Positions 1 to 64,000 of a stretch of 64,000 nucleotides of DNA are shown piece after piece. The notes under the pieces were generated by a model. The model was not told where the DNA came from. It worked only from the letters and a program-made list of their open reading frames with translations, and searched no databases. The stretch's first letter is position 1, and each line of letters opens with the position of its first letter. The DNA comes from Macrostomum lignano (lineage: Eukaryota): assembly GCA_002269645.1 (NCBI GenBank), contig NIVC01001521.1, forward strand, positions 210,702 to 274,701, written 5' to 3'. The position numbers were made by a program, and so were the translations under genes.

Positions 1-361
1 TGTACATGTCTCTGACGCGTAGAAAGCCAGGGCCGCTGTACACAACCGTGTGTGATCGTTTTGATGAGTTCGTGCCTAAATATTTTAGTGCTCCTGGTCA
101 GCTGAATGGACAGAGTTGACGTCAGAGAGCTGGTTGCGAGAAAATGTCGCCGAAGGTCCACATTATGGCCACATGCTAAAGCCCCTCATGGTTTTCAACG
201 TGTTTAATTCATTGTGTCTTCATTTTAATTAAACTACTCATATAATTAAGCATTTTAGCTTAATAGAAATCGGCCCAGCTATGATCATGCAAGTGCAAAG
301 AATTAGGAGGAACCTGTTAAGTATTGTATTCGTATAGTTATGATTGCAGTCTAGCGCATCG

Positions 362-850
362 CCACTCACCTGAGCAATCAGCAGGCTGCTCAAGCTGCAG
401 TTCAGCATCACCACTCACCTGAGCAATCAGCAGGCTGCTCAGGCTGCAGTTCAGAATCACCACTCACCTGAGCAATCAGCAGGCTGCTCAGGCTGCAGTT
501 CAGCATCACCACTCACCTGAGCAATCAGCAGGCTGCTCAAGCTGCAGTTCAGCATCACCACTCACCTGAGCAATCAGCAGGCTGCTCAGGCTGCAGTTCA
601 GAATCACCACTCACCTGAGCAATCAGCAGGCTGCTCAGGCTGCAGTTCAGCATCACCACTCACCTGAGCAATCAGCAGGCTGCTCAGGCTGCAGTTCAGC
701 GTCGCCACTCACCTGAGCAATCAGCAGGCTGCTCAGGCTGCAGTTCAGCATCACCACTCACCTGAGCAATCAGCAGGCTGCTCAAGCTGCAATTCAGCAT
801 CGCCACTCACCTGAGCAATCAGCAGGCTACTTAGGCTGCAGTTCAGCACC
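362..850. repeat. 49-bp tandem repeat, about 10 copies
   Basis: Unit ccactcacctgagcaatcagcaggctgctcaggctgcagttcagcatca recurs at 362, 411, 460 and onward. On the minus strand each unit contains CAG|GTGAGTGG. Confidence 0.95.
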
Positions 851-1014
851 GCCACAATGCTGAGCAGTCGGCGGAAGCTGGACCTCTTCGTGATGCCGCC
901 TTTGCAAGCAGCCGCCAAGATGAACGAGTTGAGCACGGAGCTCAGCGCACCGGCGGCCCCGTAGGCAGTCAAGAAAGGCACATTGAGATGCGTCAGCAGA
1001 GCGTAGGTCTTCGT
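811..1014 (-). CDS. Internal exon (204 nt, phase 0/0) of an unidentified, probably membrane-associated protein
   Basis: Minus-strand acceptor ctgattgcccgcag| at 1015/1014 and donor CAG|gtgagt at 811/810. The open frame reads TKTYALLTHLNVPFLTAYGAAGALSSVLNSFILAAA...LLSIVAVLNCSLSSLLIAQ with high GC3. Confidence 0.55.
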
Positions 1015-1424
1015 CTGCGGGCAATCAGCTGTGTGCGCTTCAGTTGAAGCTGCTGTCATTTTGCCAATGCAATGAAAAGAATGTTTGCCATAAATCAAAG
1101 CATGCGATCTGTCAATCCAGCTGTCAGAGGGACATTTTTAGCCTTTAAATCAAGCAGTTAATAGCAGTATCGTTGGCATCGGCTGCTGCGGGTCTGGGGG
1201 TGTGACATCCAGCTCCCCTTAGCAACCAGAACTTCTATTGAACCGGAAGTGCGGCTGTGCGTGCATCGCCCATTGTCCCGCACAGGAGAAGTGAGCAGCT
1301 GCTCCGAACTGGGGCAGACTGGATTGACCAGCTGAAAAAGAAGCTGATTTTGGGAACTCCACGAAGTTTACTCTGACAACGAATGGTAAAAAATGGCTGC
1401 TGGATGCCAAACTGTTTTCTGCAG

Positions 1425-1519
1425 CAACCAAGAGACAGGGACGCCAACCAAGAGACAGGGACGCCAACCAAGAGACAGGGACGCCAACCAAGAGACAGGG
1501 AGGCCCGCCAAGAGACAGG
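1425..1519. repeat. 20-bp tandem repeat, about 4.5 copies
   Basis: Unit caaccaagagacagggacgc. Confidence 0.9.
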
Positions 1520-1789
1520 TGCGCCTACTCAAGAATCCGAGGACTTAGTTTGAAACCACAGATTTCATAATATAATTTCAGTATGCAACACATCTTGAAG
1601 GTAGCAGATTATGGACAGACACACAGGACCGCAGGCGCAGGACAATAAAATCAAATGCAGTTGGTCTGGAAGGCGGCTGTCAGGATGTCAGACCCTCATT
1701 CGAGCCCATAGCAACCGCTCTGCTCACAACATGAGAAGCCTAACCCACATAAACTTGTGCACAGGTCACCAAAAGTAACCAATCGAGTA

Positions 1790-3015
1790 TTTCAAGAGTA
1801 CCAATTGGTAGTTTCAAGAGTGACCAATTGATAATATCAAGAGTGACCAATTGATAATATCAAGAGTGACCAATTGATAATATCAAGAGTGACCAATTGA
1901 TAATATTGTTGTGCAATCGTGCCCTTTCTCGCCCTCCTGCCCCGCCCCAACCCTCCAGTCTGCCCCACCCCTCCAATCAATAATCAATGCGTACGCCGAT
2001 CACGCCACCCCGCCCCACCTCCCCTGCTGTACCGTACATTTGTTCTTAAGTTATATTCATGTACGCGTAGGACCAATGAAAAATATATAGTCGCTGTCTG
2101 GAGGGCAGACTCCTCCCTTGCGCGCGTTGGTCCGCCTCCGTTGGCTATTAACGACTCGTCGATCTACCATAAAAAGTGCACGGCGAACTGCATCGGCTAC
2201 GGTGTGTAAGTTCGTGTTCGCGAGTTACTTTCCTTTTTCTGCTTCTCCCTAGGGCGCGGGACGGGAGCTCTGACTGGGGACCTGGGGGTCGCAGCTTCCC
2301 GACAGGTTAAAGCTGTAGGCGTTGCTCCGGAGGACGGGGCTCACAACAATATCAAGAGTGACCAATTGATAATATCAAGAGTGACCAATGGATGATTTCA
2401 AGAGTGACCAATTGATAATTTCAAGAGTGACCAATTGATAATTTCAAGAGTGACCAATTGATAATTTCAAGAGTGACCAATTGATAATTTCAAGAGTGAC
2501 CAATTGATAATTTCAAGAGTGACCAATTGATAATTTCAAGAGTGACCAATTGATAATTTCAAGAGTGACCAATTGATAATTTCAAGAGTGACCAATTGAT
2601 AATTTCAAGAGTGACCAATTGATAATTTCAAGAGTGACCAATTGATAATTTCAAGAGTGACCAATTGATAATTTCAAGAGTGACCAATTGATAATATCAA
2701 GAGTGACCAATTGATAATATCAAGAGTGACCAATTGATAATATCAAGAGTGACCAATTGATAATATCAAGAGTGACCAATTGATAATTTCATGAGTGACC
2801 AATTGATAATATCAAGAGTGACCAATTGATAATATCAAGAGTGACCAATTGATAATATCAAGAGTGACCAATTGATAATTTCATGAGTGACCAATTGATA
2901 ATTTCATGAGTGACCAATTGATCGTTTTAAGAGTGACCAATTGATAACTTTGAGAGTGACTAATTGATAATTTTGAGAGTGACCAATTGATAATTTCAAG
3001 AGTGACCAATTTATA
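1790..3015. repeat. 23-bp satellite array interrupted by a solo LTR
   Basis: Unit caagagtgaccaattgataat(a/t)t at about 1790-1906 and 2349-3015. Confidence 0.95.
1907..2348. mobile_element. Solo LTR (Gypsy-type), 442 bp
   Basis: Ends TGTTGTG...CACAACA with a 4-bp target-site duplication ATAT (1903-1906 and 2349-2352). Inserted in a satellite unit. Confidence 0.85.
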
Positions 3016-3044
3016 ACTTTTTCCTTCGCCCTCCGCCATCACAG

Positions 3045-3247
3045 ACTGGGGCTTCGAGGACCAGAGAAGGCTGATGCGCACGCTGATGTTTCGGCACTCG
3101 CCCCGGATCCAGCGGTCTTCAAGGCACTCGATGGCCGCACTGAGCCACAGTGTGAGCAGCCAACTCAGATCCCATGGCCTCATCGGCATGGACCGCTACT
3201 TGCTGGACAATTTTGGCCGCTTCCTCAGTGACGAGTTTCTGCTCTGA
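3045..3247 (+). CDS. Probable terminal coding exon of an unidentified gene
   Basis: Pyrimidine tract and cag acceptor at 3044. GC3-rich frame (D)WGFEDQRRLMRTLMFRHSPRIQ...GLIGMDRYLLDNFGRFLSDEFLL ends in TGA at 3245-3247. The antisense shadow frame has an internal stop. Confidence 0.45.
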
Positions 3248-3282
3248 AAGAGAGGTTTGGATTGGCTGGGATTCTCTAGAGA

Positions 3283-3515
3283 GATTAGCTCTGTGCTGGG
3301 ACTTGAGCACTGTGATCTGTCACTCTGGACTGGGACCTGAGCACTGTGATCTGTCACTCTGGACTGGGACCCGAGCACTGTGATCTGTCACTCTGGGCTG
3401 GGACCTGAGCACTGTGATCTGTCACTCTGGACTGGGACCTGAGCACTGTGATCTGTCACTCTGTGCTGGGACCTGAGCACTGTGATCTGTCACTCTGGGC
3501 TGGGACCTGAACACT
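3283..3515. repeat. 34-bp tandem repeat, about 7 copies
   Basis: Unit gagcactgtgatctgtcactctggactgggacct. Confidence 0.93.
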
Positions 3516-4198
3516 GACGGGTGCCATCTTGACGGCATCAACGTGGAGGCGCTAGCAGCGCACCTGAGTCCTTTATCTCAATTCGCACTGGAAGGAGTGG
3601 CGGGTCGGCAGTGAGGGTGAGACAGAGAGAGAGGGACAGAGAGCCGAGCTGCTCGCCAACCAACTGGCTAGAGCTGCGAGTACAGGTGAGGGACTGAGCA
3701 GCATTTTATATATTTTGAAGATCTCAGACTGCACTGAGGCACAATGGGTCAGCTCAGCCTCATCAAGTACAGCTTGGGGTGGCCGCTGCAGTCACTACCT
3801 CTCCGTTGCCATGCTGGGTGCACAGAGGCGAAGGCGACGGACTCAGCGCTCATGCTCAGGAGAGAAGTTTCGGTTGCTACGGCTGGGGTGGTTGGCCTCG
3901 CCAGAGGCTGCAAAAGGGAGGGCAGCTGATAGATGAGGCGGTAAAATCTTTCTGGCAACTGGCTGCACAAACCTTTGAAACACCTGCCGCTCTGACAGCA
4001 TGGAGCATCAGTAAGATTCATCAAATTTCATGATTTGAAATTCGTTGCAAACATTAAAGCAGTGAAGCCACCCTCCACTCTTTCAGCCTCCCTGTGCCTC
4101 CCCTTTCTTCAAGTTAATTTAATTCAAAACGCAACTCACCCATCAACAGGGAAATATTTACCTTCTAGTGGAAATCACTCACCAGCGTGCTAAGTAGA

Positions 4199-5520
4199 AT
4201 GAGCCAACAAATTACTGCTGACAAGGCTGCCAAAAAAGGAGATGTCGAGGTACTCAGAGGTTATCTGACTTTTCAACAAACAGAAAACGACATATATAAC
4301 TTCTGCAAAAGCTATTCAGTATTTGCTGCAAGCGAGGGGCAGTTAGAAGCCCTCGAGTTTCTTGCGCTTAGTGTCGTTGATAAACAAAAAAGAGATGACT
4401 GCTGCATCGAGGCTGCAAGATTTGCTACAGTTAAAGGTCAGTGGGAAGCCTTCGAGTTTCTGGTGCACACAGTCGCTGACCAGACAAACGGAGATCAGGG
4501 CTGCATCGATGCTGCCGAATTTGCAGCATCCAATCGTGTTTGGGAAGTCGTCAAGTTTCTCGTGTCGACAGTCGCTGACCATACAAAAAGAGATGACTTC
4601 TCCGTCAAGTCTGCGAAGTATACTGGAAATATTGGTCAGTTAGAAGTCGTAAATTTTCTCTTCGACACAGTCCATGACCAAACAAAAAGATATTACTTCT
4701 GCATCAAGGCTGCCAAATCTGCTGCAAGCAATCGTGAATGGGAAGTCGTCGAGTTTCTCGTCGACAAAGTCACTAGCCAAACAAAAAGAGATCACTGCTG
4801 CATCGAGGCTGCTAGATCTGCTGCAAGCAATGGTCAGATACAAGTCGTAAAGTTTCTTGTTAACAAAGTGGCTGATGAAACAGAAAGAGATCATTGCTGC
4901 ATCGAGGCTGCTAGATCTGCTGCAAGCAATGGTCAGATACAAGTCGTAAAGTTTCTTGTTAACAAAGTGGCTGATGAAACAGAAAGAGATCATTGCTGCA
5001 TCGAGGCTGCTAAATCTGATGCGAAAAATGGTGAGTCGGAAGTCGTCCAGTTTCTCATTCAAACAGTCGCTGACCAAACAAAAAGAGATCACTGCTGCAT
5101 CGAGGCTGCTAAATCTGCTGCGAGCAATGGTCAGAAAGTAGTCGTCCAGTTTCTTGTCGACAAAGTCACTGACCAAACAAAAAGGGATCAGAATTGCATC
5201 AAGGCAGCTGAAACTGCTGCACTTTACCGTCAGTGGGAAATCTTCGAGTTTCTTGTCCAGAGAGTCGCTGACCAAACAAAGATCAGTGTTGCATCGCTGC
5301 AGCTGAAACTGCTGCATGCAACTGTCAGTGGAAAGTTTTCAAGTTTCTTGTCCAAACAGTCGCTGACCAAACAAAAAGAGATCCGTGCTGCATCAAGGTT
5401 GTCAAATCTGCTTTGAGCAATCGTGAGTGGGAAGTCGTCCAGTTTCTCGTACTGACAGTCGCTGACCAAACAAAAGGAGATCAGTGCTGCATAAAGGCTG
5501 CTGAATCTGCTGGATCCTAG
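4199..5520 (+). CDS. Intronless ankyrin-like 33-aa repeat protein (about 12.5 repeats), frameshifted near 5280
   Basis: ATG at 4199. Repeats such as DHCCIEAARSAASNGQIQVVKFLVNKVADETER have ankyrin length and the AA-x-NG-x-EVV-x-L pattern. A 4-nt loss at acaaa-gatcag (about 5280) shifts the frame, and repeats continue in the new frame to TAG at 5518-5520. Confidence 0.8.
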
Positions 5521-6287
5521 TGGAGCAGGGTGAGGTACACAAAGTTCGCGAATTGTTCAGTAAAGTATTTAAACGAAACAACAGAAACAGAGACTAATAT
5601 TGGTACAAGCGTAAATAAAGATCTTACATGCATTGCAGAAGTCCAAAGGCCCGACAGGCAGCAGCCGCTCGAAAGTGAGTTTGATGGTTGAAATTGGGTT
5701 TGACTGAGTGCTGCAGCAGCCGCACTCTCAGCTCTCTTGCTTGTTCTGTCCATCCAAATCTGAGTGTTGTGTATGAACTTTAACTCCATGGTCTATGGCG
5801 AATCTTTCTTTATGTTTAACTATAGCAGCCAGCTACTTCGCTGCTATAAAAATACACGATGCCTCTTCTATCTTTTCCGTCTCGACATATTAGTTTTCGT
5901 TACTACAAAGTACAAATGGTGACAAGGAACATTTAATTCTTCGCTGGACGATGCTGCAGTCACCAAATCTTCATTCCGATGTTTTCCGGGCCCGATTTCT
6001 GACTGTGGGAGATGCCGATGTGCTACCTCGATGTCGAACAGTATTTCAAGCGCCTCAGGTTTTACTAGCGCAACGGAATAGACTGACCAGAGCAAAGCCG
6101 TTCTACACCATTTTACCTCCTATTTTGAAAAAAAGTCTTATTCAAAAGAAACAAGCTTCTTCAAACACTTTAAGAAATATCAGAGCTTGCAGAAATTCAT
6201 TTCAAACAAAGTCCGTTTCTATTGACACAGAAGAACTTTAATTTAAACTGTCTGTGGCCAAAATTGTCCCCGAGTGACGCGCATGCT

Positions 6288-8030
6288 TCAGCCAAGGCTT
6301 AGGCTTAACTTAGGCTTCGGGGCTTTGTTCTCGACCAAGTTGAGCACGTAGCTTATAGCTTGGTTGGTGCACTGCGCGTCGACAAACTGTTGCCGCGTCA
6401 TCGGCAACCTCAGAAAATAAGTGAGCACGGCGCGGCATGGCTGAGGGTTCATGACTCCCGCAGTCTCCGCTTCTTTGGGTCGCAGTTGATCACGCGACTC
6501 CGTCATGTCGGCGTCAGGATTAGGTCGCTCCGAGGGACTTTGTCTCACGACGTCGGCGTACGATCGCTGATCTCGTTTCGAAGTTCTCATCATCGCTCTC
6601 TTGACAGGAATTTCTGCAGCTGGAGCAGTGCACTTGCCTCCACTGCACAGCCCAGGCGACTCTTGGCTGTAGGGCGAGACGCAACACGTGAAGCACGCCT
6701 CCTCACAGGCAGCCGTAGCTGTCGGCTCGATCATCATCGTCATTGGGTGAGTCTTTTCCAGCACCGGGCGGTGTTGCAACGGGGGACTCGACTTTCCGCA
6801 CAGGCGATGAGCAGCTGTCTATCGGCTCGGGGGACAGAGCGTTGACCTTGCAGCCGTCGCGAGAGTCTGGCCTCTGTCAACACGGCGAGAACTCTCAGCG
6901 CAAAACTCCGGGGGTTGAACTTACATTGCTGCTCTGGATCTGCGTTGTGGGCCGTCATCAGGAGGGCTGCTTGTTCAGTGGCCTCTGAGTCGTGGTCCAT
7001 GGACGTCTCCAGGTTCCGAGATCCGCAGTCTTGGACATCATCACGGAGGTCTACGTCAGCAGTGGCCTCCGAGGTCTTGTCTGGGCGAATCTCCAAGTAA
7101 CGGCAACCGGCGTGGGCATCTCTGCGGAGGGCTGAGGTATCAGTGGCCTCCGGGTTGCTGTCCAAACCGGTCTCCAGGCGTTGACTGCAGCAATGGTCGT
7201 CGTGCTGAAGGGCTGCTGGCGCAGTGGCCTCCAGGTCTTTGGCCAGGGCAGTTTCGGCCTCCTTGTTGCGAGTGTGAACCTTCTTCGTGCTGGCTGCTCT
7301 CGCAGTGGCCTCACGTGTGGTGTCCAAGTCCGGCTCCAGGCTGGTGTCATCACCGTGTCGGGCTGCAGAACCGGGGTGCTCCAGCAGTCGGCCATGTCTG
7401 AAGTCAACCGGTGGTGTCTCCGGGCGTCTTGACAGGGCGTCAGCGTTGGCGTGGTGATTGCCTTTGCGATGGTGAAGCTGGAAGCGGAACTCGCTCAGTC
7501 GCTCAATCCAACGGCCCAAGATGCCTGTGACCTGCGTCTGGTTCAGCAACCACAGCAAGGCCCAATGGTCGGAACGAACTTCAAACTTCTTGCCGATTAA
7601 ATAATGACGGAAATGTCGCTAGCGTCCACGATTGCAAGCAGCTCTTTCTTCGTAACCGTGTAGCGCTTCTCAGGATCACGAAGTTTCCGGCTAAAGAATG
7701 CAATTGGGCGCTCGACGCCGTCGGATTGCCGTTGTCCAAGACAAGCGCTTATGCGAATGTCTGAGGCATCAGTGTCTAGGACAAACTTCACATCAGGATC
7801 TGAGTTAAACTCGGGCAGAGCGAGAACTTCAGTCGAACACAACTTCTTCTTCAACGTGTCGAACGCTACCTGGTGCTAATCAGTCCAATGCTGCCACAGG
7901 CTGCCGATGTCCTTTCGAGTCAGGGCATGCAACGGCGCAGCAACTCCAGCATAGCCGTTGACAAACTTGTGGTAGTAATTGGCGAGGCCTAGGAATTGTC
8001 TCAGTTGAGTAACGGACTGTGGCACAGGCT
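6288..8030 (-). pseudogene. Gypsy pol remnant (RT C-terminus, RNase H, long linker)
   Basis: ORF pieces 7597..7854, 6740..7558 and 6288..6779 carry RNase H motifs. In-frame stop at HWTD*HQ and frameshifts. Confidence 0.8.
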
Positions 8031-8647
8031 CGAATAGCGGCCAACAGATTGTTTGGGCGGACCCAATAGAGCCGCTCGCGCAGATCTGGTGTCCTGATGC
8101 CAGCTAAGAACTGATCAGCCAGCTCTCGCTCTCGATATTCAGGGTGCATTCGAGGGTACGCTTGCTCTCCTAAGGTGCGCAGGGCATCAGCGTACTCTTC
8201 TGCTGACTCGTTCTTGCCTTGCTGACGGCGCCTCAGCAGCTCTCGATATTCATCAGCGCTACCATGGCGGGCAAATCTCTCGATCAATTGCTGCTTGACC
8301 TCCTCGTAGCCAGCATAGCGTGGGAAGTGCATACTCAGCAGAGCCGGATAAGAAGTTGCCAGATCCAGACTCGCAACGAGGTGCTGCTTCATCTCGATCG
8401 GATCTTCAATACGCTCCATCTCGCAGTGTTGCTCAAACGCGGCGAGCCAGACGTGGATGTCCTGGCTGGGCGTGTACTTTACAATCTTAACAGACTTGCT
8501 TACCGGCCGCTCCATCTGCTGCTGCGGAGCTGCCATCATCGTTCTCACATCCTGGGGCCTGATGTTCTGGCCGAGGTCGTCCAAACCTGGCAGAAGCTCG
8601 TCTGGCGGGTCTTCGGATGCCTCACCTCTCGAATTTCGCCGTGGCAT
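8030..8647 (-). pseudogene. Retrotransposon gag-like ORF, fused out of frame to an RT remnant
   Basis: ORF 7880..8647 reads KYTPSQDIHVWLAAFEQHC...RRQQGKNESAEEYADALRTL...QFLAGIR. Gag similarity ends at about 8030, where the RT frame EPVPQSVTQLRQFLG begins. Confidence 0.75.
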
Positions 8648-8959
8648 CTGCTGACCATCTGCTTGACTGCTGCTGCTGCTGCGGCAGCCGCTGCTGCAGG
8701 CCTTGAACTGCTGATATGCTCATGCGGACTCAACCGGCTGCTGCACCGGCTCTCTTCTCTCTCGTTAAACATTTCAAATTAGTAGAATAGCCGAATTCTT
8801 ACTCGAAAGAGCGATTGGCTTGGGTGTTTCGAAGTCGGATCCTTGACTTGTCGCTCGAATCCCTGACTTGTCGGATCCCACCGCCGAGTCACCAGTGAAG
8901 TGGTTGCTTGTACTTTCCTCGATAGCGTCTAGAGGTGGCCTGGCAGGTCTTTGTGCAGG

Positions 8960-8976
8960 TCCCACCGCTGCCACCA
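8960..8976 (-). promoter_or_regulatory. Primer-binding site complementary to the tRNA-Leu 3' end
   Basis: Minus strand TGGTGGCAGCGGTGGGA is the complement of eukaryotic tRNA-Leu ...TCCCACCGCTGCCA+CCA. Confidence 0.85.
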
Positions 8977-11719
8977 GTAAAGTACTTGGTTGGTTTCTTG
9001 TCGCTACTTCCCAATCAGTCAGGTGAGCTGCCTACCTTGAGCTCTTCTGGGAAGTCTCCGGGTTGATCTAGTAGCGTTGGTAGTGCTGCCACCAGCTTCG
9101 CAGAGTTGCAGCCTTCGGTGAGGTGCTGAGCTCGTAGAAGCAAATGAATAAGACAAGAGAGAGAGACTCACACTTCGTGCAGATTTAGCAGTTCTCGCGC
9201 AAAGGTGCCCACCGTCAGCCGTCCCTGCCGGGCTGGTGCGGGGTGAGAGCGAAAGTGCTAGCTCCGGGCGATCTGAGCTGGCTTTTTAATTGATAGCAGG
9301 AGCAACGGAAGCAGGCACGCGCAAAGTTGGGAGTCTTGGAGTTAAACTTAAGCACAAACTTTGACAAAAACACTTAGAAGATTCGCTGGATGAGGAGAAA
9401 CGCTACGCGGAAAACGGAAAACGCAAAACGCTTGTCTGAGCCAAGCCATGAGAGGGGCTGCATTTATAGGGAGAATCGATTGTACCATAGCACGAAAGAC
9501 CCCCGCCGAGAGTCACCTCTGACTCTGATGCTAAATTTAACAACAACAAGCGGGCCCCTGCCTCAGAGGAGGCAGGGGGTCCTGGCACGCGTGATCTCCC
9601 TCATAAACACGAGCCCAGCGTACAATGATGAAATCATTGCACTTTGGACTAAAGAAGGAAAAAGGCCCACAAGTGAAGGCACTCATGACCGTGAGACCGG
9701 AAAACATAACAGCACTCCAAATTTGGAGAGGTAAACAGAGAACGAAACAGAGACAGGCCAGACCAAGCTGTCTGGGCACTGCAAAAAAAGGGAACACGAA
9801 ACAGAAGGGGACAAACGAGGACAAACAGACAGACAGGCAAACGGGCAAAGGACAGGCCAGAGGACAGGCGGGAGGGACAGACAACTGCCCAGCGGCAGAC
9901 AGAAGCCTGGGGCGAGGGCGAGGGAGACAGCTGACTAGTGCGGCGCCTAACTAAACTAGCGACTCACTACACTTATATAAGTATAAATTTCTAGCTTTCC
10001 AGTTTTTAAGCTTATAATAATACCATTTAAACAAATGTTCATGCATATAGACTTTTCACAATAAATAGTATAAACAGAAAACTAAATAATCAACTAAATT
10101 ATCAGATTACAAGGGTCTTTGATGCCATGCAAAAAGTAGTATTCCACTGTAAGGAAGATCCATATACTATAGCCGACCAGCCGTAGCCATAAGCAAATCT
10201 ATGGCTTGTTCTAATTCTATGTATTCTGTAGCCATAGGGACCCAATATTACCATATTCCCATTGTTCCTGTAGCCATAGCCAGTTTTAACAAAAAGTCTA
10301 GAAAACAAAATATTTTAAACCAAGAAGATAACCTGGTGCTTAAACAACTGTGAATTAATTTAAAAAGGAAACACTCAATTGCCTTTGTAAGATTATATTT
10401 CATCTTTTTACGGAGCAACAATACTTACTGGTAATTGCTAATCAAGTACCCTACTAATGTTGTATTTTTTCACATTAATAAAAATTAGAGTTAGCTAGTG
10501 TTTTATTGTACTTTAATTGGTATATCCTATAAGTTTCTCAATTGATAATATAGTTTACTAAAGTATCTTTGTTTTACTTATGTTACAGGCGTGTTTCCTC
10601 TTACTGAAATTATCCCACCGTTATGTCACCAATTAAAGTTGTCGTAGGGGTTACTTTTGTCCTCCAACTATCCCACTAATTGCCACCAAGCTGTGCTAGG
10701 GCTACTAACTTCCTACACTAATCTTTAAGTGTTCTTGTTAAGTTGCTGCCACCAGGATTATCCTATTAATAAATTATGAGTTTATCAATCTTAGAATAAT
10801 CCGAGAAACGTTTCTTAGAATTGATCTGAGTATATATCTTAGTTTAGTCTGAGTATTTAGTCTGAGTATTATTCTTGGAATTATTCTTGGATATTATTCT
10901 TGGAAACTATTAGCCCTTATAAGTATTATTTCTTTGTTATTCTGGTAGCGTTTATTCTGATTCCGGTAGCGTTTACTGTACTTTTGGCCTGACTGGTCTA
11001 TTGGCTATACTGGTATTATTCCATGTACTTTGCAAGTCCTTGGGCGTTACCGAGATCAGAGGGTTACAGCCTCCGGTTATTCTTACACGGATCACTTCAG
11101 ATCTACTTCGTATTCTCTTACTACTCAATACTGCTGCTTCTTAATAGTATGTACTGTATACGCTTCAGTCTATTTCACTCTTACTTCGTAAAAGGAATTA
11201 ACACAGAAAGCACTTCTTCAATTCTTATTTTCTCGGAACTCTTACTATTCGCTATCAATCACTTATTGCGGAACCGCGATGCGCGAGGTTGTCTTCTCCT
11301 CCGCTGAAATCGCTTCTATTTATAATAAAATTTGCTACAGTTTTAAACAAAAATTCGTTAGCGCAAAATAATATAGAAAATACGAGTATTAAAACAAAAT
11401 ATGTTTCTCAGTTTTTTCGCGCGAATTTGAATGACATAGTTTCGATGAATAAAACAGACTAATAGAATAAAGAATAAAGAAGAATTGCCTGCCTCACTTA
11501 CTCTACCTATTTCTAATATTTTTTCAGTTTTTTAAATTAATAACTACAGCTACAGCAATCTACAAAATGTGATAGCAATTACCATATTTCCAAGGCCCCT
11601 AGTCATAGCCATAAGAGCAGCTAGCTACCATAGGTGTATCCATAGTTGCCATAGGCACCTATTTTACCATATTTGCCATGGGATCCCATAGCTGTAGCTA
11701 TGGCTATGGCGGAAAACTA

Positions 11720-11875
11720 GCAAAAAGGTCATTTATTGTTATAATGCAAAAAGGGTCACTTTTTGTTATAATGCAAAAATGGTCATTTATTGTTATAATG
11801 CAAAAAAGGTCATTTATTGTTATAATGCAAAAAAGGTCATTTATTGTTATAATGCAAAAAAGGTCATTTATTGCT
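11720..11875. repeat. 27-bp tandem repeat, about 5.5 copies
   Basis: Unit ttgttataatgcaaaaaaggtcattta. Confidence 0.9.
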
Positions 11876-12286
11876 GTAGTTGTAGTATAGAATTCAGAGT
11901 ATGTAGGCATGCACATATTTTGGCATACATTTGTAACCCTTTAATTTTTGTTTACACATACCTAGTGCTAGTATAATCTAGACTATGACATGGCATACCT
12001 ATGCTAGAAAAAAAAATCCTATCCAAAATGTTTTATTGTGCTATGTGCCAGAACTATTCCCATAAAATAAGTTTGCTTGCACTATGTGCTAAAACTTTTG
12101 TCATAAAAAACAAAACACAATAATCTATATTTTTTAATTTGAAAAATACTTATATTTGTAAAACTTTAGCCTATATTTGAATCTGTTTTATAAAAAATAC
12201 AATGTTAATTAACATATTTTAATTAAAGAAGCCATCAATATACCTAAAAACAAAAAAGTGCTACTTTTCTATCTGTGAAGATATTG

Positions 12287-12714
12287 GGCAATCTTCTAGT
12301 TTCGCACGTTTAATTCAAACTGTTTTTAAAACGACAGTTAATGATAGTTTTGTTTTATGTTTTATGCCTTAGACGGCATAATAGTGCGCCACCCAGAAAA
12401 GGATGTTCCCAAAGGTGTTGCGCGGGTGGCAGCGATGCCAAAGAAATTCGTCCAAGTGGGTGTCAAACAGGGCCTTGGACGTGCCATGCATGGCCCTGAA
12501 ATGGGCCTTAGCGTGGGCCCATGTGCCCTCCACTGTGTTCATGTGGACTTCTGGGTGGTTAGGGTCCACAAAGTGTAGCCGGTGGTTCACCATCAAATGA
12601 TTGGGCAGTTGGTTGTATGCTTGCCACTGGTCAGTGATAATGCGAGTACCTGCTTTGCTGAAAATAATTAAAAATGCTTTAAAATAATTAAACGTGCAAA
12701 ACTAGAAGATTGCC
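12287..12714 (-). mobile_element. Merlin (IS1595/ISXO2-like) DNA transposon, deleted derivative
   Basis: About 30-bp TIRs GGCAATCTTCTAGTTTT(C)GCACGTTTAATT and a perfect 8-bp TSD AGATATTG (12279-12286 and 12715-12722). Transposase C-terminal fragment GTRIITDQWQAYNQL...VNHRLHFVDP...HMNTVEGTWAHAK...HLDEFLW. Confidence 0.92.
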
Positions 12715-12925
12715 AGATATTGTCTTGTTAAAACTTTTTGATTTTGCACCAAATTGCACCATTTTTTGTTTTAATGCCAAATTGCATAGGATTCTCCATG
12801 TAATACAAGTATGAATGAGGGTACTTAAAATGTTTTTGGACTCCAATCTTTTCAAGCAAATGGTAAAATGGTTGAGTCTAAAAAACTTTTTAGATACCCT
12901 TGTAGTTACATTAGTTAGGTTAATT

Positions 12926-13473
12926 TAGGAGTTGGCAAACTCTGGCCTGCCAGCTACATGTAGCTTGTAAAGCCTCTCTATCCGGCCCTTGGGCTCACAA
13001 CAAAAATCTAGCCCACTCAATATTAGTCTTTTCTCTACTCTTTCTTATCCCCTCTGCCCCCTCTCCACTTTCCTCTCTTCTATCCCCTCTCTTCTCCCCC
13101 TTTCTTCACTCCCCTCACTCTTCTCCTCATCTCTCCTCTCTCCCATCTATCTCCCATCTCCCTCTCCTCTCCCCTTTATCTCCCTTTCCTCTCTCCTCTC
13201 CTTTCCCCCTCTCCTTTCCCCCCTCTATCTCCCTCTCCGCTCTCCCCTCTCTTTTCTTCTCTCTCCTCTTTCCCCTCCCCTTTCTCCCCTTTCTCCCCTC
13301 TCTCCTCTCTCTCCTCTCTCTTCTCTCCCTTCTCTTGTCTCTCCCCTGTTATCTCATCTTGTTTTGTTTCTTATCTCTTCTATTACCCTCTCCTTTCTTC
13401 TCTCATCTGGCCCCATAGCTTTGAGCTGGATTCTCCATCCAGCCCTTGAGGTAAAAAAGTTTGCCGATCCCTG
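12926..13473. mobile_element. hAT-like MITE containing a CT-rich tract
   Basis: Imperfect TIRs TAGGAGTTGGCAAAC and CAGGGATCGGCAAAC. Flanks ggttaatt / ggttagct give a 6/8 TSD-like match. CT low-complexity tract at about 13030-13400. Confidence 0.65.
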
Positions 13474-13737
13474 GGTTAGCTAGATTTTAGATGTGTATGA
13501 ATCCCAATAATCTTGACCTTGCAGTATGATTCTTGGATAGCTTGACCTTAATGTCTTCAAGTAATTTTATTTGCATTGTATTGATAGAATTATTTGTTTT
13601 TTTATTCGAGGCAAGAAGTGCACCATTTTGCACTTAAATCAACATTATCAGACAACTTGCCAGATGCACAGAGTCACAGACAGACACCAGAGAAATGACT
13701 TAAAAAATAATCCCATTTTTTGCATGCAAGCGCAGCG

Positions 13738-16700
13738 ATGGCTGAAACAATATATGACACAGTTGTCAGCTATATTGAGAATTGCAAAGCCAGCCAATTA
13801 TCTGCCAATGCGTTTGTTCTCGACGTGCTCCAACGTCTCAAAGATGAATCCGCATTTGATGACGATGTTGAAACATTTGATTTGAAATTGTGCGCCAATA
13901 ATAAGCTGTCGAATACTAGAGATATTCGTCTGGTTGATGCTGATGCTGCAGTGCTGTGCCGGACTCTGCGTTCAAGCACCATTTTTGTCTGCGTGGATCT
14001 GCGTTATAATTCCATTGGAGACTCTGGTGCCGAAGCCATTGCCGATATGTTGAGTAGTAATAAAACTATTACCATGCTCAACCTGATGTGCAACAATGTT
14101 GGAGAGGCCGGCGCCAAGGCTATTGCTAAATCGTTGCACACCAACCAGACCTTGTTGGAGCTGAATTTAGCTGGCAATAAAATCAATGATGCTGGTGGGA
14201 TGCTGTTTGCCGAGGCGCTGCAGGTTAATGCTACGTTGGAGTTTCTAGATCTCGGCGATTGCGATTTGAAAATTAATGCCGTGATTGCTCTGTCAACTGT
14301 GCTCAAGTATAACGATTCGCTGCGTGGTATCAATGTTAATAGGCCGCTGCTGTGGACTCAGCAGGAGGAGACCACTGTGAGTGCCGCATTGTTGAAGGTT
14401 CGGGTAACTGGTTCAGGGTAGGGGTTTAGACTGGAGGTTCAGGTAGGGGCTCTGACAGAGGAGGTTCAGGTAGGCGTTGAGATAGAAGGTTCAGACTGAA
14501 GGATCAGGTAGGGGTTCAGATAGAAGGTTCAGATAGAAGGTTCAGATAAAAGGTTCAGATAGAAGGTTCAGGATAGGGGTTCAGGTAGGCGTTCAGATAG
14601 AAGGTTCAGATAGAAGGTTCAGATAGAAGGTTCAGGGTAGGGGTTCAGGTAGGCGTTCAGATAGAAGGTTCAGACTGAAGGATCAGGTAGGGGTTCAGAT
14701 AGAAGGTTCAGATAGAAGGTTCAGATAGAAGGTTCAGATAGAAGGTTCAGGGTAGGGGTTCAGGTAGGCGTTCAGATAGAAGGTTCAGATAGAAGGTTCA
14801 GGGTAGGGGTTCAGGTAGGCGTTCAGATAGAAGGTTCAGACTGAAGGATCAGGTAGGGGCTCAGACTGAAGGATCAGGTAGGGGCTCAGGCAGGAGGTTC
14901 AGGTAGGGGCTCAGACAGAGGACCTTTAGGTAGGGTTTCAGATAAAATATTCAGGTAGCGGGTTCAGATTCAGGTAATTGATTAGCTAGATACACTGCAG
15001 GTTCAGTAAGAGTAGTGGCAGCAACGATTAAGATGTAGTGGCACCATTAAGTATAACCATTCATCTGATTTCTAAATTTCTCTTGACAAGTGATAAGTAT
15101 TTATCTTTTTTGCAGTCCATTTGGGTATTGAAGTTAAAATTTTGTCAAATGCAATTCCAATTGCCACGAAAAAGTGCATGTAGAGGCCATACAGTCAAAT
15201 ACAATATAGAACTCGTTGACTAAGACAGATCGTTTAAAGGCGTTTCCTGTCTTGGGTACAGTCTTATAGTCTGTATAAGCATTTGTAGCAGTTTTGTCTA
15301 ACTAGTGTCAGTGCGAGTGTGTGGGTTGACTTGCTGAGTGAAATCTTCTGTGCTGTGCGCGACAGTGGGAGGTTGTGGAGGCCGCCTACGCAATGTGAAG
15401 TCAGACAAGTGCACTACTTATATGGAAGAGAAATCAATAAAATCAAATCAAATAGTCCATATGAATTCTAGTCAGTGCTCAATAAGACTTACACTGGTCA
15501 ATCTCATAAATGTACTTCTTGGCATTGTTAGCTCCTATATTTATATCGATTGGCACAGTTTTTAACTGGTCACAGTTGATCTAATGGACATTTCTGTACT
15601 GACTGACTGGGTCTAATCTCTAGCCTTCTAATCTCAGCTACTTACTTTATTTCACTAAATGCAAGTGTCTTCACAGCCACCACTGAACGTATATCACTAC
15701 TACAGCCCTGAAGCTATCATCACCACAGCCCTGAAGCTATAATCACCACAGCCCTGAAGCTATAATCACCACAGCCCTGAAGCTATCATCACCACAACCC
15801 TGAAGCTATCATCACCACAACCCTGAAGCTATCGTCACCACAGCCCTGAAGCTATCATCACCACAACCCTGAAGCTATCATCACCACAGCCCTGAAGCTA
15901 TCATCACCACAGCCCTGAAGCTATCATCACCACAGTCCTGAAGCTATCATCACCACAACCCTGAAGCTATCATCACCACAGCCCTGAAGCTATCATCACC
16001 ACAGCCCTGAAGCTATCATCACCACAGTCCTGAAGCTATCATCACCACAGTCCTGAAGCTATCATCACCACAGTCCTGAAGCTATCATCACCACAGCCCT
16101 GAAGCTATCATCACCACAACCCTGAAGCTATCATCACCACAACCCTGAAGCTATCGTCACCACAGCCCTGAAGCTATCGTCACCACAGCCCTGAAGCTAT
16201 CATCACCACAGCCCTTAAGCTATCATCACCACAGCCCTGAAGCTATCGTCACCACAGCCCTGAAGCTATCATCACCACAACCCTGAAGCTATCGTCACCA
16301 CAGCCCTGAAGCTATCGTCACCACAGCCCTGAAGCTATAATCACCACAGTCCTGAAGCTATCGTCACCACAGCCCTGAAGCTATCATCACCACAGTCCTG
16401 AAGCTATCATCACCACAGCCCTGAAGCTATCGTCACCACAGCCCTGAAGCTATCATCACCACAGTCCTGAAGCTATAATCACCACAGCCCTGAAGCTATA
16501 TCATCACCACAGTCCTGAAGCTATCATCACCACAGCCCTGAAGCTATCATCACCACAGCCCTGAAGCTATCATTACCACAGCCCTGAAGCTATAATCACC
16601 ACAGTCCTGAAGCTATCATCACCACAGCCCTGAAGCTATAATCACCAGTCCTGAAGCTATAATCACCACAGCCCTGAAGCTATAATCACCAGTCCTGAAG

Positions 16701-17949
16701 CTATAATCACCACAGCCCTGAAGCTATCGTCACCACAGCCCTGAAGCTATCATCACCACAGCCCTGAAGCTATCGTCACCACAGCCCTGAAGCTATAATC
16801 ACCAGTCCTGAAGCTATAATCACCACAGCCCTGAAGCTATAATCACCAGTCCTGAAGCTATAATCACCACAGCCCTGAAGCTATCGTCACCACAGCCCTG
16901 AAGCTATCGTCACCACAGCCCTGAAGCTATAATCACCACAGCCCTGAAGCTATAATCACCACAGCCCTGAAGCTATAATCACCACAGCCCTGAAGCTATA
17001 ATCACCACAGCCCTGAAGCTTTAATCACCACAGCCCTGAAGCTATAATCACCACAGCCCTGAAGCTATAATCACCACAGCCCTGAAGCTATCGTCACCAC
17101 AGCCCTGAACCAGCGTCACCACAGCCCTGAAGCTATCATCACCACAGCCCTGAAGCTATCATCACCACAGCCCTGAAGCTATAATCACCACAGCCCTAAA
17201 GCTATCATCACCACAGCCCTGAAGCTATAATCACCACAGCCCTGAAGCTATAATAACCACAGCCCTAACGCAACAGCTCTGAACCCATCATCACCACAGC
17301 CCTGAACCCAGTTCCCGCTCCTCACCCGCAGGTGCACATGGGCGAGATGCTGGCCCAGAACCGCAGCCTCCGCGAGCTTCATCTGGCCAAGTACGAGATG
17401 CGCGACTTTGGCGCCAACCGCATCGCCGATGGCCTTGTTGCCAACCGCGCCCTGACGGTGCTGGATCTCAGCTGCAACCGCATCACCCGGGACGGCGCCA
17501 AAGTGCTTGCCAATGTGCTGTGTCGCGACACGCCACTGCAACTGCTGGATCTGTCCTACAACCGGCTGGAATGCGACGGCGCCAAGTGCATCGCTAGCGC
17601 ACTGATTGGCGCCAACACCAATCTGCGCTGTTTGGTTATCAAATTTAACGAGATTAAAAGCGACGGCCTGGTGGCTGTGGCGGATTCGCTCAAGTACAAC
17701 ACCAGTCTGGAGCGGCTTTTCATCTGGGGCAACGACCTCACGGATGCCAGTTGTGCAGCTGCGTACGCTGAACTGCTGGGATCAAGCGGTCGCTTGCGCG
17801 AGGACGACACGGATGTGCGAGCTTACAGCGTTGACGATCGCTGGTGCCTGTCCCAGGTGAACAGGGATGTGGACTACCGGTTGTACAGGTTCACGGCACC
17901 TGTGTACGGAGATCAAGTGCCGCAGGATAGGCGGTTTCGGCTGAATTAA
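13738..17949 (+). CDS. LRRC34: Leucine-rich repeat-containing protein 34 (RI-like LRRs); exons 13738-14376 and 17332-17949
   Basis: LRRs such as VDLRYNSIGDSGAEAIA. The phase-0 join ACT|gtgagt ... ccgcag|GTG gives EETTVHMGEML. The C-terminus IWGNDLTDASC...DTDVRAYSVDDRWCLSQV follows the LRRC34 pattern. Confidence 0.9.
14410..14960. repeat. Intronic 13-bp-based minisatellite
   Basis: Unit ggttcagatagaa and variants. Confidence 0.92.
15705..17305. repeat. Intronic 23-bp tandem array, about 1.6 kb
   Basis: Unit ccctgaagctatcatcaccacag, running up to the LRRC34 exon 2 acceptor. Confidence 0.96.
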
Positions 17950-18159
17950 AACTGATTGAGCTCATCTGATGATCCATTGCGGCTGAGTACTCTTTTTTGT
18001 GATGACTTGAAGTTTTATGATTTTTTTCTTTTATATCTTTCTAAATGCGAAGTTTTTGTTGATAATTTTATTAGTAAGAATCAGTCTAGAGAGAGGCTCC
18101 TAATTGTATAACCAAACTTTTCAAATGGTCACTGTCAGTGAAATCAATAGCTAAAAATT

Positions 18160-18385
18160 GGTCTCTGACAGGAAACCCAATATCTAAACACAATGGTCTC
18201 TGACAGGAAACCCAATATCTAAACACAATGGTCTCTGACAGTGAACCCAATATCTAAACACAATGGTCTCTGACAGTGAACCCAATATCTAAACACAATG
18301 GTCTCTGACAGTGAACCCAATATCTAAACACAATGGTCTCTGACAGGAACTCAATATCTAAACAATGGTCACCGACAGGGAACCC
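18160..18385. repeat. 35-bp tandem repeat, about 6 copies
   Basis: Unit tggtctctgacaggaaacccaatatctaaacacaa. Confidence 0.92.
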
Positions 18386-19178
18386 AATGTCAGAATCTTT
18401 TAATTAGACAGATTAGAGATTAATATCTATGAATTGGAATCTCTACATAATTAAATTTTAACAATAACTACTGTGGGAACTGCCGATAAGCATGATTGCT
18501 AAAATTTGTTTAAAGCTGTGATACACTTATTATGTTTATTTATCAAATCCAATTTTGCTTTCTTATATCCTAATGTAGTTTTTCTTTTTATTTTTCTCCT
18601 ATAAGAATAAATGTTTTTATAATCTGCAGTAATTTTACAATACCGAGAAACTGCTGTTTTTATTTTTCAAAGAAACAACAACTTCAAGATCTCAAGCGAT
18701 GTTTTCGATCCGTCCTGTACTCCTGTTGCTTGTTATACTGTATTATAAAAAGCTAAAATATCTGATTTTCTGTTTAGATTTTCTCTAGACTAGCTTCTAT
18801 TGCTGAAAATAAAAACCTGTTTTTTTTTGGTTGGTTGAAAAATCATCCCTATTTTCACTTGAAGTCACCTGCTTGTTTTTAATTTAAAAAGGGCCTAATT
18901 AAGCTACAATTAGATTTTTATTATTAATTGAAATTTTGTCGGACCGGTAATTGACTTTGGTGCTTAGATTTAATTGCGCGTGCCCGGGAGTGGTTCAGCA
19001 GGGGGGTGTAATAAAAGGTCAAATGCTAATTACAGCCGCTGCGCAGATAAAATCAGACTCGTATCAATTTAGTTGATTATAAATTAATTTTCGTATGTAG
19101 CACGTTTTCACTACTAAAAGTAGTTCAAATATGATAACAAATGATAATTCATGCTATCTTCGCGAGTGTGTCTGGTTT

Positions 19179-22100
19179 ATGTCAGCCTTCGGTTCACCTG
19201 ACGGCTCCTCAGCGTAAGTCTGGAAATTCATTTAAGCTGTTTTAACTACTTATTTCAAGCCCGAAAAAGTAGTATAAAGGCAAAATAAGCTCTAATATTG
19301 ATGCAAAAACTTGTGTTTTTTTATAGATTCGAGGAGCTGTCATCGCTGAATGAGACATTTTCCTACTTAAACCCAAACGATCACAGACTTTATCACGAAG
19401 TGTGAGTTGTTTTTGATTTTCACTAGTACTATCAAGTGTTTTTACTACTGCTAATTATTAGTAGTATATTGTTTGAAGATTATTTATGTATTTAATATTA
19501 ATATTTATTTTTCCAGATCGCCCAAATCTAATTACACCTACGCTTACAGGTAAGGTTACTGCTAAGTAGTATAGTGTTGTTGTTATGCTAAAAGTGTAGT
19601 TGAATAAATAATAATAATAATGATTATGATTGCTTAATATACTACTTTCCAGCGGCAGCTATCAGACCGAGTTGCTGCACCGTAATTGGCGCAGTCCGAA
19701 TTTGAGTCGATCACCTTTGCACAGCCCACCTGGCAACACGGCTGGCTGTTTTGCTGGCTCGCCCAGTCCTTTCAACAGTGAGTCATCCGTGTTTTTGACT
19801 TTTAATTTGTTTGGATTGTGAATTGTCATTTTAAAAATCCGAAAATTTGGATTAAGTGTCTTAATCCTGATTCGGTGGTCTCTTAATACAGATTCGGTGG
19901 TCTTTTAATCCAGGTTCGGTGGCCTCTTAATCCAGATTCGGTGGTCTCTTAATCCAGGTTCGGTGGCCTCTTAATCCAAATTCAGCACCCCTTAATCCTG
20001 GTTCGGTGGCCTCTTAATCCAGATTCGGTGGTCTCTTAATCCAGGTTCGGTGGCCTCTTAATCCAGATTCAGCGCCCCTTAATCCTGGTTCGGTGGCCTC
20101 TTAATCCAGATTCGGTGGTCTCTTAATCCTGGTTCGGTGGCCTCTTAATCCAGATTCGGTTGCCTCTCAATCCACATTCGGCGTGTCTCTTAATCGAGAT
20201 TCGGCGCCCCTTAATTCAGTTTCGGCGCCCCTTAATTCAGTTTCGGCGCCCGTTTAATCCAGGTTTGGCGTATCTAACTAACGCCCTAATTCCTGATTCA
20301 CTGCACTACATATGCGAACTTGCAAAGCATTTTGAAGTATAAATTTATTCCCACTAACGCCACATTGCAGTTGCTCCAGTCAGCCCCGTTAGCATCGTTG
20401 GCTCCTCGTCGGCCTCGACTGCCAGCGGCAGCGTCGGCAGCAGCGGCATTGGCATCCGTGAGCGTCGAAGATTTTCAGCGTCAACTCTGTCGCTACACGG
20501 CAGCAGCGAGTCCGATCGTGTGCTCAGATCGCGCTGCCGGGCCGAAGGCGGCGTCCACTGCGGCCACGTCGATTGTCGGCTGCACGGCGTTGCTTCGTTG
20601 AAGTCGACATCTTCTGGTGGTCGACGATCTGTCCGATTCAAGCTGCGAACTGCCGACGGCGATACGTTGACAGCGGGAGATGCTGCTCATGAATATGATG
20701 ATGATGGCAGTGACGATGAGGATCACCAGGGAGACAGAGGCACGGTTGAGGCCACTCTGAGCAGGCAATACTATGAAGGTGCTCAGTACCAACCAGACTA
20801 CGCTTACAATTCTGGTTTGAGTAGTAGGACTACCATGTCAACTGTTAGAACAGCAACAACAACAACAACAACAAGTAGAACTATGCTGGCAAATACTAAA
20901 CAAAAGATAGTCTCCGGTTTGTTCACCGCAGTAGCTTTCTCGGCCAATTTGGCAAAAGCGACTGCTCAGTTTGCATTGGCTCCGCTGGTTTCTGCAATAT
21001 CGGCAGTTAAAGATTCAGTTACTGCTGTGTCATCTTCTAGGTCTGCGGCGGTTTCTGTCACTAGACAGCAGCATTATCGGAATGTTCAACGCAAAAGCTC
21101 GTGGTGTTTCTGTTCTAGTTCGACTCTGCTATTGCTGTTGTGTTTGCTAATATTTCTTCCGCTAGCTTTGCTAACTGTCTGGTGGTACATATTGCCACCG
21201 ATTCTTGCTGCACTGCGCAATAGCAATGGTACCACTGCGCACACTTCCACTGGAGTTCCGCTAGATGCAGTCGGCGGTCAACAAGGATGCTGCGATTCGA
21301 AAATCGTTGCCAACATGGAGCTGCGCTGGAATCAAGAGCTGACAGAGATGCGTAGCATGTTGAACCTGCTGGCCCAACAGAGGGAGAATGATGAGGCGCA
21401 GAGGAAGCTGCTGTTGCAGCGATTAGCTCAACAGACTAATAGCCAAGTTGTGGTCGGTTTGGATTCTACAGACGAGAATAATTCCACAGAAATTGAGCGT
21501 CAAATTGCTGTTTTACGTCAAGCAGATGCGGATCAGCTGCAGTTCACCTCGTCAATGTCGGATAGGATTAGTAAATTGGAGCAGGCGCATTTGAGTTTGG
21601 CAGGCAAGCTTCGACAACAGATTTTGAGTGAGCTGTCAGGGCGTATGGACACTGTGACGCAACGGGTTAGAAACGAAGAAGAGCGTAGTCAGCAGAAGTG
21701 GAACGAGCATGAGCAACAGTTAACGTCGTTAAAAAAACATGCAGATGAGCAAGCTAAGCATATCGCAGCTGCTGTCAATCAGTTAGACACCGTTGAAAAA
21801 GCGGAGAAGTCGCTATCTAAGTCGGTGTCAGAGCAACAGCGTGCTCAGCAAGATGCTGAAAAAGAGCATTTAAAACTGGCCGCCGATGTTAGAGAGCAGT
21901 TGGGCGAGTATGAAAACCGGCTATCATTGTTGCAGAAGACACTATTGGAGCAGAAGTCGCTTGTCACTGATACTAATAATCGCTTGGTATTAATTGAAGG
22001 CTCAACATCTGAGTCTGCCATTGCTGAGAAGCAGCAGCAGCAGACCTTATTAGACTTGCAGCGTGACATAGGTGAGCATAAAAGCATGATACTGCTTTTG

Positions 22101-25100
22101 CAGAAAGCCAGTTCAGAACAGAAAGAAAGCGAAGCTTTGGTGGCCAAACGGTTAGATTCGGTTGAGCAGAAAAGTGATGAAGAACGCCAGAAGCTTGCGG
22201 AGCTACTTCAGCAGCAATTAGAGAAGCAGCAGAAGCAGCTAACTGCTTTAATGAATTCTGAGTCGAAGTTAAACAAGCAGACGTCGGACATATCCGAGCG
22301 TCTTATTGCGATTGAAAAAATGCCTCCAAAAGCCTCTTCAACTGAATCAGTTGTCAAACCAAGCGAAGGTGATACAATCTATCAAACTTTGACGGTAAAG
22401 ATTCAACAGCAGTTAAATGACAATAGCCAGGAGATTGTGTCGCTTAAAGAAGCAGATTCTGAGCAGAAAAAGAATGCTGCGAGTGTTGCTGATCGGCTCA
22501 CTGCGATTGAGAAAGCCTCTAGGGAGAATCAAGACAAGATGCAGCAGGATATGCAACAGCAAATGGCCGATTTCCAGAAGCAGTTGGCACAGCTGCGCAA
22601 AGATGGTGATGAACAGCGAGAATCCACCACTTCTTTGTCTGGTCGCTTGACTACTTTAGAATCGTCTGTAGAATCTGCCACAATAAACGAATCAAATGAA
22701 AACAAGGATCGAAGTAATTTGATGAAAGAGTTCAATGAGCAGTTGAAGCAGCATCAGAACCAGTTTGAATTGCTGCGGCAGACTGATTCTGGACACCAAG
22801 AGCTGGTAACCGCCATTGCGAAACGTTTAAGCAGCTTAGAGACGTCAATGTCATCTGCTACGAGCACGAGAAAGCAAGATGATAAGAGCGAGGAGGGCGA
22901 GAAAATTTCCGATGTGATTCGACATCAACTAGGCGAGTTAAAAGATCAAGTATCACAGCTTCAACAAGTGGAAGCTGAACAACGAAAGCTGACTGCCACA
23001 GTATCTGATCGACTAGATGTGGTCGAATCTAAGCTAGCCTCATCGTCATCTACTCAGCAAAATGATGATGCTGTTGCCCAGCAAAAGCTTATATCTGATT
23101 TGCAACAGAATCTTGTCAACTATCAGAGACAGATTGACTTGTTGAAACAGGCGGATGTACAACAAATCGAGACAGATGACTCCTTTGTCAAACGTTTAAT
23201 TGCTGTAGAAAAATTAGTCTCAGAGGTGAAAACTGGATTGCGCAATAGTGACTCAGACAGAGAGAAGCAGCTTCTGGAACTTCGCAACCTAATGGAGACC
23301 TGTCAGAAGCAGCTGTCGCAGTTGCAAGAGTCTGAAATCGAGCTGAGAAAATCCAGCGTTTCTATGTCGGAGCGTATCGAATCTGTACACCTCATGGCTT
23401 CATCTAATCATGAGAATGCAACTGCTGAGCGGCTTAAGCTGGCCAGTGACTTAGATAATCAGAACAGGCTGCTACAGCAAATGCAGCTGGCAGAGTCTGA
23501 ACAAGTAACTACAATTAGTGGCATCTCAGAACGCTTGCTAGCTATTGAAGCTGTGCTCTCCTCTGCAGCTAGCCTAAAAGACGGCGGCGAGGATGGTAAA
23601 CGGCGAAAAGCAATGATTGATCTGCGACAACATTTGAGCGATTATCAAAAGCAGTTGGAGCAACTGCGCCAGGCTGAGGCTGAGCAGAAAAAACTGGTAG
23701 AAGCTGTTCAGCAACGTTTAGTGTCGGTTGAATCGACTCTGAATTCGTTTGGCGAATCTAAGCCAGTAAATGTTGAGTCTGCTGAGACTTCACAACCAAA
23801 TTCTGATCTTACCAAGCAGAATAATGAGATTTCGGTATTGCAGGAAAAGTTAAAAGAATATCAAGTTCAAATAGGCGCCATCTCTGAGCGGCTCGATGCA
23901 AATGAGAAGATTTCTGAAAATGCTTCTGTAGAGGCTAAGTCGGCTGTAGCTTTGGTTAAGCAATTTGATAGTGACGAAATGCAAAAAGAACTAATTGCAG
24001 AGATGAAAAATCAATTGAGTGGTTATGAAGATCAGCTGAAGCTATTGCAGGACAAGGAGTCTGAAAAGCAAAAGTTTGTTGCAAAATTGTCGGAACAGTT
24101 GACTGCTCTGGAAGCTGCTGTCTCGGCAAATGCGCTATCAAAAGAAGCTGAGGTTAAGAAACAAGAGAAGCAGAAATCCGATCTGGAAAAACAACTCAAT
24201 GCCTATCAGCTGCAGTTGGCGTTGCTTAAAGACGCAGAAGCGGAACAGCGAAAACTTTCCACGGCCGTCTCTGAACGTCTAAGTGCTCTTGAGACTGCAT
24301 CCACTTTGTCAGATGAGCACAACTCAGCTGAGCGTTCCAAACTAGCTAAAACTTTCGAGCAGCAACTGTCCGGTTATCAAGAGCAGTTATTGCTATTAAA
24401 ACAGTTTAGTACGGAGCAGCAGAGTGTGAATGCTAATGTTTCTGATCGATTATTTGCATTGGAATCGTCAATAACCTCATTAGGAGCAGATAAGGAAAGT
24501 CTGGTTGAAGATCTCGTAAAGCTTAAAGAAGCTGAAGCTGAACTGCGTAAACTTGCAACATCCGTGTCGGAGCGTCTTGCAACTGTTGAATCAACCGTGG
24601 CATTGTTGACTTCTAGCAAGTCGCAATATGCAGCAGATCAGTCCAAGTTAACAGTGGAATTGCAGGACCAGTTCAGCACTTACCAGCAGCAGCTGGCTGT
24701 CCTCAAAGAAGCAGAAGTTGAACAACGCAAACTTGCTTTAACAGTGACAAAGCGTCTTGATGAGCTCGAGTCCAGCTTGAAGACGGTCACTAAACAAGTA
24801 AAAGCAGAAGATTTGAAGCAGCAGCTTGAAGAGTATCAGAGAAATTTAGATGCTAAGCATCAGATTTTTGTTTCAAATGTATCCGAACGGATAAATGCTG
24901 TAGATGCATCCTTCTCTGCTGCACAGGAGAACGGTTTAGGCGAACAGCAAAAGCTAACAGTCGAACTACAACAGCAGTTAAACAACTATCAGCAGCAGCT
25001 GGTGCTTCTGCAACAGACTGAAAGCGATAATAAACAACGCCTATTCGCTGTTGAATCTTCTGCAGCATCTATTGCTGGTGAAGACGAAGGTCGCAGACAG

Positions 25101-26873
25101 TCTATTGCTGCACTACAGAGGCAGGTAAATAACATCGAGGAGCAACTAGCTCAGCTGAAAGATTCTCCACCAGTGCCTGGTAGCAGCTGCAATGACACCG
25201 TAAACGAGACTTATTCAGCTGGTAACGTCACCGAAGCAGTTCGGCTGCATCGTCAGCTGGCGGAGTACCGCAGGCGACTTGTCGCCGTTGAACGACTGGC
25301 CTCTAGCAGCTGCAACTGCAGCATTCGCGACTTCAAAGCTGAGGATCCATTTCCAAACTTAGTGCCGGACTTTGCTCTGCACAGCGCTGGCGCCTACGTG
25401 GTTGGCACCCGGTGCACTGTGGCCTATAACGGCCAGGCCTCCGTTGTGGAACTGTTCGGCTTCCCTGTGTTGGCCTTCTCACGGTCGCCAACTACAGCAT
25501 TGGAGCCCGACACCAATCTGGGCGAGTGCTGGGCCTTCCAGGTGCGCTGACTACGGGCTGTTGCAGAGTTTCTGACAAATCAAAACTTGTCTGACTGTGT
25601 GTCAGTGTCTGTCCTTGTGTCCGACTTAGTGGCTGTCTCAGTGTCTGTCTCAGTGTCTGTCTTAGTGACTGTCTCAGTATCTGTCTCAGTGTCTGTCTCA
25701 GTGTCTGTCTTAGTGACTGTCTCAGTGTCTCTCACAGTGTCAGTCTCAGTGTCTGTCTCAGTGTCTGTCTCAGTGTCTGTCTCAGTGTCTGTCTCAGTGT
25801 CTGTCTTAGTGACTGTCTCAGTGTCTGTCTCAGTGTCTGTCTTAGTGTCTGTCTCAGTGTCTGCCTCAGTGTCTGTCTCAGTGTCTGCCTCAGTGTCTGC
25901 CCAGTGTCTGCCTCAGTGTCTGTCTCAGTGTGTGTCTCAGTGTCTGTCTCAGTGTCTGCCCAGTGTCTGCCTCAGTGTGTGTCTCAGTGTCTGTCTCAGT
26001 GTCTGCCCAGTGTCTGCCTCAGTGTCTGCCTCAGTGTCTGCCTCAGTGTCTGTCTTAATGTCTTTCTCAGTGTCTGCCTCAGTGTCTGTGTCAGTGTCTG
26101 TGTCAGTGCCCCTCCTAGTGTCTGTCTCAGTGTCTGTCTCAGTGTCTGTCTCAGTGTCTGCCCAGTGTCTGCCTCAGTGTGTGTCTCAGTGTCTGTCTCA
26201 GTGTCTGCTCAGTGTCTGCCTCAGTGTCTGCCTCAGTGTCTGCCTCAGTGTCTGTCTTAATGTCTTTCTCAGTGTCTGCCTCAGTGTCTGTGTCAGTGTC
26301 TGTGTCAGTGCCCCTCCTAGTGTCTGTCTCAGTGTCTGCCCAGTGTCTGCCTCAGTGTCTGTCTCAGTGTCTGCCCAGTGTCTGCCCAGTGACTGCCTCA
26401 GTGTCTGTCTCAGTGTCTGTCTGTCTCACACAGTTTATAAACAAATTTTTCTATCAGACAGATCTTTATCGGCTATTTATAATTAAGTGTATTTTTAAAA
26501 AACAAACTCGCTTCAATCTCTCTGTCCGCAGGGCTTCCCCGGACATCTCATAGTCCGCCTGGCCGTGCCCGCCAGAGTCAGCTCGGTGACCATCGACCAT
26601 GCCGCCAGGGAGGTGTCCTACAATGCCTCCATGAGCAGCGCGCCGCGGAACTTCTCTGTCTATGGCCTGGAGTCCTCCTACACAGCTTTCACCGAAGCTG
26701 TGATTTTGGGTTCCTTTGTCTACAACGCCGACACGGGACCCGCTTCGCAGACGTTTCATCTCAATTCGACCACTGAACGCTACTGGGAATACGTGGAACT
26801 GGTTGTTGAGAGTAACCATGGCAACGAGATGTACACCTGTCTGTATCGGTTCAGGGTGCACGGTTTGGCCTAG
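19179..26873 (+). CDS. Giant SUN-domain nuclear envelope protein (SUN1/2-like, about 1926 aa); exons 19179-19213, 19327-19401, 19517-19549, 19653-19777, 20371-25541, 26532-26873
   Basis: All GT-AG junctions are phase-consistent. The N-terminus has SUN1-like motifs YTYAYS and RSPNLSRSPL. One TM segment at about 21120-21210, then a long heptad-rich region. C-terminal SUN domain: PDFALHSAGA...LEPDTNLGECWAFQ|GFPGHLIVRL...TIDH...SSAPRNFSVYG...VELVVESNHG...CLYRFRVHG. Confidence 0.92.
19855..20270. repeat. Intronic 22-bp-based minisatellite
   Basis: Unit cttaatccagattcggtggtct and variants. Confidence 0.9.
25590..26430. repeat. Intronic 12-bp tandem repeat
   Basis: (cagtgtctgtct)n fills the last SUN intron. 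Confidence 0.95.
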
Positions 26874-26979
26874 CGCTGTGACTTATCATATTTTTAATAT
26901 ATATTACTGTCACTAAGGTGTGCTTTGAAGTCTCAGTATTCAGTGTAGGACACCTGCCATTGAGTTCAAACATCAATCC

Positions 26980-27390
26980 TTGAGAGTCTGCCCTCTCGAC
27001 TCCCCTCAGTCCGTGAGAGTCTGCCCTCTCGACTCCCCTCAGTCCGTGAGAGTCTGCCCTCTCGACTCCCCTCAGTCCGTGAGAGTCTGCCCTCTCGACT
27101 CCCCTCAGTCCGTGAGAGTCTGCCCTCTCAACTCCCCTCAGTCCGTGAGAGTCTGCCCTCTCAACTCCCCTCAATCCGTGAGAGTCTGCCTCTCAACTCC
27201 CCTCAATCCGTGAGAGTCTGCCCTCTCAACTCCCCTCAGTCCTTGAGAGTCTGCCTCTCAACTCCCCTCAGTCCTTGAGAGTCTGCCTCTCAACTCCCCT
27301 CAGTCCTTGAGAGTCTGCCTCTCAACTCCCCTCAGTCCTTGAGAGTCTGCCCTCTCAACTCCCTCAGTCCGTGAGAGTCTGCCCCTCCAC
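26980..27390. repeat. 33-bp tandem repeat, about 12 copies
   Basis: Unit gagagtctgccctctcgactcccctcagtccgt. Confidence 0.94.
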
Positions 27391-28484
27391 TCTCTCAGGC
27401 CTCAGTCCCTGTGAACCCGTGAAACCTACTTAATACCTATGCTTAAGCTTAAAAAAAACAAGTAGTTTTTTTGTATTTTAACTTGTATAAAGGCGTATTA
27501 CACGTGTAATCGTTGCAACGAATGTTAAATTAGTTTTTGTTTGTTAAAGAAAATTTAATATTTATAGTAGGAAATTTTGTTAACAACTTTGAACTTTTAT
27601 ACTTTGTGTGTTAATAAATATTTATTTATCAAGTTTACACAGTATAATATTTCTACTTATGAAACGGCATTTTCACTTAATTACAAACCGCATCATGAAC
27701 AGCCTGAGTTAATGAAAATTTGTTTAAATTCGTGTTGTTGCTAAATTTAAAATCGAACAATTTTTTGCATGCTCATATCTCTGAATGATAACTTTGATAT
27801 TTGCCTGTTTATGAATCGAGGTCCATTGTTTTTATTTATATGAATTCTGTGTCATTTTTATTCACTTTTTCACATTAAAATCCGCATCTTCATGTGCAAT
27901 CGCTTAACTCCATGATTTCTAAGATTTCCCAAAAAATTGGCTCAAATAGCGCACTTAAAAAAACAAAGGAAAACTTTTTTCTTAGAAAAGCATTTTTGGA
28001 GGCTGGGTTTTTGGGAACAAGTGTTGCTAGTTAATAACGAATTCTTCTCATAGTTAACTCTCATTAAGCATTGTGTTAATTATCCATTTTGAGCACGTAT
28101 AACATAACACATGAGAACCGCAAGATTAGAATCTCCCTAGTTTTAGACTTATTTAATATTTATTATAATAACGCCATATTTTTTGCCAGGTTTGTCGTTA
28201 TTGTTACACACCAAGTTTTTTATTGTTCAATTAATTTATCAGCGTGTCTCTCAGCAGGATATCAATTTTACCGTACTCTGTTGTTTTCTAACAAAAATGT
28301 GAGATTACTCAATTTCTTTATGTAGCTTGTAAAAAGTCATGAACAAGCACATTTTTGAAAGTGAAGACGCTGTCATATTTAAATACAATTTAGGGAATTT
28401 GTTGCAGTATCTTAATGTCTTGTGGTTCTTGTTTTATATTATTATAAATTTTTGTATTATCTTGGAAACTGCTATAATTTAGAT

Positions 28485-28620
28485 AGGTGAATTTTGAGCT
28501 TGTGAATCAAACTGGTGAATTTCGGGGTTGTGAAATAAACTGGTGAATTTCGAGCTTGTGAATCAAACTGGTGAATTTCGAGCTTGTGAATGAAGCTGGT
28601 GAATTTCGAGCTTGTGAATT
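28485..28620. repeat. 28-bp tandem repeat, about 4.5 copies
   Basis: Unit gtgaatttcgagcttgtgaatcaaactg. Confidence 0.85.
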
Positions 28621-28745
28621 GTGGTTGTAATTATCTCATAGTCTAGCAAGAACCCAACTGTTGAACTATATGAAATCTTTTCAGCTCATTAACTAATATT
28701 AAAATCGATCAATTATTGAGCAAAGATCGCTCATCCAGCAAAATA

Positions 28746-30571
28746 ATGTCGGATTCTGCAGGCATTCACGAGACCGATCTGAACCCGTCATATGCCCCTA
28801 CTCGCAATCGGTCAAAGCAAATATTTGCTTGCTTACTAAAGCTGCTCATGGTTGGCGTCACCCTTAGTCTTGGCATCCTACTCATAGTAGTCAGTATAGT
28901 TTTAGTTGCAGTTTTCCCGTCTGTATTCCGTTCACGAATTGCGAGCTCAATGCCGCTAGTGAATGGCAGTTTCACTTTCAAGGCTTGGAATTCTCCCAGT
29001 ACACCAATCTACATGCAGTTCTGGCTGTTCAGCATCACTAATCCCCAAGAATTCCTGTCTGGCGGTAAACCCCTGCTCAATGATGTCGGACCGTTCACCT
29101 ATCAGGAGCGACGAGTGAAGTCTGGCGTTGAATTCAACTCAAATGGCTCTGTGCTGAGATATCAGCAATCAACATTTTATCATTTCAGGCGGGATTTGTC
29201 CTGCTGCTGGGAGGATACAAATGTCACAACTTTGAATCTGATGTACGTTGGTTTGACCCACAAGATGCAGTACAGTAGTAGTTACGTCAAAAACATTGCA
29301 AACAATTTATTAAGAAGCGGCAAGCATCGATTGGTGATGACCCGGCCTGCTAAACAGATTCTGTGGGGTTATCACGATGTACTTTTGAAAACTATGCAGC
29401 CAATAGCCAGGCTAGCTGGCGCTACACTAAAAAGTGAACTGGGTCTATTTGCCGATAAGAATGGCAGTCTAGGCGACCCCTACCAGATCCGCACCGGAGC
29501 TGATGACGTCAATCGTCTTGGAGAAATTATCACTTGGAAAGGTTTAGATCGTCTGCTACATTGGAACAGCTCTCAGGCCAATATGATTAATGGCACTGAT
29601 GGGGCCATGTTTCCGCCGTTTGTGTCTCGCTCCGACTTGCTGTACTTGTTCAGCTCCGACATATGCCGGTCGATTTATCTCAAGTATAGGGGCGATGTGA
29701 TGCTCCACAATACTGTGCCATTGTACAGGTGAGCTATAGCTGCGTGTTCACTGCCCGTTCTGTGCTGTGTGTGCAATGTTTGTGTCTTTAACTTAGTTGG
29801 TATAGTCACTCTTGTGGGTATGCTTCTGTCACTCTTGTGTTGATGTTTCAGTCACTCTTGTGGGGATGCTTCTGTCACTCTTGTGGTGATGCTTCAGTCA
29901 CTTTTGTGTTGATGTTTCAGTCACTCTTGTGGGGATGCTTTTGTCACTCTTGTGGAGATGCTTCTGTCACTCTTGTGGTGATGCTTCTGTCACTCTTGTG
30001 TTGATGTTTCAATCACTCTTGTGGGGATGCTTCTGTCACTCTTGTGGGGATGCTTCTGTCACTCTTGTGGGGATGCTTCTGTCACTCTTGTGGGGATGCT
30101 TCTGTCACTCTTGTGGAGATGCTTCTGTCACTCTTGTGGGGATGCTTCTGTCACTCTTGTGGAGATGCTTCTGTCACTCTTGTGGGGATGCTTCTGTCAC
30201 TCTTGTGGGGATGCTTCTGTCACTCTTGTGGGGATGCTTCTGGCACTCTGTGGAGAATGTTTGTCACTCAGCCGCCACTTGCCCCCCCCCAGGTTTCAAG
30301 CACCAGCCGAGATGTTCATGAACGCCACTCTGAACCCCAGCAATCGCGGCTTCTGCTTAGACGGCCGCTGCCTGGACTCCGGTGTGCTCAACATCTCCGC
30401 CTGCGCCGAGGGCGCCCCCATCCTCATGTCGCAGCCGCATTTCTACCAGGCCGCTGCGCAGTACCAGGACGCTTTGGGGGGCCTCAGTCCCGGCCCCGAG
30501 TTTGACACCGTGCTGGATGTGGAGCCCAACACTGGACTGGTTATGCGGGCCGCCAAGAAGCTGCAGGTGTG

Positions 30572-30604
<33 letters not shown>

Positions 30605-31307
30605 TAGTGTCTGTCTTAGTGTCTGTGTGTCTGTCTGTCTGTGTGTGTGTCTGTCTGTGTGTCTGTCTGTCTGTCTGTCTGTGTCTGTCTGTCTGTTTGT
30701 CTGTCGGTCTGTCTGTCTGTATGTCTGCCTGTCTGTTTGTCTGTCTATCTATCTATACCTACCTACCCACTCGCAGATCAACATGGCGGTGACCCCCAGC
30801 CGGCAGTTCGCAGACCTGCAGAACCTCAACAGCACACTGATCATGCCGCTAGCCTGGCTGAATGAGTCGGCCTGTCTGGACCCGGAGTCGGCAGGGAAAT
30901 TCCGAGCCGGGGTGCTGCAGCCCCGCGACACAGTGGCCCGAGTGCAGTGGAGCCTCCTGGCTATCGGCTTCCTGCTGTGCGGCCTCGCTCTGCTCTGCCT
31001 CGGCTTCAAGTGCCGCCGGCGCTACCTGCGTCAGCGTGCCGGGCCGCGCAGCCTCCGACTCTGCGCCGGCAAAGCCTCGTTCGCGTCCACCTCGTCAACG
31101 GCGTCGCCATGCAAACGGGGCAGCTTGGCGGCCAACCCTGGCAACGGCTTGGTTAGCAACGGGTCCCACGGCGGCGACATGGATGATAACACTCCCGCTT
31201 CCACTCTGCTGGCATCGGCCTCTGCCTCCGCGGCTGCAGATGCGGCTAGTCAGCCTCTTGATGATGAAGCTGAAACTGCCGAAACTGTCATTGGTGCTGG
31301 AGCTTGA
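28746..31307 (+). CDS. CD36/scavenger receptor class B (LIMP-2/SR-BI-like); exons 28746-29728, 30293-30566, 30777-31307
   Basis: N-terminal TM and CD36 motifs [76 protein letters not shown], plus a C-terminal TM. Splice phases are consistent. Confidence 0.93.
29805..30270. repeat. Intronic 23-bp tandem array
   Basis: Unit gatgcttctgtcactcttgtggg. Confidence 0.94.
30570..30760. repeat. (TGTC)n microsatellite filling CD36-like intron 2
   Basis: tgtctgtctgtc run between the donor at 30567 and the acceptor at 30776. Confidence 0.92.
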
Positions 31308-31334
31308 GTCTGCGGATGCATTGGGCTAGATGCC

Positions 31335-31735
31335 CCAAATACTCAGTTGCTATGCGAGCCTCCCGGATCCTCAGTTGCTATGCGAGCCTCCCGGATCCTC
31401 AGTTGCTATGCGAGCCTCCCGGATCCTCAGTTGCTGGGCCAGCCTCCCAGATCCTCAGTTGCTAAGCCGGCCTCCCAGATCCCCAGTTGCTGGGCCACCA
31501 GCCTCCCAAACCCTCAGTTGCTGGGCCACCAGCCTCCCAGATCCTCAGTTGCTGGGGCACTAGCCTCCCAGATCCTCAGTTGCTGGGGCACCAGCCTCCC
31601 AGATCCTCAGCCGCTGAGCCACCAGCCTCCCAGATCCTCAGTTGCTGAGCCAGCCCCCCCCAGATCCGCAGTTGCTATGCCAACCTCCCAAATCCTCAAT
31701 TGCTATGCCAACCTCCCAAATCCTCAATTGCCACG
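31335..31735. repeat. About 28-bp minisatellite, array 1
   Basis: Unit gccagcctcccagatcctcagttgctgg and variants, beginning just after the stop codon. Confidence 0.92.
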
Positions 31736-32536
31736 CAGTCTTACCTCTACTTAAAATATTCTGCATGTATTTATATATGTGTAGGCCAATCAAAATCGCC
31801 AATATTCTGTGCAGTTGAATTATTTCTTTATATATACATTGTAATGTCCTTAGCATGCTACTCAGGAGTAGTGCATGAGTAAAAAATGATTATTTAGTAT
31901 TTATTAAACATTTGTTAAACGAGTATATTGCGTGTTGCCAATTTTAGAACTTTAGCTGCTCTACTTGTGTGTTCAAGCCAATCCTTGATTCAAAATTACT
32001 CCTGCTCGTAATGCTGGACTTAGTTTATTTAGTTTTGCGCCCTTATCTATGCATGAAATGTGCAATATCTATTGTAGTTTCCGTTTCTCCGGCTGATTTG
32101 AGCTTAATTCTATTTCTCTTTTCGTTATGGGCATTAATGCAAAAAACCTATATCTACTTTAAAAGCATGTTTTATGTTGTTATAATCTCTGTTTATTTTG
32201 AAAAGTGAATTTTCAATTGCTAGCCAACTGAATCAAATCGCTATTTAATTATTTGCAGTTGACAAGTGTGCTGTGCTTGATTTTTCATTGACAATTTCTG
32301 TTCTGCTCACTGCAGGTGGTCCCTGAATTGGCAGCTGATCAATGTGCGGTCTTCTGCATGCATGCACGATGGACCTTATACAGTTGTTGGTTGCAATCGT
32401 TTATTTTTTTGGTGGCTCTGTTTTTGTATTGAATTTGCTGTGACTTTGCTTTAGCTTGAAACTCTATGCTTCATCCGTTTATCATTTGTTCATTTTCTCT
32501 TTTTAGAATTCCTGTGTTTGATGTATTATATACCAC

Positions 32537-33545
32537 TGCCCTCCCAGATCCTCAGTGTCTGGGCCAGCCTCCCAGATCCTCAGTTGCTGGGCCAGCCGCC
32601 CAGATAGATCCTCAGTTGCTAGGCCAGCCTCCCAGATCCTCAGTGTCTGGGCCAGCCTCCCAGGTCCTCAGTTGCTGGGCCAGCCTCCCAGATTCTCAGA
32701 GGGCCACCAGCCTCCCAGATCCTCAGTGTCTGGGCCAGCCTCCCAGATCCTCAGTGTCTGGGCCAGCCTCCCAGATCCTCAGTGTCTGGGCCAGCCTCCC
32801 AGATCCTCAGTTGCTGGGCCAGCCGCCCAGATAGATCCTCAGTTGCTAGGCCAGCCTCCCAGATCCTCAGTGTCTGGGCCAGCCTCCCAGGTCCTCAGTT
32901 GCTGGGCCAGCCTCCCAGATTCTCAGAGGGCCACCAGCCTCCCAGATCCTCAGTTGCTGGGCCACCAGCCCAGATCCTCAGTTGCTGGGCCACCAGCCTC
33001 CCAGATCCTCAGTTGCTGGGCCACCAGCCCAGATACTCAGTTGCTGGGCCAGCCTCCCAGATCCTCAGTCTCTGGGCCAGCCTCCCAGGTCCTCAGTTGC
33101 TGGGCCAGCCTCCCAGATTCTCAGAGGGCCACCAGCCTCCCAGATCCTCAGTTGCTGGGCCACCAGCCCAGATCCTCAGTTGCTGGGCCACCAGCCTCCC
33201 AGATCCTCAGTTGCTGGGCCACCAGCCCAGATCCTCAGTTGCTGGGCCACCAGCCTCCCAGATCCTCAGTCTCTGGGCCAGCCTCCCAGATCCTCAGTTG
33301 CTGGGCCAGCCTCCCAGATTCTCAGTTGCTGGGCCAGCCTCCCAGATCCTCAGTTGCTGGGCCACCAGCCCAGATCCTCAGTTGCTGGGCCACCAGCCCA
33401 GATCCTCAGTTGCTAGGCCACCAGCCCAGATCCTCAGTTGCTGGGCCACCAGCCCAGATCCTCAGTTGCTGGGCCACCAGCCTCCCAGATCCTCAGTTGC
33501 TGGGCCACCAGCCCAGATACTCAGTTGCTGGGCCACCAGCCCAGA
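32537..33545. repeat. About 28-bp minisatellite, array 2 (same family as 31335-31735)
   Basis: Same cccagatcctcagttgctgggcc core, with higher-order blocks. Confidence 0.95.
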
Positions 33546-34149
33546 TTCTTAGTGACAAAATTTATCTGTATAATGAATAAACAAATTTGCACAAAAAATT
33601 GTGAAATAAGTTTTTTGCCACAAAAATCTAAGCCATGCAATTTGAATTCTCGCGGTCTGTCTGGTGGTTTTTTCGTTTTCGTTATGACCGTGCTCAGCTT
33701 GATCAGCAGCGAGGTGCGCAAATGCAGTCCAAGCCTTAATGCTGACTGACTTGAATTGAAGCCTTTCCAACTTGCCAAAGTAATTATTTGAAATATGAAT
33801 TTCTACTTAATATTTCTTCTTTTTCTGTTACGAGCAATACCAGCAAAAGCCGTGCGTTTTGTTAATTTTTGCTTTTGGACTTTTGGGCTTGGTTGCAGCT
33901 ATAATTTCTGCTATCCTTCATCAACTCCTGCTCACACAGTTGCTTGTACCGTAAACCGGGTGTTTTCTGGCAGTTTATTGTGATTGTTTAGCTCTGTCTG
34001 TCGCAATAGTATTTGCTGATGACTGTTATTTCAATACGATTTTCAGTTCAGGTTGATTGCTTCAATCATGTACATTAGGCATTGTGCGTGCCTTTGAATC
34101 TATTTTGCGTTTATTGGTTGCTTTTTTGTAAGACCATGCAGTCAAGAAA

Positions 34150-34950
34150 CTCACTCTCGGGAAGGATTGGTCACTGTGGGGAATTGATTTGTCACTCTGG
34201 TAAGGGATTGGTCACTCTGGGGAATTGATTTGTCACTCTTGGAAGGGATTGGTCACTCTGGGAAATTGATTTGTCACTCTTGGAAGGGATTGGTCACTCT
34301 GGGAAATTGATTTGTCACTCTGGTAAGGGATTGGTCACTCTGGGGAATTGATTTGTCACTCTTGGAAGGGATTGGTCACTCTGGGAAATTGATTTGTCAC
34401 TCTTGGAAGGGATTGGTCACTCTGGGAATTGATTTGTCACTCTGGGGAAGAGATTGGTCACTCTGGGGAATTGATTTGTCACTCTGGTAAGGGATTGGTC
34501 ACTCTGGGGAATTGATTTGTCACTCTGGTAAGGGATTGGTCACTCTGGGGAATTGATTTGTCACTCTGGTAAGGGATTGGTCACTCTGGGGAATTGATTT
34601 GTCACTCTGGTAAGGGATTGGTCACTCTGGGGAATTGATTTGTCACTCTGGTAAGGGATTGGTCACTCTGGGGAATTGATTTGTCACTCTGGTAAGGGAT
34701 TGGTCACTGGGGAATTGATTTGTCACTCTGAGAAGGGATTGGTCACTGGGGAATTGATTTGTCACTCTGGTAAGGGATTGGTCACTCTGGCGATGGATTG
34801 GCCACTCTGGGGAATTGATTTGTCACTCTAAGAAAGGGATGCGTCACTCTGAGAAGGGATGCCTCACTCTGAGAAGGGATGTGTCACTCTGAGAAGGGAT
34901 GCCTCACTCTGAGAAGGGATGTGTCACTCTGAGAAGGGATGTGTCACTGT
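34150..34950. repeat. 41-bp dimeric tandem array
   Basis: Unit ggattggtcactctggggaattgatttgtcactctggtaag has two gtcactct subunits and degrades to about 21-bp monomers at the right end. Confidence 0.94.
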
Positions 34951-35347
34951 GGTAAGGGATTTGAAGAGTGACGAATAAAAAATTACGTTGTTGATTTTGA
35001 TAGTGACAGACGTACGGTTAGGACGCGTCTAGGTTATCAAAAGTACATTGCTTGTACTTTTGGATTGGGGGCGGATACATTGCATCGAGGGGGGGGGGGA
35101 TTGGGTGCGGATACATTTGCATCGTGGGGGGAAGGCAGATGGGTAGATGCATGTAAATAATATTGCAGTGCACATATAAATCTAGAATAATACGCTACCT
35201 TGATATTTATTGCCTATATGTTACATGTATATTTAAACTAGAAAACTATTGGCCACGGGTCAGCAAACTCTGCATGCCCGCAAAGCCTCTATTCGGGCCT
35301 CGGGTCCTTGAAAATTTCACAAAAGCAATCCCGCCCGCTCAGGCTTG

Positions 35348-36083
35348 TCCCCTCTCTCCTTTCTTCTCTCTTCTCTCCTCTCTCCTTTCCTCTCCCTTCT
35401 CTCCTCTCCTCTTTCCCTTCCCTTCTCTCCTCTCTCCTTTCCCCTCCCTTCTCTCCTCTCTCCTTTCCTCTCCCTTCTCTCCTCTCTCCTTTCCCCTCCC
35501 TTCTCTCCTCTCTCCTTTCCTCTCCCTTCTCTCCTCTCTCCTTTCCTCTCCCTTCTCTTCTCTCTCCTTTCCTCTCCCTTCTCTCCTCTCTCCTTTCTTC
35601 TCTCTTCTCTCCTCTCTCCTTTCCTCTCCCTTCTCTCCTCTCCTCTTTCCCTTCCCTTCTCTCCTCTCTCCTTTCCCCTCCCTTCTCTCCTCTCTCCTTT
35701 CCCCTCCCTTTTCTCCTCTCTCCTTTCTTCTCCCTTCTCTCCTCTCTCCTTTCCTCTCCCTTCTCTCCTCTCTCCTTTCCTCTCCCTTCTCTCCTCTCTC
35801 CTTTCCTCTCCCTTCTCTCCTCTCTCCTTTCCTCTCCCTTCTCTCCTCTCTCCTTTCTTCTCTCTTCTCTCCTCTCTCCTTTCCTCTCCCTTCTCTCCTC
35901 TCCTCTTTCCCTTCCCTTCTCTCCTCTCTCCTTTCCCCTCCCTTCTCTCCTCTCTCCTTTCCCCTCCCTTTTCTCCTCTCTCCTTTCTTCTCCCTTCTCT
36001 CCTCTCTCCTTTCCTCTCCCTTCTCTCCTCTCTCCTTTCCTCTCCCTTCTCTCCTCTCTCCTTTCCTCTCCCTTCTCTCCTCT
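35348..36083. repeat. Polypyrimidine (CT) minisatellite, about 26-bp period
   Basis: Unit cttctctcctctctcctttcctctcc, preceded by a hAT-MITE-like end at 35254-35268. Confidence 0.93.
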
Positions 36084-37738
36084 CTGTGCTATAGGTGCTG
36101 TCTTGAAAAACGTTATTAATTGCTACTATACTTTGCATTAGGTGCTAATACCGTAGCAGTTGCTGCTTCATAAAATTAGATAGAAAAAAAGAAACATCCA
36201 TTGGTAAAGCTAAGAGAATGAATTGTGTGCCCACAACGATGCTACCTATCAAAACTCAAAATGAATTTGTATAGCGCGTCTACCGCTAGACTTCTCCGGC
36301 TTCTTATTCTCCGTTCTTACTCTTATTAGGTACCGTAGACCGCCTCAATGCAGAAACTCTGTCAGCTATTGTAGACCCACAATTTATAGCTTGAAAACAC
36401 ATTTCACGCATTATAGCATAGTAGCTTCATTTTTCACGTTTTTTTGCGCAGGGTCTACTCTGTCAAACAATTTACGAGAGGGCCGTCTTTAGCCGCGATG
36501 ACAGCCAAAAACTTATTTTCAGAAAGAAAGAAACGGAACTTGCATAGAGACAGCAGCTATAGAGATGAGAGGGTCCCTCAAAACTAGACGTATAAACCTC
36601 ATTCATATATAGAAATATAGTCGAAGTGAATATAGTTAGAATGCTTTATAGACGCCAAGAAGTGATGGGGCCGGTTGTGCAGTGTGGGTATTGTGCCAGC
36701 TCAACTAAACAAACTATAGATAAGTAGCTAATTGCCATGCCCCAGCTCAACTCAACTCTCTGCCTGGCAGTTTCAAACTGCCAATGGTGTATAAATAAAA
36801 ACTTACAGCCAGGTGCAAATTGGGCTGCCGCCAGTGTATATTGCGCTCAAATCTTTGCACGCCAGACACTCTAAAGGGAACTTCCGAAATCAACGTTTTT
36901 TCAGTGAGTAATAAATTTGTTAATTTATAAATTACCGTTAACATTCTGAATTTTCACAGTTTTTATAGTAGCTACGAGCGCTACTTGTACGTACGTTTTT
37001 AGTCAATTATATCAATTAAAGAAAATACATTAGTAATTTCACGGTTGAATCAGTGCGTAACAGTCCCATTGTAGGTACCTGTGCAAGTACAGTATATTTA
37101 AAGGCCCGAATTTTAGCTAAAAACTGAAGTACACTGTATTACGTATCAGACTTTTTTTGCGAAGTGCAGACCCATTCTACAGATTGAATTTTAAGCAAAA
37201 TTGGGCCCTAGATGTTTTTGTAGATAACGCGAATGTTACAATGTACGTCCTGATATTACATGCAACTGTTAATTTATTGGTCTTTGTGATTGAAACTACG
37301 ACGATTCATACTTACTCGTAAATGTCAACTTTCAACTGCCGTTGTTGTCTTTTTGCTAGAAATGTACCTGCATGCATGCTTACTATTAGTGTAGTTATTG
37401 ATTAATCAGGAATAAAATACTAATAATACTGTAATTATCTAGGCATTAAGCATTACTTTTATTTATGATATTTTTATCGCATTATTCTTATATATTGCTA
37501 CTAATTAGTAGAGTACCAAGTAAAAATTAATAAAAATTACGCTAGGCCTCAGATAGCTTAGTTGTTAGTAGTCACTATAGCGAACTTGTGATTTTAACTA
37601 CCTACATACAATATAAAATGTTTGAAACTTCGACGGTGAATTTTTTATGAAATTTACCAAGCTCATGTTTTTCTTAACAAGTTTCGATAATGGTAAAATA
37701 TATATATACTAAAAATGAAACCAATTATTCATTTTTAG

Positions 37739-37819
37739 AAAGATTCAACGCCTAAAACTGGTTACCATACAATAAGCTCAGTTTTCGTCTGGGCTTTGAA
37801 GCCTGCTGAGGCGGCAAAG
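37739..37819 (+). other. Probable 5' UTR exon of the TRP channel gene
   Basis: ttttag|AAAG...GGCAAAG|gtgagt. A homologous exon with both splice sites conserved lies at 62253-62330. Confidence 0.5.
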
Positions 37820-38669
37820 GTGAGTCGATCAATACAGCAATAAATTTCCTGTTTACCTATAAATGGCAGTAAAATTCCACTTGTTTTAGCTAGTAATGAA
37901 ATCCCAAAGTTTTTTATGGGAATGAAAATAAAAATAATATAATTGATTACATCTGCCTTCATGACCATTTGTGTAACCGATACCATCTAAAGGCTGCGTA
38001 CGGCAGTTCAGTCCAAGAACTAGGGGAGGGGGCGCCACAACACCTTCAATTACCCCAGCTAATGCTGGCACCCATTTTACAGCTGCATGGGTGAACAGAA
38101 GCAATCCAGAATTGATATAAGTGTCTTGTTCAAGGACACAATTTTTTTCAATTATGGTCGTGAAGCTATAGCTACTGATGTGTACTTTTGTTTTGATTGC
38201 AAAGATTGCTTTGAAAAGTTTTAATGCTCCCACTTTTCAAAACAGAATTATAATTAGGCCATAGCGGAACAAAAACCGTTATAAATTATATAATTCTTTT
38301 TCAAAACTTTTGTCTTCATAAGATAAGTTCAACTATGTAAAATCGTTGGAAATTTGCACACTTTTAAATTTTTAAACTACCGTGTCCTATAAGTCGATTG
38401 TACTTGTTTTAAACTCGATAAAACAATATTTCTGTCACAAACAGCCGAGTTGTACGAGCTCTGGAACATTTCTAGAAAAGGATGGCTTTTTACGGGACAG
38501 TTTTTTAACTACTAGTAGCATTACAAAAAATTATTTATTGTACAAGGCATGAAACTTTGCGTAATCACTTGTTAAATACGAGACGTAACTGTTAACCAGT
38601 TTTGTAAAAAGTCTCCAACACTTATTTGCAGATCCTACCTGTCAATCAGCAGCACTAAAGCCTCTTTCG

Positions 38670-41600
38670 ATGGCGGACGATTCTAAAGATAAAAAGAAAT
38701 CTAAAAGGCCTTTGAAAAGGACCATTAGTACTTGGGGAATAAATCCGATTCGAGATCCAAACAAGGAGCTGCTTGAATCTGAAAATAAAGATGAATTCGC
38801 CAATGCCGTAGCTATTTTAAAAAGGACTCCAAATAATCTGGAGCTGCTATCTGACGACAATGGCAAAACAGCCGCTCATTATGCAGCCATGGAGAACGAT
38901 GGAGAAACTCAACTCGCTGAACTCATCCAGATATTCGGAACAGACTGCCTCACAAGTCCTGATATTATCGAAATCACTCCGCTGCATCTGTCAGCGCGCT
39001 ATCACTCAGCTCAGTCTTGGGAACAGAACTTCAATGCTGTGAAAACGGTCAACCTATTTAGGTTAAGAGACGCTAACGGAGACACTTGCGCTCACTGGGC
39101 AGCTCAAAACTCTAAAGACTACAAAATGATGCTTACAGTAAAAAAATAGCTTCAACAGCTTGCTTGAAATGGAAAAACAATAGAAATGAAACAGTATTGC
39201 ACCGTGTGTTTCAGTATTGCAAAAATGATGTTATTGAGGAGATCATGAAAGAAATTGGTAATTTAAAAGACATACTTGGCGAGGAAGATATGCAAGGCAA
39301 TACCATGGCTCATTTTGCTGCTAAAAATTCTAGCATTTTGCTGCTAGAAATCGATGCCATTAAATCCGTGCAACAGATAAAGGCTCCAACACAGAGCGAA
39401 TATCATTGGTTAAAATCTAAAAACAAGCTGGGAGAAACGGTTCTACACTTGGCCCTTCAGCACAACAACGAGGAAGTAGCAACCGAACTTATTGAAAAAT
39501 TAAACGAACAAAAACTGCCAAATTGGTACAAACTGAAAGACGAGCAGGGCAACACATGTCTGCATGCGGCGGCTCAGCACCCTGAAAGAGACGCTGTACT
39601 TCTGAAAGCTGTTAAAGCCGCCATTTGTCAGCGCGACAAAGGTCTGACTGCTAACCCACCTGAGAGCCAGAGTCCACCGACTGAACTGGACTTTCTCATG
39701 GATGAGAACAAGCAAAAATCCACCGTTCTTCACTACGCTGTTGAAAATTGCAGATTGGAAACTGTTCGAGAGCTGCTTAACATGATCAAAGAAGGCCAAA
39801 GCCTTCAGATTGCCGACAAAGAGGGCAATACAATCTTCCACATCGCTGCACAAAGAACAGATAAAAGTGAACTTTTAGAGACGATGTTATTTCGTGAAGG
39901 AGTTGACATAAAGAAAGCTTTAAACAAACGAAATAACAAAAACCAATCGGTGCTTCATCTGGCAATCGACGTCACTGAAGAGACTTCTTCAGTGAAACTG
40001 AACATTAAGAACATTATCAAAGAGATGACAAAGGAGGATCTCAGCCGCACAGACATAGAAGGAAATACTTTGCTACATTCGCTGATGCAGAGCAAATTAA
40101 CATATGACGGTTTTGAGCAGCACATTTTGGATCGATTCACGCTGCTCGTCAGCGAGGGAGTGGATGTGGAAGCCACCAACAATCTCAGTCTAAACTGCCT
40201 GCACGCAACAAAGCTGGATGCTCTTGTGCTCTGCAAGCTGCTAGATAAAGTTCATTCGGACAAAACTGCCAGGAGTTACTTCGATAAACTCTTGGTCAAT
40301 TCAAAGACTGGTGCTCACATAATTCACACATTTTCAGGTCAGTACAAGCTAGATCAGCCTATGTTAAAAAGTATCGAAAATATATCGGAAAGTACTACAA
40401 ACAGCCTGCTTAAAAAAAAAGTCCAGTTACAATCTTGCAAGAACTCGCATCACGGAGAGACCTGCTTGCACTTTGCCTGTGCTTACGGACATCAGGAAAA
40501 TATAATTTTCTTGCTTGAAAAAGGATTGAGTCTCTGGAGCAAATCGCATTCAGGACAGACATGCGTTGACTATGCCATTGAAAGCGGAAACTTTTTTGAC
40601 TTCCGTCAGGCTATGAAGAAATACAACAAGAAACCGAATGAAGATTCAAGCTCTGATACATGTACGTCTCAAAATAAAAAGAATAACGAAGCAGGCTCCG
40701 GGATGTTACCAAATGTTCAGAAACAAATTAAAATGACGGACGTATGGCGCCTTCTGGATCCGCCAAGAAGAGCGCTTAAACTTCCCAACAGGTCAGCAGC
40801 GCGAATGACTCTGGTGTCCATAACCAATCACTACAGTACAAACCAGCAAAAAAAAGACAAGATAGTTCTGACTAAAACGCTGGAATGGAACTCCAAAAAA
40901 CTGTTTCGTGCGGCACTCAGCCTGGAAATCATCACGAGAGAAACCGAGAGGCAATTTACGCAGTATTTCATCGACACAGTAACGAACAACGAAGAATTCC
41001 AGAGAGCTTTTCCCAGACTGAACACGTTCAAGCACCTGACTCATGTGGATTCCACTTCTGAGTTGGCGCTTCTAGACTTGGCCACATTCTTTCATCGTGA
41101 TGAGATCCTGCCTGACCTGATTCTGACTCGACAGTTCGAGCTGATTCCGTGCTGCCTCAGCTTGCTCATCCAGTTGGAACCCGAGATCATCAAGATGAGA
41201 GCCAAGGCAAAGGGCAAGCATGAGCAGCTGCTTCAAGTGAAAAGCAAGATCACGAACATTGCAGTAAACGCACTCAATGAGCTATTTCTTAACGCTAACA
41301 TCATCGAGTTCCAGCTGCTGTCAAAGTACATCAAAGGTGAAATGAAGCATAAAGAAAATTTGGCTTTAAATAGCGAAGCAGCAGCAATGAAGAAAAATCG
41401 CGACTGCTTGGGACCGAAGTTTCCGTACCGAGACTTTAAAGAAGGGAAAATTCAATACGGAAGCGTGCTAGAACTGGTGAAAAAAGCTGACAACCCGGAT
41501 CTGTATGCCACCGACTGCATCTACTCAGTTATCAAAGAAGAGTGGAGGAAGCCCATTTCAGACTGCTCAAAACGAGGTTTATCCGGAAGCTGTCTTCCGT

Positions 41601-43293
41601 GCGACTGCTGCCACAGCGCTTGCAGCTGCAGGCCAAAAATTTCGAGACCGGATTCTCCACTGGCAAGGTTTTGGACCCACTTTGTCGCATTCATAGGGTT
41701 CCTCGTATTCTTTGGTTGGTACGTTATAAATTTCGAGGAAAGTTTCTTAGAACCAAAGTGGGACACTCTTCTTGTTGCCTATCTTTTTTCCTTTGGCTTG
41801 CAAGAAGCGAGTGAAATCTGGAGACTACGAAAAGCTAGAGAGAACTGCAAGATCGGTTCTCATGTACGATCTGTTCCCGCCTACATTGTTGACGGACTCA
41901 ACATTTTCGATGCTCTGGCGATTCTGCTTCTGCTCACCGGCCTTGTTGCAAGATGGTTATATTATGGGATGGGCTTTCAGCTGCAGGATGCTTATCCCAG
42001 TCAAGTTGTCCTGTGCGTGTCGTACTCACTGTTCTGCTTTCGATCTGTCACGTTCCTGACGTATTTCGAGACAATTGGGCCAATGATTAACATGCTTTGG
42101 AATCTAATTGTATACGACTTGTTGCCTTTCCTGGTGGTCTTGTTCGTGATTTTCTGCTGTTTTGGAGTATTCTTTGTGTGCCTGCTGTTTTCTAACGCTT
42201 GGACTCCTACAGAAGAAATCGCTACTCTAAGCAATGGATGGGAAACGTTTATTCAAGCTGCCACGCTACCTTTCAACTTGCTGTTCGGCAACTTCGATCA
42301 GATCGGGTTGAGCTACTCTCCAGATAGCACGGAGCTAGGAAAAGTCGCCATCAAGCAAGGCTATGAATGGTTTAACTATTTCGTAATATTCTTATTCATG
42401 GGCCTGGTGAATGTTGTGATGATGAACTTGCTGATTGCATTGTTTAATTTGCGAGTCACACAAATTTATGGCGTGGCGATCGGCGTCTGGAGAAAGCGGT
42501 TTTTCCAGATGTTAGATGAGTATCAGGAGCTGACTCAATTTCCACCGCCATTGAGTTTTCTGGAGTACATTTACAATTTCCTAATGAAAAAGTTTTGCCC
42601 GAAAAATGCAGTCACTGATGACGTAAGTGGCTTTTCGAAATCTGTTTGTTGTAAGTCATATATTTTGTATGTGCGTCGTTATTACGCTCGTATAAAATGG
42701 GATCAAAGCTGAATGCAGATTTTGGACCACTAATTCGATTTTTAGCTGCCATCAGCTCTATTTCTGTGGGTAAACGTGATTTGTTAAATAACATATATAC
42801 TATTATGAAAAAAATTGTATTTCAGAAAGCCTCTAGGTGGCCGAACGACACGGAGGACTACCCTGAAGAGTACAACCGGTTCCTAAAGTTCCAGGCGATA
42901 CAGTTCCGCCGGTGCCGGTCCCGCCTGCTGCTCGACACCGAGTGGAACAGAAACGACTTCGACGTGGTGAAGGCGCACACGGGCAAAGAATTGTCGGAGT
43001 TGAAAGCGGAATTACAAGAGATGCTGGACGATGCGAATACTCAAGGCCAAGGAAAGGTAAGCTATCGCGGGCTCCAAAAGGAGACGCAAGTATATGAAGA
43101 AAATGTATCTGTGGAACCGAATCTGCCTTCGAAAAAGCAGCAAGAGACGAACAGCAGTGAGACTGTGTTTACAGAGCTGAAGCAACAATACCAAAAAATT
43201 GAAGATAGAATGAATCGACAGGAGCAACGAAGTTCAAACATTGAATCCAAGCTGGACCAGCTTTTGAAACTTTCTAAGCCGCAAAAAAAATAA
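38670..43293 (+). CDS. Ankyrin-repeat TRP cation channel (TRPA/TRPN-like N-terminus, TRPM-like S1-S6 and TRP helix); exons 38670-42622 (frameshift at the A7 run 39140-39146) and 42826-43293
   Basis: Many ankyrin repeats (GKTAAHYAA, GNTMAHFAA, GETVLHLAL, GETCLHFAC) and six TM segments. Channel motifs IGPMINMLWNLIVYDLLPFL, PFNLLFGNFD, MNLLIALFN and WRKRFFQMLDEYQELTQFPPPL. Phase-0 intron GAC|gtaagt...ttcag|AAA and a coiled-coil tail. Confidence 0.9.
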
Positions 43294-43567
43294 ACATATA
43301 ATTGAAGATGGTGGAGTAATTTATGACTATCAATTTATAAAACATTTTCACTAACCTACTAACATTTTGAAGATTTTTTCAAGCAGTAAGTTGCCTTAAC
43401 TTTTAAAATAAAATACGAGCGCAATTTTAAAAACGTGGTGAGCATCTGCAAAATTTGATACGAGTACACTAAAATATTCTGGCAAAGTAAGTGCGAAATG
43501 AAAAGCCGAAACGAACATTACGAGTATACCGTAGTCTTCCAGTCTTACTTAAATAATTTTAGATATA

Positions 43568-44427
43568 CGAAGGTGTCCCAAGAATAGTGGGAAAATTGAT
43601 TCGCAGACTGAATGTAAAATCAGAATTTAATGGACCAAGCGTCACTGAATAGATAATCTATTCTACCGTTTTATTGCTTCTTTAATTTCGACAAAATGTT
43701 ATTTCCTTCTAAAGATATGGCTGAAAGTAGAACAAGGGTTAGGGGGTAGAGTTACACTAAGTCAAGCCCAGAAAAGTCGGTCTCGCAGCATCGCCATCGC
43801 CATCGATTGAAGATGTTTCGACGAAGTCAACCCTCAGCTTGCAGCACTTGGTCCATCGCGTGAAGAATGCATGCATTGATGGCATCTGCATAAGCTCGAC
43901 GCGGAATCTCGTGCATCAGAACTCGCCGGACTTCTCCCTCCAAGTTGTCGCGATGGTCGAAGATGCGCCCACGCAGGTGCTTCTTCAGCAGAGGAAAAAT
44001 TCGATGAATTGAGGTTTTGGTCTGCCCAGTCTTTTCCATGCGAACACCTCTTGATTCTGTTAGTATCAGTGCTGTTTCTTCTGTCGTCAAATCTGCTTCT
44101 GATTCTTCTTCTGATTCTTCTGCTCATGCCTCTGTTCTTCTTCTGCTGCTTCTGCTTCTGAGCAGATGCTTCTGCTCTTTTTTCTTCTGTTGCAAAAGTT
44201 CTGTCTATGGTTGAACTAGTGGGCTTGACTTGGTGTGACTCTGCTCCCTAGCCCCTGCTCTACTTTCAGCCATATCTTTAGAAGGAAAAAACATTTTGTC
44301 GAAATTCAAAAAGCAATAAAACAGTAGAATAGATTATCTAGCTATTCAGTGACGCTTGGTTCATTAAATTCTGATTTCGCATTTAGTCTGTGGATCAATT
44401 TTTTCCACTATTTTTGGGACACCCTTG
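43568..44427 (-). mobile_element. Tc1/mariner element, internally deleted, long TIRs
   Basis: About 210-bp imperfect inverted repeats starting CGAAGGTGTCCC / CAAGGGTGTCCC with TA duplication. Transposase C-terminal relic IFPLLKKHLRGRIF...RWTKC...DFVE at about 43805-43990. Confidence 0.88.
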
Positions 44428-45818
44428 TATCTTAATTTGCCTTCTATCATAGTAGGATTAGCATATGTACACTTATTGCGTTTGTTTTTCGTCAAAAAGA
44501 CGCTTTAAATCTCTAAAACTTTTCTAAACTCACGCAATCTATTTTACTATAATCCACCTATACTAAATGTCTTATTATATAATATGTTTAATCAAAACCA
44601 ACAATAGTTTTGATTGTTAGTTTTAATCAATTTAGATTAATTTAAATTTAATGTCAATGTGTCAAATGAGCATGCGCATGATGATATCTAAAATAGCTAT
44701 AAATAATATTATGTTTGCTGTGGTTTCTAATTTTTTTACACATTTATTTCTATTGTGATATTATGTGAGCGTTTCATGAATGTCAACCGTACTCAGAACC
44801 ACTAACGGTAGGGGTAAATCATGTAGCTTGGTATCAATATATATACGCTTCCTGTGATCACATGAAGTTTTGGCACTATGAGCCTTAGGAATTAACCACA
44901 TATTTTAAATTACAATATATTAGTTTTGGAACTTGATAATTGTAGACTCTATTACTTATACGAGTATAATTTTCTAAATAACAGCTGGTACTGTTCCGTA
45001 GTTTTCCATTTTAAAAATAGTTTTCGCAGCAGTTTGAAGCTTTAGAGATAGCTACAGATGTTAAATTATTCCTTTAAATATACGAAAAATTTCTAATCAG
45101 TTTTTCAGAGTCAATCAGTTTTTATTTGTTTATTTTGGCATGCGGCAACCAACAGGTAAGTTAACTTACGTTAAGTTAAGTTAAGTTAGCAACCAACTGG
45201 TAGAATGTATGCTTGGCCTAATTCTGCTGCAAATTATTATCAAAAAGCTACTTAGCAGTTGATTTCGAAAGGAAAACGAAAAGGAAAAGGACTGATGTAG
45301 ACACGCATACCATGTACTCGTTATAAGGTTTCGCCGAATTTGTACAAAAGGTAGCTTACGTGTAGCATTGACGTCTGCTAACGTTGCATAGAGACCGGAT
45401 AGTCATGGGACACTTCGGGATCCTGGAACCATGGAAAATGCTAGAGGGTATAGTGAGCTAACATTGATGAAAGCAAATACCATATTGCGAATCAATAGAG
45501 CTCACAAAAGAACTGTGCGCTGTGATGGAGAGAGGATATCTGCATTGAAGCCGTCACCAACAAACAACGGAAGAAAGTAGTAAGCATGTTTGGTTCATGT
45601 TGTGTCGAAGTGGGTCCGAATAGGTTTGTCAGGTTTGACAGATAAAAGTGCATACGATTGTATAGTTGAATCCGGCTCGTAGCCGTAAGAAAATGCGCAG
45701 TCTTGCTTTTAGAAAGTATCAGAATTAGTGAACTGCAAGCGTCAAAATAAAATAGCTTGCATTCAATACCATGGACATCACACCCCTCCCTTTCCTGAAT
45801 TGTAACGTGTTGGCATTT

Positions 45819-47081
45819 TTAACAATGCTCTGTTACGGAGATTGTAACCAGGTGCAGGTCGCTGGTCGGTTTCAAACTTCTCTGGTAGTTGACCGAAATT
45901 TCTACCAGCCTTTTCTGTAAACTGTGAAGCATCTTGTTTTGTCTCAGCAGAACTTTAGAATCATTCCATATCAGCTTTGGCTCAATAGTCTCTTGTAGTC
46001 GTTGTCCTGTCTTCAGAAGCTGATCCGCGTGACGTTTCCAAAGTAAATCACCAACTCGAACAGAGTAAGTCAACGGGGCTGTGCGTCTCAGAATAGTTCC
46101 AAGAGCCCATCTGTCTTTTCCTCCTCGTAAATCCTGAACCAGAACTCTCTCTCCAACGAAAAAGTCCACTGACGCCGTTCGTTTAGTGTCATGTCGCTCT
46201 TTTTGTTTGTCTTGGGCGCACAAGACCTTTGATTCCGCATCGGGAAAGAGCAACGACAGTTTTGTTCTCAGATTTCTACCAAAAAGAAGTTCCGATGGAG
46301 TCTTTCCAGTTGTGCTGTGAGGTGTAGCTCTGGCCCGGAACATGAAGTTTGCTAGCTGCTTTAGTATGTCGATCGCCTTCGCCTGATGCTTTTAAAGCCT
46401 TTTTTACTTGCTTTACCATATTTTCAGCCAATCCATTTGACATTGGGTGAGCAGGACTACTCAAAGAGTGTCGAATACCATTTTGTCTTTAAAAATCCTT
46501 AAATTTATATGACGTGAATAAAGAACCATTGTCAGAATGAAGCACTCGTGGTAAACCAAATCTTGCAAATATTTCTCTCAATGATCGAATCGTGCTTTCA
46601 GATGTTGCATTTTTCAGGGTATCACCTCCGCAAACTTACTAGTCGCATCAACAACAACTAAAAACATCCACGACCTGAATGGTCCCATATAGTCTACATG
46701 AATTCTTGTCCAAGGAGTAGTTGGCCACGAAAATGGACTGAGAGGTGCTTCCGGTGGATTTGAACGCTGTAGTCGGCACCCTCGGCAGTTGCTCACACTG
46801 TCTTCAATGTCCCTGTCTATCTGTGGCCACCAGCAGTACATCCTGGCCCTTGACTTGGTAAGAACCATACCTGGATGACCTTCATGAAACTCTTCAAGAA
46901 CCAAACGCTGCAAAACTTGTGGAACAATTACTCGCATTCCTAGCAACAGTGCACCTGACTCTATGCCAAGCTCATGTCTCTTTTCATAGTACGGCCTCAA
47001 ACTAGCTTCGATTTCAGTGGCGGAATCTGGCCATCCTTGCCTGGATAAAATCAGTACTTTCTTGAGAATTTGGTCCTTCAA
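45819..47081 (-). pseudogene. Gypsy integrase
   Basis: HHCC zinc finger (HEGHPG...CRGC), PWTRIHVDYMGP, HPMSNGLAE and a GPY/F-like tail. Confidence 0.92.
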
Positions 47082-48481
47082 GGTTCTTCTGCGATGACGT
47101 TAGCTTGCACTGGAAGTCTGCTAATTAAGACTTGCTGAACCAAGCTCGAGGTTGTTTCGTTATTGTCCTCACTCTTTTCCGGGAGCCTTGATAGCCCATC
47201 AGCATTGCAGTGATGGTCAGTTTTTCTGAACTTTATGTCGTACGAGTGCGCACCAAGGAGCATGGCCCATCTTTGCAATCGACTGGCTGCTACAGGTGGA
47301 ATCGGTCTTTGTGGATCAAATATCGCTATGAGAGGTTTGTGATCCACCAGCGTGAATGATCGACCAAACAAATACTCATTAAATTTCTTTAGACCAAAAA
47401 TTATCTCGAGAGCCTCTTTTTTTATCTGGGCGTAATTCTTTCAAGCCGACGACAGAGTTCTTGATGCATATGCAATCGGTCTATCCCCAGTCGGCGTTTC
47501 ATGCGAGATCACAGCTCCAAGACCGTAGGGTGAAGCATCACACTCTAACTTCAGCTTCTTCGACGGGTGATAGCGCATCAGTACCTTGCTCGAAATGAGT
47601 TGGTCCTTTATTTCACTAAAGGCAGACTCACAATCGTTCGACCAATCAAAACCGGCTTCTTTGCGCAATCTCTTATAGAATGGGTGCATTAACGTAGCTA
47701 GGTTTTGGATGAACTTCCCATAGTAATTTACCAGCCCAATCCAGGCTCTCAATTCAGAAATATTTTCAGGTCTCGGTGCATCCCGAATCGCCCTAACTTT
47801 GTCTCCAGTGGGATGGATTCCATTTTCATCCATTCTGTATCCAAGGAATGTGACTGATTGCTGCATAAACTTACATTTAGATTGCTTTAGTCTCACGCCA
47901 CGTTCTCGGAAACGTTGTAGTACAGCTCGCAGGTTGTTCAAATGTTCTTCGGAGTTCTTGCCAACCACAAGGACATCCTCAATAAAGCAAATGACCCCAT
48001 TCAATCCCTGTAGCATCTTGTCCACAGCCAGTTGAAATACAGCAGGTCCGCTTGCCAAGCCATATTGCAACCGCTGACACTGGTATAGTCCTTTGTGTGT
48101 ATTGAGTACCATGTACTGCTTGGAATCTTCATCAAGCTCCAGCTGTAGAAAGGCTTGTGTCGCATCCAGTTTAATAAAATATTTCCCTCCATTCAAAGCA
48201 CTAAAGAGGTCTTCCTATCTCGGTAGAGGGTACTGATCGACAAGTAGAACTTTGTTCAGGGTTGTTTTAAAGTCGGCGCAAATCCTCATTGATGTACCGT
48301 CAGGCTTTAGCACCGGTACAATCGGAGTGGCCCAGTCAGAATGCGTGACGGGGTGAATAACACCTTGCTTTTCTAGGCGATCAAGTTCAGCTTCAACAAA
48401 CGGCTTCATTGCAAAAGGCATGGTGCGAGCTTTGCAGAAAACCGGCTGACTTGCTTCTTTTATTTTCACAACTGCTTTCAC
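47078..48481 (-). pseudogene. Gypsy reverse transcriptase and RNase H
   Basis: WATPIVPVLKPDG, LQYGLASGPAVFQ, FIEDVLV (degenerate YxDD), ECDASPYGLGAV, DHKPL...RLQRWA. Confidence 0.92.
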
Positions 48482-48607
48482 TCCTGATATCTTTCCGATG
48501 TCTTATTTAAACACGTCAGAATAGTTGCTGAGGATTTCAACCAGATCATTTTTTTCTTGATTGGTAACAACCTTTCTAATATCTTCTAAATTGTTTAAAA
48601 TCTCATT

Positions 48608-49809
48608 TCAGTTTAGCTTCAATCCATCCTTGCCCATCCAGTCTCGACCAAGCAAATTCGATCCTTTTCCAGACACAGCGAGTATCGGAAGCTGCTTCTT
48701 CTGATCTATGTATTCGGCAGTGACCATACATTCACCAAATACTTCAATTTCTCCCCCCAAGTAGTGTCGGAGGTGGGTATTGCTGGGCTTTAGCTTTAAT
48801 CCCAGTCTTTCTGCAGTTTCCTTAGTCAGGATTGTTCGTTCGGCTCCAGTATCAATTTCCAGATGGACAGTAGTACCATTTATCTTCTTCATATCTAAAA
48901 AGTAGCCACGTGCCTTTCCACCAGACAATCTGTTGATACTGGGTGGCGAATCTGAACGGTTGCTGCTTAGTTCACCAGGTGTGATTTCTACGATTTGCTT
49001 ATTATGAAATCCATTTGATGGTACTGTTGATCTGCAAGCTATTCCCAAATGGCCTACCTTACCGCACTTCTTGCATTGTTTGTTGCAGTGCGGACAAGCG
49101 TTTGCCAAGTGGTCCATAGCGGAACACCGATAGCACTTCCGTTGATTTGCTGACTTATTTGTTGGGCGCAACTTAAATGGAAATGGAGCAGTTCCAGTAG
49201 GGCCTCGAAATGTGGATGGCTTATGTGTCTGAGGCTTCACTTTTCTTGTGTCCAATCTCTTCACATCGCTTGCAAGGCCTTGAATGCTTCGTGCATTTTT
49301 GCACGCATTTTCAATCACATGAGCTGCTTCAACTGCGTCCTTAAATGAAGACTTTTCTTCTAATGATGTAAGCAGTCTGTTCAGCATTTGCTCGTCTCGG
49401 AGACCGAAAACAAAGGCGTCTAAATGACAAACCTATTCGGACAAACAAAAGGCGCCTGATCCAAGAAGGTGTCGCAATTACAGCTTGCACTGAGGCTTCG
49501 TAGACTTACCACGAATTCGGCAACTGTTTCACCATCCCTTTACTTCCGTTGAGCAAACACAATTCTTTGTGCAATCGAACTCATTGTGGGCACAAACTGA
49601 GATTTGAGCGCTTTAAGTAGCTCATCGTAGGTCTTGTCCTTGCACTTCTGAGGAGCGATTGAATTCCGTAATATTGAGAATGCTTCCTCACCAATCAACG
49701 TGAGCAGATTAGCTTTATTTAGCGCCTAATCCGTAATTTTGTTTGCCACCAGGTAAAATTCGAGTCTTCGTACCCAGCTGCGCGGATTGCTGCAGTTAAA
49801 AGTTTCCAT
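48608..49809 (-). pseudogene. Gypsy gag (two CCHC knuckles) plus aspartic protease
   Basis: ATG at 49809 (METFNCSNPRSWVRRLEFYL...), knuckles CYRCSAMDHLANAC and CKKCGKVGHLGIAC, protease motif EIDTGA. In-frame stops. Confidence 0.88.
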
Positions 49810-50081
49810 TGTCGTCCTCGTCGGAATTTGTTGTGTCGAAATGGGTCCGAATAGGTTTGTCAGGTTTGACAGATAAAAGTGCATACGATTGTATAGTTGA
49901 ATCCGGCTCGTAGCCGTAAGAAAATGCGCAGTCTTGTTTTAGAAAGTAACAGAGTTAGTGAACTGCAAGAGTCAAAATAAATAGCTCGTATTCAATACCA
50001 TAGACATCACAGTTCATAAGCACCCTCAGTCAAGTATCAGTGCAAACTCATCAAAATCATGAGGTCGGATGTGCAAGTTTA

Positions 50082-50446
50082 TTAGCAAGGAACATGTACT
50101 GCGCATTCGCATGGATAAATGTCCAGCATGGGAAATATCTGCACGAAGTGTCGTAAAAGAAGCCACTGCTTGTGCCATATGGGAAGATCCACCCAGGATT
50201 TCAGTGCTCTGTGAATGATCTCTGAAGTGCTTGAGTCCCAGCCCAGAGAGTTAAAGAGTTCTATGGAATTCTCCTTATTAAGCATAGCAAACCACCCAGT
50301 GACCAAAGGATGAGCTGTACTGAAGCAGAAATAAAAAAGCTTACAGTGAAATAATTTTTGTGAGATTTTGGATTCAATTTAATTATTAAACAGTCATTCG
50401 GTGGAAAAAAGCTTTTAGTCAGTTTAAGCAATTGAAAAGCATCCAT
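50082..50446 (-). pseudogene. Adenain-like cysteine protease remnant
   Basis: Across frameshifts: CLIIKLNP...GHWVVC...ELFNSLG, resembling the IVNTDP...GxHW...EYFDSYG pattern. Confidence 0.6.
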
Positions 50447-50523
50447 ATTACCTTGTAGCAGCGTACTTCTAGGATGGAAAGTCTAGCAAAATCTCCCTGT
50501 GCTTGGTGACCTCAATCAGTGAG

Positions 50524-51707
50524 TCATACAGGCACATAACAATCAGAGATACAGGCTCCTCCAGGGCCTGACGGAAGCGAATCTCCAGCCGCAAATTGCC
50601 CTCCTTCTGTCCGTACCACAGGGCCGCCTCCCTCAGGCGTGAGATCGAATGCGAAAGCTGTGTTGCCGTTGGAGAACAACTGGTAGGGGACCCACGGAAC
50701 CGAGTTGGTAGGGCTGGCTGACTGACAGCTTTTCAGGTAGTGCAAGTACTCTCTCACGAATGAATTATTCTCAGGTGCAAATGCACTGTGGCACATGGCT
50801 TCACCACCTTTCTTTAGTGCTAGCTGGCTGAGATCGAAGCTCTGGAACTCGAAGGAGCTGGAATGATGATGGCCATTGAAGGCTCGATGGTTCACGAAGA
50901 CCAGCATAACGAACTTCGGCAGTTTGTCATGAGTGAATCCTTCAATGTTTTTGACTGAATTCCGTGAGGTAGAATAAAGTTTTGCATTTCGGTTTATGCG
51001 CCAGGCTGATGTGAGGCGCCACTTTGACTCGGCGCAGGTTCAGAATGCAGTGGGAGATTTCCATTCGGTAGGCTGTGTTGTTCTCATCTGGGGTTCGGAT
51101 GGCGAATGCAGCATCGCTGGGCATCAGCTTGATGTGCAGGTGTAAATTGTTCAGCAGCAGAACAGGACACTGGAAGATGTCGCTGAGCAGTGGTCCCGCA
51201 TACTCCACCCAGCGGGACTCCCTGTGTCTCTCGGCATGCCCCTCAGCAGCAGTTTCGGGTTCCAGGAATCCGGCGGGGTAGAACTTTAACTGCTGAGCAT
51301 CGGATGAGCTCATGAGAGCTTTTAGGTAGGCATGGTAGGGGTAGAGCTGGTCTCCACCTGATACAATGCGCTGGTTGATGCTCACGATTACATCTGAGAA
51401 TGCTGTAGTCAGGACAAAGTTTTCTGGGTGCACCCCACTGTCTCTGCGCTCAGTGACAACTCCATCGGCATTCCGAACCTCCTCCCATCAAAGCCCCGCC
51501 AAGCCGGACTAGGCGACAGCGAATATACAGGAATGAGCTCAGCAGATCAGTGTACTCATCAGCCGATGGATTGCAGCCGAATTCAATAGGTGAGTTAGTA
51601 GTAATAGAGTTCACGGGGTGAATATCAACATATGTGGATTTTTCAATGGCGATCTGCAGCATGGGGGACTTGAACAAATCGAGTCTCGGGTTGAATCCGT
51701 AAGCCAT
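50524..51707 (-). pseudogene. Polinton major capsid protein (PY, double jelly-roll), frameshifted
   Basis: LDLFKSPMLQIAIEKSTYVDIHP...PIEF...YTDLLSSFLYIRC; FSDVIVSINQ...YPYHAYLK; GPLLSDIF...CILNLRRVKV; AFNG...FDL...AFAFDLTP. Confidence 0.85.
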
Positions 51708-51709
51708 TG

Positions 51710-52078
51710 CTATGAGAGCGAGTCCAGAACACGTTTCACAGTTTTTTTGCTCACTTTTTGCTTTCCTTTGCCTGTTTTCTTGCTTCGAGTTTTAGACCTC
51801 CCTTTCTTAGGTTTATTTCGCCCTGACTGGCTTGTTTTCGGTGATTTCTCAGTCTTACTCTTTTTCTTCTTTTTTATCTGCCTCTTACTGCTCTGTTTGA
51901 CTAGTCTTTGCTTTGTTCTTTTTCCACTGCTTCTGCCTCTGTTGTTGCTGCTGCTGCCGCTGGTGCTGGTATGGGCTGGCTTTGATAGCGATAATGACTG
52001 TGTGGAAGCTTCTGGAGGAGGCTGGTAAGTCATAATTCCTGGAAAACTCCCACAGCCATAGAGCGCCGGCTTTTGCAT
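51710..52078 (-). CDS. Small Lys/Arg-rich Polinton protein (putative core/DNA-condensing protein)
   Basis: Intact 122-aa ORF with a strongly basic C-terminal half. Its stop lies 2 nt before the capsid ATG. Confidence 0.6.
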   Translation of the reverse strand: MQKPALYGCGSFPGIMTYQPPPEASTQSLSLSKPAHTSTSGSSSNNRGRSSGKRTKQRLVKQSSKRQIKKKKKSKTEKSPKTSQSGRNKPKKGRSKTRSKKTGKGKQKVSKKTVKRVLDSLS

Positions 52079-52126
52079 GGCTTCCGGCCAGAGTCCCTGA
52101 ATACTGACGAATCAGCTGTTGATAGT

Positions 52127-52953
52127 TTATTGTATTAGCCTTTCCCGAATATAAACTGTGAGCAGAACAGGGCTGCTGCTCCGAGCAGTCAGTGAGTAGC
52201 CAAAGATGTCACGCAGTTGAAATCTGATGCCATGTAGAAAATTAGCTTTCTGAATCGGGAAGAAAATTGCTTTCTTAAACACTTTGCTCATGTAGCTGCC
52301 CCATTTGACATCGGATGACATGCTCACAGTTCGCAGCACGGAGTTCCAGTTGCAGTTTGTTGGCTCCACAATGCTGCAGTGCAAGTTGATCAGGTTGGTG
52401 GGCGGACAACCGATGCAGCAGCGTGAAACTTGCCGTCCGGTGGGATCTTCACAGGCTGGTTTCCGAATCCCAGCCACTGCAGAATTTTACTTGATGGAAG
52501 GAACAATTCTGCTCGAGCCGTGTTGTTGAGCACTACCGTTCTCAATTCTTGGATTTCAAACTTTATGCCAATATCTCTAGCGCTGCTCCGCCCCATTAAA
52601 CCGGACTCATCAGCTTCCATTTCAGACTCCCTTTCGCTCATTGCATCAAAGAACAGTGACTCAGAGTTGGCCAGCAGCTCATTCATGCGCTCAACCAGTT
52701 CCTCCACTCTAGCAAAGCGTCCGGGTTGAAGAACCAGGGTCTCATGCTCTCTTCCATCTGAGACAGTGAAGCAGTAAGGCTCGTCAACATTGAACCATGC
52801 AGCAGGCAGATGGATTTCAGCCAGACCTGCCTCATAGTCCACATTTCGATCCAAGTAAATAGGTGAAGGCAGGTGAAAATGAAAGTCATTAGGAGTACCT
52901 TCAGCATTTTCGCTACAAATGATGATGCTTCTCATAGTTGGGAATGGCTGCAC
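52127..52953 (-). pseudogene. Polinton minor capsid (penton)-like protein, frameshifted
   Basis: N-terminus TPNDFHFHLPSPIYL...EAGLAEIHLPAAWFNV and C-terminus FFPIQK...IRFQLRDIFG resemble the Maverick minor-capsid pattern. Confidence 0.7.
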
Positions 52954-52965
52954 AATGTCGTTATC

Positions 52966-53949
52966 TTACACTTTTCTTAAGTCCTTCTCATCCACCCAGT
53001 CAGTCGAGTTGTAGCCGGCCCACTTGACGAGATATCGGATCTTACCCTTCCGCTTCTCAGTCTTCAGAGCCTTCTCGATTACATACAGCCGCTGCGAGTC
53101 TGGAACAGCTTGCAGCTCATGCTCGTGGAATAGGCCTCTAATGTCTTCCCCCTTCATGTCTCGAATCCTGTACATGTAGGGATAATGCTTTGGTGCCCTA
53201 GACACTATGGTGTACACCTCCTCGCTCCAGTTCGCCTTGTATCCCTTCCTGAAGAGTCTGGGTGCATTGAAAATCCGCACTGATTGGTTTTCACGGAACT
53301 TCGGTTTTCTCAGTTTCTCAACTGTCTCAATCGCTTTCCCATCATAAAGGTTCATCCATGCTTCAGTCTCGTTTGCTTTGCTGACATTCATAGGTGTAGT
53401 CTTGATGCTTCTGTGGAAAGTATTGTTATAGGACTTGACCAGTTTAGGCAGCACATCAAGCCATTGTAGAGTGCTGTTGTGAGTAAAGTAACGCAACATC
53501 TTACTTTTTAAAGTTCGACTCCATCTTTCAATTATGGCTGATTTCCTTTCCCTGATCTGTGCGGACAGTGCGCGGCTGCCGCTTTGAGCTCTTCAGCATG
53601 CTCTCAAACGCAGATTTCACTTCTGCCGCACTCTTAGACTTCAGTGCTCTGGCCATTGCAATTTTGGATAAAACACCAATGCAGGTGAGAATGTATTTTT
53701 TCCCGCGATTGTACTTCGCAAATGGAATCATTTCCACCAGATCCATCTCCCACTGATCATCAATGGCCCTCACTATTATTGGCACCCTTGGAAATCGTAC
53801 TCTAGCTGGTTTATGTACTGGCTGCTGACTTAGCCACTGCTGAATGCTCTTAACTCCAATATGCTCGCCTCTTTTTCGCAGTTCATGTTTCAGTTTTGAA
53901 GAACTGCAATCGCTCGCAGGCTGATTTGGGTTGAAATATTTTTTTCCAT
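52966..53949 (-). pseudogene. Polinton integrase with C-terminal chromodomain (frameshifted)
   Basis: YFNPNQP...HKPAR...DDQWEMDL...TDQGKE, then KANWSEEVY...G.FHEHELQ...IEKAL...YLVKWAGY. Confidence 0.9.
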
Positions 53950-53992
53950 TTTCAGAAACAAGGAAACATATTTCAATTTCTTTTTTTCTTAA

Positions 53993-55850
53993 TGATGGGT
54001 TTCGACCTTCGGGCCCCTTGTTAGGGAAGCCTTCGGGCCTCAGGCCTCAGAAATAAATCAATTAGAGTCCTGGCCCCCTCACTCCTGTCAGATGGTCAGC
54101 CCCCATGGTAGCTTGATCGTGTGGCGAGCAGTCTAGGTCCTATAGCTAAGAGAGGGACAGCGAGAGACGAGCAGGGAGAATTTTGAAGGTAGAAATTAGC
54201 TAATCCGCAGACTAAGCTAACTCGCTGCCACCAGCCCGTGCGCCCTAACTCACCACACCGGGGCTCTCGAAATCGGGCTTCCGACTAGAAGGGGCTTTGC
54301 ACTTACCTGCCAACTAGTGTCTTTTCGCTGTCAATCTCGAAGTCATAGCCGATGATAAAGGACACTGCTGGGACTAGATCGCATTGGCCATGCAGGTACA
54401 GAGGGGACTTGTGCAGGGATTCTTGCAGTGGCGAGACTATGGGGTAGCTACATGTACTATTACATTGCTAAATACGAAGATATGTACTTTTGGCCTTCAA
54501 CGCGCCAACTAGCCTCTCATAGCGCTGATGATAGACTAACTCGAACTTCAGAGACCGCATGATTCATCACCCGAGCCGCTTGGCGAACCTAGAGTGCACA
54601 AAGTACATCTCTGGCGCCGATTCTGCACTTCTGGCAGTTTTACTCACTGATTTGATTGATTGATCGACTGAGAACCGCCTTGCCATTGGTCCACTGTGAC
54701 CGGCGCCTACTAGCTTAGCTACTCATCTGAGCCATCGGCGAACAAAGAACTAAAACCGATAAAATAACTGTTAGATTTAACCTTCTCCTTAGATCACTTC
54801 ACACCTCAGATTGAATTGGAGTTTCAGACTACTAGCAGTATTATTGAATGACTTCTGCCTCAGCAACAGCACTACTGAACAAAATGAGCAAAAGTGTGCG
54901 CCTAATTCAGCTACTGAAATAAGGGACAGACAGGGAATCACCCAATCAAGCAAGTCTAGGTAGCCTCTCACCCAACCAATCAGAAACTCAACAGCCGGAG
55001 ACCAGGAAATCCACGGTGACCGAATCGGCTTGATGCTTCGCAGCTGTAGACTCGGGATGATGCTGACACAATCTTCGCTGATAGCTAGCAGGTGATGATC
55101 TTAACTTTGATGTTCGCTGCTGCTGACCGGGGGACTCGTCCTTGATGATGATGGGGGGGGGGGAAGTCGCAATCCGGGGATCAAGAAACGACAGTCAGGC
55201 TTCAGGAATCAGAAGTTGCGTGCTGTGCCCGAGCAAGAGTGAGTCCGAGCGGGCCAAAAACACCGGTTTAAATAGCCGCCAACTGGACCACAGTTTGTTA
55301 TAATGGAACACGTCGATTCTGATTGGCTGAGCCGTTTTGTTAAAATGAGCGCCGAATTTTCTGATTGGCTGAGCTAGTTGCCACCCAAAATCACGTGACC
55401 GGGAGATCCTATCAGTTCCCACAGGGTCATAAAAAGATGACAGATGCGGCCATAAATCAATCAAAATCGCAACAAAATGATTTATGACTTTTCGCGTAGG
55501 ATTGACAGAAATTAATGTGAAAATATTCATTAGAAAGCCCTTATTAAGTAGAAAGTAAAGATGATGAAGAGAAATCGCTAATCGCTAATCCCAAAGTACT
55601 TTTAGGGGTAAAACGCATAACTGTCAAAGCTGTCACACGCTTGAGTGAATCCGAACAATAGGCTCTGACCTCATAAATCTGATGGCCTGTCAAAAATGAT
55701 GAGAAAAAAGCTACTATTCGCATCCCCTCAGACCATCTGGCGCCGGCCTCAACACTGAGTGAGGCGCAGGTGGCTGTCAGACCAACTTTTAAAACGATGA
55801 TTTATGACTCAAAAAGTCACGCCTATGCTATTATGCCTACTAGTATGACC
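53993..55850 (-). mobile_element. LTR copy A (about 1.86 kb), no adjacent PBS, inverted relative to copy B
   Basis: Reverse complement of 56442-58299. Its 3' end (...CCCATCA on minus) lies at 53993. Confidence 0.85.
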
Positions 55851-56441
55851 AAACCATTGCGGGCCATTGCGAGACGCTTGAAGCCTCGGCAACAGAGCTG
55901 CAGCCGCAGGCAGGGGTGTCGGAACCGGGGGGGGGGGGGCTGGAGCTCCCCACTATTTAGCATGATCCTGCAAATTCCCTTTTTAATTTTAAACAAATGT
56001 TGGCCGGTTTTGGGCTTTGGCTTTTCTGGGTCTTTCTGAGTCTTTGGTTTTTCTGAGGGTACAAGCTGGAGCTAGAGGGCGCCGTTGCTATCCTGCACAC
56101 CCTAGAGTCAATGTACATGTAAGAAAAAAGAATGTACCGTCGCCAGTGGGGGGCAGTGGTGGTACTAGGGGTTTGTACACAGCTTGTGCGCCCTTCCCCA
56201 AGCGACAAGCCTCCTTTCTTTCTTTCTCTGCCCCCCATCGGCACCGTTTGTGATTGTATAGGCGTCGTCACCCTCAATCGGGTATGTGGACAAATAACAA
56301 ATAAGTTAATTGATGAGGACGCACTTTTTCCCAAATCCCGCGCTAGCACATGGGCTCTAAACTTACTAGCCTACTAACAGTGGGCAATGGGCATTTTTAT
56401 CCTTTTTCTGCGAATAGTCATATAATCTATACTAGATATAA

Positions 56442-58299
56442 TGTCATACTAGTAGTCATAATAACATAGGCATTGCTTTTTGGGTCATAAATCATCGCTT
56501 TCGAAGCTGGTCTGACAGCCACCTGCGCCTCACTCAGTGTTGAGACGGGCGCCAGATGGTCTGAGAGGATACGGGCGGTAGCTTTTTTCTCATCATTTTG
56601 ACAGGCCATCAAGATTTACGAGGTCAGAGCCTATTGTTCGTGTTCACTCAAGCGTGTGACAGCTTTGACAGCTATGCGTTTTACCCCTAAAAGTACTTTG
56701 GGATTAGCGATTAGCAATTTCTCTTCATTATCTTCACTTTCTATTTAATAAGAGCTTTCTAATGTATATTTTTTCACTAATTTCTGTCAATCCTACGCGA
56801 AAAGTCATAAATCATTTTGTTGCGATTTTGATTGATTTATGGCCGCACCTGTCATCTTTTTACGACCCTATGGGAACTGATAGGATCTCCCGGTCACGTG
56901 ATTTTGGGTGGCAACTAGCTCAGCCAATCAGAAAATTCGGCGCTCATTTTAACAAAACGGCTCAGCCAATCAAAATCGACGTGTTCCATTGTAACAAACT
57001 GCGGTCCAGTTGGCGGCTATTTAAACCGGTGTTTTTGGCCCGCGCGGACCTCAACCTCCTGGGATCTTAGCCTAGCTTGAGACATCCCGGAGCGCGACCG
57101 TCGTTTCTTGATCCCCGGATTGCGACTTCCCCCCCCCATCATCATCAAGGACGAGTCCCCCGGTCAGCAGCAGCGAACATCAAAGTTAAGATCATCACCT
57201 GCTAGCTATCAGCGAAGATTGTGTCAGCATCATCCCGAGTCTACAGCTGCGAAGCATCAAGCCGATTCGGTCACCGTGGATTTCCTGGTCTCCGGCTGTT
57301 GAGTTTCTGATTGGTTGGGTGAGAGGCTACCTAGACTTGCTTGATTGGGTGATTCCCTGTCTGTCCCTTATTTCAGTAGCTGAATTAGGCGCACACTTTT
57401 GCTCATTTTGTTCAGTAGTGCTGTTGCTGAGGCAGAAGTCATTCAATAATACTGCTAGTAGTCTGAAACTCCAATTCAATCTGAGGTGTGAAGTGATCTA
57501 AGGAGAAGGTTAAATCTAACAGTTATTTTATCGGTTTTAGTTCTTTGTTCGCCGATGGCTCAGATGAGTAGCTAAGCTAGTAGGCGCCGGTCACAGTGGA
57601 CCAATGGCAAGGCGGTTCTCAGTCGATCAATCAATCAAATCAGTGAGTAAAACTGCCAGAAGTGCAGAATCGGCGCCAGAGATGTACTTTGTGCACTCTA
57701 GGTTCGCCAAGCGGCTCGGGTGATGAATCATGCGGTCTCTGAAGTTCGAGTTAGTCTATCATCAGCGCTATGAGAGGCTAGTTGGTGCGTTGAAGGCCAA
57801 AAGTACATATCTTCGTATTTAGCAATGTAATAGTACATGTAGCTACCCCATAGTCTCGCCACTGCAAGAATCCCCTGCACAAGTCCCCTCTGTACCTGCA
57901 TGGCCAATGCGATCTAGTCCCAGCAGTGTCCTTTATCATCGGCTATGACTTCGAGATTGACAGCAAAAATACACTAGTTGGCAGGTAAGTGCAAAGCCCC
58001 TTCTAGTCGGAAGCCCGATTTCGAGAGCCCCGGTGTGGTGAGTTAGGGCGCACGGGCTGGTGGCAGCGAGTTAGCTTAGTCTGCGGATTAGCTAATTTCT
58101 ACCTTCAAAATTCTCCCTGCTCGTCTCTCGCTGTCCCTCTCTTAGCTATAGGACCTAGACTGCTCGCCACACGATCAAGCTACCATGGGGGCTGACCATC
58201 TGACAGGAGTGAGGGGGCCAGGACTCTAATTGATTTATTTCTGAGGCCTGAGGCCCGAAGGCTTCCCTAACAAGGGGGCCGAAAGGTCGAAACCCATCA
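56442..58299 (+). mobile_element. LTR copy B (about 1.86 kb), 5' LTR of a Gypsy-type element
   Basis: TGTCATAC...CCCATCA, followed after 2 nt by a tRNA-Leu PBS. Two CCAAT boxes (56924, 56966) and TATTTAAA (57018-57025). Confidence 0.85.
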
Positions 58300-58301
58300 A
58301 A

Positions 58302-58319
58302 TGGTGGCAGCGGTGGGAT
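58302..58319 (+). promoter_or_regulatory. Primer-binding site (tRNA-Leu)
   Basis: TGGTGGCAGCGGTGGGAT. Confidence 0.88.
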
Positions 58320-59689
58320 GTTTGGTAAACACTAGCCGGTAAGAAGTGGTAAAGTGCTCACCGGTAGTGATGGCTGGTCAATGGCAAATTGTGACAAAAT
58401 AATAAAATCAGGTTGCGCCGTTTAGATTTCAAAATTGGGAATTTCAGGTTTCCTTTAGATTACTGTAAGTAGTCAGCTGCGATAGCTTTTCAAGTCTGAA
58501 TTATGAGAGTCCAAAAATGCACAAAAAATTTATGCTACTGGAACCAAAAAAATTACTAGTATGAATTGCTTACCATTAAATGCATGCCTATTCCAAAAAA
58601 TCAACCAAAAAAATTCAAAAAATTCAAAAAACCAGAGCATATAAAAAAAATCAACCCCGCACATATAACTCTCTCAGCTTGATCAGTTATCTAGGCTCTC
58701 TGCTTAGTTCTCCAGTTTTGATTTCAGCCAGCTAATTATGCGGAAAATAGAGACTTAGGATAGTTCTTGTACTTTTGCTAAACAGAAAAGTTTCGAACTG
58801 ATCACTCGAAATTAAGCTATTAATTTTTGTCGTGTAGACAAGAGGCCATTATCCAAATGATAATGCTTCCTCGGCCAATACGTTCATTATCGAATGCTGA
58901 CAGCGCTCGTAGTTTTTGTCTTGTTTGCAAAATCTAGAATCAGGCAGCTTTTTGGATGTGCGAAGCCTTGGTTTCATACGCAGGGCCTCACGGGTTTTGG
59001 GTTCAAAGGTTATACTCTGGAGCAGATTAGTACGGGACAGTCGGATTAGCGTACTGTGTGATCATAGTATCATTTCGATTTAAATCGGGGTGTTCTATCT
59101 GAGTGCTTCTCACGAATTGTTGTCCGCTATTCGGGCTTAGGTGGTATAAATTGCTTTAAGTGGCAACGGAGCTAGCTCAAATTCCCACCGCAATTCTCGG
59201 TATTCCGGCTAACAATGGCAAATGCTGTGCCGTTGGGCCTCTGGATGGTTTCCTGTGTCAGACATCCATGCCCTGAAAAGTATGTCTGGGGTCGACGGCT
59301 ACCGGAACGCGGGAACAGCCACGCTACTTTGGGTTTGGGTACAGGATTGTGAGGTCTGAAGTTACTTTGAGTTCGTACATTTACCATCTGCTTAGCCTAG
59401 GAGTCTGGAAAGTGTGTAGGTGTTACTTTCAGTAGTACAGTTTGCCAGTGCACAAGTAATTTTTCCTGGTTGCGGAATTTAGGGTTTGGAAGTTTGCTTT
59501 TGCCCTTTCGGTTCTTTCTTAGAATTGGAGGGGTATCTAATGTAAATACAGTAAGGAAAGCGGAGAGAATTACCCACACGGTGCCATGGTAGTATGTGCG
59601 AATTCCATTGTAGTATTGTTACCTCCTAAGTGAAGCGGGCTCAGGAGTCCCTGTTGACTGCGGGCCAGAGGAGGAAGACAGGATAAGGA

Positions 59690-60410
59690 ATAGAGAAGAT
59701 AAATACGAGCATAGGAGAAAGGAGGCGAATGAATAAATAAGAAGAGAGGAGACGAGAGGAGAGAAGAAATAGGAGAGGAGAGGAGAGAGGAGAGAAAAGA
59801 GGTGAGGAGATGAGATGAGAGGAAAGAGGAGAAGAGAGAGAAGAGGAGAGAGGAGAGGAGAGAGGAGAAGAGATGAAAGGAGAGGAGAGAGGAGAGGAAA
59901 GAGATGAGGAGATGAGAAGAGAGAGAGGAGAGGAGAGAGAAGATGAGAGAGGAGAGGAGAAAGAAGAGGAGAGAGGAGAAGAGATGAAAGGAGAGGAGAG
60001 ATGAGAGGAGAGAGGAGAGAGAGAGAGAGAGAAGAGGAGAAAAAGAGGAGAGAGGAGATGAGATTAAAGGAGAGGAGAGATGAGAGGAGAGAGGAGAGAG
60101 AAGAGAGAGAAGAGGAGAAAAAGAGGAGAGAGGAGATGAGATGAAAGGAGAGGAGAGAGGAGAGGAAAGAGATGAGGAGATGAGAATAGAGAGAGGAGAG
60201 GAGAGAGAAGATGAGAGAGGAGAGGAGAAAGAAGAGGAGAGAGGAGAAGAGATGAAAGGAGAGGAAAGAGGAGAGGAGAAAGAAGAGGAGAGAGAGAGGA
60301 AAGAGATGAGGAGATGAGAAGAGAGAGAGGAGAGGAGAGAGAAGATGAGAGAGGAGAAGAGAAAGAAGAGGAGAGAGGAGAAGATATGAAATGAGAGGAA
60401 AGAGGAGAGG
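59690..60410. repeat. Polypurine (GA) low-complexity tract with higher-order repeats
   Basis: Runs of gagaggagaggag and gagatgag. Confidence 0.93.
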
Positions 60411-60460
60411 AGCATTTTCAGACTTCTCGTTTCTTCCAACACAATTCCAACACAACACAA

Positions 60461-60555
60461 TTGCCGATCGGCAACCCCTGGCAGACGGTGGCGATCTATG
60501 TGCTGAAGGTGCCGACATCAGAACGAGGAAACAGCTACCTGCTTGTGATGCAATT
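60461..60555 (+). pseudogene. Gypsy integrase core fragment
   Basis: LPIGNPWQTVAIYVLKVPTSERGNSYLLVMQ matches the PWxxVAxD...GNxYLLV integrase pattern. Confidence 0.65.
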
Positions 60556-60874
60556 TAAGGAAAAGTTGTCCTATATTCATTAAAAATGTTATACCATTTT
60601 GTAGTAGGTGTTAATACCTTTATTAGGCAGTTGCTTCTTATTAAAATAGACAAAATACGAGTATCTGTTGTCAAGGGAACACACTGTGTATCACCTGTCT
60701 CTATCAAACCACTCAGGCGCGTCTACCGCTGCGCAGCTCTGGCCCCCTTCGTTCTTACTCTTAGATACCGTGGACAGTCTAAGTGCCGAAACTGGCTATT
60801 GCGCATCGACAGTTTAGCTTGAAAAAACACAATTCAAGCGTTAGTTTATGCTTCCAGATGGAGTGGTTCTTAGT

Positions 60875-62460
60875 TATTTTTCACGTTTTTTCCGCTGGGT
60901 TTCATCTGTCCAACAATATATGGGAGAGAAAAGCTGCCACGCTTACAGTCCAAAAACTTCTATTTTTACAGAAAGAAAGATACTTGAATAGACACAGCAG
61001 CTAGAGCTGCGGTCCTGCGAAACTATATAGACTTAAAATCCATTCATATAGAAATATATTCGAAGTGATGAATTGCTTCGTATGCTTAGATGCCAGACCA
61101 TGATGGGGTTGGTGCAGCGGGCATTGTGCGAGCTAAAAAACTCTCGGCAAGCCACTCCAGCTCAACTCAACACTGTTAGCTACCGAAGTTCCCTTTAATG
61201 AGCAGATAAAAAACTGCAGCAGATGCAAAACGAGCTGCAAGTATAACTCAAAGCTACACGCCAGCAGCTCGAGACGGGACTTCTGAAATCCACATTATTT
61301 CAGTGAGTAACAAAAATTGTTCAAATTACTAATATGGTAGAAACTTATCTGTAACTTTCTCATACACTCGATAATTTTAATAATTTTTATAAAATTTACA
61401 CGTTTCTACTCAATGATCAATCATAGACGAAAAGTAGTTGCGGTTGTATCATTGCGCAATTCTCCCTATTTTTTTTTTAGAGAACGCGAGTGTGTTACGT
61501 CCTGATAGAACTGTGACGATACTTGCATACTTAAATGTCGAATTTTAACTATCGCTGTAGTATTACTGGCAGTATAGTCCTAAATAGCAATTAGGGACAA
61601 AATACCAGCATTCAAAGTATTTTATAGCGAAATTGTCTCTTAAAATTTTATATTTCTCTTGGATAAACAAATAGACTGGAATGTGCAAAGAGCGTCCAGT
61701 ACCCTATATCTAATTGCAATACTCAGAAACCGAACATACCAGGTAACTACTGCTGTTAAGAAGTGATTAGTGATTAGAGTTAAGTAGCGCAGTTAATTTA
61801 TTTATTGAGCATATTTTTGTGAATGATACTGATAGTGTATTTTTCTTATATTGCTACTATTAGTAGACTATTAAATTAAAGTTTATTAAAATGATTTTAG
61901 GTTTCGGAGGTTTTAGGTTTTAGTTTGTCGTTTTGTCAGCCTTTTTATATACGGTATTTCGCGGCGGTCTCAGACAAGCTCTAAGCGAAGCGAGCTGTAG
62001 CTTAGTAATATCTGGACAAAAACTGCAACTGTAGTGCAGTGTAGTGCAGTTCGCGAAAGTTCTTTGTCACTACTTTATTCATTGTAAAGTTGGATGATTT
62101 TCTTCAAGATTCTTTTCCATATTATTTTGTATTTGTACTTATAGTCAAAATTGTACTTTTTACTACCTACAGCACCTAAGGCTCTAATAAGTTCATGGCA
62201 AACTTATCATGTTTATCAGCTACAATTTTGGAAAACAATGTTTAATTTTCAGAAAGAAACAACGCTTGAACTTCCTACTATACAATACTGCAGGTCTCGC
62301 CTAGGCTTGAAGCCTTCTGAGGCGGTAAAGGTGAGTCAGCAGAGCATTAATTTTCCTGTTACCTATGAAAGGCAGTAAAATTCATACATACTATTAGTAG
62401 GGCTGATAATTACACCCTCAATTACCCCAGCTAATGTTGGTACTCATTTGACAGCTGTGA
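60875..62460 (+). repeat. Diverged duplicate of the TRP gene upstream region (about 36428-38095)
   Basis: Collinear shared blocks include cagcagcta..gag, attcatata..gaaatata.tcgaagtga, ccagctcaactcaac, the UTR exon and caattaccccagctaatg. Confidence 0.75.
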
Positions 62461-64000
62461 GCTGAAGCGATGCAGATTTAATCAAAAACAAATTGTTCTG
62501 GGTGGGTCGAGAATCAAAGCATTGTCGACCTTTTATTTGTAAGTCCGACGTTCTAACCATAAGGTTACAACTCCATGAGAATCTTCGGGAAATCTATCAC
62601 CGACAAAACACTGGTAAACCATTTTTATATTCATCAACAGTCAGAAGTAGCACCCCAAGCGAGCGGTCTTCAAACCGCAAGTAACGCAACTTAGGGATAA
62701 ACCGCAAGCACACTTGAGTACCGCCTCCCGCTAGGGATTGTACTTTTGACTGTGCTGAGTATATTTTATATTTTGGAAATGTGCACTATATCTTGATATG
62801 GTTACATTCAATTCTGATGGTACAGTACGAGTATGCAGCAGTGTACCAATAAGTGGTGTAGTGGGGGCCAGACGAGGTGGACTTGCTACAGTCTCGGTGC
62901 GTAAGAAACACCTTTTGTGTCCCGCTGATTTTGCACCTGCGTTTAAACGTCGTTTGAGACAAAGCATATCGAGCGCCAGCATAGAATGCCAACCTAGGTG
63001 TGAAAAGTGAAGCGGATTTCTGTGTCTCTGAAGCGGATATTAGCCTTTTTATCACAAATGTACTCCTACTTAGTAAAAAAGTCAATACTTGGCGCGATAA
63101 TCTCTGCTTCTGGCTACAGCTTCAGAATTTGAATGACACCGAGAATCGATAAATATTTTACAGTATTAGTCTCGATTCTGTCTGCTTTAAGACATTGGAT
63201 CAAAGACATCTTTAAGAGGGTGAAAAATCCTGAGTGCTACAGATTGTACATTGGAAAAAGCGAAATTTTCACTAAATTTTGACAATTCTATTTGGAAATT
63301 GTTTCAAATACATTATAGAGGCTATAGCTATACCCATACGCTCATATTATTAGTGGCCAATTTTAGCATTTTAGTGGCCAATAGTAACATTTAAAATAAA
63401 GTTGGTCGCAGTTAGTACGCAGTTTAATTAACTGCTAGCGTGTCACATCTCAACACTGACAATTAACAGTCGAACTAGCAAAGGGATCCCCCCGATATTT
63501 TTGCTGCTCCTAAACGAAGCAACGCAGGCACAAGAAATTCAAGAACACAGGATGAATTTTTGCTGTCACCATCTCAAACAATAATCAAGTCGCCAGCCCT
63601 CCGGACCATCAATATATACATGCAAAGATTCTGCCAGAAGGTCGGATCTTTCCCATAGGTGCCAGGGTATTCAGTATCAGCGAAACTAGAGAAATTCGCG
63701 ACAGGGTGTGCTTGGTCACCTGGTTTAATCTTTTAAAGGTGCCGACGTTGTTGGGGTTTGTGACGGAATACTTGAGAGACTGGCTGATGATGTCCAGCAG
63801 TTGAGGGTTGCCGACTGTCGAGACTTTATCAGCGAAACTTTAGAAATTCGCAACAGTGTCCATTGTGACGATTTAAAGGCAGACTCAGTCCCAGGATCAA
63901 ATGACGAAGGCGAATAACAACGGAGGCAAATTGTGTAGCGGTAGCACTCAGACTTAAACGCAGTCAATGTAATTGTTAGGTTATGGCCGATGGCAACAAT

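Follow-up and report, generated by a model that had tools for sequence, protein, structure and literature searches.

A helix-less, lysine-rich PW-slot protein in a Polinton lineage of Macrostomum lignano: a candidate protease-trimmed core protein

Introduction

What is the function of a small, strongly basic gene lying between the penton and the major capsid genes of a Polinton? The question is raised by a stretch of Macrostomum lignano DNA of 64,000 nt (assembly GCA_002269645.1, contig NIVC01001521.1, positions 210,702–274,701 of the forward strand), here called the window, in which the minus strand of a Polinton fragment carries, in order, integrase, penton, a 122-aa basic ORF, capsid, and protease. 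The Maverick module has been published as INT-mCP-PW-MCP-PRO, with PW called uncharacterized (Barreat and Katzourakis 2021, PMC8097293). Because the order in the window matches the published module, we treat the basic ORF as the PW-slot gene; PW belongs to the same module in the same order, and the identification rests on the slot. PW is among the last core Polinton genes without a function.

An earlier note on this DNA, made from the letters alone, had described the order penton, basic ORF, capsid, protease as that of the adenovirus late region and had proposed that the ORF encodes a protease-matured, DNA-condensing core protein. The order is confirmed, and integrase lies upstream, but its adenovirus-like character was overstated as a finding: it is that of the Maverick module, and the penton–core–hexon–adenain synteny among adeno-, adinto-, and adomaviruses has already been stated in print (Welch 2020, 10.1101/341131). 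Gene order is thus already known. The new finding is modest: in one lineage PW is without the lytic helix predicted for its relatives, and the protease and a second core gene show parallel changes.

Results

The window holds a decayed Polinton fragment

What remains here of a multi-copy Polinton is a decayed stretch of ≈ 3.8 kb (≈ 50195–53992), 92–94% identical to its nearest sister copies (Table 1). Segment by segment, its genes are 78–100% identical to the sister proteins, and comparison with a sister copy bears out the earlier statement that the neighbors of the basic ORF are frameshifted: integrase, penton, capsid, and protease all are. Pfam searches of the window fragments returned integrase, chromo, and ankyrin domains only. 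The upstream part of the element is missing beyond ≈ 53992, both element ends are lost, and protein-primed PolB is absent from the fragment. A duplicate locus (L011), 99.9% identical to the window copy and carrying the same breaks, continues for 1.45 kb past the point (≈ 50195) at which the protease is cut off in the window, and includes the remainder of the protease. The window copy is most likely non-functional.

The basic ORF is no exception to this decay, although it had been taken for intact. The family start codon is absent and family residues 1–21 lie in another frame, so the 122-aa ORF is a 5′-broken remnant. Its composition is as first described, rich in K and R (26 K and 9 R, 29%), with a computed pI of 11.6.

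Table 1. Minus-strand features of the Polinton fragment, in gene order (window positions)
Feature	Position	Strand	Basis
rve integrase with C-terminal chromodomain, frameshifted	52966..53944	-	Pfam rve, Chromo; tblastn of sister integrase, two frames
Penton (minor capsid protein), one frameshift near residues 165–180	52127..52935	-	92–95% identity to sister protein
5′ part of PW-slot gene (family residues 1–21), without family start codon, out of frame with the rest	52068..52130	-	
122-aa basic ORF, body of PW-slot gene, 5′-broken	51710..52078	-	
LYGCG motif, candidate GX↓G maturation site (ORF residues 6–10; ↓, point of cleavage)	52049..52063	-	
Conserved C-terminal motif ending VLDSLS	51713..51742	-	Invariant or nearly so in alignment A7 (takes in outside homologues and family B)
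Double jelly-roll major capsid gene, several broken frames	50469..51707	-	Comparison with sister copy; sister fold
Adenain-like (clan CE) protease, frameshift near residues 32–39, ends ≈ 50195	50193..50446	-	

Module order is kept in sister copies

Four families in the M. lignano genome enter the comparison: family A, to which the window copy belongs, its sister family B, and families C and D. From 121 genome matches, 40 sister loci were chosen, non-randomly, across identity tiers. Conservation of gene order had been proposed as a check on the earlier reading, and the order INT-PEN-basic-MCP-PRO is complete in 31 of the 40, with a consistent subset in the remaining 9 and none out of order.

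The identities of the neighbors are clearest in intact copies. The capsid model of a sister copy (pLDDT 80) is a double jelly roll matching the PBCV-1 (E 2.5e-15), iridovirus, and mavirus capsids, and the penton model (pLDDT 73) matches the mavirus and adenovirus pentons (best E 4e-8). The sister protease has a Peptidase_C5 match (E 4.1e-5, above cut-off); it is adjoined by a P-loop protein with weak Pox_A32 and AAA scores. The rve integrase is found by Pfam in both the window and the sister copy, and DNA_pol_B_2 (E 1.8e-22) lies beside the module in one family-A copy (L125). Searches of the flanks for terminal inverted repeats gave no pair in six family-A copies and one pair for a family-B copy, and no relatives came from scanning IMG/VR with the capsid.

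The slot is not universal, since integrase rather than penton lies directly upstream of the PW-slot gene in family D (L094–L096, L102–L106, L108) and in L069; there, penton-like and GasderminX-like genes are found further upstream, and the second glycine site is YEGYG.

Two further observations concern family-A elements. One copy (L020) encodes a TBP-like protein (9319–9885; Pfam E 1.3e-22) and a PC4-like protein (1930–2658; E 8e-5, below cut-off) in the same element, and family B has a similar ORF in the same place. Two family-A modules (L119 and L019) share one contig (G000:C2692) and the same orientation, with ≈ 9 kb between them.

The basic gene is real and under purifying selection

In most sister copies the gene is a separate ORF of 116–138 aa. 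It starts ≈ 17 codons earlier in 31/40 sampled loci, with start and motif in frame, and in the copies inspected the family start ATG overlaps the penton stop. The 17-codon block containing the motif has 0 nonsynonymous against 3–8 synonymous differences among four copies (L020, L012, L023, and L032); the more distant L026 has 5.3 nonsynonymous differences there. The basic middle of the protein drifts in sequence and varies in length, and the K/R tail drifts freely, at a net charge of about +30. The gene is real, with its N-terminal block, motif, and C-terminus under purifying selection.

A profile search of the full library found five outside homologues (E 1e-48 to 9e-5), in each of which GxG, the basic tail, and the terminal VLDSL are retained; a word search with the first 45 aa recovered one homologue. 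The homologues are lysine-rich, arginine making up 21–41% of K + R.

The glycines, not the leucine, are the conserved part of the site

LYGCG had been described as fitting the adenain consensus. The motif is indeed present, and is found in 36/40 sampled loci (the rest have LHGCG, LNGCG, LHGCE, and TLWCG); LxGxG is kept in 38/40 family-A loci, the exceptions being one copy with GCE and one without the P2 glycine, both of which may be decayed. Shuffled sequences have such a site by chance somewhere along their length in 11% of cases, and among their first 30 aa in 2.5%.

Outside family A, the P4 leucine does not hold. P4 is P, L, C, C, and E in the five outside homologues (leucine in 1/5) and P or S in family B, which likewise keeps GxG; in alignment A7 the P2 glycine is invariant (12/12) and the P1′ glycine nearly so (11/12). 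The S-x-P-G that follows is as conserved as the site itself. Since P4 varies outside the family while GxG is kept, what is conserved is the pair of glycines, the adenain-type leucine being a trait of the family. Adenain cuts (M/I/L/N/Q)XGX↓G, and the mavirus protease cuts GG↓X and GX↓G (PMC6048507). As P4 falls outside the adenain set in 4/5 outside homologues and in family B, cleavage there would need a relaxed, mavirus-like specificity; the kept GxG fits the looser GX↓G rule.

Most slot proteins carry an amphipathic helix that the window clade lacks

Distant Polintons (capsids 24–46% identical) and families C and D have, just ahead of the capsid gene, a gene for a basic protein of 99–184 aa. 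We examined 143 slot proteins, 23 from loci and the best 120 of 133 database hits, a set dominated by one subfamily. QxGG or QxGxG is found within the first 60 residues in 138/143, an extended adenain site in 141/143, and two sites in 127/143; an amphipathic 18-mer is present in all 143 (120/120 database hits and 23/23 loci). The helix is absent in family A (moment 0.14–0.22) and in the five outside homologues, and family B is borderline (0.27–0.40). The clade of the window thus differs from the other slot proteins sampled in being without their helix.

Direct comparison of the two forms gave little: hhalign of helix-less against helix-bearing proteins was non-significant (probability 0.2), and HMM scores were −1 to 4 bits, equalled by 2–63 of 300 shuffles. 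Ranking 529 ORF starts by the helix-less N-terminal profile puts slot proteins in 17 of the first 19 positions, via a common I..YSG motif. Together, the slot and this N-terminal YSG signal weakly suggest that the helix-less protein is homologous to the helix-bearing PW.

In the capsid tree (35 rows), a 100/100 branch divides families A and B, together with six database capsids, from every helix-bearing row. The tree is unrooted, drawn at its midpoint, and comes with a long-branch warning; on it, the helix-less state is more parsimoniously read as a loss.

A second core gene and the protease differ in the same clade

The GasderminX-like gene (profile built without the L069 ATPase fragment) has a Q/M-x-GG site and a hydrophobic tail at its end in families C and D and in metagenome loci (8/8 seeds). 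Adeno_PX matches the gene product in L104 (E 2.3e-6) and L076 (E 0.0066), with no match in L100. In families A and B, none of 31 homologous matches has the Q/M-x-GG site, and Adeno_PX gave no match in the two proteins tested; family A keeps a short hydrophobic segment at the end of the gene. One copy (L012, minus strand, oriented 6959–7975) has the ATPase and GasderminX-like ORFs fused as a 338-aa frame, probably a lesion.

The protease differs at the residue after the HW motif, a position that we take to be catalytic: asparagine in 30 family-A and 10 family-B matches, and aspartate in 19 metagenome and 16/17 family-C/D matches. Families A and B also have a 230-aa gene whose terminal GxG is kept (26 A matches and 10 B matches); its product is a possible second substrate of the protease.

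Discussion

Proposed role and alternatives

We think it probable that the PW of the window lineage is a helix-less, lysine-rich, DNA-binding core protein of the virion, and predict that the protease of the element trims it at GC↓G. Because the predicted membrane-breaking helix is missing, the protein is likely to be mainly a DNA-packing core protein. By analogy with the pVI-N and pVII-N peptides of adenovirus, the conserved first ≈ 25 residues would attach the precursor to the inner face of the capsid; the basic tail would neutralize the genome, binding DNA as proposed for the mavirus capsid tail; and cleavage after GC would, on the model of both, free the DNA-bound part from the shell in maturation. 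This keeps what the earlier note had proposed as the best reading, given a selected gene, a kept GxG, and a basic tail; for homology to pVII, the sequence searches give no evidence.

The alternative that weighs most, though we hold it unlikely, is that the product is a packaged core or cement protein in which GxG is a structural turn of a capsid-binding peptide, no longer cut in this clade. The freedom of P4 (L, P, C, E, S), the S-x-P-G conserved equally with the site, the GasderminX-like gene of the clade also being without its GG site (0/31), and the Asn of its protease where others have Asp are all in keeping with an uncut turn; the constancy of the P2 and P1′ glycines, the retained HW, Q, and C motifs of the protease, and the kept GxG that ends the 230-aa gene of the same clade argue for cleavage. 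It is improbable that the protein acts outside the virion as a nuclear protein (nucleolar, chromatin-binding, or a transcription helper), its K/R tail serving as a localization signal: the tail is poorly conserved in sequence and TBP and PC4-like genes occur in the same elements, as such a role might allow, but the gene is packed tightly between penton and capsid across very distant lineages, and relatives carry protease-type sites.

True homology to adenovirus pVII, with the common order reflecting an inherited pVII gene, strikes us as very improbable. In its favor stand the small size and basic character of the protein, a gene lying between those for penton and capsid, and a GxG site near the N-terminus; pVII is cut at residues 13 and 24 (PMC8156859). 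Set against this, the window protein is lysine-rich whereas pVII is arginine-rich, relatives carry a pVI-like helix, and searches found nothing of adenovirus: among the 25 Pfam families listed for 12 members there is no Adeno_VII or pVI match at E up to 10, the 23 helix-bearing members searched gave none with E ≤ 1, and PDB sequence searches with both alignments returned chance matches only and no adenovirus chain. Finally, we give next to no credence to the idea that the ORF opened by chance or belongs to a neighbor whose frame has shifted, the latter being one outcome that the earlier note had named as fatal to its reading. The frameshifted 5′ end of the window copy might prompt this thought, but it is refuted by the separate ORFs of sister copies, the purifying selection, and the outside homologues.

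Comparison with known systems

A trimmed core protein in the PW slot would have close parallels elsewhere. In adenovirus, pVI and pVII, the genes of which lie close to those for penton, hexon, and protease, are likewise basic proteins with an N-terminal protease site; pVI is cut at residue 33, ahead of its lytic helix (PMC8156859). The helix-bearing slot proteins have the pVI layout (site, then amphipathic helix), and the helix-less protein has the pVII layout (short N-peptide, then basic body). It is the missing helix alone that makes the window lineage look like pVII; the wider family looks pVI-like. This pVI likeness is architectural, given the outcome of the Pfam and PDB searches. Two further differences from adenovirus are these: a single Polinton gene takes the place of VII, V, X, and VI, and P4 is unconstrained.

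The mavirus capsid offers a parallel for the cleavage. Its C-terminal domain, cut by the virophage protease, has a basic segment proposed to hold DNA and to be freed from the shell on cleavage (PMC6048507), and its GG↓X and GX↓G sites leave P4 unfixed, as in the window clade. There, however, the basic segment is part of the capsid protein, whereas the Polinton basic protein has a gene of its own. Adomavirus LO6, in the same slot, has been reported in virions in an apparently cleaved form (10.1101/341131).

Among adintoviruses, Cupiennin and GasderminX have been proposed as membrane-active core proteins (Starrett 2021, PMC8502044), and the text of Fig. S2 of that paper places Cupiennin near penton and hexon in Beta-class elements, as a matter of layout. 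From this map layout we infer that Cupiennin, PW, and the slot of the basic ORF are one and the same. Families C and D share with the Beta class a helix-bearing slot protein and a pX-tailed gene; families A and B differ, having no helix and a GasderminX-like gene without the GG site or a detectable pX tail.

Taking these systems together, we tentatively suggest, as a speculation we regard as doubtful, that PW is the Polinton counterpart of pVI, with tandem sites, a lytic helix, and a basic tail, and that one clade has turned it into a pVII-like DNA condenser, lost the cleavable pX-like tail of GasderminX, and changed an active-site residue of its protease, giving up endosome-lytic entry for another route of spread. 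If true, this would illustrate how a single ancestral gene can give rise to distinct core proteins, one lytic and one condensing. The comparison of slot proteins itself makes specific predictions: most lineages should have a lytic helix and tandem Q/L-x-G sites, with a natural helix-less variant in the lineage of the window. The two PW forms are a natural pair for testing PW with the Polinton protease, and bear on the origins of adenovirus core proteins.

These comparisons draw on passages of the cited works and of 10.1101/697771, PMC11071296, 10.1101/2023.08.22.554363, PMC11071308, PMC5803895, PMC4028283, 10.1101/2025.02.07.637071, and 10.64898/2026.07.28.741253. Within that scope, PW is given neither cleavage sites nor a pVI/pVII role in any paper we found, a helix-less PW form is not described, and we found no test of a Polinton core protein in particles.

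Other features of the window

The place expected for the missing upstream part of the Polinton is occupied by a 4.3-kb foldback (53993–58299) with arms of ≈ 1.86 kb, 96% identical, which has only short patches in common with the fetched Polinton loci. On the other side of the fragment lies a broken Ty3/Gypsy-type LTR retrotransposon (45598–50011) with reverse transcriptase, RNase H, aspartyl protease, and zinc knuckle, and with 185-bp terminal repeats that are 95% identical. Further away, at 38589–43293 on the plus strand, a 1198-aa ankyrin-repeat ORF with hydrophobic C-terminal segments and two in-line flanking ORFs presumably resembles an intron-poor TRP-type channel gene. Many tandem arrays, with units of 12, 23, 28, 41, 49, and 99 bp, are found between 260 and 36100.
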